A DNA stretch of 63,384 nucleotides, the filler included, from Rhabdomonas costata (taxonomy: Eukaryota): NCBI GenBank assembly GCA_019059605.1. It is 55 parts of 55 records of this genome, joined end to end, with 100 filler letters (N's around TTAATTAATTAA, not from the genome) between each part and the next. Parts side by side here need not be neighbours in the genome. Positions count along the whole stretch, not along the records: positions 15,022 to 16,075 come from JAHMHO010031142.1; 54 more parts are not named here. The stretch is one strand, 5' to 3'. This document shows, piece after piece, positions 1 to 63,384 of the stretch. Both the position numbers and the translations under genes were made by a program. How positions within the stretch are numbered: position 1 is the first letter of the stretch; each line of letters begins with the position of its first letter. The notes below the pieces were generated by a model. The model saw only the letters and a list, made by a program, of their open reading frames with translations. It ran no database searches and was not told the DNA's origin.

Positions 1-103
1 TGTTGGGTGGGTGGGAATGGTGTTCTGGAGGGGGTCAGTTCCAAAATTTCTTCCTGTAGTTGCAGAAGCCTTAGGACCTTCACTTCTTGGAAAGAGAGTT
101 CTG

Positions 104-104
<1 letters not shown>

Positions 105-149
<45 letters not shown>
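105..149 (+). repeat. (GT)n microsatellite
   Basis: Perfect TG dinucleotide run; similar runs occur at about 1390-1423, 31181-31214 and 48484-48506. Confidence 0.97.
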
Positions 150-151
<2 letters not shown>

Positions 152-159
152 GGAGGCCA

Positions 160-420
160 CAGAGAGATAGACCTTTCTCAGTCATCATCTTAAGTCTCGC
201 AACTGCTCGAGGCTGCGTCATCTCCAGGCAACTTATGTCCCCAACCAGGCACCTGCTGGCCCCCCAAGTTTCACAGGGGAAGTCCTGGTTGGGGTGGGGT
301 CAGAGTTGCCTTCATCCTAACGCCTAGTCGGGACCAGCGTGTTAGACCGTGATAAGTATTCGAGCCGACCTCGGTGCCTGACAGTATCCGTACCAGTGTT
401 CTACTTTCACACCCAGCTCA
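160..420 (-). mobile_element. SINE-like element family A, copy 1, with 16-bp TSD
   Basis: Colinear homolog at 9481-9745; flanked by direct repeat GTGTGTCCGGAGGCCA at 144-159 and 421-436; (TC)n-like tail at the minus-strand 3' end. Confidence 0.8.
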
Positions 421-1062
421 GTGTGTCCGGAGGCCAGCGACCTACTAGAAGCTGCATCAGTCTCATAGTGAGGGTTGGCGAGCCAGTTGTGCTCGTGAAA
501 TCCGTGCGGCCACACACGCCGTTCTATCACATAAAACAACCCCCCAAATCAGTGTGTGTGTGTGCGAGGATTGCGCATGTGCTTGTGTGCACGTCTGCGT
601 CAATTTCCAGTCAACCTCCTTGGTGCCAAACAATTTCTCTGCGGCGTTCGCCCATAGATGCATACACACACTCACACATGCTCACATTTTCATTTTGCCC
701 ACCCAATGTACCTTGGATGTGTCATCCCCCACTTCCGTTTTCCTCCCGAATCTCACTGGCATCTTTCGCCCCAGTCCCAACGCCTCCCTCGCCCCTGCTA
801 ACCTCCTTTCCTTGCCTGCACGTGCGCGTATACTATTCCCCTCCTTTTTTTCTGTCTGCCTCATTTTTCTAATGTGTGGCTGTTTCATGTGGGCGACGCT
901 TGACGCTGCAAAGATTTCCTAAAATCGTGAACGTGAGGACTAAAACTCCTTTCTCCAAAATCCCCTTGCCGATGACGCTTCAACATTAATTTTGTAGGGG
1001 AAATGGGGCGTGTTCACAAGATTTTTGGAAATCTTTGCAGCGTCAAGCGTCACCCACACCCC

Positions 1063-1162
1063 NNNNNNNNNNNNNNNNNNNNNNNNNNNNNNNNNNNNNN
1101 NNNNNNTTAATTAATTAANNNNNNNNNNNNNNNNNNNNNNNNNNNNNNNNNNNNNNNNNNNN
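1063..1162. other. Artificial contig spacer N44-TTAATTAATTAA-N44 (first of 54, recurring about every 1154 bp up to 62232-62331)
   Basis: Identical 100-bp linker with stops in all six frames separates ~1.05-kb contigs; ORFs ending in X..LIN are artefacts of it. Confidence 0.99.
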
Positions 1163-1171
1163 GTTGGGTGG

Positions 1172-1850
1172 GCGACGGGCCCTCGGGCTGTTCCGTCTCT
1201 GCGGTGAGATTTGTCTCAGAGGCAGTGAGGTTGGTCTCATGGGCGGCAGAGTCGGGGTCGACCGCAGCAGGGGGCGGCTGTACGGCCCGCTTGGAGGCAA
1301 CCTCGTGGAGAAGCTCACTGCGAAGGCCCTCGATCTGCAGGACATTTGTGTGTTGTGTGTTCCGGCCGAAAGGACTGGAACAAAGTGTGTTTGTGTGTGT
1401 TTGTGTGTGTGTGTGTGTGTGTGTTGGAGGTGGAGGCAGAGCGCACTGGCTGTTTCCTGATTGAGTGTTGGTGCCCACTGTGGACTGGCAGACTACAAAA
1501 AACCCCAGAGAGCAGTCCACAAACCAATTTCAATAAAATACTAATCAAGATAAACAAGATTGTGAATTCTTTGGCTCAATGGAAACCCAGCTGTCACCGC
1601 CAAACCCGTTTAGATGACACGAGCCAAAAATCCCGGTCGGGACCACTCCTTTTCACCATCCAATATTGAACTCTGATCATTGTGCTGAGGATTCCTGAGT
1701 GTCCCTAAGGGTGAAAGTATAACTTGGAGGATGGGGGAAGACGGGAAGAAGGCGGGTGTGCGCAGTGCCGTACGAATTCGGGTTCCACGCCGCTATCGAG
1801 CATCCGCTTGAAGTACAGCTCGTCGTCCGGAGAGAGTTCATCGGGGTTTT
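1172..1850 (-). CDS. Two exons of an unknown protein (1850-1774 ENPDELSPDDELYFKRMLDSGVEPEF; 1334 to contig end IEGLRSELLHEVASKR...)
   Basis: GC-rich codons, AG acceptors and a GT donor joining in frame. Confidence 0.55.
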
Positions 1851-3010
1851 CTGTTGAGAGATGAAGTCAACATCAACACCTTAGCCGCAAAGACCGGAGT
1901 GGAGTTAATCTCTGTTGCTTACAGTCTCACATGCTAAACAGTTGAAATTCGTCAATCAGTCGGTTTTCGTGCTAAATTCAAACCACCGCGCTGCCCGCGG
2001 TTTTCGGTTGCCCACAACCCTCAAAACGCGAAGTGATGGATCACCGACAACTGGATGAGTTCACTTGCATTCCTCAGCACTGCCTTTGTGCTTTTGGCAG
2101 GGTCATTCTGTTTCGCCCTTTCGTCCCCACCCACACTTTTGACACTTTTGACCTGTGATTCATGGTGCTGAATTCAGTAGTTTTAAATCGTCGTTTTAAA
2201 TCGACCAACCCCACAACNNNNNNNNNNNNNNNNNNNNNNNNNNNNNNNNNNNNNNNNNNNNTTAATTAATTAANNNNNNNNNNNNNNNNNNNNNNNNNNN
2301 NNNNNNNNNNNNNNNNNGGTTTGGGTGTACATAGGTTGTCTTTGGAGTGTTAATTTTCCACCGCTGTTTTTCAATTCCATCATCATCTTTCCTCTCACAC
2401 AGACTTGGGGCACACCGACACCTTTCCGCTGTGCAGCCTGAGATGTGTTTTTTCATCTGAAGCAATTTCATTTCTTGCTCTTGGCCCAATCAGGTAATGA
2501 ACAGATAAAATCTCGCTGGGCACAAAGTTGCCGTTGCCGTTGGTTGTGGTCGCGGGCAGTTTATAAACCCCTCGCGTTCGTTTTCGATTGGGCGACGCTT
2601 TGCACAGAAAGCCGCAGTGAAAGACGGGAAGCCAGCCTCGACTGCGAAGCGCACCGAGGGTAAACTGCCCCACCCATGTTTTTTGTGCACTTTTGTATGC
2701 CAAAGGGTTTTGGCTCGCAAACGGATGTGATGGAGAAGGCTTTTTCTGTTTGTGAGTCAACTGAAACATGTTTTGAGCTGGATGGACAACGTGGAACACA
2801 CACACTGTGAGCAAATTTTTTGGGGGATTTGAACGTGTTCCGCTGAACGGTTTGTCCAAGTTTCATCCCCTCTCGAACTTCGGGGTGACTGTCACCTGCA
2901 GCAACACTCGAGTTCTTTGGCTCAGTTTCTGCGAATGATTGTGGTCCGCTGTAAGCTTGTTCGTGTTCTGTCTTGTCGGAATCGATGGTGTGGAATGTGG
3001 TGTGCCGCAG

Positions 3011-3242
3011 AACCCGCCGCGAAGAAGCCGAAGCCCAACGTCGTTAACGAGCGGCCGTCGGGCAACCCCCGGGTGTTCTTCGACGTCTCGATTAACTCCT
3101 CCCCTGCAGGTCGGATCGAATTTACCCTTTTTGCGGACGTCGTGCCGCGCACCGCGGAGAACTTCCGCTGCCTGTGCACTGGGGAGAAGGGCAAGGGGCA
3201 GTCCGGCAAGCCGCTGCACTTCAAGGGCTGCGTTTTCCACAG
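3011..3242 (+). CDS. Cyclophilin-type peptidyl-prolyl isomerase, exon
   Basis: [52 protein letters not shown] acceptor at 3008-3010; homology stops after FHR with no GT donor. Confidence 0.96.
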
Positions 3243-3845
3243 GAATGCCCCTCCAATTGCGCGGACAATACAGCGCTGTTGACACCACGGGTTCCAGTTT
3301 TGAGCAGGGACAGGTCACTGAACCCGCCTGTGCACACCAAACCCACTGCCACCACCATGCGACTCACAACCNNNNNNNNNNNNNNNNNNNNNNNNNNNNN
3401 NNNNNNNNNNNNNNNTTAATTAATTAANNNNNNNNNNNNNNNNNNNNNNNNNNNNNNNNNNNNNNNNNNNNAACTGCCCTAAAATTACCCAAAAACTTCC
3501 TTTCAGTTCGCCTTTTTGTGGTGTAAACTGGTGTTTTCAAGGCGCAGGAGGTGCTTTTCCCGACTCTACGACCCCGAAAACAGGGGAGTAGGTCACCTTG
3601 TCCGACCCAGACTCCAACTCTGCCTCTGGTTTTGCCCGTTGCACCCTTCCCAAAGCCGTGGTTGCTTCACTTGTCCCTAAAGGGACTTTGCCCCATGGCT
3701 CAAGATAACGTTTAAATGGCCGTTTCTAGGCGTAAAGAGCACGTCGGAGCGGAAAAAAGTGATTGTCATCGGTTTTCAACCATCCCCCAGGGGTTGGAAT
3801 CGGTTTCCAGTCCCAGGCTGAACTCTCGTGGAATTCAAATTTTCT

Positions 3846-3922
3846 GCCTCCAGCGGGGTTCGAACCCGAGACTCTATAAAAACTCCCTTTGCCGTGCAAG
3901 CTACCTACCCACTAAACGTGGA
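3846..3922 (-). pseudogene. tRNA-derived sequence (degenerate tRNA or SINE head)
   Basis: Minus strand has TAGTGGGTAG (A-box-like) and CGGGTTCGAACCCCG (T-arm/B-box); no intact cloverleaf seen. Confidence 0.5.
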
Positions 3923-4392
3923 ATATAGGTGGCTGAGAGGGGTCATCCGTTATCTAATCGTGTCTCTCGGCTATAAGGAAGGGTGGATGGTTGAGCCCAG
4001 CCAGGGAACCCTACCCTAGCGGGTAATTTCAACCGGCGCACAGACGCGCCTGCGCAACTAACGGCATGAGAAGAAGTAAACCTGCTTGAAAAGGGCATTC
4101 CAGTCGTTGAGTGTCTCGCGGTCCACCAAGTCGATCTACGAAGAGATGTGCATGCACTCACAAGTTTTTCTGAACAGGGATTCTTTTCATTTCTGATTAT
4201 TCGCTTGGGTCGTCCGACCGTCGGTCCTGACATCAAACCCAAAAGCAGGCAGGAAAGGAGTACTCGGCGTGATCTCATGACTCCAAGAACAAATCCAGCA
4301 CCATCACAATCATAGGAATTGCGAAAAGGGATGGTGTGATTCAGTGACAGGTGAAAAAGAAGTCATCAAGGTCAAGGGAAAGGGCATTTTGC

Positions 4393-4477
4393 CTTATTCA
4401 TGACGTAAATAATAGGCTTCTTCAGAACCACGTCGACGTAGTGGTACAGGGAGTACGGGATGTGCAGGGCTGGGTAC
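4393..4477 (-). CDS. Exon of a circularly permuted GTPase, GNL1/LSG1-like
   Basis: RYPALHIPYSLYHYVDVVLKKPIIYVMNK resembles the GNL1 segment ending in the NKxD motif; CAG acceptor, AAG|GC donor. Confidence 0.75.
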
Positions 4478-5330
4478 CTGGGCAATGAGAGGCAGAAAAC
4501 ACCACACCCAACCCACCCAAACACACCCACCACNNNNNNNNNNNNNNNNNNNNNNNNNNNNNNNNNNNNNNNNNNNNTTAATTAATTAANNNNNNNNNNN
4601 NNNNNNNNNNNNNNNNNNNNNNNNNNNNNNNNNGGATCGGGGGCGAGCATGCGAAGAGTTCCCTTGGGGGGGGGGGCACACACACACACTCACACTATTG
4701 CAGGGCAATGGACGCGTTCATTCTTCCAAAAGCACACCACACACACACACACCTGTGCAGCAGTCTTCCTGAGTGCACGACAGGGACGAGCAGACCGTGC
4801 TCGCATCTTTGGCGGTGTGGCCGGAGGCGCACCCGAAGCTGCCGCCACAGGTTGGGTTGGCTGTGTGGGAGAAGAAGAGTGGGGAGAGCTGGTACACCAA
4901 AACAAGCCACTAATGCCGAAACAGCCCACGTCAACCCGGCCTTCGGCCTCCGTGCATCCTGGCCGCAAAGAAAAAAACGTTCTTTTTCCAAAGTTTTGGA
5001 GGTCGTTTTGCTCGCCGTACGCAGACGCAAATCCCGCCGCCCACGTCACAACCCATCCAGTACCACACCAAACAACATACCAAGTTGCACCTCGAAACTT
5101 CGAGTTTAGCATGGTACGAGGTTCCAATAAATTCACGGGGATTTATGTGGGTGATGCTTCAGGACTTCCGAATACACATAAGGCCTTCATCCGGGGCCAG
5201 AGCTGAAAACCAAAATGGATTCTGAAATTAAGGCGTAAAGTACCTTACAAGGTAATTTCCTCTGATTTAGAAACAGTAGTGCTTGTTGGTTCGCGTTTGT
5301 GTATTTTTGATGATGAAAAGACGTTCAGGA

Positions 5331-5548
5331 AACACACACAAACACACATTTACACGTGAAGGAGAGCGATCATGGAGAGCTGCGCTAACCTAAGACGCAC
5401 GCCGCCTGGGCGCTCGCGCAGACGGTCCTACGGCATTGTTGTCAGACTTGGGGTGCCGGCTCACCAGACAGGCCAAGATCTTTCCTCCTCCAGGGTGGGG
5501 CTTTCTCCGGGCGAGTCCCCATCCCCTGCCTCCAGGACAGGGCTTGCA
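5331..5548. mobile_element. SINE-like family B, copy 1
   Basis: Shares AC-rich end, GAAGGAGAGCGAT, CTAACCTAAGACGC and GTTGTCAGAC-TGGGGTGCCGGCTCACCAGACA with 7719-7880. Confidence 0.7.
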
Positions 5549-5612
5549 TTGTTTGTTTGTTTGTTTGTTTATTTGTTTGTTTGTTTGTTTGTTTGTTTGT
5601 TTGTTTGTTTGT

Positions 5613-5689
<77 letters not shown>
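5549..5689 (+). repeat. Compound microsatellite (TTTG)n followed by (GTCGTT)n
   Basis: Directly visible tandem arrays. Confidence 0.97.
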
Positions 5690-5830
5690 NNNNNNNNNNN
5701 NNNNNNNNNNNNNNNNNNNNNNNNNNNNNNNNNTTAATTAATTAANNNNNNNNNNNNNNNNNNNNNNNNNNNNNNNNNNNNNNNNNNNNTGTGTGGTGGG
5801 TGCGTGCGTGGGTGGTGGAGTGTTGCACAC

Positions 5831-6739
5831 CGGGGCAGTCCGAGAGGGTGAAGTTGAACAAATCAGTGCCCCATGTCAGCTGGTCCGGGCGGTACTCCAG
5901 GGTGTAGGGGGGCCCGATGTAGGCCGTGGAGCCGTCCGTGGTCCCAACAAGTTCCACCGCGTTCAGCTCGAAGTAGGTCCGGAACACGCTGTATGGACAA
6001 AGGCAACGAAAGAGGTTCACCCATTAGTACCGTCAATGGGAGTTTCATTTCGAACGCCAAAAAATGAGGGCAGAAAGTGTGTATGTGATTAACTGTGTTG
6101 CAGCGGAGACAGCGTCATTGTGGGAGAATACACACGGACATGCATGGAAAGCCTCCTCAGTGCTTGCAACAATAATGGACAGCCTAAGGTGACGCAGCAA
6201 AAAAGTTCGATCCCCCCGCCCCATCACTCGCAGGGCGCATTTGTTTAAGGGGAGGGAAAGTCGATTCCACTGTAACTGTTTCCTGTCAGTCGGCGGGTTT
6301 TTGCTATGGCTACAACTGCTTTTCGAAGATGCTCAGGGGAAGGGGGGCATGCAGGTGATGTGCTATGTACAATAAAATTGGGAGAGGGGGAAAAACCCTA
6401 ATTTAATTTCGCTCAAAAAGTTAGCCATTTTTGCACTGATACATATGATTTCGGAGCCTCTCAGATATTTATGTATCAGATATGTGTGGTGTGGAAAGTA
6501 GAGGCGCGTTTGGGTGTGTGTAGGAGAAGGAGGGGGGGGTGAGAAGTCCGGTGCCTGCAGTCGAACTCCAACCGCAGCACGTCGACGGCAAACGGGAGTC
6601 CGCAGAGGTCGATGGATCGGGCGACGGGGGCATTGGGGTCGGCGGCAGTGACGGACCCCATCCAAAGGGTCAGCCAGGGCTGCCCCGTGGGGTCGGGGTT
6701 GGGGGCACGAACCCGCACCAGCGACCGCGGCCCATCGTT
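5831..6739 (-). CDS. Two exons (6739-6555, 5988-5831) of a putative beta-sandwich (galactose-binding-like) domain protein; GC-AG intron
   Basis: Spliced product NDGPRSLVRVRAP..WLTLWMG..VLRLEFDCS|VFRTYFELNAVELVG; phases match (AG|C = Ser). Confidence 0.65.
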
Positions 6740-7517
6740 CTGTCACACAAACACAAACACAGACAGCAAGATGGGACTCCCTTTGCGCCAGATCCGCGCT
6801 TTCTTTCAACAGATGGCGTTCTGTGATCTCTTCCACCCACCACNNNNNNNNNNNNNNNNNNNNNNNNNNNNNNNNNNNNNNNNNNNNTTAATTAATTAAN
6901 NNNNNNNNNNNNNNNNNNNNNNNNNNNNNNNNNNNNNNNNNNNCATATGCCGTTGCAGATGCTGTTAATGTTTCTGCTGTTTGTTCTCTTGCATTCAACG
7001 ATACCTCCCTGCAAGTAAATTGCTGTGGAGCTTAGGTCAGTGATTTTCTCGGAGCTGATGTTCGGCACATTGTGAGGGTTTCTCTTTGTTTGCTGTGCGA
7101 ATAGGAGCCCCCCTGTCAAAGGCGGAGAGCAATGTTTCCGAATCGGAAAGCAGCTTTCCGGCCGCCTCGATGCCTGCCACGCCGGAAACACGTGTGTCTG
7201 TCGGCATAATTGTGTTGGGATTGTTTACTGCCTCTTCCTCCTGTGATTTTGTAGTGCGTTGCTTTTTGGTCGCACTGTTGTTGTTGGTAGTCCTTTTGCT
7301 AGTCCTTTAAGTGTCCAGACGTGTTCTTTTGAAGCCACGGCTTCGTAGCCAATGATCCGCTATTCCTGCCCACGGTAAACACGAATGAGTGTTTCAACAA
7401 CACCTTGTTCTGTTGCCGTCACATATGGGCAAACTGGAGCTTGCTGTTTCTTTCACATATCACTGACTTTGGATGATGACATTGGATACTAAGAGAGGGC
7501 AGGATTCTGCTGGCATT

Positions 7518-7589
7518 CCTTTTTCCGTTTTCCGTCTTCCGTTTTCCGTTTTCCGTTTTCCGTTTCCGTTTTCCGTTTTCCGTTTTCCG
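7518..7589 (+). repeat. (TTTTCCG)n heptamer array
   Basis: About ten near-perfect units. Confidence 0.93.
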
Positions 7590-7718
7590 AAAATTAATTT
7601 GGCGCTTCCAGAGAAGAACGGTGTGGTCGTTTGTTCTGCGGTTTTATTCTTCGACTTAGGGACAGTTGAGTCTGTTTGTTCGTGTTTGTGTATGTTTGTG
7701 CGATGTAAAGACAGAAAA

Positions 7719-7880
7719 GAAACACACACACAGACACACGCGAAGGAGAGCGATGATGGAAAGAAAAGAAAAGCTGCCCCTAACCTAAGACGCGCGCAGC
7801 CTGGGTGCTCTCACGGAGGGTCCTATAGCTTTGTTGTCAGACGTGGGGTGCCGGCTCACCAGACAACAAGCCAAGACCCT
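7719..7880. mobile_element. SINE-like family B, copy 2
   Basis: Colinear with 5331-5490. Confidence 0.7.
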
Positions 7881-9480
7881 CCGCGCCCCACGTGTTCCAG
7901 GCTTGTGTCCCCCCCAACCGGCGCCCAACACTGGGGCGAGAAACCCTTGTCGGGTTGTGGTGCATGCTTTTGGCACGCCCACTCTACTCCCACCCCCNNN
8001 NNNNNNNNNNNNNNNNNNNNNNNNNNNNNNNNNNNNNNNNNTTAATTAATTAANNNNNNNNNNNNNNNNNNNNNNNNNNNNNNNNNNNNNNNNNNNNGTG
8101 GGGGGTGGCGTTATTCTTTGAGAATATTTGAGAGAATCAAGCTCGAACAGAGTGAAATTATATGCGGAGGGTCATCGGCAGCGTTGCACGACTCTTGAAT
8201 CGAGTGATTGTGTTGAGAGAGAATTGTGTAAATTGAATTGGGCGAAGACAAGGCGCCGCACGCCATTGTCGTTTTTTACCTTTTTCGTCGCCTTTCTTCG
8301 CGGGCCCGGACCATGTCTCTTAGTGGACTTCGCTTGAGTTTTGACGTGTAATTCCTTGTAAGTCACAAAAAATTTAATAATTTTCGAAAATGACTGACAA
8401 TATATGGTAAAACTCGAGCTACTATAATAGACTCAGATTGATTAAGAATAAGAGATGAAAGATATGATATATCTTTTATAAATAATCTAACCTTTTGTTT
8501 TCTTCATAACACCTATATATATATTAGAAGTGTGTAACCCTGAAAAACCTGAAAAATAAATGGATAAAAATGCGAAAATGACAATATAAATATCCAATGC
8601 AGCCAATAAATACGATAGAAGTGTGGGTAACTGAAAGAAAAAACTAGTTTAATATTTGTTGTGATCTATAATTTCTCGTTATAATAAAAAATAATTTGAT
8701 AAGCAAAATGATATTTACGATGAGTAACATAAACAAATTGTAGGCTGGTGAATACGCATTTGGAATAATCAGCTATGTAATAGAAAGTGTAACTATACGA
8801 GAACAATAGAATATGAAGGATATTCTAGATGTGTAATGATACCAACTACACGATTACGACTAATAATATATTAACGATGTGTAATAAAATAATTATAAGT
8901 GAGACTCTGAAAAAAAAAAAAAAGTTTAAAAATCCGTTTCAATCTCTCTATCCCACTTGCCGTTTTATGATTATCCTCAAGAGGATCCACGTAATTCTGA
9001 AGCGTCTAGTCAGTTCATACTTTACAAACAATTCTTAATTCTTGTACAAAGTATTCAGTTAATAATGCCACTTTTATGAATCCGCTTAAAATATCTTATT
9101 GTCACACAACAAGTTAAAAAGAGATGAATGAGAATAAGTAGAACACAACACNNNNNNNNNNNNNNNNNNNNNNNNNNNNNNNNNNNNNNNNNNNNTTAAT
9201 TAATTAANNNNNNNNNNNNNNNNNNNNNNNNNNNNNNNNNNNNNNNNNNNNTGTTGTGGAGGTCATGAAAGAGAATATATAGGGTACTCACTTCGCCCTC
9301 CTTCTTCTTATTAGTGGAGGAGCTTGAGGCGGTACCCTCCTGCTGCGCCGAGCACTTCGGAGAACTTGGCACGGGACCAGAGAGAGCATCAGCAGGCTGT
9401 CAAGCTGGAGGGTAGAACCCGGAGGTGTTCGCGTCATCATCAACGGCAGTGCATTGTTCGTTTCTATGTGTTGTGTGTGT

Positions 9481-9745
9481 GTTTGTGGGAGAGAGAGATC
9501 CTTCTCAGTCATCCTCTTATGCATTAAGTCTCACGACTGCTCGGGTCATCTCCAGGCAACTTATGTTCCCAATCAGGCACCTGCTGGCCTCCATTTTCCC
9601 CGGGGGAAGTCCTGGGTGGGGTGGGGTCAGAGGTGCCTTCAGCCTAACGCCTAATCGAGACCAGCGTGTTAGACCTTGATTCCAGCCCACCTCGGTGCCT
9701 GACAGTATCCGTACTAGTGTTCTCTCTTTACACCAAGCTCAGTGG
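9481..9745 (-). mobile_element. SINE-like element family A, copy 2
   Basis: Colinear with 160-420; possible low-complexity TSD GTGTTGTGTGTGT at 9468-9480 and 9746-9758. Confidence 0.78.
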
Positions 9746-11659
9746 GTGTTGTGTGTGTTGTGCATCAGCTTCTTCGGAAGATCTCGGGATTTCGGAATTT
9801 CGTCAGAGGTGTACCCAGAAGTGGCAGGGAGTAGAAGGCGGTCAGAACCACTCACTGTGGCATAATCGAGACTTTCCTCTCTCCCATCTGGGCAACTTAG
9901 ATAAACTAATGACAACCAAAATTGCAGAATTCCTGGTGGGAAAGAGTAGATCGGCGTTATTGAACGTTTGGGTGCTCATGTCTTCGCTGACCTCTGCAAG
10001 TGTGGATGTGTTTCACCCATCTTTTAGCTACGCCCTACCACGTTGTTGTGCAATTTTGAGTTTGAAGAGGACGTCATCGGGGGGGGGGGGAGCTTGCAAT
10101 CTGCATGGAAAATGCTACTGAGATGAGGTGTTGCAATAGTACCTGCTGGCTCACGAATATGGTGGTCTTCTCTTTCCAAGCTAGGCGCGGACCCGAGCGA
10201 AATACACAACACAACAAGGAAGGAACAGGTGAGCCATATATACACAAACAAAAGCAAACACATTGCGAGCAAATCGGCTTTTGCAGAGGGGCTTGCGGCC
10301 CCCAANNNNNNNNNNNNNNNNNNNNNNNNNNNNNNNNNNNNNNNNNNNNTTAATTAATTAANNNNNNNNNNNNNNNNNNNNNNNNNNNNNNNNNNNNNNN
10401 NNNNNGTGTTTGAGGATGGCACCCGACTGCACTGCGACTGTGCTCCTAAAGTCGGGTTCCAACCTCACTTTAGGAGCACAGTCGCAGTGCAGTCGGGTGC
10501 CATCCGCAAACACTTTCCAGAAAATATCAGAGTCCAACCAAGTGCAGTCCCAGGAACTACAAAATACAGAATTTCACGTTACGGAACGCAAAGACGAGCC
10601 AGTCCAGTCAGGTTCCGGCCACGACCAGCGCCGCTTCCATGCTTTACCCTGCAAAAAAGGCCCGAGAGGAATTTGGCTCCCCAAAGTCGTGCTCGTGTCC
10701 GTTCCTGAACGTTATTGTGTCGGAGCAATAGCAGGGGAGGGTGTAACGGCTCAGGACAGTTAGGTATCACGTTTGCAAGAGGAGTTGTTTCGCGACAGCT
10801 AAGTGGTTTTGAAAGAGATTCCGTAAGGGAATGTTGAGCTCAGAGCGGGCTTTACCGGCTCTGTGTCTTTGTACAGAACAGCAGTTGCATTGACTGAAAG
10901 ACAGCTCACCCGCTGTTCAGCCAACCCTGCCACCCCCAGCATGTCGCTTTTATCAGAAGCCCCGTGCAGTCTAACCAAACTTTTCCCACTCTCGTCAAAG
11001 CAGAAACAGGATAGCCTTGGCAAAAGGTGCAAAAACACACACAGAAGGAAAGCGCTTAGGGAGGAAGAGAACGTCATGAAGCTGGTATCTTTGAAGAAAG
11101 GAAGGATCATCTGATTCTGGTGACAATGCGCTTCACCGGAACAAAAACAAAAGGAAACACCACCTTACGACTTTGGATCAATGCTCCTCCTTCCTGGGCT
11201 TCTTCCCGGGAGACTCGGACTCAGAATCAGCGGTGGGCTGCAGAGAGCACAACACAAACACACATGCACACACCACGAGCACGACTGTGTGCTGTAGGAC
11301 TCTTAACACCTTGCGGTGGAGAGGCTGTAGCGTGTGACAGAAAGGCACGCGTGCACGGGAAGCCCTTGATGGACAAGAAGACGAGCGTGCAGATAACATA
11401 CGGCCGAGCATACGTAGGCAGATGTGCAGAATACGAGGGGTGCCTTTCTCCCACACACCNNNNNNNNNNNNNNNNNNNNNNNNNNNNNNNNNNNNNNNNN
11501 NNNTTAATTAATTAANNNNNNNNNNNNNNNNNNNNNNNNNNNNNNNNNNNNNNNNNNNNCTAGAGGTGGGGACTTGAAAAAAAAAAGAGGAGATAAAATA
11601 GAGAGGGCGCGGGTTGAGAGGGTTGAGAGAGGTGAGGTCGCGGCTGGGAGGGGGTGCAC

Positions 11660-12417
11660 CGGTAGCTGTAGACACTGAACTAAACCCGATGGAGCGCAGC
11701 AGCCGTGCGGTGAGGGTGAGGAAGCCACTCCGGCTCAGGGTAAGCGGCCGCAGACGGGCAGGGTTATTGGTCACCCCACACACAGGGCCCGTGGGACAAA
11801 AGGGAGGCGCTGGCTCAGCCGCGCTGGAGGAGGTGGGTACCCTGGTAACGTCGATAGCGGGAAGGTCGACGTGGCTCCGAGCACTCTCGGAGGTCCCCAG
11901 CTCGCTGGGAGTGTGCACGGGAGGGGATCGAACGGCAATCCCCAGCGAGGCGAGTAGGCTTGGGGAGAGCAACTCCATCTTCGAGGAGCCCAGGCAAGTG
12001 GTGGAGGTGCGGGATTCAATGGGGCTGGGGCATTCTTGCGAATCCTCGGCAACCGCGACAGGCAGGGTGAGCTCTACCACAAAGGTCGAGCCCACGCCCA
12101 GGCAGGTGCGGTCCATGTCGACGTACACCCGGCCCCCCATCAAGTTCACCAGCTGTCTGGTAATCACGAGCCCAAGCCCAGAGCCTCCGTGCTGCCCGTA
12201 GGTCGATGCGGAGGCCTGCGCGAAGGGCCGGAACAACCCCTCGGCTTGCTCCGCCGTGAGACCCATCCCGGTGTCCGTGATCTCTATCCGCAGCTGGGTG
12301 ACCTCCGAGGCCCCTCGCGATGGCAGGGACGCAGGTGAGGGGGCAGCGAGAACGGAGAGCCCAGCAGAGAGGCTAACCGAGCCCTGGGTGGTGAACTTGA
12401 TGGAATTCGTGAGCAGG
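11660..12417 (-). CDS. Sensor histidine kinase, HATPase_c exon (probably a hybrid kinase)
   Basis: N box LLTNSIKFT, G1 ITDTGMG, F box LFRPF, G2 GGSGLGL, GSTF; CAG acceptor at 12420-12418; the end LTARLLRSIGFSSVSTA resembles a receiver-domain start; 3' boundary uncertain. Confidence 0.93.
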
Positions 12418-13485
12418 CTGTGACACACAGAGCAACCACCGCTGAGCCTCCGATAGGATTCGGTACTTCACCACCACAGTGCTGCGGTCTTCGGAGAAGC
12501 TGTTGCTTCTGCCCCCTTTCCTCCCGTTTCTCTCCACGGACTGCGGAGGTTCCCTACTCCTACACAGTTTCCAGAAGTAGTATGGCCCGTGTTTCCCTCA
12601 TTCCCACAAACCCNNNNNNNNNNNNNNNNNNNNNNNNNNNNNNNNNNNNNNNNNNNNTTAATTAATTAANNNNNNNNNNNNNNNNNNNNNNNNNNNNNNN
12701 NNNNNNNNNNNNNTTTGGGGGGTTTGGCACGACAACTCCCCAAGAAGGCCCACCAGAGAGAAGTATAATTCCTAATAGAGATGTATAAATCCTGCCCCCT
12801 CTCACAAAGCGTCCCAGAAATAAAGGGTCAACGGACGTATTCTGAAGAAGAATTCCTTTAAAGCAATGCAAGGCTGCACAAGACGCCTTTGCTGTGAGGC
12901 AGTAACTCTGACCAGAGCACACTTCGATATGGCAGATTTAGGAACCAGGAGATAAAGCCAAAGGCATATTGGAAATCTACTCAGCGGCATATGTCGGTGG
13001 GTAGTCAATGTCGCGACCGAAATGAGCAGGCCAGGGGGAGGGTCCGCCTTCCCGACACCGATGGCGTGGGCACCTGAGTTCTATATCCCAGCCACACACA
13101 TCGGCCTCCCCCAACCCATGCCCCCTCCTCAGAAATCATATAATACCAAATTATCACCACTATATACTGAAAATTAATCAAATAAGCACGGTCAGAACTA
13201 TATCCCAACGCATACATGGGATGTAAATCTCCATACCCTTCACCAAAGTTTCCGATCACCGAATCCACAGCTCGATTCAGAAATCAACACAGACACGATC
13301 ATGCTCCCCTCCCCCCAGAGTCGTGCCTTGGACGCACGCAGACAGCAATTTTATTGTTTTTTATCCGCTGGAGCAAAGCAAAAAAATACTTGGTTCAAAA
13401 CAGATGCCTACCCAGCGATAAGCACTAGCTTTCACGCCGCAAACAAATCAATACAGGACAGCAGCCTGCTCCCCGGACACCGCAC

Positions 13486-13692
13486 AACCTGTTCCTCCGT
13501 GAAGTAGATCAGCAGGCCCTCAGCCAACCACACCGTAGGCTGTGTGGGCTGGAAGGAGGAGGCTCTCCCCATTAGGGCATCCCCCCACTTGGGGTCCAGG
13601 AGGTCCGCCGGCACCCGGGCTACCCTGGCGCACTGCGGAGTGGCCCCGCCAAGCTCAGCCTCTCGGAACTCCACAACACACGGGAGGTCAAC
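13486..13692 (-). CDS. Exon of an LCM-family (leucine carboxyl methyltransferase-like) SAM methyltransferase
   Basis: VDLPCVVEFR..VPADL..W..L..F.PT.PTVWLAEGLLIYF; canonical splice sites. Confidence 0.85.
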
Positions 13693-14080
13693 CTGAGGAG
13701 GCCCAGAGAAGTCAGGCACAATGAGAGACCCAGCGCCACCGCAGCAGCGCCGTCGTGGGCATGAAGCNNNNNNNNNNNNNNNNNNNNNNNNNNNNNNNNN
13801 NNNNNNNNNNNTTAATTAATTAANNNNNNNNNNNNNNNNNNNNNNNNNNNNNNNNNNNNNNNNNNNNGGGGTTGTGGAGTCAGTGTGCCGGTGGATTGGC
13901 AGAGCAGAAAAGGGTTGCACGTCGAATTCACAGCTGCCGATCGGGAAGACTGTCACCATTGAATTGCATTCTTTACGGTGTGCCTGGTGCGATTGCGAAA
14001 ATGGTTTAGCACGAGGTTGATGTCAGGTGGGGACAGGGGGTGATGAGGATGGAATCTCGTATCGGCGATTGGGAGGACAC

Positions 14081-14651
14081 CGCTTTGGGTCGGGCAGTGT
14101 GGGCGTACAACGGGTTCAGCAGAAGGGAGGCCAGCGCAGAGAGCAGGCTTCTCTGCTCCTGCGCCCGGTCCAGGCACAGCACCGCACGGGCTTCCTGCGC
14201 CAAAAGTGAAAACAAAATACACGCTTGCAACGACTACGTGCGATGACGGTACCACATCTCTCCAGTCCAACCGTGTACGCGCAATTGCCCCTGCTCGGCC
14301 CCGCATCCTTCCGTGTTGCATTCATGTCCGGGGGAATGCATGAACGTTGACGTCCTTCAACCATTGGGTGCTGCAGTTCACTTTTCCTGGCAGAAAATGG
14401 AGAAATTAGATCTTGCTCGAAACCCCAAAGAAAAAAGCAGCCCAAACTTAGCAATTATCATTTAGCTTTGGGGCAGCACACCCTCGAAACCGATCGTCTT
14501 CCTTCAGCAGTTCAGTAGCTGTAGCCGAGGATAACAGACCACAGGCACCCCCCTCCCCTCCTGACCTGGGTTGCTGCAGTGAGGTTAACCAGCAGCCCGA
14601 GAACGTCGTGCAGCACCCTGGTCTGGCGGCTGCTCACGACGCAGCAAGCAG
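14081..14651 (-). CDS. Two exons (14651-14566, 14194-14081) of an unknown helical protein
   Basis: AG/GT boundaries with in-frame join (..LLVNLTAATQ|EARAVLCLD..). Confidence 0.5.
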
Positions 14652-15040
14652 CTTGGCGGTAGGGCATCAGCCCAAGAAAGGCCACCACCGCAGGAACCCA
14701 TCCTGCACTCTCTGTGTTGAAAAAACGCAGCAGGGGCGGTGCATACGAGGGGAACATCCCAACGAGAAGATTTGACCGGATGGTCACAAATGTTCACCGA
14801 AAACTACCCAAGCGCTCATAGTTAATGAACTGTTCACCTGATTGCTTCACTTTGGGCGGAGAAGAGAAGCCAGATAGATTCTGAAGTCCAAAGGGACAGG
14901 GTTCGTTTGCCACACCACCCCNNNNNNNNNNNNNNNNNNNNNNNNNNNNNNNNNNNNNNNNNNNNTTAATTAATTAANNNNNNNNNNNNNNNNNNNNNNN
15001 NNNNNNNNNNNNNNNNNNNNNGTGTGGGTGTGTTTGGGGT

Positions 15041-15217
15041 GTGTGGGAGCGGTTGTTCCACGGGCGAATGTCCAGCTCGGTTCGGGAACTTATGCGGCGT
15101 GTGCTGCGGCGGCCCCCGAAGCTGCCGCAGATGACCCCCGCCGCGGAGAGGCTGTGCGGAGCCCTTTTCACTTCGCTCCCCGCCGATGCCTCTGTGCTGG
15201 ACCTGGGGTGTGCCCCT
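15041..15217 (+). CDS. Exon of an FtsJ/RrmJ-like SAM-dependent RNA methyltransferase (5' boundary uncertain)
   Basis: SVLDLGCAP immediately followed by a GTGAGT donor; matches motif I VLDLGCAPG. Confidence 0.7.
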
Positions 15218-15367
15218 GTGAGTGAGTGAGTGAGTGAGTGGGTGAGTGGGTGTATGTGTGTGTGTTCAATCGCTGTCCCAATGGTTCAAGCAGCTTGGAT
15301 TCTACTTCCGCCGAGTTCACGGAAACAAGCACTTTTCCTGCCTCGCCATCATCCCACAACTCCTCCA

Positions 15368-15790
15368 CCCAGCGGGAGCTTTTGCTTTGTGGTGTCCATG
15401 CTGTCAATGCTGTAATGGACGTTTTGGGTCGCCCCAAGCTTGTCAAATCACAGATCGATGATATTAATAAAAATCTCGCCATGTCAGAAAGCTTGATTCT
15501 CGAAGTGATGTCCAGCCCGATAACGCCCCGCAACCTGCGGGCAATTACCCGATTGAAGTACTGACCCTTGCCCTTCAGGCATACGCCGACTGCACCGCAG
15601 AACGAGTGACGCACCTTCCTGTGCCGCAATTTCTGTGGGCAATGGTTATCACTGGCAGATGACCGCCTCAGGACCCAACGGTCAATGGATTGTGGGTAAC
15701 GAAGGCTGCCTCTTTCCCATTGTTGATGCGCGCTCCTTCTTCCGCAATGGCCTCGAGCGAAGAGCCATTCTTCGGCTGACTCGGCCGACC
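15368..15790 (+). pseudogene. Frameshifted Josephin-like (MJD) cysteine protease ORF, probably mobile-element borne
   Basis: QRELLLCGVHAVNAV, GNYPIEVLTLALQ and HWQM..GQWIVGNEG occur in three successive frames (two -1 shifts). Confidence 0.7.
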
Positions 15791-16505
15791 TTCACCCCGG
15801 CAATGCGTCAGCCTCACCCTTCCTTCACGCTTTTTGGAGCCGTCGCGACTGCTTTAGATCACGATAACGCTCATGGAAAACACAAAGCTGAAACTGAGAC
15901 AGATGAAGCCCCCGACGAGCAGGCCCTGAGGCTCATGCCGCCCCCCAGTGCTCCAGTGTTCAGCAGTCCGCTAACGCCACTGTTCCTGTGGACATTAGTG
16001 ACAGCTCCAGTGAAGCAGCTTCTGTAACACCTTTTGTCTCTGGGACTCAGATGGCATCATCCACAGGATCCAACCNNNNNNNNNNNNNNNNNNNNNNNNN
16101 NNNNNNNNNNNNNNNNNNNTTAATTAATTAANNNNNNNNNNNNNNNNNNNNNNNNNNNNNNNNNNNNNNNNNNNNGTGGTGGGGGGTTGGGCCACGGCCT
16201 TCGGCTTTGCTAAAGAAAGAAGCGCAGCGTACGGTATGAGAGGGACCTTTCACAGACGGGACAGAGTAAAAGAAAGGAAAAAACTTCTTCAGCAAACGAA
16301 ACTGCGACAGATCAGACGCTCATAAAAACTTCTTTAGTGAAAGAAACTGTGTGAAAAAAAGAGACCGTGATATGTGAGCTTCATGGGACAAGAGAGAAAA
16401 AGAGTATGCATTCGTCCCGGCGAATTTTTCAGTCTGACAGAGTGCAGCCGTACTGGGGGATAGGGAAGGGGCCTCGCTGGACCCACCGAACGGCTGTCTG
16501 CAAAC

Positions 16506-16860
16506 CTGTGATGGCGGGCTTGGGCAGGGTTGGAGCGTACGTCTGCACGATCTCCCCGGTGGACCGCTGCGTCACCAGAAGCCCCGTGTGCACCCCGTAC
16601 TCCACCACAGTGACCACTGTGGGCAACGCCCCTCGAGCAGCCTCCGCCCGGGCCATCTCCAGCATCGCCTCGTCGTTGTCCTCATCCCAGAGCTCACTGT
16701 CGGGCATCCCAGAGTCCCCAATGGCGGGGGTTGAGGTGCGGGGGAAGACCAGCTCCGCGCTGACCGTCAACACGGTGGTGTCGGGGAAGGACGCGGTGAT
16801 GTACAGCGGGTGGTGCACCGAGCGGCCAGCCATGTCGGCGAAGGCCGAGAAGATTCCCCT
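16506..16860 (-). CDS. Exon of an unknown protein
   Basis: Open GC3-rich frame bounded by a TAG acceptor and a GT donor. Confidence 0.6.
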
Positions 16861-17381
16861 CTACACAGAATATGGGGCCAAAATGAACGAAACGATGGAA
16901 AGATACAGGCGAAAAATAAAAGAACGACGAATCGCCCATCATCGCAGAAACCCTTCACCCCCATCCGAGTCTCCGAGTCGCATGCGGCACAAATGGAGGC
17001 TTCATCGGAGGTTGCAACTGCAACAATCCCAGGAACAGGCCAGTGCTCAATGGGGTTTAACCCCTTTTAGCTGTCGATAACTTTTGAACACACAAAAGAA
17101 CCATCGGGAGGATCGGGCACGGAAAACCTAACCCCATTTCGGAAAACAAACATCTTCTAGTGGGTACTTGCACAGTTTACCTCCTGGGCTCGGAAAATAT
17201 CTCTACTGCTTTGTGTGACCCTCCCCCTCNNNNNNNNNNNNNNNNNNNNNNNNNNNNNNNNNNNNNNNNNNNNTTAATTAATTAANNNNNNNNNNNNNNN
17301 NNNNNNNNNNNNNNNNNNNNNNNNNNNNNGTGTTGGGTGCGTTTGGGGGTGGTGGGAGGAATAAGCAAAGCTCTGCCATAC

Positions 17382-18054
17382 CAAGGGCTCGCCCGTAGTG
17401 TTCCAGCGCCTTCTGGTACGTCGCTGTGCATTGAAAAAGGAGCCATAAAGTCATCAGGTGGCACAAAGCGACACCGGGAAAACCCCGCAAACGCGCAGGA
17501 GATGCGTGGCGGCTCCCGCTAAGCAATTAAGCAAATAACCCCAAGGACTTCTTTTCACGCAGCGAAAGCACAGCACAACCCCCAGCGATGCGCTGCTGCA
17601 CACCTCGTCCTCCGACCACAGCAGCGTCTCCAAGCTTTAGGAACTCGTCCGCAGTGACGGGCCCTTTCGATGAGGAGGAAGAGAGGGAGAAGCTGGGGTT
17701 ATCAAACAACTGAAAATGTCCAAATGATTCACTTTTGTCGAGGTGACAGCATGGACATGGACGCCAATAAGGCGCCGACGACGGACGACAACTGGCGCCA
17801 CTCGTCCTAAACATGGCATTTCATCTCAAAATGAGAGTTTCCCAAACAAGCGTCAAACTGTCAGAACTACTGGGAAAGATGGAAATCAAAATGAATAGTT
17901 TCCTTCAGTTGAATACAGCAACCACTGACAACAGAATGTGGGCACGGGCAAAACCTGCGCCACCCACTCCGCGGGCTTGGGTAAGCAAGATCAGCACAAA
18001 AAGCAAAAGCAGGGCGACAGAAGCGAGGGTGCGCCTGGAGAGGGCCAGCGCCAT
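17382..18054 (-). CDS. First three exons (18054-17955, 17663-17604, 17423-17382) of a signal-peptide TPR protein, DNAJC3/P58IPK-like
   Basis: Spliced MALALSRRTLASVALLLLFVLILLTQARGVGGAGPVTADEFLKLGDAAVVGGRATYQKALEHYGRAL; all GT-AG with consistent phases. Confidence 0.7.
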
Positions 18055-18483
18055 GGTCACCCTCCTCCCGATGCACACACACACACAGCCCCCGGGCGTC
18101 ACCACACACAACAAGGAAGCGGCAGGAAATAGATGATATAACGCCGGAAAGTGCACAAAAGTACACCTTACGAGAGGGGGGGGGGAAGTGGAAACGCGAT
18201 GCACATGAAAGCCCTCCAACAAAGTTCACCAAAAAGTGGTGAGCAATCGGTGCGGTGCTGAGGATGATGACTAGTATTGCCCTAATTGTCAGTAGGCTGA
18301 TGAACCACAGCAACGGAAAAACGCTGTAAAAAGGTTTGATGGGGTGATTGATTGAAGTCACGGGGCTCCACCATCGCCTTAACNNNNNNNNNNNNNNNNN
18401 NNNNNNNNNNNNNNNNNNNNNNNNNNNTTAATTAATTAANNNNNNNNNNNNNNNNNNNNNNNNNNNNNNNNNNNNNNNNNNNN

Positions 18484-19537
18484 CAACGGTTACACCCTTC
18501 CCTCTGAGAGCGGTGTTTAGCAAGGAGATCCCTGCGGCCCACTCTTGTTCGCCCTTTTTCTCCACCCCCTGCTCTGACAACTCGAGAGCTCGGGAGTTGA
18601 TGTGCGGTTTCACCTCGACGACGGTACCCTTCGTGGGACTCCCGAACAGCTCAACCGTGCCCCTGAATTGGTTGGCGCCACCCACCATACGAGCATAGCG
18701 AGGATGGTGAGGGAGGGAGGCAGTGAATGCCCGTAGCCGTATAGCGGTGGAGGGCATGAACCACTGTCCGTAGGGAGTGATGACGAAGGCACTGAGGCAT
18801 CACGACCAGCATAAACCCCATAGTGGCTCCCCTCAGGTCGCACCCCCACCACGAGCGTAGCGAGTAGGATGGAAGGATGGCATCGAGCATAGCGAGATGG
18901 CATCCTTACATCAGGATTACCCTTTGAGTTCAACATTACGAGCGCAGCGAGGAACGCAGTGACGAAGCGTAGCGAGAGCGTCGCCCTTCGGGCGGTCTTC
19001 TTTTACTCTTACTGTCGGGTCTCTCAGTCCTTCGAGCCCCTCCCAACACCCTTTAACCCCACCTGTCACTCCTCTCCACTCCCCGCCATAAGGCGGTACG
19101 TGGAGATCCGTCCGGGCGTAGCCATGCAGAATACCTAACTCAGGGTTCACTTCACTTCATCTTCCCTCTGAGTGGGTTCATGCATTAGGTCTAGGCGTTA
19201 GAATCAGCATCAGCCCTTAGCCTCTGCATCATCCTACGCTTAGCCTTGGCCTTCATGCGTTGGGTGTCAGCATCAGTCTCAGCTTCTACGCTTCAACCTC
19301 AGCTTGGCATCAGGAATCAACGTAGCATCAACCATCAGCATAAGCCTCAGGCATCAACCTTACGCTAACCCTTACCCACGCTACCACTTACCCTTCGCAT
19401 GGCAACCACTGCATCGGACATACAACAGGACATGCCCTTACTGTGCTTACCACATGAGGAGTGGCTGGCAACCATCAACGTTGGGACACAGCACCCTCAC
19501 CGGATGACAGACGATGATGCCATGATCGCTGTTGACG
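18484..19537. repeat. Dispersed non-coding family C (CGAGCRYAGCGAG-rich); possible LTR
   Basis: Five motif copies at 18690-18976; patchy reverse-strand similarity to 43400-43760 and 56040-56270. Confidence 0.5.
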
Positions 19538-21963
19538 NNNNNNNNNNNNNNNNNNNNNNNNNNNNNNNNNNNNNNNNNNNNTTAATTAATTAANNNNNNN
19601 NNNNNNNNNNNNNNNNNNNNNNNNNNNNNNNNNNNNNCTCCATGTCTGTCTAAGATAACGAGCACCGCCTGCTGGAAATGTCTGCGGAGACAACCTCACG
19701 CTGCATTACTGCTGATACCCACGTGTATCGTGTTTCGCACACAGGCAGAGTGAATGATACCAACCACTCCGCACATGCACGCGCTACCAGCCTTTATGCC
19801 TTCAACGCCAAATTATAGACTCCAGTCTCATAATGGTTTGTGGGTGGGTGCGTGGGTGCGTTGGTGCGCGTGTGTCTGTTTGTGTGGATGCATATGTATG
19901 TGACGGGCACGCCGCACACCATCACCCCAATGCACACCGTGTCCTACAGCAGAAACAACAGCACCGCGAGTGCACCATGACACAAACAGGCAGCACAAGG
20001 ACAGTCAAATGCAGACTGCGCCAAGGCGCTATGTGTGTGATGGCGGCACCCGTCGGCAACCTCCACGTACACACGGGGAAAATCACCAATAACGGCCCGC
20101 TGAGGTATTTCTCATCCAGTATCCACGTCCACACAACGACCAGCAGTGGTAGTTGCCCGCCCGTTGCCACCCTTTCCAGAGGACTGGACATGCACCTAAG
20201 CATGACCCACAAAACTCCAAGTCCTCGCCACCTGCAAGTCCTGCAACAAAGCGTGTCGTCAAACTGCCAGCCCAAAACGCCGCAGTGGCAAAAGAGTGAT
20301 GTCTCTCTGAGTCACCGTGCATCGACAAACAACCACTTCAACCCACGTAACCAAACGTTAATCACAATCCGCAAATCTCACGAATCCGGCGGCACCAGGA
20401 TCCATACACCTGTGATTCCTGGTGTGAGTGGGTAAAAGGTCTTCGAAGCCTGCGCTGGTAAAAGCCATACATCCGGAGAGGTCTTCAACTCACTATCAAC
20501 AAGGGCATGAACGTCACGGAAGGTTGGTCAACTTGGAGCAAGTCAGGTCTGATTTACTGCCTGTTTGTTTTTGCCTCTTGGGACTGGTACGTCTGGCAAA
20601 CATCCTGCGGATGTGAAAAATGGCGAAGAAGCACTGGTACATCAGCGCAAGACCATCATGACCTCATGCAAGTCGCGCTTACCAACCAAAANNNNNNNNN
20701 NNNNNNNNNNNNNNNNNNNNNNNNNNNNNNNNNNNTTAATTAATTAANNNNNNNNNNNNNNNNNNNNNNNNNNNNNNNNNNNNNNNNNNNNTTTTTTTTG
20801 TGCGGTGAAATGCATGGAGGATGGACAGCCCCGTAAAGGCTCTCTCCCGCAAACACGGGGCATTCTTTTGTCGTTCGTTTCCATGACTCCTTGACATCTG
20901 CACTGTTTTTCGCATCGTTTGCCTTTGAACACCACGCTCCTCACTCGGGTGTTGTTTCCTCACTCACTAGAGGGGCCGGCACTCGGGCTGCTGTCCCCCC
21001 AGGACCTCCTCGCTGCCGTTTAGGCGTTCTCTAGCTTGGAGGCGAAGAGCGGTCGTTACTCAAAGAACCTTATCGTCGTCGTGGTCCCTGCATTTCACCG
21101 CACAAATAAAAACGCACACCGCTGGCCACAGTTTTCCGTGCCTGCCAAGGTGAGCTCCAGTGCCCCGGCGGGGATTTCCCCCCGGGCGTGCCGCAGCGGG
21201 GTAACCTGCGGGGGCCGGGACGGCAAAGGCGGCCCTGCAGCCGTGGGCTTGCTGCGGTGGGTACTGCCGCGAACTGGGAAGGTGTCGGGAGTCAATCAGG
21301 GCACACAGCTCCACTCCCACAGAACATCCCACTGCCATGACAAGCTTGACACACCGCCACTCCAGCCCGACGCTTTGGTATCGTACCGCTAATATAAAGA
21401 TGATGATACTGTTGGATGATTCGCACCATTCCAACGGTTTTGCCAAGTGTCCACAATTCTCACATAGACCTTTCCAAAGATCCCTTTGTTTGTCCCCTCC
21501 TTCGCACCCTCCGAATTCTCTTGCGGTTTCACTCTGTTGTTGTCTTTTGCATTCCAACTCAGATCTTCTCGCGTTGCTTATTATGAATAGTTTGTTTCTT
21601 GCTGAACCCCTAAAGTGCCTGTTATGCAGTGCCGTAAAAAACCATAAAAGAATGATAGCAAAAATGATGGAAAAACACGATTTTAGAAGGGGGCCATCAC
21701 TATAGAAAACATAAACAATGCTTCAACCCCTCGCGTGCAAAGACTCGCCAGGTCCCGTTTTCTCCCTATTATAATTAGTTACGAGGAAGCATTTCGACAA
21801 TGACGGGTGGGCCATATTTAAGGCTCGTTTTTCGACCAACCCCCCNNNNNNNNNNNNNNNNNNNNNNNNNNNNNNNNNNNNNNNNNNNNTTAATTAATTA
21901 ANNNNNNNNNNNNNNNNNNNNNNNNNNNNNNNNNNNNNNNNNNNNTCGTTTTGTGGCATGTAG

Positions 21964-22990
21964 GTCGGGGTGAAGATGACCAACGAGCCGCCCAAGGGGC
22001 TGCGGAACAACGTCACCCGGAGCTTCCTGTCGTTCACAGATGATTTCCTAGATAGCAGCCGCAAGCCCGCGGAGTTCAAGAAGCTGATTTTCAGCCTGTG
22101 CCTGTTCCACGCGGTGATCCAGGAGCGCCGCAAGTTCGGGCCCCTGGGCTGGAACATCGCCTACGAGGTCTCGGTCGGAGGGGTCGTCCGAGTCGCCCGA
22201 ATTGAAGCCTTCATTGCAGCTGCGCTCCATTGCGTCTTGCATATATTGCTCAGGGGGTTGCGGGCGTAGTCGCGCCAAGAGCCGTCCAGGCCTAGCTACA
22301 ATGGCGACCCTGTTGGGTTGTGATCGTTGGAGTTGACAGCGCCGCCAGATAAACTTCCGACGCACATAGCAACATCCAACATTCAACATCCAACATCCAA
22401 AATCCAAACATGGGCTCAGGACTTATGATTATGATTATACTATACGGCTGCACGGGCGTCCTGCATCGATTTCCCAGTGGTCTCGAACTATGCTTCGCAA
22501 CGCAACCTTTTCTCACACGCACTCTCTCTCTCTTGCTTTGGTTGAGAGTGACACTGTATGAGTTTGGAGTTTGTAAAGGTTTGTATGTGTTTGTGCGCGA
22601 AAGAAATTAACATCGACATGGGAGAAGGGGAAAATGGGGAAGAGAAGGCGAAGAAAAGAAAAGGTGTCCTAGTCACTCTCTCCCTTCCTTCTCCTCACAG
22701 TTCACGAACTCCGACCTGCAGATGTGCCTGAAGCAGCTGCACCACTTCCTGGAGATCTACGAGCACGTGCCGTACGTCGTGATGAAGTTCCTGACGGGGC
22801 ACATCAACTACGGGGGGCGGGTCACGGACGACTGGGACCGCCGCTGCCTGATGACCCTGCTGGAGGGCTTCATGTCCCCACCCGTGGTGGAGGACGGGTA
22901 CACCTTCAGCCCCTCAGGGCTGTACCACACCATGACCCCGGGAAACCGCGCGTACTACCTCTCCTACATCACCTCCTGGCCTCTCAACCC
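21964..22990 (+). CDS. Axonemal dynein heavy chain, AAA6/C-terminal region; exons 21964-22167 and 22701 to contig end
   Basis: [58 protein letters not shown] intron 22168-22700. Confidence 0.97.
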
Positions 22991-23133
22991 CCACCACAAN
23001 NNNNNNNNNNNNNNNNNNNNNNNNNNNNNNNNNNNNNNNNNNNTTAATTAATTAANNNNNNNNNNNNNNNNNNNNNNNNNNNNNNNNNNNNNNNNNNNNT
23101 TTTTGTCTGCAGCATCTTTTTTACCAATCGTCT

Positions 23134-24141
23134 TTACCGCGCAGGTCCATCACCTCGTCGAACTGCGCGGTAAAGACGATTGGTAAAAAAGATGCTGCAG
23201 ACAAAGACTGCACCATGAACAATCGACCAAGGAGTAATCCCTGACATGGACCGAAACTGGCAGGGTTGAATGACGACGACAAAGGCAACGACTGTCCATA
23301 ATCCGCTGAACACAGCGAAGCTGGCCAGAGTGAGATAGAGCTCGGGAACTTCAGTGAGAACAAATTTTCGGTAGTTTTTCTCATGGGTAGACGCAACGAA
23401 ACTCAGTCCCCGTCTCGAGAGAGCAGCTCGCCAGTTTATCGCTGGTACAGGGCCCAAAAAATCATCGACCTCCTGAATGCATGACGAGATGGAGCTCAGA
23501 GCCAGGAACAACTCCATTGCTGCAGACTGCTCGTCTCCCTTTTGCAAGCTGCTTTCGGCCTCTTTCGTTTCCAGCAACGACACATCCACAGTGCAAATGG
23601 ACTCATCCAGTCCCTGTGCAGTTGCGGTCTCAGAAAGGGGGAATGCTTTGCTGGATGGTATGCTCCAACGAGAAAGGCAAGCTCGACGGACGAAGACAAC
23701 GTTGGTTTCAACGAACGACGAAGTCTCAATTGCCGCAGCGTAACGATGAGCTTCCGCTATTCCGTCAGACAGGACACATGGGCGACAGAGCTGAGGAGTA
23801 ACAACAAGACAGGACACCGCCGGCGCAGTGTTAATGACCACAAACCCATCCTGGGACTCAGCACTCAGAGCAGAGAAGGTGCCAGAAACAAAAAAGGCAA
23901 GCTTGGACGTGAAACTAGCATATCCATCACCGTTCCCATTATCGCCCATCAAAGCAAAGGTACAACGCGTGGACGAAACTCCGATTCTCTGGAAGCCAGA
24001 TTTATCGGCAATCTCGTCAATCGTTTCCAAGCCAGAGAAGGAGAGAACATCCTTGCCCTTTGTGATCAAGCAAAGAACAGCAATGATGCATTCGGGGTCC
24101 TCGCGGAATGTGTTCCGAATGTGAGCGGGTGCCACAACCAC
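23134..24141 (-). CDS. Uninterrupted ORF of at least 335 aa, unknown, with a hydrophobic C-terminal part
   Basis: Open across the whole contig; no motif recognised; the stop lies inside a fold-back artefact. Confidence 0.45.
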   Translation of the reverse strand: MVVAPAHIRNTFREDPECIIAVLCLITKGKDVLSFSGLETIDEIADKSGFQRIGVSSTRCTFALMGDNGNGDGYASFTSKLAFFVSGTFSALSAESQDGFVVINTAPAVSCLVVTPQLCRPCVLSDGIAEAHRYAAAIETSSFVETNVVFVRRACLSRWSIPSSKAFPLSETATAQGLDESICTVDVSLLETKEAESSLQKGDEQSAAMELFLALSSISSCIQEVDDFLGPVPAINWRAALSRRGLSFVASTHEKNYRKFVLTEVPELYLTLASFAVFSGLWTVVAFVVVIQPCQFRSMSGITPWSIVHGAVFVCSIFFTNRLYRAVRRGDGPAR

Positions 24142-25919
24142 ACCACCCCCACCNNNNNNNNNNNNNNNNNNNNNNNNNNNNNNNNNNNNNNNNNNNNTTA
24201 ATTAATTAANNNNNNNNNNNNNNNNNNNNNNNNNNNNNNNNNNNNNNNNNNNNGTGTTTTTTGAGCCATTTGGAGGCCGTAGGAGGCACATCGTAGAGCA
24301 CTGGAAGGGCCACTACACCCGCTTCAGGACTGTGTCTGGATGTTCTTAATGCAGATTGGATAGAAGGAAAGAATGCCCCAACAAAGGATTTGGCAGTGCA
24401 ATCCAACTATAAAAAAACAGCTGAGCGAAGGCACCGGAAGGCAAGGAGTGGGGGATCGCTACCATACCTCAGCCTGCTAATCTCAGACAGCAGAGCATCC
24501 GTCATCGCTTCTCGCCAACAACGTCAGCAAGGTGGCAACCAACCGAAAGCACTCAACGGTTCACACGGGAAAGCAAAACGCAAAACAGAGGACACGCTGG
24601 TTGGACTGAGAAAAGACACCGAAGGCACCATTGGACCTGAAGGAACCTCGCGCAAAAGAGGACCAGCAGTGGTCAACTCGCCCCAGTCGAATTCAATGCC
24701 CAGCATAGCCCACAAAATGGCGGAGAACCTTGTCTTTAGATCTCAAAAACAATCTCGGAATAAAGCAGTCAGCGACGGAAGCCTTCCATAATGAGTCCAC
24801 AAACTCTGCAACTCCGCAACTGAGCCAACTAATTCAAACTTACTAAAACTTACTAAATTCACCCCGGACACACACACCAAGCGCATGGCAAACGAATACA
24901 TCAACAAGAGAACTTGCCTGGTCTCGCCATTCTTTTACCGCCCCCTGTCCTCCACCTCCTCCAGGTTATGGTCTCATTGCGACCCCATTAGTATCGAAAG
25001 CATGGAAAACCCGATTTGCCGCAGATATATCTCGAGATGCCGAGGATGTGGTGCATTACCAAACGAGGCGAGGTTGAACTTGGTTCACATACAGCTAAAC
25101 AGGAGTGAGGAGCAGAGCTTGGGCCCCTTCACAACATCTGCACAGTCTGGCAAAAATCTGTATGGTCCCGTTTTGTCGCACAGCACAGCACAATACACAT
25201 AGATACACCAGCTCAAGTCCTGGCAAGTCTACAATCACACCACAGGTCAATAAAAAGCCACACGCACCGCTTCTGCAGACCAGTCCAATTGCAGGAACCA
25301 ACCCAACNNNNNNNNNNNNNNNNNNNNNNNNNNNNNNNNNNNNNNNNNNNNTTAATTAATTAANNNNNNNNNNNNNNNNNNNNNNNNNNNNNNNNNNNNN
25401 NNNNNNNGGGTTAGGTAAGTTGATTGCTTTTGCTTAGCAGCTGAAAACCACGCCTGGCTCTCTCCAGTGGCTGGGATATATGCGGACAAGTAGGACAGCA
25501 ATAGTCTAGGGGCGAAGGCCAGCGGCGCGGCGGTGGGAGCGGTTCGGGAGTGGTATCGCAGGCCATAATACTTCAACATATTACACGCCATTTTATCCAA
25601 GTGAAAAGTGTAGCCATTGTGTACAATCACTTCACACTACGTACACTGTGGAGCACTGGCGGACAGACTTTTATGACCACAGGAACTTAGCACCTTGGAT
25701 ATGCGCCCCGCGGCCCAAGACAAACTGGACAAAAAAATTCAGGGGACAAAGTATCCTGGCACCCAAAATCTGAACCGTGACATGAAGGGAGAATCGTTTT
25801 CCTCCTCCGGCAAGCGTTCGTACTCCCAGAAGTTGATCACATTCAAGGGCCACCCTGCCCAGATCAGGCGTCTTCGTTGGGGGTCCTTCAAAAATTTTTT
25901 TTGGGGTCACGTCTAACGG

Positions 25920-25995
25920 CGTTATACGTTTTGGGACTTTGCGGAAGAAAAAATACACATCAACCACAGGAAAGAGGCAGCCTTCATCACACACA
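25920..25995 (-). pseudogene. Second, partial copy of the Josephin-like ORF
   Basis: VCDEGCLFPVVDVYFFFRK aligns to VGNEGCLFPIVDARSFFRN at 15692-15748; shared DNA GAAGGCTGCCTCTTTCC and TTCTTCCGCAA. Confidence 0.65.
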
Positions 25996-26345
25996 CAAAA
26001 AATACAAAAAACCCAAATTATTGTGGCAAGGGTTAAGAAGCTGAGCATCCTTTTTCTCTAAACAGGAATTTATCACATTAACTCACCGCTGATGTGCGCG
26101 CGCACGTGGGAATGCTCCAAAAGATTACCCCCTCCCCAATTCTCATCAAAACAACTCCGAATCGGTCATTACACTACAGTACAACACCGCGCAGAGTGCT
26201 GGCCGTTCTGCTCCGTTACCTCAACATCAGCTCGAAACAATCTTTGAAGGGGTGAAAAACAGTGGTCCCGATATCCACCCCTCACCATCCACTCTAGTCC
26301 GGCCTGCCAAAACAGAGCCCACTTTGTCCGACTCCACGGCAGCCG

Positions 26346-26461
26346 TCACTGCTTGGGGGCGGAGAGCTTCTGGATGGCCTCCACCTTGGCCAGCAGGTGC
26401 CTCGCACCTTCGACGTGGAGGTTCTCGATGAGCTTGCCATCCACAACGACCACGCCCTGGC
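26346..26461 (-). CDS. C-terminus of an HpcH/CitE-family (citrate lyase beta / malyl-CoA lyase-like) protein
   Basis: QGVVVVDGKLIENLHVEGARHLLAKVEAI followed by TGA. Confidence 0.8.
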
Positions 26462-28922
26462 NNNNNNNNNNNNNNNNNNNNNNNNNNNNNNNNNNNNNNN
26501 NNNNNTTAATTAATTAANNNNNNNNNNNNNNNNNNNNNNNNNNNNNNNNNNNNNNNNNNNNGTGGTGGGGGCGCGTTCTTCGCGGTCACGATTTTGACTG
26601 TCGCACTGTTTTCCGTGATTGGGCGCGCTGGCTTTTACCAGCCACAAACGCCAAGGTAAACGGTCCTCGGGGTACAGCGCTTTAATTCCCGTAATGGCGC
26701 GTGTCGGATCCCGTCCGTAGCTCCAAAAACATTGCGGAGAATAAACTCCACCGCCTGCAAAGTTGTCCGTTACCTTGCGGCCGCTCAGTGGTGATGCTTC
26801 GTTCCCGGTGGGGGTGGAAGAAGGGGCTTAACGCTTAAACGGAGCAACCGGCAATCCGGAACGGTCTTGTGGGATACCTCGGCGGCCGCGCGCGGCCGGT
26901 TCTTCAACCCAGGCGCGCCACGGCCACCCATAGTCGACGCGGACTTCGTGCAACTGCCCACCTTTAGTCGACCGTCCGCCGACCGCGCGGCCGGGTGCAA
27001 CCCCCGACCACCACGCTTCACTCCCAAACCTGCCTTCCCGCCACGGGCATTCTTTCTGGCCCATTTGTGCCACCCAATTTGGCCGCTCCTCCGGCGGCAA
27101 CGTGGTGGTGGGCGTTCCTTCTCCAAATAACCAGAGATTTGGGGTGGGGGGACCGAAGATGAATATTGTTTGCCTTGCATCTGCCGACCTGCCCGCGGAA
27201 AATTAACGTCGAGGTTCCTGACTTGCCGTCGCTTGCGCCAAAAAGAATGAACCCCTTACGTACCTCAACCCTGCAACCACGTCGCCCGCGGAAAATTACC
27301 AAACGGAGGGATATAATGACGACCAACACGCCCGAATCCCGCGGGACAAACCACCCCATCCGCGGCCATTGTCCAAACCTTGCTTCAAAAACAGCCAATT
27401 CAGCGTTTTCAAAAAGCGGTAAAAACCGGCTGCCCACATTTTGCGGTAAACACCGCCCAAGCGTTGACCCGTGAATTTATGTATTCGACAATGCCGCTGT
27501 GGAAGGTGGACATGGACGTGGCAATTATTGCTTCTCCGTAGTCAGCTAAAGGGCCAAATGGGGCCATTTTAGGGCCTTTGGCTGACTACGGAGAAGCAAT
27601 AATTGCCACACCACANNNNNNNNNNNNNNNNNNNNNNNNNNNNNNNNNNNNNNNNNNNNTTAATTAATTAANNNNNNNNNNNNNNNNNNNNNNNNNNNNN
27701 NNNNNNNNNNNNNNNGGGTTTTGGATGTTTTGGATTGTGATCGATTAGTTTAGGGACGAAGGTCTGACCGCGGCGCGGCCGGAGCGGACGGATGGGCAGG
27801 GACGTGTCATGGGGACTTGCAAAAATCTGACTTTTCATGTTAATGGTGTTAAACGGTCAACGGCATTAAACGTCTAACGCCCCACCACCACCCAAAAAAA
27901 ACTACAACAGCCCCAGAATTTGGCACTGGGGGGAAGTGTACTTCGAGTTCACGCCAAGTGCACAAAGTATGAGGGAAGGAAGAAAACCAAACAGAAGAAG
28001 AGGCCAAGAGGGACATCCGAATCCAAAACGCCAGGTCCAGCATAAACGCCGAGAAAGACCGCTATGGAGTGTGTGATTAAGGCCCCTCGATGGTCCTCGG
28101 CCCGAGAAGGGGAGGGGAGGTGATCCCCGCACCAGAGATCACTCCAAAAGACCCCTGCAGGGAGGCCGAAAACTCTCCATCGCCCGCACAGACCTTGTGC
28201 ATGCAGCCTGCGCTGTTGAAGTAAGAGAGAACAGGGTTGGTAAGATATTGAAAACTTTGGAACGAAAGAAAACGGCCTGTGTCCGCCGAGCCCATTTTGC
28301 TTGTACGGGTATTGATTCTCCCCTCCGCAGGTCTTCGGTGTGTCTGCGTTGCTGCGTGTGGGTGCGCTTTTCTTTCTGAGTGTTGCGTGGACGTGGGGGT
28401 TGTATAGTTCCCGCTTCCTCCCGCGCCGGCGGCGGGGACCGCGGCTTCCTCTGCTGAGGGGTGTGATCCAGCGCTTCGCGAGGCCTTGGCCGCGGTGGAC
28501 CTGACGTCCCACCCCTACTTCCAGTGCCCCGACCAGGCCACGGAGGAGGGCAGGTAGGGATTGTCCTGCATCTCCCCAATCATCATTCTCTTGCACCCTC
28601 GTCCCCCTTCCTCCAGCGGTCGTGCAGGTGTGCTTATATTTCATGGTGCCCCAGCTAGCTGCAGGTAAAGCACTCCAACTGGAGGAGTAACCTTGTGCAA
28701 GGAGGAAAACAATTTTGTGGGTAAGGTTTAAAAATCGGCATAAACGGAAGGAAGCTGGGGCACCACAAAANNNNNNNNNNNNNNNNNNNNNNNNNNNNNN
28801 NNNNNNNNNNNNNNTTAATTAATTAANNNNNNNNNNNNNNNNNNNNNNNNNNNNNNNNNNNNNNNNNNNNGGGGTGGGGGTGTTGAGTCTTCTGTTAATC
28901 TCGTTTCACCTGCTCGCTTCAG

Positions 28923-29041
28923 AGCCGCTTCTGTCTACTTTTGTTCACCAGAACACGCCAGCGATCACCGACATGCTTCAGCGAGAACTTCACGATACTT
29001 TTAAGAACATCCAGCACGAGAATGTTGTTAAGATGTTGGCG
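28923..29041 (+). CDS. Exon of a protein kinase-like protein (subdomain III-IV)
   Basis: RELHDTFKNIQHENVVKML resembles the HxNIV motif; AG/GT boundaries. Confidence 0.55.
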
Positions 29042-32000
29042 GTATGCCCAGCTCAGCATTTTGGTTTTTCCAGTTCCCAGATTAATTAGCCAAAGCGATG
29101 AAAAATTGCGATCTCATCTTGCACATACGGTTGGCTGAAAACTCCATCACGCACCATCGCAGCAAAACGCAGGCCATCACATTTCATCACGTGCTGTCGA
29201 CAGGGCTGGTGGAAAAAGTACAACATGCAAATTTTGTACTTTATTTTTTCCGCTTTCGACCTCCGATAATTTTTGGCTTGAAAGGCACTTTTTGGGGTTT
29301 TTGGAACCGCATTCTTGACTCTTTTTAGAACATGTTTTCTTTCCGGAGCTAATTCATCGCCAGTGCTGCTGCTGAAGCAGACGTAAATACTTCTGACGCT
29401 GTCGCATCCCCTGCTTTTTTTGTTTGCATTTTTGGCATCCATTTTTGATCTCACTTTTCCTTCGCGCCCTTAGTCATCACTCATAGCCATCGCGCGCCAT
29501 CGCTCACTTCTGGAAAGTAGGTTTGCTAGCTTCAACCTTAGGGCAAGCAGAAGAAGCCATTTCACAAAACGCGCGCAACGGGTTATTAAAAATGCCATCG
29601 GATGCCGTCGGTGACATCGCTCTCGACCTCACTGTCTTATTCTGGCAGACTGATGGCCCCGACCCACTGGACTCGTTTGTGCAGCGTAAAGTTGCTTAGA
29701 AGGCCGATTTGTATGGATTTGTATGGGAGCTCTTTATCCAGCAGTCCGACGGATGATATCTCAGCTGGCAGGGATGTTTGCGAAGTCGGTTGCTATACCT
29801 GAAAATCAAAAGCAGCTGGTGTGGAGGTAGGATGCCACTGATACAGGGCGTCCTCGTCAGCCACTGCAGCGTGGGAGTCAGCATCTTCGAACAGCTGGAT
29901 AAAGAGCTCCCATACAAACCCACCNNNNNNNNNNNNNNNNNNNNNNNNNNNNNNNNNNNNNNNNNNNNTTAATTAATTAANNNNNNNNNNNNNNNNNNNN
30001 NNNNNNNNNNNNNNNNNNNNNNNNGGGGGTGTTTGGTGTTTGTGGGGAGACCCTTTTCGGAGACTACAGTGCACTAGCAACTGGGATCCGGACATCTCGG
30101 ACGTGCAAAAATTAACTCGACCCAACAGTTCGCAGCATTGCCGAAAAATGTGCAAAAAAAATTTTTGTAAATTTTTATAGCGCTGCTATAAAAAGGGGGG
30201 CCATTTGATAAACTTAACCGTCGAGAAACGTTAAGGGCCTAGGGTGCACTGCACGAAGCTTTCGGCTGGGGCAACTTAGCATACCCAAGTGTAGGATTTC
30301 ATGCTGGCAGCGGAGTGGGCTGAGAATGCTTGTTTATATCTGATGTTTAGATCTGCGCTATAGGCGTTTTCGTGGTCAATTGAGGCCAATTTTCACTTTA
30401 CTGGGTGTGCGTTAAGTATGTGGCACCCGTGCTTGGCTTTAGCTTAGCCCTGGCGTCGGTTCACAACGCCCACAGCCAAGCCATTGTCACCATAACATAA
30501 CTGCACATAGCATCGGAGAGGCGAAAACGAACGCATGACAAACAACACCTGCACATATTTTCTCGTCAAAGGAGGGGCAATTCATGTTGGTGCGATCAAT
30601 CGTTGTTGATATTGTAACTGTTTGAGAGCAACCCGTGTTCGTACTGCGATATACCAGGTACCACATCGCTGCAGCCGTGTCACTGAAGTGAAGTGGGCTT
30701 TGTCCCACTTTTCGAGTGAGATCCCAGCTTCCTCAAAGTATTGTTTAAAAGCAACCTGTACCCATCACAGCCAGCCTTCAGCTGCACGTGGAGGCAGGAA
30801 AGGGTGATTCCAATGACTGGCGACGCAGTAAACGAAGGCAACAACACCATGTGAAGAGGGGTCACCACCCTGGTTGTATAAAGCTCGCAAGGGGAATCCC
30901 CAGCGTTTTCACCATAAACAAGAAGCAAAAACACAATAACTGTAGTCAGGAGCATTTCATTAAGAAATGAAAGAAAAGACTGCCTGCGTGACACATAAAC
31001 ACAAAGGATCCGACCCACGCAAACCGACCCCCATTACATTCAACCGGTTCCGACTGTTTGGTGACCACCCACCCACCNNNNNNNNNNNNNNNNNNNNNNN
31101 NNNNNNNNNNNNNNNNNNNNNTTAATTAATTAANNNNNNNNNNNNNNNNNNNNNNNNNNNNNNNNNNNNNNNNNNNNTGGGGTGTGTGTGTGTGTGTGTG
31201 TTTGTGTGTGTGTGTTGGGGGTTCTCTTTGGTGTACTGTAGATTCTGTCCTTGTCTTTCTGCGTTGGGGTCTCGGTTAGGTACATTCCTTTGCAGCGTGA
31301 AACTCTTTGCGTTCAGTTCATGCTCATAGGCAGTGACAAAGTCCCGGGGATATTCTGAGAAGGGGAATGTGCTTCATCCGTCCGTCTTTCCTTTCCCTTT
31401 ATGCAATTCTTCTTTCCTTTCAGACCTCTCCGATGTTCCGCCTGGACATCTGTGCGGGCGGTGGCAGCCCCTCCATGGAAGGCCGGCCCGCCTGCCCCCC
31501 TCCTGTTCCCCCTGTGGTGCCGGGGGTCGACCCTAGACACGCCCTACCCGTGAAGGACACTCGTGGCGACCCAGAGCAGTTGAGCCCGAGTATGAGCGCC
31601 CCTGTCCTGCAGCTTCACCACTACACCCCACCTCAACCACACCCATTGATTTCGGAGTAGTGAAGAATCGAACATTTTACGCATATCTTCTGGAAGGTTG
31701 AAGGTTTTCGCAAATTGTGAAATGTGTGAGAAGTTCGACAATAACAACAATTCATTCCATTCATTGTTTTTTGTGTACGCTGTGAGGGGGGCAGGAAATT
31801 GAGTGGGCCTGTGCGTGATGCTGAAGGGTTCCTCAGTAACACGAGCAACTCAACAAGAGGGATGTTGAGGCTCTACACCGCATAGGAAAGTACACCGCAA
31901 CACCGGAACGACAAAAAAAAAGCGTCGCATCCACGCCGCAGCCAGCCACAACAATCCCAATCACGGAGACAGACAAGGGCAAAGGGCAGAGTTAGGGTAC

Positions 32001-32549
32001 ACGCAGCAGTGCACAAACTGGGGGGAATGCAAGCTCCTCCGCAAGTTTCCGATGGCTCACGACCACAATGCTCGTGAAAACTGCGGCACCGAGGGGAGAG
32101 CAGGAAGGTAGGGCAGGAATCAAACTCACTTGAATCAAGAAAAAAGCGCAAAACTTTCGTGCTGATAAGCAACAGGGGCTGGGGGTGTACAGAGCTTTCT
32201 CTCACATCGACAAAACTTGGAAAAACAACCCNNNNNNNNNNNNNNNNNNNNNNNNNNNNNNNNNNNNNNNNNNNNTTAATTAATTAANNNNNNNNNNNNN
32301 NNNNNNNNNNNNNNNNNNNNNNNNNNNNNNNGTGTTGGGTGTGGTTGGTGGGTTGTGTAGAGTTGGAGCTCCGGAGGCTCAGTAGGAAACTGGGCGCGGC
32401 GGGAAACGAATCGAATCGCAAGCAGAAGGTTTAAAGCGGAAGAATTTTCAGTCGCACAAGAACGGGGTCGACGGGGAGAACACGGTGGAGCAAAAAATTT
32501 CCAAGAAGCTCGGAGGATTCCGAGGACGATGCGGTGATGGCCGAGAATT

Positions 32550-32579
32550 CGGATTCGGATTCGGATTCGGATTCGGATT
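32550..32579 (+). repeat. (CGGATT)n hexamer array
   Basis: Five tandem units. Confidence 0.9.
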
Positions 32580-33486
32580 GAATCTTCAAGACTTCAAGGC
32601 ATCATGTTGAAGAATCCAAAGGGGCTTTGGTAATGATTTGTGGCTTTTTGACATGTTCGAGTAAGAGTTTGAAAATTGCGCAAAGCAATGGGTTGAAGTT
32701 TAAAAAATTTTTGTGGAGGTTTGGGTTGTGGAGCTGTGTATCGTAAGTCGTGCGGTGTTTGGCGCGCCTTTGCCTGGAGGCAGTCGAAAGCAAACACTCC
32801 ACGCGGAAGGGCCGCCCACACGCGGGCAATTTGCCCGCAGGACTGGGTTTTGGGGTTAAAGCCGGCGCGCCCACGCACCCTCGTATTACCCCAGCGCGAA
32901 AAAGCACCACAACCCCAGGTCACCGAGAAAAACCGGGAGTCTCACGGGACCTGGCGCCGCGACCGGACCGCAAGTAGCCAGGAGCCAGTAGCCAGTAGCC
33001 AGGGGCCAGTAGCCAGGCAGAAGGCTGGGTCGTACCACAGCGGGTCCATCAACACAAAAAAGGCTGTCGACAAAGCAGCTTCCTGAAAATTCTGGGCGGG
33101 GCCTGCCTGCCTGCCAACGACGAGGCGGGAAGGGCAAAAGGGTGCGAAGGAAGCGGCCCAAAGGCATAAAAAGGATGAAAAGGGGCGCGTGGCGCGGCAA
33201 AAGCCTGACGAGGGCCGGCGAAAAAATGGGCCTGGGTCCACGGAAAAGGCTGGGAACAACGGCAAAAGCACTCTGTTTCCTGGGGAGGAAGAGTCGGTTT
33301 CTGACTTGGTGGTTCCGGGGACGAACTATCACACTTATAGGGGTTACACAACCGAGGTACGAGGGAGTACTCAACCAACAAACCCNNNNNNNNNNNNNNN
33401 NNNNNNNNNNNNNNNNNNNNNNNNNNNNNTTAATTAATTAANNNNNNNNNNNNNNNNNNNNNNNNNNNNNNNNNNNNNNNNNNNNC

Positions 33487-33961
33487 GTGGCCACTCCTGC
33501 GCAGCTCGCGCTGGCGGGATTCCTGGAGCAGGTGAACAACCAGATGCAGGCGAAGGCGTTCTCGGCCGTGGTGGAGATGATTGACAAAGGCATTGGGCAG
33601 CCCACCCCTGGGGCAACCACCTGGGCCACGGCGCCTCCTCCCATCCCACGACTGCCCGGGGCCATGACCACCGAGCACTCCGTGGTGGAGGACGACATTG
33701 AGAGGGTGAGCAGTATGGGCAGCACGCTGGCGGACGCCCTAGCGGGCGCCCGCCACAGCCCGGAAAGGCTGGGCTCCTGGCGGCTCACTTCGAGGGGGCC
33801 GACGTCAAAGCCAGGCAGCTCTGGGAGCCCTAGGGCTCACGGCTCGCCCAAGCTTTGTGACAGCTTGCCAGTGTATGCTCACCCTGCGCTGGCTGTCCTC
33901 CGTAGCAGGGCGCGCCTCAACCTGGAGTCGGGCAGCGAGGAGACGGCCAATGTGCTGCACA
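33487..33961 (+). CDS. Partial exon of an unknown protein
   Basis: GC3-rich open frame of about 158 codons ending at a GTAAAT donor. Confidence 0.55.
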
Positions 33962-36900
33962 GTAAATGAGAGCGTTTGCAAGCTTTTGTTTGACTGGGTG
34001 TTTGAGTGGGTTCGTGTCTGACGCGGAGGGAATAGAGTGCTCACGTAAAGAAACGCAAGTGAGGGCCCCACGCATAAGATGCACACCTGGATGTGTGCGA
34101 CGATATGCATGGTTGGGGGAACTTAGGAATTGAGAGAGGGAACAAGTGGGTACGGTATTGTGGGTGGGCTCGGTGGGATGAGAGGGAGAGTCTGACTCGG
34201 CTAAAATTGTCCCCAGATTCTTCACTGGTTGTGCTTCATGCTGCCTCGCTCGCACTTCTACTGCTTCCGTCACGCACGTGCGGGGATGTCTTCGACTCGA
34301 CGTCGCGTGAGGGATGAGGAAGTGCACATTTTTGTCCTCAGTTCACTTCTTCCTCGGCGGATAGTGTGGTTTCTGTTTTTCTGTTTCTTGCTTGTGAGGG
34401 GTGGGGGTTTTCTGCGGGAATGTATTGGTTGTCTCACCTATCGGTTCACATAGGTCTCGGCAGTCCTCTTCAATTGGCAGTGCAATTGGCTGAGCACGCG
34501 AATGGCGACCCCCCCCCCCCAACCAACCACCCCCACCACNNNNNNNNNNNNNNNNNNNNNNNNNNNNNNNNNNNNNNNNNNNNTTAATTAATTAANNNNN
34601 NNNNNNNNNNNNNNNNNNNNNNNNNNNNNNNNNNNNNNNGGGTTGGGGGGTAATTAGACTGTTTTGCGGTTGAACGGGTGCGTTGATGTATATTGTCTTA
34701 CGCGTTTTCCTGTGTTTTTCCGTTTCATTGGTGCAAATTACTGGTTGTTTTGTTGACCCCAGCCTTTTACTTCAATCTTAGTCTACAATCTTAGTAGAGA
34801 GTGGGCTCCCTGGATTCGAATCCCACCCCGAACATTCGAGGCGAGTTGGGGAGTCTTGGAATTGAACCTGTGATATTTGGCACGGGTGCCACATACTTAC
34901 CCCCCCCCCTGGGTCCCCCCTTATGCCAGGCCATTTTCACACCATAAACTTCCCGAGTTCTTTTTCTTCTGTGCTTGTCTCATTCTCTGAGGATCTCTGT
35001 TATGTGGTCACCGTTCCTTTCCGCCGCCCCGAGGTGTAGTATCGTGACAAGAACCCGAGGTTCATACCCGCACCAGAAGTGCTTTTCTCAAACCCGCTAC
35101 ATAAATATGTCGCGGCCCAATCCGCATTTGGGGCGCGACATATTCACTCCGACCACCGCGGTAGAATGACCACCTTGGGGTTAAGGCGAAGCGTTAGAAG
35201 CGTAGTGATAACCTTGGGCATCACTACCTGGAGGCCAGCCCACCACGCCTCAGTCTAACACAGCCTTATACAGCCAATCCCTCAATATGGTGACGATACA
35301 ATCACAAACACCGACTCGGGTTATGCAGCTTGAGTAATGATAGCTATGCATTACCATTTCCGGTCGCCACATCACCTCAGCCACCGTGCCATCTCGTCTG
35401 GGTTGAGTGGAGTATTATCCCCTGTGGCCTAGTTCCAGATCAACCGTGGGTACATTTTCCCAGCAATACTGCCACATCCTGTGGGGGTTCATGTCAACCA
35501 CTAGAGACTAAACAGATATAACCAAAAGGTGCGGCATCTAGCCTAACTCTCCTCTAGCCACTACTAACGCATGAAGCTAAGGTGTTCGGATACGCGCGCG
35601 TTGTATAGCCCATAGTCGCAATGCGGCAGTAGAGGCTACATCTCCGCCGCAGTTTCCTTCAAGCGGTTAAACTGTTCCAGCTTCACACCCCCCNNNNNNN
35701 NNNNNNNNNNNNNNNNNNNNNNNNNNNNNNNNNNNNNTTAATTAATTAANNNNNNNNNNNNNNNNNNNNNNNNNNNNNNNNNNNNNNNNNNNNTGTTTTT
35801 TGTCACTCACTATTGTATTCATCATTTACATCTTGATTATCTCACTCGCATCCACTAGTGTTGCAAATAATATCTCCGCTACAAGATAATTGATGAATAC
35901 AATAGTGAGTGACAGAAAACGTGATAATGATACACCAAGTACATGGGGACATACAGAGGTATTCTAAATACTTTCTATAGGTACGCTAAGTGTCATAGTC
36001 GTCGGGAGTGCCATGAAATTGGAAACTGTGTGTCCGCAGTAATTACCAATTTACAAAACCCAGTACGATGATACAATCGTATAATATTTTACTACTGTAT
36101 GAGTTACCGCAAGAGAAATGTGTACGTGTTTCAACGGCAACGTGCACAAACAGCAAAGGCGTTGTGGATTGTGTCTGGGGCACATCTTCACCAAAAGTAG
36201 ATATAGCCGCACAACCATCGGGATGTAATGTTGAAATTGAATTAAGCGATGCAGTCACATGCTTTTGTGGTTCCCACAAAGTTCTACAGAGCAATAGTCA
36301 AAAATCATGATATAACACTGCAATTGCCTTTCAATCAAACTTTATGCGGTTTTTGTGTCAACGATGTGAGGTATCAACACGTACATTGTCAATTACAGTG
36401 AACATACTGCATAAGACGCTATGGCTGGTTTTATGTCATAAGGCCTGGTATTTGAGTTTTTTGACCTTTGGAATTTCTAGGAATTGAACACCATAATGTT
36501 CTAAATTACAAACATGGGAATCTCTCCACACGATTTGACAAATTTGGCAAGTCAAGTGTTGCAGTCGGCAAATTAAGTGATCAAATGTCCTCCTCATACC
36601 ATGTCTTTCTTTATCTGTCTGTGCTCTGATCCACTTGGTACACCCCACCTACTCCGCAGGTCACCAGTGCGTGATCACCGCGCGTTGGACTCCGTTCCAA
36701 CGGTTTCAGATTTTAGTCATGTAAACTTTACGCCCTGAGTCCCATCTGTTACACAACATTGAAACTATTCTGCAGATGGTGTGGTTTGAACCTACACCAC
36801 CGCAAAGACTACAATCCTTGCACCTCTCGTCCATCACACAAACACCNNNNNNNNNNNNNNNNNNNNNNNNNNNNNNNNNNNNNNNNNNNNTTAATTAATT

Positions 36901-36989
36901 AANNNNNNNNNNNNNNNNNNNNNNNNNNNNNNNNNNNNNNNNNNNNGGGTTTGTGGTGCCGAGGCCAGCCGCCGGGGCGGCCGGAGCGG

Positions 36990-37575
36990 AGGCCGCGTGG
37001 AAACCATTGGGGCTCCACAATTGCAATGGGACAGGTTCACATGCAGCGGTCGCGAGGAAAATGAGGTTCGAAGATGTTCCAAAATGGCCATCAGAGTTTT
37101 GGCGTCGCCCACAAGGGCATCGTCGTCATGGTACCAGACATCCCAGTCGGCACCGAAGTTCTGAAGGGTCTCCACTGTGGACTGGATTGCCAGCGCGAAG
37201 AAAGCAGGCCCCAGTGGATCGTGCCTTGCTCCGAGTAAATGATGTTGTCGCCGCAAAAGAGCGGGAATGGGCTGCCGTGTGTGAACTAGAACAAGGCTTG
37301 CCGGCCGTCCGCGCGCCTGGGCGCAGTTTGGGAAGGGGCAGAAATAGACGGGCGGAGGTAGAGGAACCACTCTGAGAACTCGCGGGGGTGCTTATTCCTG
37401 CACCAGAGGTGCTACCCTGCTCCTGTCTGGGAATCAGCGAGAGAGCCCGTGCTTTGCAAGCTGGGAGGAATGTTGACTCACCAGGAAAGTGCTGCCTCCT
37501 CTCCACATGAGCAAGAAGCGACTGAGAAGCAGTGCAGCTGTTGGAACACCCTGGAATGGGACAACCGTGCCGACC
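36990..37575 (-). mobile_element. Degenerate, internally deleted non-LTR retrotransposon (CRE-like): C2H2 finger plus RT fragment
   Basis: CPIPGC..SLLAHVERRQH; SEQG/DPLGPAFFALAI..WYHDDDALVG..LHVNLSHC/LWSP with frameshifts. Confidence 0.8.
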
Positions 37576-38461
37576 TGGCAGCTGAGCATCACCGCGCGGC
37601 TCTGCAGCCGCAGTTCCTGGTACCAGAGAGCAGCCATTGTCGCAAAACAGAGGGAACCGACTCACCTCTGGGAGGGGGGAGGGAACAAACAAAAGAATAG
37701 AGAAGCAATGCCTCACAGTATACTTCAGCAGTGGCACTGTTCCAGACATCGGGCGGTGTCCCACTGCGTGTGCTCATCGCCAACGCGCGCCCCAGGTGAG
37801 AGAGCATTGGCAACGAAAAGGACACTATGCTGGAATTGCGCACGGCTGGACACAACGTGGGCAGAGAAAGGAAGTTCTCAAGGGTGGGGGAAGGGAAGAG
37901 GAAGAGGAAGAGAAAGGCGAACAGGCGACGGGCAATCGCCAACGGGCGGGTGCGCGAGGGAAATGGAATAACACGAATTAAATGTTGCACAAAAAAAAAC
38001 NNNNNNNNNNNNNNNNNNNNNNNNNNNNNNNNNNNNNNNNNNNNTTAATTAATTAANNNNNNNNNNNNNNNNNNNNNNNNNNNNNNNNNNNNNNNNNNNN
38101 GTTGGGGTTGGAGGTGGAAATGGAGGGCGTAGGGTTGGTTTTGGTCAAATTGTGGCAGGAGATGAAATGGAGGTGAGGGTAAGCCCCACGCTGTCCAGGA
38201 CGGAGCGTGTTGTTGTGTAGAGCTAGGTAGAGTGTTACAACTATTGTACGGTAATTGTATCAGTAAGGACGGACTACCGGGTGTAGACGAGGCGCTGGTC
38301 TTAATTCGGACGGATTCATCTTCCTGCGACGAGGCGCCCGCGACGAACATCCAACGGCTTTGCGTGTGTTGCGCACTGCCAAGGAAAACAGCTCGCGTTG
38401 CGGGGTCAACGGATTCTGACGAGGCGTCAGGAGTAAGCCTATCGGAGTCTCAACCGGAGCC

Positions 38462-39150
38462 ATGAAAGGTTCGAAGTCTACTTTCCATGCTTTCGAAAAC
38501 TTTGACTCATGTCATCAAAACGACAGCAGGACCGAGCGCGACTGCTTTCGGTGCAATGCGGGTTGCGTCTGCGCCGGTTGTGATGCGACGTCATCGGTGT
38601 GTGTTTCACCCCTTACGTCTTATGCGTCAACTCAAAAAGATTTCGACCTAACGACAGTCATTGTCCGTTGCGAGACTGCCACCCCGGAGGGAACTTCAAC
38701 TGACGTGCGTTACGCTGTTGTGGAATCCCCGTACAACCGCGACGCAGAGTCACTGTCACGTGAGATGCGGTCAGCAGGTGAGGACAGTAACCCGCCGACG
38801 ACATACCCCCCGACCGACGTGCGATGCGAAGTCGTGGGATCAAAGCCTGGAAGCCATCCGGAGCCACTGTCACGTGCGATGCGATCGGTGCCTCTGCCAC
38901 GTGTGTTGCGGACAGAGAAGCAGCACAGGAAGCCGGCGCTGACGGATCGTGTGTTGCGACCGCCAGTGAATGGTAGTAGTACCAGTATGGTAAGCAGGAG
39001 TGAGAACGGGGAGGTGCACGAGTCACACAAACAGAAGGCAAGCGTGATGGAGCAACGTTTTGAGCAGTTAACGCTGGAAGATCGACCAGGAATGCTGACA
39101 CTACCGTATTATTCTTCCTTTTACCAACCCCCCTTTTCTTTTGCAACCAC
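38462..39150 (+). CDS. Intronless ORF with an internal 38-aa duplication, unknown (possibly from a transposable element)
   Basis: TDVRYAVVES..ESLSREMRS versus TDVRCEVVGS..EPLSRAMRS; 114-nt period. Confidence 0.35.
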
Positions 39151-39891
39151 AACCNNNNNNNNNNNNNNNNNNNNNNNNNNNNNNNNNNNNNNNNNNNNTT
39201 AATTAATTAANNNNNNNNNNNNNNNNNNNNNNNNNNNNNNNNNNNNNNNNNNNNGTGTGTCCTCCATTTTTTTTTTTTGCTGAGTAACATATTTTCCCCG
39301 CCTCCTTCCCATATCCACTCCTCGCCTATTCCGGCTCCTTTTGGGCAGTCCATTCCCTTCCGCAGTGGGAAACCGTCTTTCGGACATGTCCAATGCGCAA
39401 CCTTCGCGGCCCACTGACACAATGGTCGGTGGCTTATCTGTTACGGCCCCCAGCTACCCTTCGCAACGCTCTGCGCTTCCTCCAGCTGCCCATCCTCCAG
39501 GTATCACTGTGTCATGTGTGTGGACTGTCTTTCACAATTATCTGTCTGGCCAAGCCATTTAGAGTGGCGTATTTAGAGTGATTTCGAGTTTGCTGGGTCG
39601 CCTGCTTTCTTCCAAGCCCATTGATGATTCTCGTCTGGAGATCTGAACCCCGGATGGTGTCTTTGCTTAAAAAGGATTTGTACTCGTTCTTCGAACAGCA
39701 GGTTCTGGAGGATTAGATTGGTTTTCCGGGTTCAAGGGTTCGAGGAGATTACAATAAAATGCTTGGTTGGTGCCAGGCATATCAAGATTTCAGGGATTCT
39801 TTCATTTTGCTCTTCAGTGCGAGGCGGGGTCGTGCCGGAAGTCGCAGTGTCGCGAGGCGATTTCCCTGCCGAAGTTGTGCCTCGTGTCCAG

Positions 39892-40101
39892 CTGGTCCAG
39901 GCCAGCCAGCACCGGTCCACACCCACCTCCTCCTCGGGATCAACGCTCACCGGCCCCTTTCGCAGCGCCGTTCTGGCCGCCGTGGACCGCCGGAGGTCCC
40001 TGGGAGGCTACTCGCACCGCTCCTCGCTAGGCTCAGTGGGATGTCACCTCAGTACATGCAGCTCGGGGGAGCAGCTGTTCTGCCCCAGCTTGAGTTCGCA
40101 G
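39892..40101 (+). CDS. Ser-rich exon, unknown protein
   Basis: 210 nt open between a CAG acceptor and a GTGTGT donor. Confidence 0.45.
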
Positions 40102-40701
40102 GTGTGTTTGTATGTGCTGCAACGTCCCACCAGTGGCGTCCTTGTGCGTTATCTTGCTTCTGTTCGAGATTCATTGCCACCAATGCCTGGTAGACTCCTT
40201 CACTGCTGTGCTCCGGCAATGTGTTGGCGTGCTAGCCGCAGTATCAGCCGTCAAAGCCGTTTCACTGCCCTCCGAAGAAAACCTTGTGCTTGTGCTTTCC
40301 CTCTCTTTNNNNNNNNNNNNNNNNNNNNNNNNNNNNNNNNNNNNNNNNNNNNTTAATTAATTAANNNNNNNNNNNNNNNNNNNNNNNNNNNNNNNNNNNN
40401 NNNNNNNNGGGTGGGTTTTCGCATCAAATTTAATGAAACGATTCGTTTGAGGCTGCCGTCGGCGAGCCACTTTTTGAAATCTTAAGAGTCAGTCGCCTGC
40501 CATATAGCGAATATAGCAAGTGCAAACGTTGTTCGTTCCGGTTGTCGACCTGGGACGTTTTTCTTTTTTTTCTGTTGTTTTTCCGGTTAGTGTGTGTTGT
40601 CAAGTGCCTTGTCGCCGCAACCCGGAAAGTTGTCGTAAAGGGTGGAGGTATCGACAAACAAACACACTTGCACACACACACACACGCACGCACGCACAAA
40701 G

Positions 40702-40857
40702 GTGGAGTTGAGGCAGCCCCTGAGCAGCCTGGAGGTCCTCTCCGTGCTGCGACAGGGCTACGACGAGGGCTGGCTGCAGCTCACTGCCCGGGCGGTCACT
40801 CGGCGGCCCCCCTTGCAGCCCTTGAATGTCGATGATACGCTCCTCACCTTTTTGGAG
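40702..40857 (+). CDS. Exon, unknown protein
   Basis: 156 nt, GC3-rich, AG/GT bounded. Confidence 0.55.
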
Positions 40858-41586
40858 GTCCGTTAGGTGGTGATGGTTTTTGTTGTTATGCTGGGTCTTT
40901 GGGAATTCTCCTTGTTACCGTTCCTTGTTTGATTTGTGTAGCACAGTGTGTAACTCAACATGTCGTCACTCGCTACACGCTCGTTCCTCCCTCTTGTATT
41001 CCTACCTCCGGTGGTTGAAGGAGTTAGGAATGCACCCTACCCAAAAACCCTACCACTGATGCTGATGACTGACTGACGCTACGCTTACCCTAATGCATGA
41101 TGTCACTGTTGATGTCAGAAATGTTTCAAGAAAAGGAAAAACTTGTCTGATTAGGTTTGAGCATCTGCCGAAACGCCGCCCAAAAGTTTGCTTATGGCTC
41201 TGGATGGCGTTATGGCACATCCTTTGAAAGGATGATCGTTAATCCGTTCATCTGCTCCCTCCCTTGGGCACAAACCCCTATGACGTAACCTCTCGCAGCC
41301 CTGTTTCGAAAACCTGCTTTCAAATTCCGAGCGGTGTCCGAAGTTCCCCTCCCCCGTCCCGGTGCTCTCTTTTGCGGCCATCTTTTCACAGGACGCCCTG
41401 GGCCCATTCAACTCCAGGTTGTCCCCGCGCTTGCTTCTTTACAGGGGCACCCCAACACCNNNNNNNNNNNNNNNNNNNNNNNNNNNNNNNNNNNNNNNNN
41501 NNNTTAATTAATTAANNNNNNNNNNNNNNNNNNNNNNNNNNNNNNNNNNNNNNNNNNNNTGTACACAGACGTAGGACTACAATGTA

Positions 41587-41915
41587 GTGTGGAGGTTGGA
41601 GCAATTAAAGATGTCGGAGGGGAATTTCCAATTCTACCATCAGCAGTTTGTGACCGGGATGAATCTGTTGAAGGGGACGAAGTTTGACAACGAAACTCTT
41701 TTGCAGTATCTGTTTGTCAGAGGTTTGGAAGGGGACATCCAGGCCAAAGTGATGGCGAAGAATCCACGGACCCTTACAGAGGCAATGGATAAGGCCTGGG
41801 AGTATTTCAGAAAGCCGAGACCCCCTCCACAGGTGATTGTGGCGGTTCCAGAGGGCACTGTTCAGAGAGGAATCGCGGCTGGTGGTGGGGTAATGGATTT
41901 AGATGCCATACGTTA
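41587..41915 (+). mobile_element. Ty3/gypsy-type LTR retrotransposon gag (capsid) fragment
   Basis: RLEQLKM..YHQQF..LFVRGLEGDIQAKVMAKNPRTLTEAM..MDLDAI; intronless and purine-rich. Confidence 0.82.
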
Positions 41916-43910
41916 TTGGTACACCTCAGCGCTCTCCACAGAGAACGGTGAGAAGAGATCCGATGGGAGAAGCAGCGATGGTGGCTGGCTCTGCGGGCAA
42001 AGATGAAGACACGAAGAGGCACGTGCATGGAAGCATGTGGGCCGGTCCGAAAGATCCCAATCTGACCGGACTTGCACCTTCGCCCTCACTCCCACCGACT
42101 CGGAATCCTGAAAGACCGCAAGAAACCGCCTGTCCCGCCCGAGACAACCGTCGCTAGCAGCCTGCACCTTCCGATACTCCTGGAATCACTGCACCATAAT
42201 GGAGCCTACAGAGCGAAAATGGTTGGTCGCCCGACAGGAGAGGCTTATTGGTCTTCTGTAGTTACTGGCTTCCTTTGTATTCCCGTTGCGTCTCCTCACC
42301 CAAAACCGTCAATCCCAGTCACCTTTCGCTCAGGAGTTGTTATGTGCATTTTTGCAACAGTGCCCCCATCAAAAGCACTTTGTTGCGCTCTCCACGCCTG
42401 CACAGCACGCTCAAAACGCTTACCGTGCATCTGCTGACGCTCAGGTGATGCTGATAAGCTTGGTTGATAAGCGGCCCACCACCTCTCCTGATTTTGGTTG
42501 TTTTTTCTTTTAATGCGAGGATGAGAGCGGAGGTGAGAGGGAAGGTGTGAGGTTGTCCTCAGGGAGACTGCGATGCACACCGGCTCGGCCTCCTCTTCGT
42601 ATTAAAACAAAAANNNNNNNNNNNNNNNNNNNNNNNNNNNNNNNNNNNNNNNNNNNNTTAATTAATTAANNNNNNNNNNNNNNNNNNNNNNNNNNNNNNN
42701 NNNNNNNNNNNNNTCTTCGGTGTCGGGGTTCCTGTTCGGAGTTGGGGTTGGGTTTGGGGTTCGGAGTTTGGTTTCGGATTGCCGATGTCCCTCGGGATAT
42801 CACAGGAGGAATATGACACCCAGTGACGATTACGACCGGAGCGCACTCGTGTACGATCAAGCACTGAGTGGTGGTGTAGCAGACAAGCGTGACATTGATG
42901 ACAGCAGGTGCGCCTGGCTGCGATCAAGGGACGTTGCGCATTACTCACACACGAATACAACAGGGACGTTGCTCACGAAGCCAGTAACCCATGGACGCAT
43001 GTGGTGAAGTTGAGCTGAGGCGCACCATCTACGTTGTCTTCAGGTTCGCCTGGAAGCACGTGTTGCGTGGACCCTATGCGTAGGGAGTCACAGTGAGATA
43101 CCTGGCGTAGTTGGGCGTCAGATGAAAGACCTAGTGATGGATGCTAGGCTATGGCATAAACCCACAGACGGTGACAGTGGTAGCATACATTACTCAACCT
43201 CACACGCTAGCGGTGGATCCTGATGGAGGTGAGCTGTCCGGTTAACCACGCGTAGTGGCATTGACTGACAGGCTCCAGTGGTTGGGTGCCCGCATGGTTC
43301 GTGGTGAAGGATACGGCCATGTGTTAGGTGACATCGTGGTGGCAGAACCGCTACGTTGATGCATGAGAGTCACCTTACGCCAACATCCACCACCTGAACC
43401 CAAGATGAAGGTTGAGTTCAGCTCCCTGAGTTAGAAGGGGAGTTAAGGGGTGGAAGGAGTCACGAGAGGCACCTTATGGTGGTGAGGGTCACGACTGACA
43501 CGTGAGCCAAGGGTATCAACGATAAGGATACACTCAGTAAGCGTAACGTCGTCGTGTCATCTCGTACCTCGATGCCACTCCTCCTCTCAACTCAGAAGAG
43601 CGAACTCAGACGTCGCATGCTCCCCACCATAGGGTGGTACGCATGCTCCTCTTCACTTCCTGTTACGTCGTCACTTCGCTACGCTTCGTTCCTCCTCTTT
43701 CTTTCGATCACGTTAACGGGTCACATTCGTCCTTTCGCTACGCTCAAAGTCCTCATGTTCACTGATCNNNNNNNNNNNNNNNNNNNNNNNNNNNNNNNNN
43801 NNNNNNNNNNNTTAATTAATTAANNNNNNNNNNNNNNNNNNNNNNNNNNNNNNNNNNNNNNNNNNNNTGTGTTGGGTGTTTCTTTTTTTATTCGGGCTGG
43901 GGGGTCTCAG

Positions 43911-44667
43911 ATCGTGGAGAAGGTTGTTACCGTCGAGGTCGAGCGCATCGTCGAGGCATGCCCCTGCGTTATTGCCATATGCCACTCTCTGTGTGGATCG
44001 TGACGGAAACCTTACGAGAGAGAAAAGCTGAGGAGGAGGATGGGGGCTGCTGAAGCTCATCCAGAGAGACGTGAGGTAGCCGCTTGTGTTGTTGCCAATC
44101 GGGGTTTCAATCACGGGGCGTTTTTGCCTGCTCGGTGGTGGTTCTAAGCCTCAAAGATTCACAATTAGCCCCCCCCCCAAAGCTGCACCTCCGTGCCAGA
44201 AGTGGCAGGGAGAGGGATTGAGATCAGGTCAGAGGTAGCAACCCGTGCTGCCGTCCACGGAGTCTCTACGAGCCAAAGAGGGGGACTCTCTTTCTCCCCT
44301 TAATTGAGAGATCATCATCATTCAAGGATCCGGCACTAGCGACCTAACCTCCCGCACCAACAACATCGTCGGCCCCGAGAGCCAGACGAGCACAACCATC
44401 CATCAGCATCCCTTGTTGGTGGCATCTCTGGGGCAGGTCCCTGTGGAGAGAGTCGTGACGGTGCCCTCGGTGCGGACCCGGGAGGTCCCCGTGGAGCGCG
44501 TGGTGGAGCGCGTGGTGACGGTGCCGCAGCTGACGGAGCGGGAGGTCCCGGTGACCCAGGTCGTGGAGCGGGTGGTAGAGGTTCCCTCAAGTGCCCCAGA
44601 GGTCCCGCCCACGGAGAGGATGGTAACCCACATGGTGACCCACAGCGTGGAGGTGCCCGTGGAGCGG
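43911..44667 (+). CDS. Articulin/epiplasmin-like VPV-repeat cytoskeletal protein; exons 43911-43955 and 44437-44667
   Basis: IVEKVVTVEVERIVE|VPVERVVTVP..EVPVERVVERVVTVP..; GC-AG intron 43956-44436 in phase 0. Confidence 0.85.
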
Positions 44668-46470
44668 GTATGTGTGGAAAGCGTGCGTCTTCCACTCCCA
44701 AGGGGTTTGCTTCCGTTTTGGAGGCCCGGAAGTCAAGCACTGGCAGCGAGGATAAGAGTTGGAAAAATCTCGACGGAGTTCTGGAATCCAAGAACGGGAC
44801 CACCCACCCACACTTGGCAATTTTGGAGATGCTTTTTGATACGGTGCGGAAGTTTTCAAAAAGCATCTCCAAAATTGCCAAGTGTGGGTGGGTGGTCCCG
44901 TTCTTGGATTCCAAAACAAACNNNNNNNNNNNNNNNNNNNNNNNNNNNNNNNNNNNNNNNNNNNNTTAATTAATTAANNNNNNNNNNNNNNNNNNNNNNN
45001 NNNNNNNNNNNNNNNNNNNNNTTTTTTTCGTTAATTTTTTAAAGCCATTTTTCTGTTACCAATTACCGTTACCACTCCCCCCCCCTTCCTACTTCCAATG
45101 GACCGCGAACATCGCTTTGCAGAAGCAGTGCCCTTACTCTGCTCATGAAGCAAGCTCTGCTGAAGTTCAGTCCCACGTGGACCCAAGTCGGGGACTTGTT
45201 GAGCGACCCCACTTGGCCGACGGCATGGCAGGGTCGCTTGATTCTTTGCAACACCTGGGACGAGGTGGCAACTGTCTTGGAGGTGTGCTTGTTTTCTGGC
45301 GATCGGATCAGTAGCTAAGTAAGGGGACATGGGCAGTTCCGCTTCAGCTGATTGATGATAATGTAAAGCTTTCACGACAGCGACGAGGCAGTATCGTTTC
45401 TCACACTAGGTGACGGCTGTACCCCACCCTACGTACAACTTTCTACGCATAACACATGGTCCCTCGATACAACCCGACCAAACCTTCGCGCGGCGGTTAG
45501 GGAAGGGATGCCAGTTTTCAAATTTTCAGCCTGGAATCGTGCTGTTTGACGTTCCCGTTCCCTGGTGTTTGACTTTTGCGCTTCAGGATCTTGGACATGA
45601 CAGACATTCGAAATTCGAGAATCATATACAGAAGCAGTATAAGTTAAATGCACAATCACAGGCGGATTGCGTCGTGAGAGTCCTGACAACCCAACCTTAA
45701 AACGCAATGGTCGCTTCGCTGCAAAAGAAAAGGGAAAAGGAAATCGAAAAAAAGCGGAGACGAAAACGAAAGAGCAAAATCTTAAGAATTCATCGCAGAA
45801 ACGGAAGCGGAAGGGCCAGCCACTTGCTTTTGGTCCTCTTTGGAAACACAAGCTCTCACGTCTGTGCTTGCAGATGACGCCCTATGCGGTGGCCTTTGTG
45901 CCTCGAGCTACTGCTGCCACGTGCGAACTGCAGATCATTTCCATTCCCAACAAAAGAGGGCATGCGCTTCCTCCTCCTCTTCGAAAACTCACGGAACATA
46001 TGGGAAATATTTCCAGAGCTCGTCTTATTTTGTCACCTTATTTTGTCATCTTATTTTGCGCAACAACACAACACANNNNNNNNNNNNNNNNNNNNNNNNN
46101 NNNNNNNNNNNNNNNNNNNTTAATTAATTAANNNNNNNNNNNNNNNNNNNNNNNNNNNNNNNNNNNNNNNNNNNNACCCTGTTCCATAGTTTCGCCTGTT
46201 GGCGGGTTCGGAACTTTTTCTACCTCACCTATTTGTGTTGCTCCTTTTTCCCGCAATTCTTCTTCGCGACCATACGCCAGTCGACCAGGACGCGGCTGGA
46301 GTGGTGGCTTCCTCCATGATCCCTCTGCTGACTCTGATGATCCTGTCCTTTTGGAAGCATTCCTCCATCACTGTCTGATAACTTGTCACATCAAGGACGC
46401 TCATCCCAAAAGGCCAGTTCCCACACTCTGCATTTTGTTTTGCGACTAGTGTTGGGCTGGCGCCTCACAG

Positions 46471-46778
46471 GTTTGCGGCCGGGACGCCAACGCCGCCATC
46501 CCGACCCGCCGCGCACTGAATGGCACCACGGGCAGCGCCCTCGCCGTGGATTATGTCCCGCAGTCGGTGTACGCGGCCTACACCTTCCTGCCTACGCTGG
46601 GCTACGGGCTGGTCTTCAAGGCGAACTACGACACGCTGCAGGGGGAGTTCCTGAACATGACGGCTGCGGCGGTGAACGTGGTGAACCAGAACGTCACCAA
46701 TGGCACCACGGACGAACTGATGCTGCTGAGCAATGTCACCAGCGGGGATAGCTCGGTGGCGTACATCAGCGACCTCAA
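46471..46778 (+). CDS. Exon encoding a Cache-like extracellular sensor domain
   Basis: RALNGTTGSALAVDYVPQSVYAAYTFLPTLGYGLVFK matches the dCache-type AL.G..G....DY....V.AAY......GLV pattern; several N-glycosylation sequons. Confidence 0.7.
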
Positions 46779-46991
46779 GTATTTGTGTTTAATGCGAGGA
46801 ATATGGTCCTAGGAGGGGTTGTGAAGTTTTTCGCCTGCTTTGTTGGCCCAGCGCGCTGACTGGTGTGAGCACTTCCATTCCATGGGAATGACCTCATCTT
46901 CTGAGTCGCGGCCAAGCTCTATCACAGGAACGACTGGAAACAGTGGCTAGCCCCCCCCCCTCCTTTCCGATGTTAATCGCACCAACACATA

Positions 46992-47069
46992 TATCCTATT
47001 TTGTATATATTTTCTATATACAGAAAATATATAGAAAATAGGATAGAATATGTATATTCTATCCTATTT
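46992..47069. repeat. Overlapping AT-rich palindromes
   Basis: 24-bp arms with one mismatch at 46992-47045, and 16-bp perfect arms at 47036-47069. Confidence 0.85.
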
Positions 47070-47485
47070 GGATATATGGGATATTCTCTATATAGGATTT
47101 ATCTGAAATATATATCCTGTCAAAGCACGTTCATTGTCCTCACGGCAGGTCGCCCTATGGCTTTGTCAATGAGAGATGTGCACTTCGACCTCCAGCAATG
47201 AGTTACACCTAGGACATCTCCCCCACCCCNNNNNNNNNNNNNNNNNNNNNNNNNNNNNNNNNNNNNNNNNNNNTTAATTAATTAANNNNNNNNNNNNNNN
47301 NNNNNNNNNNNNNNNNNNNNNNNNNNNNNGTGGGGTTGGGAAGCGACAACATTTTGTTTTGCACTTGCATTCCACTATGTGTTCCCAGGTTCCGTTACAT
47401 AGGGATTGCGGATGTTTGTGTATCTTCACACGGCGGATCTGCATGGAAGCAAGTCCATCCACCCATGGCTTCATGTAACGTTCAG

Positions 47486-48383
47486 GACCCCACCCCGACT
47501 CAGCTGTCCTTCCTGAAGATTCTGCTAACCTTAAAGCGAGTGCGGCGCTACGTCCCCCACGCCGTGCTGCGGCACCTGAGGAGGGAGAACGATTCCAACG
47601 ACGATGAGGACATCGGTGAAGAGTGTGATGGCGAGGTTTGTTGTGGATCTACTACTTTCCGCTGCTTGCCGGTCTCTCGCTGAGTGTTTTGATGTTGGTA
47701 TTTTGATGAGAAGGTTGGTTTGCAACAGCCCCAACAGTTGGTAAGATTGTACTTCCCAGACTATGCCTAAAAAAGGCCTGCTGCAAATTGCGCATTGGAT
47801 GGAACTTGTGTTCTGCTTATTTCCGCCGGATTCTTTTCCTATGAAGGGAGCAGCTTTATGATCAAAAGAATACCGGGCATGTTGTTATAAACAGAAGATA
47901 AGCTTTTGACTTGTTGTGATTTGTTCCACTTTCCTGATCTGTTTTTGCTTTGCTTTGCTCTCTTCCTGGTTTCTTGCGAATACGTGTACTTCCATTGTGA
48001 ATGAGAAAGCAATGCTTTGAACGGTAAGAGCCCCAATAGTCGCGCATATGTCTTGGTTGCAGCCCAGAGACGCTGGGTCGGTCATGGTTTTTTTTAGTTA
48101 TCCGGTGCCCTCAGATGCCGAGGGTCGCTAGTGAGGCTGCAGCGCAAATCGACTCCTGTGCAAGTGAAGTTTGCCTGGTCCCTGGGAGCTCGGGTTCCCC
48201 CCAGTCACGCGAGGGCGACGCCTGCACCTGCCCGACACTCTCTCCGAAGGCGGGATCCACTCCCACCGAGGGCCTCATCATCTTGGGAAATAGGAGGCTG
48301 GTCACCCCCGCCCTGCACCGTGGCTCTTCTGGAGAAGCTGTGCAGCGCCCAGCACTGTCCTGCGCACCGCCCGAAAAACCCAC
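47486..48383 (+). CDS. Exons (47486-47635, 48115 to contig end) of a possible receptor-type nucleotide cyclase linker region
   Basis: LKRVRRYVPHAVL followed by an acidic, Ser-rich linker, as seen before class III cyclase domains; canonical splice sites. Confidence 0.45.
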
Positions 48384-49826
48384 NNNNNNNNNNNNNNNNN
48401 NNNNNNNNNNNNNNNNNNNNNNNNNNNTTAATTAATTAANNNNNNNNNNNNNNNNNNNNNNNNNNNNNNNNNNNNNNNNNNNNGTGTGTGTGTGTGTGTG
48501 TGTGTGTTTGGGGGGTGGGGAGTGGGCAAGGGTGTGGCAGTAACTGGTGAGGGTTGCATGAGAACGAATTGGGTGCAGGCAGCGTGTAACGTTTCCTGCG
48601 TGCACGGACATGGCCACCGAAATTGAACTTCAGCTCCGAAAAGTGAGACACCGAAGTGGTTGCAAGAGAAGCACAGTCAGGGGTATATAAAAAGCACGGA
48701 AAGAGCACGGATAAAGCACTCGCACAGGAAGGTCGTGGGGCAAAAGCTGGGAATGCTTCAACCACACAATAACCCAACTGTGTGTGGGTGTGGGTGTGGG
48801 TGTGGGTGTGTGCGTGTGCGTGTGTGTGAGTTTCGGTGAGTTTTGGTTTTTGATAATCGACGGTCAACAGAATGCCTAATGGCGTGGCCTGGTCTGGTCT
48901 GTTCTGGTCGTTGTCAAATTTGTTGTACGCGTGTGTGTATGTGAGCGTGCGTGCGGGCAGCCCAATACAAAGAAATGACTACGATCTCCGACTCGCATGC
49001 TATCTACCAGCAAACAAAAAAAGATTGAAGAGGGCAGAACCGGACGGTACCAAAGCAACCCACAACATCTTCCATTTCGAGCTCCCTCCCGGAAAAGGAG
49101 GTCTACATATGTCACAACAATGCTCAAGCCGCCCTGATTCCTGTTGGCAAAGCGCAGCCGAGAGAAGGGCAAGCAAACGGGAGGGAGGGAGGACGAGGAA
49201 ATCCACGCGTGAGGCAGAGGGGACGCCATGACAGACAACGGCACAGAATGCCGCCCGCGGCTTCGCACCTGCTCCTCACTGGTGGACAAAAATCACAAGC
49301 AAAGAATACGGGCAGGTTACGAGCAGACAAGGAAAGGGAACTCTTTTGAAGCAGAAGCCGGCATGCGCCGATGCTAGGAGTGCAGCGGAAAGGCAGCAGC
49401 GAGGGGCAGAGAGGAACGGCGGGCTGCACGAGCACTCACGGCTAAAACCTGTTGCGGGCATGAATGAAGGTTTGTGGTCCGGACCACTGGCATTTCCCCT
49501 ACCTGATCCGTCGGTTTCGCCAAGTTCCAAAAACCCCNNNNNNNNNNNNNNNNNNNNNNNNNNNNNNNNNNNNNNNNNNNNTTAATTAATTAANNNNNNN
49601 NNNNNNNNNNNNNNNNNNNNNNNNNNNNNNNNNNNNNGGTTTGGTGTGCATGCAAATGTCTGAATATTCCCGCGGTGTACTGGTGCCGGACGATGTAGCC
49701 AGGGTTGCTTTCCAACTGTGCCATCCCCCGCATAAATATTCAGACATTTGCATGCATATCATGCCCAGACATTACCAAATTATACTGATAGGTGTTGATT
49801 ATCGCTTCCCATCAGAGCGCTCACAC

Positions 49827-50425
49827 CTCTTTCACAATCTTGGAGTGAGCGGCGTCTCGGAACTTCTTGAATTCCGCCGCCTTGCCATCCTCCACAGAGA
49901 AGCGGAAGGTGAAGACGTACCCCCCGAGCTTGCCGTCTGGCTGGGGTCGCCTCACCAAGGCTTCCGTGTCGGCGGACTCCGTCCAAATCACGCGCCTCCA
50001 GTTGATCCAAAACAGGTCATACCTACAAAGAATACCACGTTTTAGCACGTTTTTGCGATGCTCGACGCCTTTCAAACTTCAGCCGGTCCACCTCGACTTA
50101 AAACTTGCAATGCAGCAAAAATAGTAGTGGTAGTATAAGTAATGGAGGCGGTGGTGAATGTGCTGCTGTATACATAAACATTTGGAAAATATGCGCGATT
50201 GGACTTGAAAAACTACAGATTCACCCCACATCAGCCCACTCAGCCACCCACACACGCACAGGATATGAGTCCTCTCCATGTTGGTCGTCTCGAACTCGCT
50301 CCAGCCATGAATGTCGTCGAACTCGAGATGAGCAAAGCGCATGTTGCTGGTCCGGGGCTGGCCACTGACCAGGGTGTGGAAATAGCGAATGTAGTTCAGG
50401 TTGCGGTCTTCCAAGTATTCACCCA
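49827..50425 (-). CDS. Two exons (50425-50260, 50022-49827) of an unknown protein, possibly a dimeric alpha-beta barrel (EthD/ABM-like)
   Basis: In-frame GT-AG join ..RFAHLEFDDIHGWSEF..THIL|YDLFW..YVFTFRFSVEDGKAAEFKKFRDAAHSKIVKE. Confidence 0.65.
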
Positions 50426-53400
50426 CTGTGCAAAGGTCAGAAAAAATTACAGCTTGATTTGAATTTGCGAAGCATTCTTGGGGTGCTCTTCCGTCTGCTT
50501 CCTGCAACAGTTGGAAACCACTGGAATTCTGACCAATGCAGAATGCAGAATGCAGATGCAAAATCGGGGCTACATCGCGGGTTGGCGTATGATTGAAAAT
50601 AGGGTGCCCTTCTTCTTGGCTGAGACAGATCGGGTTTTCCTACAGAAATTCCATCAAACTGCACTCACCGATCAGAACAAACAAAACCACCNNNNNNNNN
50701 NNNNNNNNNNNNNNNNNNNNNNNNNNNNNNNNNNNTTAATTAATTAANNNNNNNNNNNNNNNNNNNNNNNNNNNNNNNNNNNNNNNNNNNNAGTCGACAT
50801 CCACAAGTTCTTGCAGAAACTGTTTTTGAAGTTTGTGCGGAACGGCTTTGGGTTCGACGAAGAGGTTCTGCCTTTGCTTTAACTCCATCTGATAGGAAGA
50901 ACAAAAACAAGAACAATGTCACTACCTCTGCTGTCTGGCCTGCTGCTACGCCTCGTGCTCCTGCGCCCATGCCTGAGGCCGCCTACGCCCAAACCAGCAC
51001 CGATAAAACTTAGTCTTTATCGCGTCGCCACGAATGGATTATTTAAAATCAAGAACATCGCGGAAGATGTCATAACGTATTTTGATACTAATTCGGAATT
51101 ATAGTTATAAATCGCTATCGGCAACCAACCCGCAGGTGTGGGTGATCTTAGCTTGAGTCTTGTTGCTGCTATCAAGGCAGGAAAACGACGTCAAACCATC
51201 CAATTGAAAACGAGAAGAGCTTGCTCAAATTGCTCTCGACGCCACGTCTTCCCGCAATCAACAGTACCGATTGCTGCTGGGATGACCAAGCAAGACGACA
51301 ATCTCCCCTTTCAGCTGATGAAGCAAACACAAGAAATTCTCTGCAGGATGAGTTTCCATTGGCATCCTGACAACCACGTCACGGGTGGTATGACTGCCTC
51401 GGCATCGAGCAAAAAGACGAATACTGCTGGACGAGCAGAATTTCTTGGAGGATAAGAAGGCAGGTGACGAAGCATGCAGTGCTTTTCACGTTTGCTTATC
51501 ATCGCTTGACGACTTTGTTTTTGGACGATTTTTAGCAGCACGAGCTTGATGGAATTTTTGGAGGCAGACGTCCCCCCCCCCAAATCCCCCCAAACGTTTA
51601 CCTTTCCAAGGTTCCCAAAATCTAGGACGGGAAAGAAAAGAGAGCTCGTTCACGGAAGAGGAGATTGGAACGGTGCACAGGAAGCTGTGGAAGAGGACGA
51701 GAAAGTTTCGTATGGGTTGGGGAGTTGACTATCCAAATATGTTAAGAATGTGTGCTGGCAGATGAACTAATCCTCTGAACAGTGCTGCTACCGCGGCATC
51801 GAGGTGCATCACTGTTCAGAGGATTAGTTCATCTGCCAACCCACANNNNNNNNNNNNNNNNNNNNNNNNNNNNNNNNNNNNNNNNNNNNTTAATTAATTA
51901 ANNNNNNNNNNNNNNNNNNNNNNNNNNNNNNNNNNNNNNNNNNNNTTGTTGTGGGATTCTGGTGATGTTTACCCGCTTTACAGGCAAACATCATGGGGCT
52001 CCACCAGCTCCATGATGTTTGCCTGTAAAGCGGGTAAACATCACCAGAATCTCACAACGATTGAAAGAACATCTGACTAAAAGTGAGCTTTTTGGACACC
52101 GGAAGGAGCGAGAACAGCGAGGCATGGAGTCTTGACAGGACAGAGGGAAGAGGATGGGAAGAGAGGGAAAGGGAGGGGCTTTTCATATCTGCCTCTCACC
52201 CTAAAAGGCTGGATGAGATGTTCCCTCCAACCATCCCACTCCTATCATCGGCCACGGGCAGAGTTCGGACTTTCACTCGCGGGCACGACCGCGAGAGCGC
52301 ACTCCTCGCAAGGGACAACGCGAGGCTTAACCGAACCCCAGCGACACGCGGCAGAGTGTCTTCGAGGCTGCAAAACGCCGGCAACATCCAAACGTGCGCC
52401 TTGATCTCCGGGTGCGAGACCCTTTCGGCTGTGTCAGCGAGCGTGTTGGGTGCATAGCGCGCTGCATTGTTGCCTGACTGGATGATGGTGACCGCTGTCG
52501 TCTGGCGGGTGCTTACTGAAGGTACCTTAGAAGTGCATAAGCCCCCAGTTCCGGGCCTTTGTCGCGGAGATGCCTTTTTCTAACGGCCTGCTCGATTTCT
52601 GTTCAGGTCACTAGGGTCAGGAGATCGCTTTTTGTTTGAGGAGCTGGGCCCTGTTCTTGTTGAAACGCACTTTTGGCTTCTCCTTCGGAAGTATGAAAGT
52701 TATCTTCAGGCGTTTTTGCCGTTTCACCACATCACTTTATACGGTTGCATTGCTGTCTCTTCTTGTTCTCTCCAGTTGAATTCCCCTCGACCTAGGGCTG
52801 CCTCACTGACTCTGACTTTGCGGGCACTGTCGATCCAGTGGATGGCAACATGACGGCTCTGATTTCTTGAGAAGATCGATGGCCCGCTTCTTCCTCTGCG
52901 CACCGAGTCCGTCTCAGCACGCGGTCGTTGGGGGTCCTAACTCGGGTGTAGAAATATACTCCTTTGGTACCTGCAGGCCGTCCCGTGACACCCCCACAAN
53001 NNNNNNNNNNNNNNNNNNNNNNNNNNNNNNNNNNNNNNNNNNNTTAATTAATTAANNNNNNNNNNNNNNNNNNNNNNNNNNNNNNNNNNNNNNNNNNNNC
53101 CTGCAGAGGAGTGGCTAGGTCTCAGCAGCGTCTGTCCTCTGCACGTTCAGCACGGCATAGGCAAAGCGCTGGTTTTTCAACAGACCACGTCACGGCCAGA
53201 CAAGATGAATGTTCAATCCAATCAAACGACGCAGCTGGCGGAGCTGACCAAAAGCCGCAACCGCCCTGGAATGCTCTCCGATCTGGAGAGCCCTCCTGGT
53301 TGGGATTGGGATTGTTCAAACAAAAACGATACCGACACCATACAGAGATGAAATACTGTGCGAGCATAACCCAACCCGATTTACAAAGAGATACCCCCTG

Positions 53401-53439
53401 CCCGCGAGTGTGCGCACCAGTACAGGACTTGAAAAGTCC

Positions 53440-53716
53440 GTGAAGGCAGCGGTGGCTCTGGGGTCTTCGGCTCCTCAGGGGGTGGATCGAAATTCACCAC
53501 GGCAACAATATCCCCGGGAGCGCCAGGGGAGGCAGCCGGGGAGTCGAAGCCAGAGGGAAGAGCCGAGGGCAGGGGGTCCACCCCCACTCCCAAAAGGCGG
53601 TCATCTGCAGCAGTGATGGGATCGGGGGAGCTCAGGCTGTTGTACGCAACCGTGGCCAGAAGCACCGTCAGCAGGGCAAGAGCAATCACGGGAAGACCCC
53701 TCTTGGTAACAGACAT
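53440..53716 (-). CDS. First exon of a type II membrane or secreted protein
   Basis: MSVTKRG, then a hydrophobic helix, then a Pro-rich stem; 3' boundary uncertain. Confidence 0.55.
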
Positions 53717-55407
53717 GCTGAGCAGTGTTAGCAGGACGCATTAGCAGATGTGATGGCACCCCAAAGAGAGGCGCTTTGCAACCTCATTCCAGGAAAAAGG
53801 GTAGAACAGCCACTACCTGCGCGTCCAGAATGCAGAGGGAGGCATGAGCATGTGCACGATGTGTAGTGATACGGATATTACGGGTTTTCTCACCACTGGG
53901 CTTCAGCACTTCACTTGACTTCACTTCGGTCGCTTCGCCGCAGGGCTAACTTATTGGGAGCCGAGAAGCACAGGGAATGAGATCTTTTATCACAAGCACA
54001 TACAAGACAGAGAAAAGCGGAAATAATGCACTGAAGAGCTCCATCGGCGAGCACAACGTCCTCTTCTGTCCTTCTCCTCAAACGCTGACTTGTGCCAAGA
54101 TGAAGCGAAGCAGGGCCGCAAAACGTGGGATGGCGCCCCTCCCCCACACCCCCNNNNNNNNNNNNNNNNNNNNNNNNNNNNNNNNNNNNNNNNNNNNTTA
54201 ATTAATTAANNNNNNNNNNNNNNNNNNNNNNNNNNNNNNNNNNNNNNNNNNNNTACACGACGATGCCCACAGGATTTTGTTTGTCTGTAGGTGTGATCAT
54301 TCGATGCATCGGAACAAGGCAGTAGTCGTCTCCAACGTGGTACGCACCGGGCGCAGGACACAGGAAAGCGCCAGCGCTGGTTCGCTTCACGCGGGCTTCG
54401 CACAAAAAATGATTTCTGTGATGTGCAGTACAAACACTACACTGCGCCTGGGTGCATACCCCACACGACAACGATGGGGGGCATCGCTTCCTGAGGTTTG
54501 GGAAGTAAACAGACCCATAGAAAAGCCATAATCCATTTGAACATTGACGACACAAAAGAAAGAAACTTGAATACATGGGCTGTGTGTGTGTCCAGGGGGT
54601 GGGTGAGTGGGCGACGAAGGGAGGCCACAGTGACCTCCACTACAGCCCATGAGCAATCTCACTGGCATCACGGAAGGAAAGACACGAAGAAAGGTGTGCG
54701 GAACACCAGCACCGCGCCGTAGAGCAGCACTCGAAAACACGAAAGACGCCTGAAAATAGAATGGAGGTGGACGGACGGCCGCGAGACGAAGGGATGCACA
54801 CACTGTACCCATTTCAGCTTTTCTGTTCACTTTCCCGTGTCCGAAATCCCGAAACAGTCTCCTCCGCAGTGCCCCTAAATACCGTCATCAATGAGGAGTC
54901 AAACCTTTCCGTTTTGTATGCAAACTTACTAGGAACCGCGAGCGATTGAGATCTCTATTCGCGCATTGACTACGGTTAACTCAAATCCTGCGGGGGGGGG
55001 GGGGAAGAATGGGTAAACAATGGTAAAGAATAACTGGTAAATCAAAGAAACCTTTAAACATACCCCCCCTACCCGCACACTCACCTCCAAGACAATTTTC
55101 CCTGCCCCAAAAGGACAAGGGTGGGCTGATGGCTGCACCCTGTTATACGCTTTTCCAAGGACCTTCATATAACAGAACCCTCTTCCAAGAACTCACTTTC
55201 ACATGGGGACATGGCATTCAGACACGGGCGTTCCCCACCGCTTCCCCTTCTGTCCGATATCACCCCTCGCACTCTCTCCTTTGGCCTAATTGCCGCTACA
55301 ACCCACANNNNNNNNNNNNNNNNNNNNNNNNNNNNNNNNNNNNNNNNNNNNTTAATTAATTAANNNNNNNNNNNNNNNNNNNNNNNNNNNNNNNNNNNNN
55401 NNNNNNN

Positions 55408-56005
55408 TGTGTTACGCTCTGTCTGTATCCTGTCTGTAGTGGTTCTGTCTCTCCTGTTGTGTGTTGGGTATTCGCGTCTCAGTCTCATGCTCTGTCTCAT
55501 GGCTTTACGTCTCTTGGTGTCACGGTGTCTCTCTGTAGTACTTGGTTAGTGTATGCTGTTACGGTGTCAGTGTCGTGCCTTGTGTGAGTGTAATGGATGT
55601 GTTGGTGTCTCTGTTGTCATGCCTTCTGTTAGTGTAATGGATGTGTCTTGATGTCTGTAGTGGTATACTGTCTCTTGGTGATGTGTGATAGTGATGGTGT
55701 AACGGTATCGATGTGTCCTGTTGTTTCATGCCTTCGGTACCTGTATCGTTGTTACGGTGTCTGTTTCATGCCCTGTGTGAGTGTATGTGTAGTGTAATGA
55801 TGCCATGCTGTGTTTCATGCCTTGTTTTAGTGGTACGATGTGTGTCATGTTGTTATGCCCTCTGTAAGTGTATCGTGTATCCTGGTGTTACGCGTATCTG
55901 TATCCTGTCTCTAGCGCTTTACGTCTCTGTCTCTTACGATCTGTGTGTGTAGTGATGGTGTAATGGATGTTGGTGTTGTTGATGCCTTGTGTTAGTGTAA
56001 CGGAT
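55408..56005 (+). repeat. Degenerate TG-rich mosaic repeat
   Basis: Recurrent GTGTAATGGATGT, GTTACGGTGTC and TCATGCC units with strong strand skew. Confidence 0.75.
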
Positions 56006-58083
56006 GTTGAGGGGTTCCTTGATGCGTATGAGTATTCCTATGTCCTACTCCGCTATCGCTCCGTGCCTTCTATCTGCGATGCCCTTTCTGTATACCTACT
56101 ACGCATGGCTCCCTCGCTGCGCTCAGACCCATGCTTCGTGTCTACTGTATGATAAAGGGTATGGATGATGATAGTGTAAGGGCCCCGCAGGGTACAAGGG
56201 CTGTTAAGGGGTGATGGTGATGCAGGAATACCCACCCCTACTACGGATGCACCTCGTACCTCGATGCATGCTACGTGACATGCAGTTCCTCCTCGTGCTT
56301 GGGCAGCATGAGGAGGAACGTACCGACGGCAGTCGGGGAGTGACGACGTGTGAGTTCATACCATGGGAGCATTGCATCGAGGTACGAGATGACCATGCGA
56401 CTCTAGAATGTATCCCTCCCGTCGCTCCCTCTCGGTCGCTCCTCACTCGTTCCCACCACCCNNNNNNNNNNNNNNNNNNNNNNNNNNNNNNNNNNNNNNN
56501 NNNNNTTAATTAATTAANNNNNNNNNNNNNNNNNNNNNNNNNNNNNNNNNNNNNNNNNNNNTGTGGTTTGGTCGTGGGTACGTTCGTGGGTACCTTTGTT
56601 GCCAAAGGGGACATGCCGCGAATTTTCCCTGTTATCCCCGTTCCCTTGTTATCATTTGATAGTGCGCAAAATTGCGCGTTCCCTTTCGCCATGCCCTTTG
56701 TCTAAGTTAATAGAAACTCTTGTGTTTCCCGCGTTAGCAGTTCACGCTGTCGGTCCTTTTGGCTTAACTGGCAGTTACTCGGATGCCCCCTGGTTTCCTG
56801 CAACAAAGGCATTGTCCACCAAAGTGCGAAAATTTCCCCCTTTTTTAGGCTTCTTTGTTGCCACTGAAAAGTAATGTGAAAAATTGCAATTAACCTCAAG
56901 TAGATGTACAACAAGTTTCTGTTTTTTTTGCAGTTTCTCTTCCTCCTGTTTGCTTCTTTTCATATGAACAAGCCTATTCATCACGGGAATCCCAGTGGAA
57001 ACCAGGACCTGATCCGGCGAGCCTTGGGTCCAGATTTACAACCACGCGAAACGACGCTGCGGTATTCATGCAATCATGGACTGGGACGACTGTCTTTCGC
57101 GACAGATGAAGACACACCGAGCAGAAAGCGAGCTCGAGCGAGACCTTTTTCTGCTCGAGAACTTCCCTGCCAGATCTGCGGCGATGTGGTTGTTGGGCAA
57201 TTCCCTGGAGACGCCTTTCACCTCTTCCGAGGAGCGGGACTGCTGGGCGGCACCTTCAATTGGATGGGAGACGAGACCCGCATTATCAGCAGAAGGAGAA
57301 GGAGAAGGAAACCCTTTTCCGCGAGTTTGAGCAGAGTGGTCTCAAGGCGACAGAGTTGTTCTTGCCGAGCAATGTGATCCATGGCTGTCAGAACTGTAGG
57401 ACCCTTCTGGAAAAGGGAGGAGTGTATTTTGAGCAGAGAGACTCGCTGTGGTACTGGTGTAGACTGATGAACCGCAGTCAGGATTTTCTCGGTGGCACAA
57501 CACTCTTGTCGGAGATCACCTTCAGTCCCAGTTCTCGAACGTCCCCAACATGCCCCAGCTTCTGGCGCTCCACGCAAGGTGTCAGAAGGTTTGCACCCAT
57601 ACCTTCTATTTAACTNNNNNNNNNNNNNNNNNNNNNNNNNNNNNNNNNNNNNNNNNNNNTTAATTAATTAANNNNNNNNNNNNNNNNNNNNNNNNNNNNN
57701 NNNNNNNNNNNNNNNGTGGGGTGGGTGGGTTTGCATATCCGGACGAAGGCAGGAAACTCGTCGCTCGATGTTGGTTTTTGTGGTGTCAATAATGGTGCCA
57801 TAAAACACGAAAATGAACACGAACCTTAGCTTTCATCAATGTTGAAGGGAGGGGGAATCGCCACGAATGGAGGAGATGGAATGAAGTGGAAGGAGAAGAA
57901 GGCTCACAACGGTGATGGGGTAAAGTATTAGAGAAATTATGAATCAAAGGGCAATGGCTGCCTGCAATTCCCGCAACCCCAAACCCACACCCAAACACAC
58001 CGCTTTGGGTGGTCTCGGCCGAATGATAAGGATTAATTGGTCGCCTTGGCGGTAGCAACAGCCACGGTGTGGTTGAGGCGTAC

Positions 58084-58338
58084 ATTGTTCCCCCACTACT
58101 CCTGCTCCCAATGCTGTCCTAGGGACGGCGATACACCCCGGCCAGGGAGGGACGCAAAGTAAGACAGGAGAACGAGAGAGGAGGAGGGGGCGTGCCTTGG
58201 AGGGTCGATGGAGCCGGGCTGCAGTACCGCCCGGCCCAGCAGCGTCACCGGGACGACCACAGTGCAGGCCACGCTGAAGAACAGTGGGCGGGTCCTCAGG
58301 GAGGGCGCAGACCAGCTGAGCAGCAGCAACCCTGTGGC
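58084..58338 (-). CDS. Two exons (58338-58196, 58118-58084) of a membrane protein, possibly a DHHC palmitoyltransferase
   Basis: TM segments then AVLQPGSIDP; a 77-nt GC-AG intron keeps the frame; the DHHC motif itself is not seen. Confidence 0.4.
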
Positions 58339-58983
58339 CTGCGAGCAGTCGGATCAGTGCTTGGGAGAGAGGAAGGGAATTTGACAAGGTCACCACGTGT
58401 GCATTGGCGGCAAAAGAAAGGTCTCCCAAAATGTCCCAAAAAGGTAAATATAGCAGTCACCCAGTGTCCCTTTCTTGTCCCTTGACACGTACCATCCTTT
58501 ACCCACTTGTCTGTGTGGGGCACACCACTCTCAGCATCACCAGAATAACCGCCCAACATGCCACAAGGACCAGGGTAACCTCCACCCCATTAATTCGTTG
58601 TCTGCACTTGTCCCTGATTCGTCGGAGGCGCTCTCCAAGCCGCCCTGCCGAACTAGGTTTTCCGTTGACTATTACCCTCACCAGCCCATCTCTCGCACCT
58701 CTATCACAATAAACTCAAAAAAGGATGTCGATTTTCTCAGATTTCCCAGAAAGTTAGCAACAGAGCTGCNNNNNNNNNNNNNNNNNNNNNNNNNNNNNNN
58801 NNNNNNNNNNNNNTTAATTAATTAANNNNNNNNNNNNNNNNNNNNNNNNNNNNNNNNNNNNNNNNNNNNTGGGGTGGGGGACAGGGACAGGGACAGGGAA
58901 AGCAAGCGCCGGCGCACTGACTGAGACCAAGCGGACGGGTGGTGGTGGCACTGTTCAGGCCTATTGTTGGTTTAGAGCTATTT

Positions 58984-59050
58984 TGGAATGGAATGGAATG
59001 GAATGGAATGGAATGGAATGGAATGGAATAGAATGGAATCGAATCGAATC
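58984..59050 (+). repeat. (GGAAT)n pentamer microsatellite
   Basis: Tandem GGAAT decaying to CGAAT. Confidence 0.95.
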
Positions 59051-61329
59051 GGGAGAACGTAGAGAAAACTATGGTCTGTATGCGCTGAAATTCCAAACTC
59101 CTGGGTTACAAGCACGGACAGCCATGCGACCCCCCCTTAGGAGAAGATGCACGCATGCACTGGGTCACATCCTTTGCACATTCTATGCTGAACAACAATT
59201 GTCTCTTCCGGCTTCGGTTCATGGGGGGCGTGATTCTCTGGGATTAATCTTTGTGTTAGTTTTTTGGGGGGGGGTTGTCTCCTGTTCGCCATCTTACTAC
59301 CTGCGGACTCATCCTGCCTCTCGCCTGAAGTAAGTGAAGCAGTGAAAGTGTGTGACGAACACTGTGTTTGGCTGTCCGAGTTTTTGGAACATGTTGCCCT
59401 GCGGGTGAACCATAAATTTTTGACGGTTCTGTGCAGGCCGCCAGGACAATAACAGCTGATTGTCCGAAAAATTCATGGCTACCGGGCGGAAAGTCGTAAG
59501 AAAGACCCCAGAAAAGCATAATCGCGTCTTCATCGGGTGAAAACATTCCTTTATTTCTTTATATGTTCATGAAAGCCGGTTGTTGCAGATGTGATTTTGG
59601 GGATGGTCTGTTTTTGACCCGGTTATTCGTTTTCACCCCCTGGGTCAGCTAGCCATAAAATGCAAGGCTGGTAACACTTTCGAATAGAAGTCTTTTAGCC
59701 TGTATTCATGCTGGTGGTCCTTCCCAGCATTCTGTGTTGTTCCGTAAAGGTATCAGTTTACGGCGTAGCCTGCTATTATTCATGTACCTTTTTCCCATTC
59801 CTTTTTCAAATTTCAGGGCCAAGTAGCAGGGTACGGCAGCCGAGAGACATATGAAGTAGTGTGTGTATGTTGACATCTTGGAAAACTATGCCGATTGTCA
59901 GCTGCATATTTTTCCAAAACACANNNNNNNNNNNNNNNNNNNNNNNNNNNNNNNNNNNNNNNNNNNNTTAATTAATTAANNNNNNNNNNNNNNNNNNNNN
60001 NNNNNNNNNNNNNNNNNNNNNNNGCGTCCGGAAGTGTGTTTGTATGCGAACACACCGTGTAGCCACTGGTGTTGGAAAAGATTCGTATGGAAGGGTCTAG
60101 GGTGCTACTGGTGACTCCCAACTGGGTGTCAGCACCGTGGTGCGAGTTGTTCAAGGCAACTACTGTGCGAAGTGTGAATGGAAAGTGAGTGAAAAGTGAG
60201 GTTATACCTCACAGACGATGGTCGCCTGAGTCCGCGGCGTCAGGTGGACTAGGTTGTTTTTGTATGCGGTGGTTTGTGAGGAAGAAACTTTGAAAAGCTT
60301 AGCATTAGATAGCTGATATTTCGTAGTGTTTGACGAAGGGCTGAGTTGTCTTTGTTGCTGTGTATTGTTACTTTTCAATTGGAGCAGCAACGGGACTTTG
60401 AGCGGTGGACTATGTGGGTTAGGTCCGTGCTGCTTCGCATGGTGTGGGCTTTTCGTAAAGAGAAGGGGAAGTTCGGATCGTATAAAAATAAGCTTTCTTG
60501 TTGTAAGAATCATTCAGCTAGAAGAGCTGATCCGTTGAAGTGATCGGACGTCGGAGGCAGAAGTGCATCATCCGTCATAGCAGGGAGGGTGTAACGGCTT
60601 CTTAAACGTTTCTTAGTAGAAGAAAATGGTGGCATCTGGTAATCCAAACAAGATTTTCTTTGTAGCTTTGAAGCTTGGTTAGTCGCAGAAGTTGGTAGGG
60701 AGCTCAAAGGAGATTGTTTTAAGAGCAGAGATCAGTTGAGGCTTTGAAGGTGTTGAATAAATTCGTAAATCTATGCGAGAGCAAGAGAAAAGCGAGTTTT
60801 AAGCAGGCAGTTCGTAGTACAGTTTTTTGGGGAAGGACGTTGTGCAGAGGAGAGGTTTCAGGAAGTGAGTTTTAGTAGAAGAGGCGGTCAAGCTGAAGCT
60901 TTGAGCAGAGTACTGGCATAGAAGGCCGCGGAAATTAAGAGGGAGAAGGTGCAGGACGAAGGTGCTGAGAAAAGTCGTTCCGGAGGACGCCGTTGAGGAT
61001 GACAATGCCGCAGACCTGAGCACACAACGAGTTGGCCGCGCAGGTTTGGAGAAGTTGAGCAAGAAGGCCGTGGAAAGNNNNNNNNNNNNNNNNNNNNNNN
61101 NNNNNNNNNNNNNNNNNNNNNTTAATTAATTAANNNNNNNNNNNNNNNNNNNNNNNNNNNNNNNNNNNNNNNNNNNNGTGTTTGGGTAGAACAGATTAGA
61201 GTTAAGGCAGCCGTAACTTCACGTTCGTACTTTCGCCTCACGTCTTGATTATCGATGCTTGTAACTCTCATTTGTGTAAAGTACGGGGTGGACTGGGATT
61301 TAGTTCGTTTGCCACTCCTGCTCTCCGCT

Positions 61330-62140
61330 GGGCTGGCTCGGAAGATGGATGCTATGTGCCGTTCTCCGCTCTCGTTTTGCAGCTGCCGAGTATTCCTCCC
61401 CTTCCCCGTAGTTTCGATGCTCCGACTCTGTTGCGGGAAGCGGAGCAGGGCAGTCCCACCGCCATAGTCGCTGTGGCCATCCTTCGTGCCGGGGGCCGGC
61501 TTCCAGGAGCTGGCCAATCGCCGGATCGCCCTGGTGCGCTGGCGTTGCTGCGATCTCCAGCCGCAGCTGCGTACCCAGTCGCCACCGCGCTGCGAGACCT
61601 TTTCAGTGGTGGTCCCAGGTCGTCAGCGGAATGCCTTAGTGTACTGCGGGAGCACGCGGGGAGGGGCGACCCCACGGCATTGTGGGCCCTGGGAGTGTGC
61701 CGAAAATTGGGGCCGAGTTTCGCACCAGGGCTGCCCCCGCAGAATCGCGAGGAAGCATTTGCATTGTTGCGGAGGGCGGCGGAGCAGGGCCACGCCGTCG
61801 CACAGAGTAACCTCGGAGTTGCCTACACTAACGGCGAAGGGACGGATCGAGATTTTGCGGCGGCCGCGGTGTGGTTCCGGAGGGCCGCAGAGCAGGGTCT
61901 CGCCCAGGCACAATTCAACTTGGGGACCATCTACGAGAACGGCCACGGTGTGGAAAGGAACCTGGCGAACGCCGCGGAGTGGTACCGCAGGGCGGCGGAG
62001 CAGGGTGACGCGAACGGGCAGTTCTTTTTGGGGCAGTGCTATCAGATGGGCTTCGGGGTGGAAAGGAACCTGCCGATGGCCGCGGAGTGGTTCCACAGGG
62101 CGGCAGACCAGGGGCATGCGCAAGCCAGAGATGCGCTCAG
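61330..62140 (+). CDS. Sel1-like repeat protein (large exon; ends uncertain)
   Basis: Repeated AAEQG.A.AQ.NLG..Y..G.GVE.N...A..W units. Confidence 0.93.
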
Positions 62141-62331
62141 GTTTCTGCAGTTACGTGTTGGCTTTCCTCTCGACTCATCTGTTCTCTATTTGCTAGCCAC
62201 TGCTGCACTTAGGTCCGTGCTAATAATGCGGNNNNNNNNNNNNNNNNNNNNNNNNNNNNNNNNNNNNNNNNNNNNTTAATTAATTAANNNNNNNNNNNNN
62301 NNNNNNNNNNNNNNNNNNNNNNNNNNNNNNN

Positions 62332-62506
62332 GTGGTGGGACGGGAGCTCTGGGCTGTTGGGCAGCCTGCACGAGGAGCGACACCGGGCCAGCCTGCTCGG
62401 CGAGGCCGAGCTCGGGCGCCATAACAGGCACCAGCTGGCGGCCGCGGCGCAGCAGCAGCTCTTCCATGGCCCCGGAGCTGAAGAACCGCAGCAACAGCAA
62501 CAGCAT
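62332..62506 (-). CDS. Putative first exon of an unknown protein
   Basis: ACAG..CCACC ATG context and a GC-rich open frame to the contig end. Confidence 0.4.
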
Positions 62507-62991
62507 GGTGGGCGCTGTTTTTCTGTGCCGTATCCTTTTGCACCCTCTTTTATCAAGTGACGCAAATTCGCGGTTCAATCAGTAATGGGAGTGTTACTAT
62601 ACCCACCTGTATGATGTCAATTGTTGCCCACCGAACAATGAAGCCCGTCACTGTTTTTATCAGTCGAAGTAGTAGCTGCTCGGAGAAGCTGCTCTGGGTG
62701 GGCATTGCAGAATGTTGCCCTCGGGCCTTTTCACATCCGCATGCTGACGACTCAGCCATGAAGGAATGGAAACTCTTGTGAACTTTTGGTGGGCCACCCA
62801 TCTTCCCCTCTGCACGCTTGGGGGTGGTGCATTGCGCCCAACCGGCTCCCACTCCTGGCTGGGAACCCGGCTCTGCAGAATGCAAACCTGCGCTTAATCG
62901 AAAGTTTCAACCTAGCTACTAGATCATTCGCAGTATGAATTGAGTCAGGGCGAAGTTCCATGCGCCGGTTCTTTTCGCCCCCGGCGTGCAG

Positions 62992-63133
62992 GGTTACTGG
63001 TGGCGCTGTTGCGGGAGATGCTGATCAAGCACCGTGCACAGCAGGAGCACGCCGCGAAGTGGGCGCAGATGGAGGAGTGGCACCGCCGCGAGCTCGTGGA
63101 GGAGCGGCAGAGGCTGGAGAACCTCGTGCGCAG
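62992..63133 (+). CDS. Coiled-coil exon, unknown protein
   Basis: LREMLIKHRAQQEHAAKWAQMEEWHRRELVEERQRLENLVR; CAG acceptor, GT donor. Confidence 0.55.
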
Positions 63134-63384
63134 GTGTCTGTGTACCGTGCCTCACAAATCACCCCCCCCCATGGGTGTCCGGTTGAATGGCCACGAGGAT
63201 GCGACACGTTGGTCTGCGCTGCACACGATAACGCTGCAGAGCTCCGCTGCAGTCACGACAGCACCAAAGACTTACCACTACCCAAACATATAATACTCGA
63301 TCACCTGCAATATTCGGATGTTCCGCTATGTCACCTGCACGCCCGCCTTCTTCTTGCCTTTCCACCTCAGACTTCATCCTCTCC

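Follow-up and report, generated by a model that had tools for sequence, protein, structure and literature searches.

The window, which here means the whole stretch of DNA that was analysed (63,384 bases in total), consists of 55 contigs of about 1054 bp separated by N/ttaattaattaa spacers, and the Josephin-like feature sits in the contig at 15022-16075 (1054 bp). This contig holds an open frame at its start, a microsatellite, and then a broken Josephin-like reading frame that runs to the contig end. The features are listed below.

15023..15217, plus strand: reading frame ahead of the insertion, with no stop from the contig start on, ending ...VLDLGCAP, then GTGAGT
15218..15265, plus strand: microsatellite made of (GTGA)n and then a short (TG)n run, forming the 5' junction of the element (TRF and run scan)
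15264..16075, plus strand: frameshifted element copy, probably 5'-truncated, with RT-Josephin linker, Josephin and the start of the C-terminal extension (frameshift-aware alignment)
15270..15296, plus strand: linker motif SLSQWFKQL upstream of Josephin, matching WFKK/WFKR (WFKKL/WFKRM) after the RT thumb of intact elements
15370..15787, plus strand: Josephin-like cysteine protease domain in three frames (family-profile matches)
15388-15390, 15650-15652 and 15698-15700, plus strand: putative catalytic codons for Cys, His and Asn, respectively, in triad order
15788..16075, plus strand: start of the C-terminal extension (SPFLHAF, DEAPDEQALRL, EAASVT), from alignment to residues 170-242 of P0002 and to P0009
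25939..25995, minus strand: same-family relic (DEGCLFPVVD..FFFR), found by blastn within the window (79% over 57 nt, E=6e-8)

The analysis confirms the broken Josephin-like reading frame as real, with a match far above chance. The three consecutive frames and the peptides quoted in the preliminary description are all present as it gave them: phase 1 reads QRELLLCGVHAVNAV...NKNLA from 15370 (fuller peptide, ..STQRELLLCGVHAVNAVMDVLGRPKLVKSQIDDINKNLA..), phase 0 reads GNYPIEVLTLALQ at 15540-15578, and phase 2 reads GNGYHWQM...GQWIVGNEG at 15638-15706 (fuller peptide, ..GNGYHWQMTASGPNGQWIVGNEG..). Homology begins at about 15264, directly after the GTGA/TG repeat, and continues to the contig end at 16075, which cuts the C-terminal extension before the Cys/His domain. 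Two -1 frameshifts had been counted; both are real, near 15502 and 15636, but the total is about six, as the frameshift-aware alignment places frame changes near 15297, 15502, 15636, 15812, 15836 and 15977-16010, with no stop codons on its aligned paths at 15264-16075. The description of the copy as decayed and intronless holds. It is very unlikely that the frame changes are assembly errors and that an intact Josephin gene, possibly a domesticated one, lies in the contig. With contigs of about 1 kb the assembly is strongly broken up, and an aligned path free of stop codons would suit such a gene; however, six frame changes fall within 810 bp, two of them (15297 and 15502), read by eye, lie outside homopolymers, a start codon is missing, the microsatellite passes straight into the linker, and the relatives P0001 and L002 are frameshifted too.

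Cellular Josephin domains carry the motifs Q..LC..HA.N, GNY...V..AL and HW....G.W, which the peptides at the locus resemble. Against Pfam Josephin (PF02099; gathering score 26 bits), the first piece alone reaches 12.9 bits (E=0.1), and Pfam gave no match to the second and third frame pieces. A family Josephin profile of 148 positions, built from relatives only, matches the three pieces at positions 4-48, 52-90 and 98-144 with 56.9, 47.5 and 46.7 bits, each at an E-value between 1e-16 and 1e-19. In the ESM Atlas the clusters closest to the first piece are Josephin ones (score 0.93, 178 shared features); searching near-length proteins with the third piece returned nothing, and the three pieces found no PDB chain by sequence at E<=10. 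Elsewhere in the window, a tblastn match of the first piece at 57058-57165 (E=1.6; E=0.027 with P0005) was judged to be chance. Eleven relatives pass the Pfam Josephin cut-off of at least 26 bits (P0001 29.8, P0002 28.1, P0003 28.1, P0011 26.6, P0012 33.5, P0019 28.8, P0027 27.4, P0028 26.5, P0038 27.0, P0045 41.9 and P0051 31.2), P0005 (25.2), P0006 (19.3), P0016 (22.2) and P0093 (21.0) score below it, and several relatives align to only the N-terminal half of the Pfam model. The copy at 15264-16075 joins the Pfam-passing relatives through 50-68% identity.

The predicted structure points the same way. An AF2 model of the relative P0002, made with a 26-row alignment, reaches pLDDT >90 over residues 28-170. 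The best seven PDB matches of this model in Foldseek are without exception Josephin domains, from ataxin-3 or JOSD2 (E 1.8e-5 to 2.1e-3), with target-normalised TM of 0.51-0.59 and 17-21% identity. The earlier assignment to a Josephin-type domain is therefore upheld by the Pfam scores of the relatives together with these fold matches. Across the 26 aligned relatives, the predicted triad is kept as Cys in 24 of 25 non-gap rows, His in 25 of 26 and Asp/Asn in 21 of 24, while the Gln before the Cys, at the oxyanion position, is variable. The triad is kept even in rows as little as 19% identical to P0002, which argues for an active Josephin protease in live elements.

A word-seeded search of 5.8 billion proteins with the first piece found P0001 and P0002 at 63% identity (E=3e-11 and 9e-11, respectively). 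P0002 is colinear with all three frames: its residues 2-242 align to 15295-16029 at 55% identity. P0009 aligns over 15264-16071 with its residues 335-603 (52% identity, frameshift-aware alignment), and P0005 over 15255-15727 with its residues 97-259, being identical at 68% of 153 aligned residues. The opening 'M' of P0002 is an internal residue of a long ORF, as L002 reads ..WFKKMVDTSAAEF.. there. The closest intact relatives, at 50-68% identity, encode in one ORF, and in this order, a reverse transcriptase (RT), Josephin and a Cys/His tail domain. In P0006 (610 aa) and P0009 (767 aa), both reached from P0002 by protein search and through cluster membership, the RT lies upstream of Josephin in one ORF and shows the motifs YLYGICKLHK..RWIAG, WTRDFTTMYTNL, GVPMGGKASSEIANLF and RYIDDLLGFG, and a WFKK/WFKR-type linker motif is common to P0005, P0006, P0009, P0033, P0038 and L002. 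The RT family was sized by an exhaustive HMMER search with P0006 against 1.84 billion representatives, giving 1090 proteins at E<=1e-3, 358 at E<=1e-10 and 56 at E<=1e-30. Among 158 collected proteins, 145 carry the RT, 33 match the family Josephin profile and 22 have both, the RT always coming first. Metagenome loci were sought with a four-sequence alignment. The relatives in public assemblies include multiple truncated or frameshifted copies (P0001, P0004, P0007, P0008, P0010 and L002), which is what a decaying repeat family would show.

A processed pseudogene or decayed duplicate of a host JOSD/ataxin-3 gene would be intronless, frameshifted and free of a start codon, and might lie inside an intron, all of which the locus allows. 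Nevertheless, we consider this origin extremely unlikely, because the homology reaches upstream into the RT-Josephin linker (15270-15296) and downstream into the element-specific tail. The SLSQWFKQL linker homology effectively rules out a host JOSD pseudogene, since a host JOSD would lack the linker. Moreover, the relatives detected at 40-68% identity are all RT-linked or are fragments of RT-linked ORFs, whereas the PDB Josephin domains are only 17-21% identical in the fold alignment and the sequence searches of the pieces against PDB came back empty. The view that the copy belongs to a multi-copy retroelement and not to a host JOSD gene is borne out by the RT-then-Josephin order in one ORF in 22 of the 158 proteins.

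Dualen/RandI non-LTR retrotransposons of Chlamydomonas were reportedly described by Kojima and Fujiwara in 2005, and the preliminary description looked to this class for the source of the locus. That Dualen carries a Josephin-related protease, as it stated, is indeed in print (PMC8557442; PMC9977147, which in the passages available labels the protease JCP). The copy at 15264-16075 holds neither RT nor endonuclease, so taken alone it cannot separate Dualen from Penelope-like elements, and the class has to be read from the relatives. Pfam was run on 92 of the 158 relatives, and none of these 92 has an APE (Exo_endo_phos), RLE or RNase H domain; Dualen has all three. Of the partner domains that had been suggested for a search (APE, RT or RLE), the RT is thus present upstream of Josephin in the relatives, while APE and RLE are absent from the 92 scanned. 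Instead, Pfam finds GIY-YIG upstream of the RT in nine relatives, and a profile built from those nine finds GIY-YIG in 30 of the 158, in each case on the N-terminal side of the RT. Penelope-like motifs are present in the RT to which the closest Josephin relatives are fused. Three further motifs, which lie between endonuclease and RT, were read by eye in P0025, P0013, P0060, P0100, P0030 and P0006: CxC (ECVCRKY, EICTCTQF, ECGCQHF and ECACRVF); GxKF/Y (GRKF/GRKY); and DK, followed by S or T (ADKS, TDKS and VDKT). According to the portions of Craig et al. 2021 (PMC8557442) available, CxC, GxKF/Y and DK are diagnostic of Naiad/Chlamys N-terminal-endonuclease Penelope-like elements, and a missing CCHH together with DK without a fixed third residue is the Chlamys state. 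The nine aligned endonuclease seeds have no cysteines between GIY and YIG, that is, CCHH is absent from them. A decayed Dualen/RandI-type copy is therefore highly improbable.

We conclude that 15264-16075 is very probably a dead, 5'-truncated insertion of a Chlamys-type (N-terminal-endonuclease) Penelope-like element, a class assigned from the motifs and domain order of its relatives. The earlier interpretation is thus right in kind, a Josephin-carrying retroelement, and wrong in class, which is Penelope-like and not Dualen. In the subclade of the copy itself, the sole endonuclease evidence is the partial endonuclease of P0060, which keeps the C-terminal half (E=2e-8) and is 37% identical to P0006 in the best local alignment. 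In another Josephin subclade, P0033 (endonuclease and RT) is 60-70% identical over the overlap to P0038 and P0124 (RT and Josephin). Among the collected relatives, the subclade of the copy offers no ORF or contig in which GIY-YIG, RT and Josephin stand together, and the complete layout was assembled from fragments that overlap without being identical.

The sequence around the copy is consistent with insertion at a microsatellite. The open frame at 15023..15217 is flanking host sequence. The preliminary description had called it an FtsJ-like exon; that identity finds no support in Pfam (no match at E<=10) or in PDB, where its sole sequence match, an unrelated protease at E=1.4, is not meaningful. 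The frame may still be an exon, because it is open and ends at GTGAGT. Behind it, TRF finds GTGA x8.8 at 15218-15252, a (TG) run of at least four units lies at 15255-15265, and the copy starts exactly at this (GTGA)n/(TG)n tract (15218-15265). The same kind of junction recurs in the family: the 3' untranslated region of L002 ends at (TG)n, beyond which a frame weakly matches dynein heavy chain N2 (E=0.008), and the ORF of P0011 opens with VCVCVCVC and then jumps into RT motif B. With the run at 25988-25997, at the start of the relic, there are four junction repeats (15255-15265, 25988-25997, the L002 3' end and the P0011 N-terminus), all (TG)n on the sense strand; positions within 10 nt of a (TG/CA) run of at least four units make up 1.6% of the window, although four junctions are a small sample. 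For Chlamys, PMC8557442 reports, in the part available, an insertion bias toward (CA)n microsatellites and frequent 5' truncation, and the TG junctions and 5' truncation seen here fit this targeting. Rfam found zero families in the 63,384-base window at the gathering score and no family at E<=1 in the loci L001 and L002, with no hammerhead ribozyme seen in either search; most Chlamys elements are likewise without the ribozyme (PMC8557442, same portion).

We propose the following course of events, drawing on the published Chlamys biology. An intact element would have one long ORF, running from GIY-YIG through a CxC linker and the RT to the Josephin-like protease and the Cys/His tail. Active copies would nick (TG)n/(CA)n microsatellites with their endonuclease and then carry out target-primed reverse transcription. 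Incomplete reverse transcription would leave 5'-truncated copies such as the one at 15264-16075, which would have retained the linker, Josephin and part of the tail, and would later have gained about six frame-shifting indels. Because RT and endonuclease are absent, this copy is inert; it can neither move nor make the protease. In active relatives, the Josephin domain would most likely be a deubiquitinase that shields the element protein, or a host factor the element needs, from ubiquitin-dependent removal.

The second copy that had been claimed, at about the same place as the relic, stands in part: a diverged match of the same family exists, but only as a 57-nt relic. On the minus strand, 25939-25995 aligns to 15691-15747. 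By tblastn, fragment C of the copy at 15264-16075 matches there at E=2e-4 and P0002 at E=0.002, and among the family proteins P0048 matches best, over 25869-26000 (E=1.2e-6). Frameshift-aware extension of the relic scores 71-74, inside the range of shuffled DNA (51-82), and thus only its short core is credible. Since the relic covers only the stretch after the catalytic Asn/Asp, it is uninformative on the triad, and the Asp that had been placed at the third catalytic position of this copy lies at the edge of the TG repeat, where homology is doubtful. When all 158 family proteins were compared with the window by tblastn, matches fell in two of the 55 contigs, with no RT or endonuclease fragments elsewhere in the 55. 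The high copy number that had been argued from this window is not supported, its basis there being one and a bit copies.

Other proteases occupy the same place as Josephin in related elements. A USP domain above the Pfam UCH cut-off lies downstream of the RT in P0029, P0057, P0062, P0063, P0064 and P0074, and a USP profile built from those six matches nine of the 158 proteins; P0062 has GIY-YIG, RT and USP in one ORF of 1635 aa. P0059 has a Ulp1 (C48) domain after the RT, in one protein whose gene model is possibly chimeric. The RTs of 75 sequences were placed in a tree (FastTree, midpoint root), which covers unnamed relatives only and was read from its topology alone. Josephin carriers appear in at least three places in this tree, and the USP carriers group beside the Josephin clade of the copy at 15264-16075. 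USP or Ulp1 in Penelope-like elements was not found in print. We hold the following hypothesis to be about as likely true as not: a large radiation of N-terminal-endonuclease Penelope-like elements, for the most part undescribed, has repeatedly acquired different ubiquitin or ubiquitin-like deconjugating proteases in the C-terminal extension. If it is true, removal of ubiquitin marks would be a selected accessory function, for example in escape from host ubiquitin-dependent restriction. The proteins in question were drawn from metagenome and environmental assemblies, and their hosts are possibly euglenids and other protists.

What the protease does can be approached from its conserved residues and from its position. 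From the conserved triad and the presence of three families of ubiquitin-type isopeptidases at one position, we infer that it would remove ubiquitin-type marks. The main alternative is that Josephin is a self-processing protease, for example one that frees the Cys/His tail from the RT, and not a deubiquitinase. Retroelement proteases commonly process polyproteins, and the variable oxyanion Gln and the members that align to only the N-terminal half of Pfam Josephin would suit such a role. Against this, USP (nine of 158) or Ulp1 (one protein) stands at the same C-terminal place in other RT branches. Josephin, USP and Ulp1 all belong to isopeptidase families that act on ubiquitin or ubiquitin-like proteins; this suggests deconjugation as the activity under selection, and self-processing is unlikely to be the function of the domain. 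The tail domain, which follows a linker downstream of Josephin, has the pattern Cys-x19-21-Cys-x2-Cys-x7-His, and its model (pLDDT near 90) consists of three strands and a helix. It has no Pfam match, its best Foldseek PDB match is at E=1.6, the best in a wide VIA-align search has Z=3.1 and the ESM Atlas gave nothing usable; such a missing structural match does not show that the tail fold is new.

Several known systems resemble the family. The nearest by description is Chlamys-1_cBra of Chara braunii, whose C-terminal extension has a Josephin-like motif and an unknown motif of conserved C/H residues (PMC8557442, in the passage available). Compared by these descriptions, both have the N-terminal-endonuclease layout and an extension with Josephin and C/H; the difference is that Josephin here passes Pfam in 11 relatives and has the Josephin fold, whereas that passage reports weak homology. 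The layout of Josephin and C/H is thus already in print for one element, and the family here is another example. With Dualen/RandI the likeness is a retroelement ORF with an accessory Josephin-related cysteine protease, whereas, instead of the APE, RLE and RNase H of Dualen, the present family shows GIY-YIG, CxC and a PLE-type RT. NeSL/Utopia non-LTR elements have a Ulp1-like protease, according to the part of PMC4640811 available, and are likewise retrotransposons with an accessory ubiquitin-like-specific cysteine protease; they differ in belonging to the RLE non-LTR class, in the protease family and in its N-terminal position. Ataxin-3 and JOSD1/2 (PDB 3o65, 1yzb, 2dos and 6pgv) share the fold and the Cys-His-Asp/Asn order, but here the domain lies inside a retroelement polyprotein, is 17-21% identical to the cellular proteins and has no fixed oxyanion Gln.

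These results bear on annotation and on the biology of the elements. If the host is a euglenid, Chlamys-type PLEs would occur in a supergroup that is not listed in the available text of Craig et al. 2021 (PMC8557442), which has zero mentions of euglenids, excavates or Discoba; a literature search on Penelope-like elements in Euglena found nothing relevant. As a dead piece of a repeat, the copy at 15264-16075 should be masked as a Penelope-like element and should not carry a JOSD gene annotation. The combination of Josephin with a Cys/His extension, published for a single element of Chara, is part of a family that is both large and diverse, and the sister lineages with USP or Ulp1 in the same place point to the removal of ubiquitin marks as the function under selection. 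The confident Josephin fold and the conserved predicted triad offer a concrete protein for assay.

Several relatives of this Chlamys-type Penelope-like element carry a different protease at the place of Josephin, 3' of the reverse transcriptase (RT). A USP/UCH domain stands there in the relative proteins P0029, P0057, P0062, P0063, P0064 and P0074, which score above the Pfam UCH cut-off, and also in P0085, P0125 and P0137, which match a USP profile built from these six; in P0062, GIY-YIG, RT and USP lie in a single ORF. In one case, P0059, it is a Ulp1 C48 domain that follows the RT at this position. Our literature search found no description of USP or Ulp1 within Penelope-like elements.

The tail of the element is a further domain, predicted with confidence to adopt a defined fold; searches of Pfam, the PDB with Foldseek, VIA-align wide and the ESM Atlas returned no match to it.

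Tail domain, Cys-x19-21-Cys-x2-Cys-x7-His followed by an acidic end:
P0007 residues 110-175
P0002 residues 325-390

Two relatives bear on the surroundings of the element. In the metagenome contig L002, the open frame past (TG)n has a weak match to dynein heavy chain N2 (E=0.008), and this copy looks like an insertion beside a dynein gene or within a dynein intron. In P0021, a gene model of 2811 aa, GIY-YIG and RT are fused with a kinesin motor (Pfam E=4e-68); the gene prediction probably reads on from a kinesin gene of the host into an element insertion.

L002:1775-1968, 3' junction of the element, (TG)n adjoining the 3' end, then an open frame

Across the whole window, microsatellite runs of at least four TG/CA units number 29 in 58.6 kb, several of them at contig ends; such repeats are probably both the cause of assembly breaks and the target of the element.

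Upstream of the decayed copy lies a frame that the preliminary description termed an FtsJ-like exon, an identity for which Pfam and the PDB give no support.

Window 15023-15217, open frame ending in ..VLDLGCAP, then GTGAGT

Two window contigs stand apart in composition, with a much lower G+C of 32.5% (8098-9151) and 40.6% (35794-36846) against 47.5-62.3% in the other 53; they could derive from an organelle or from contamination.
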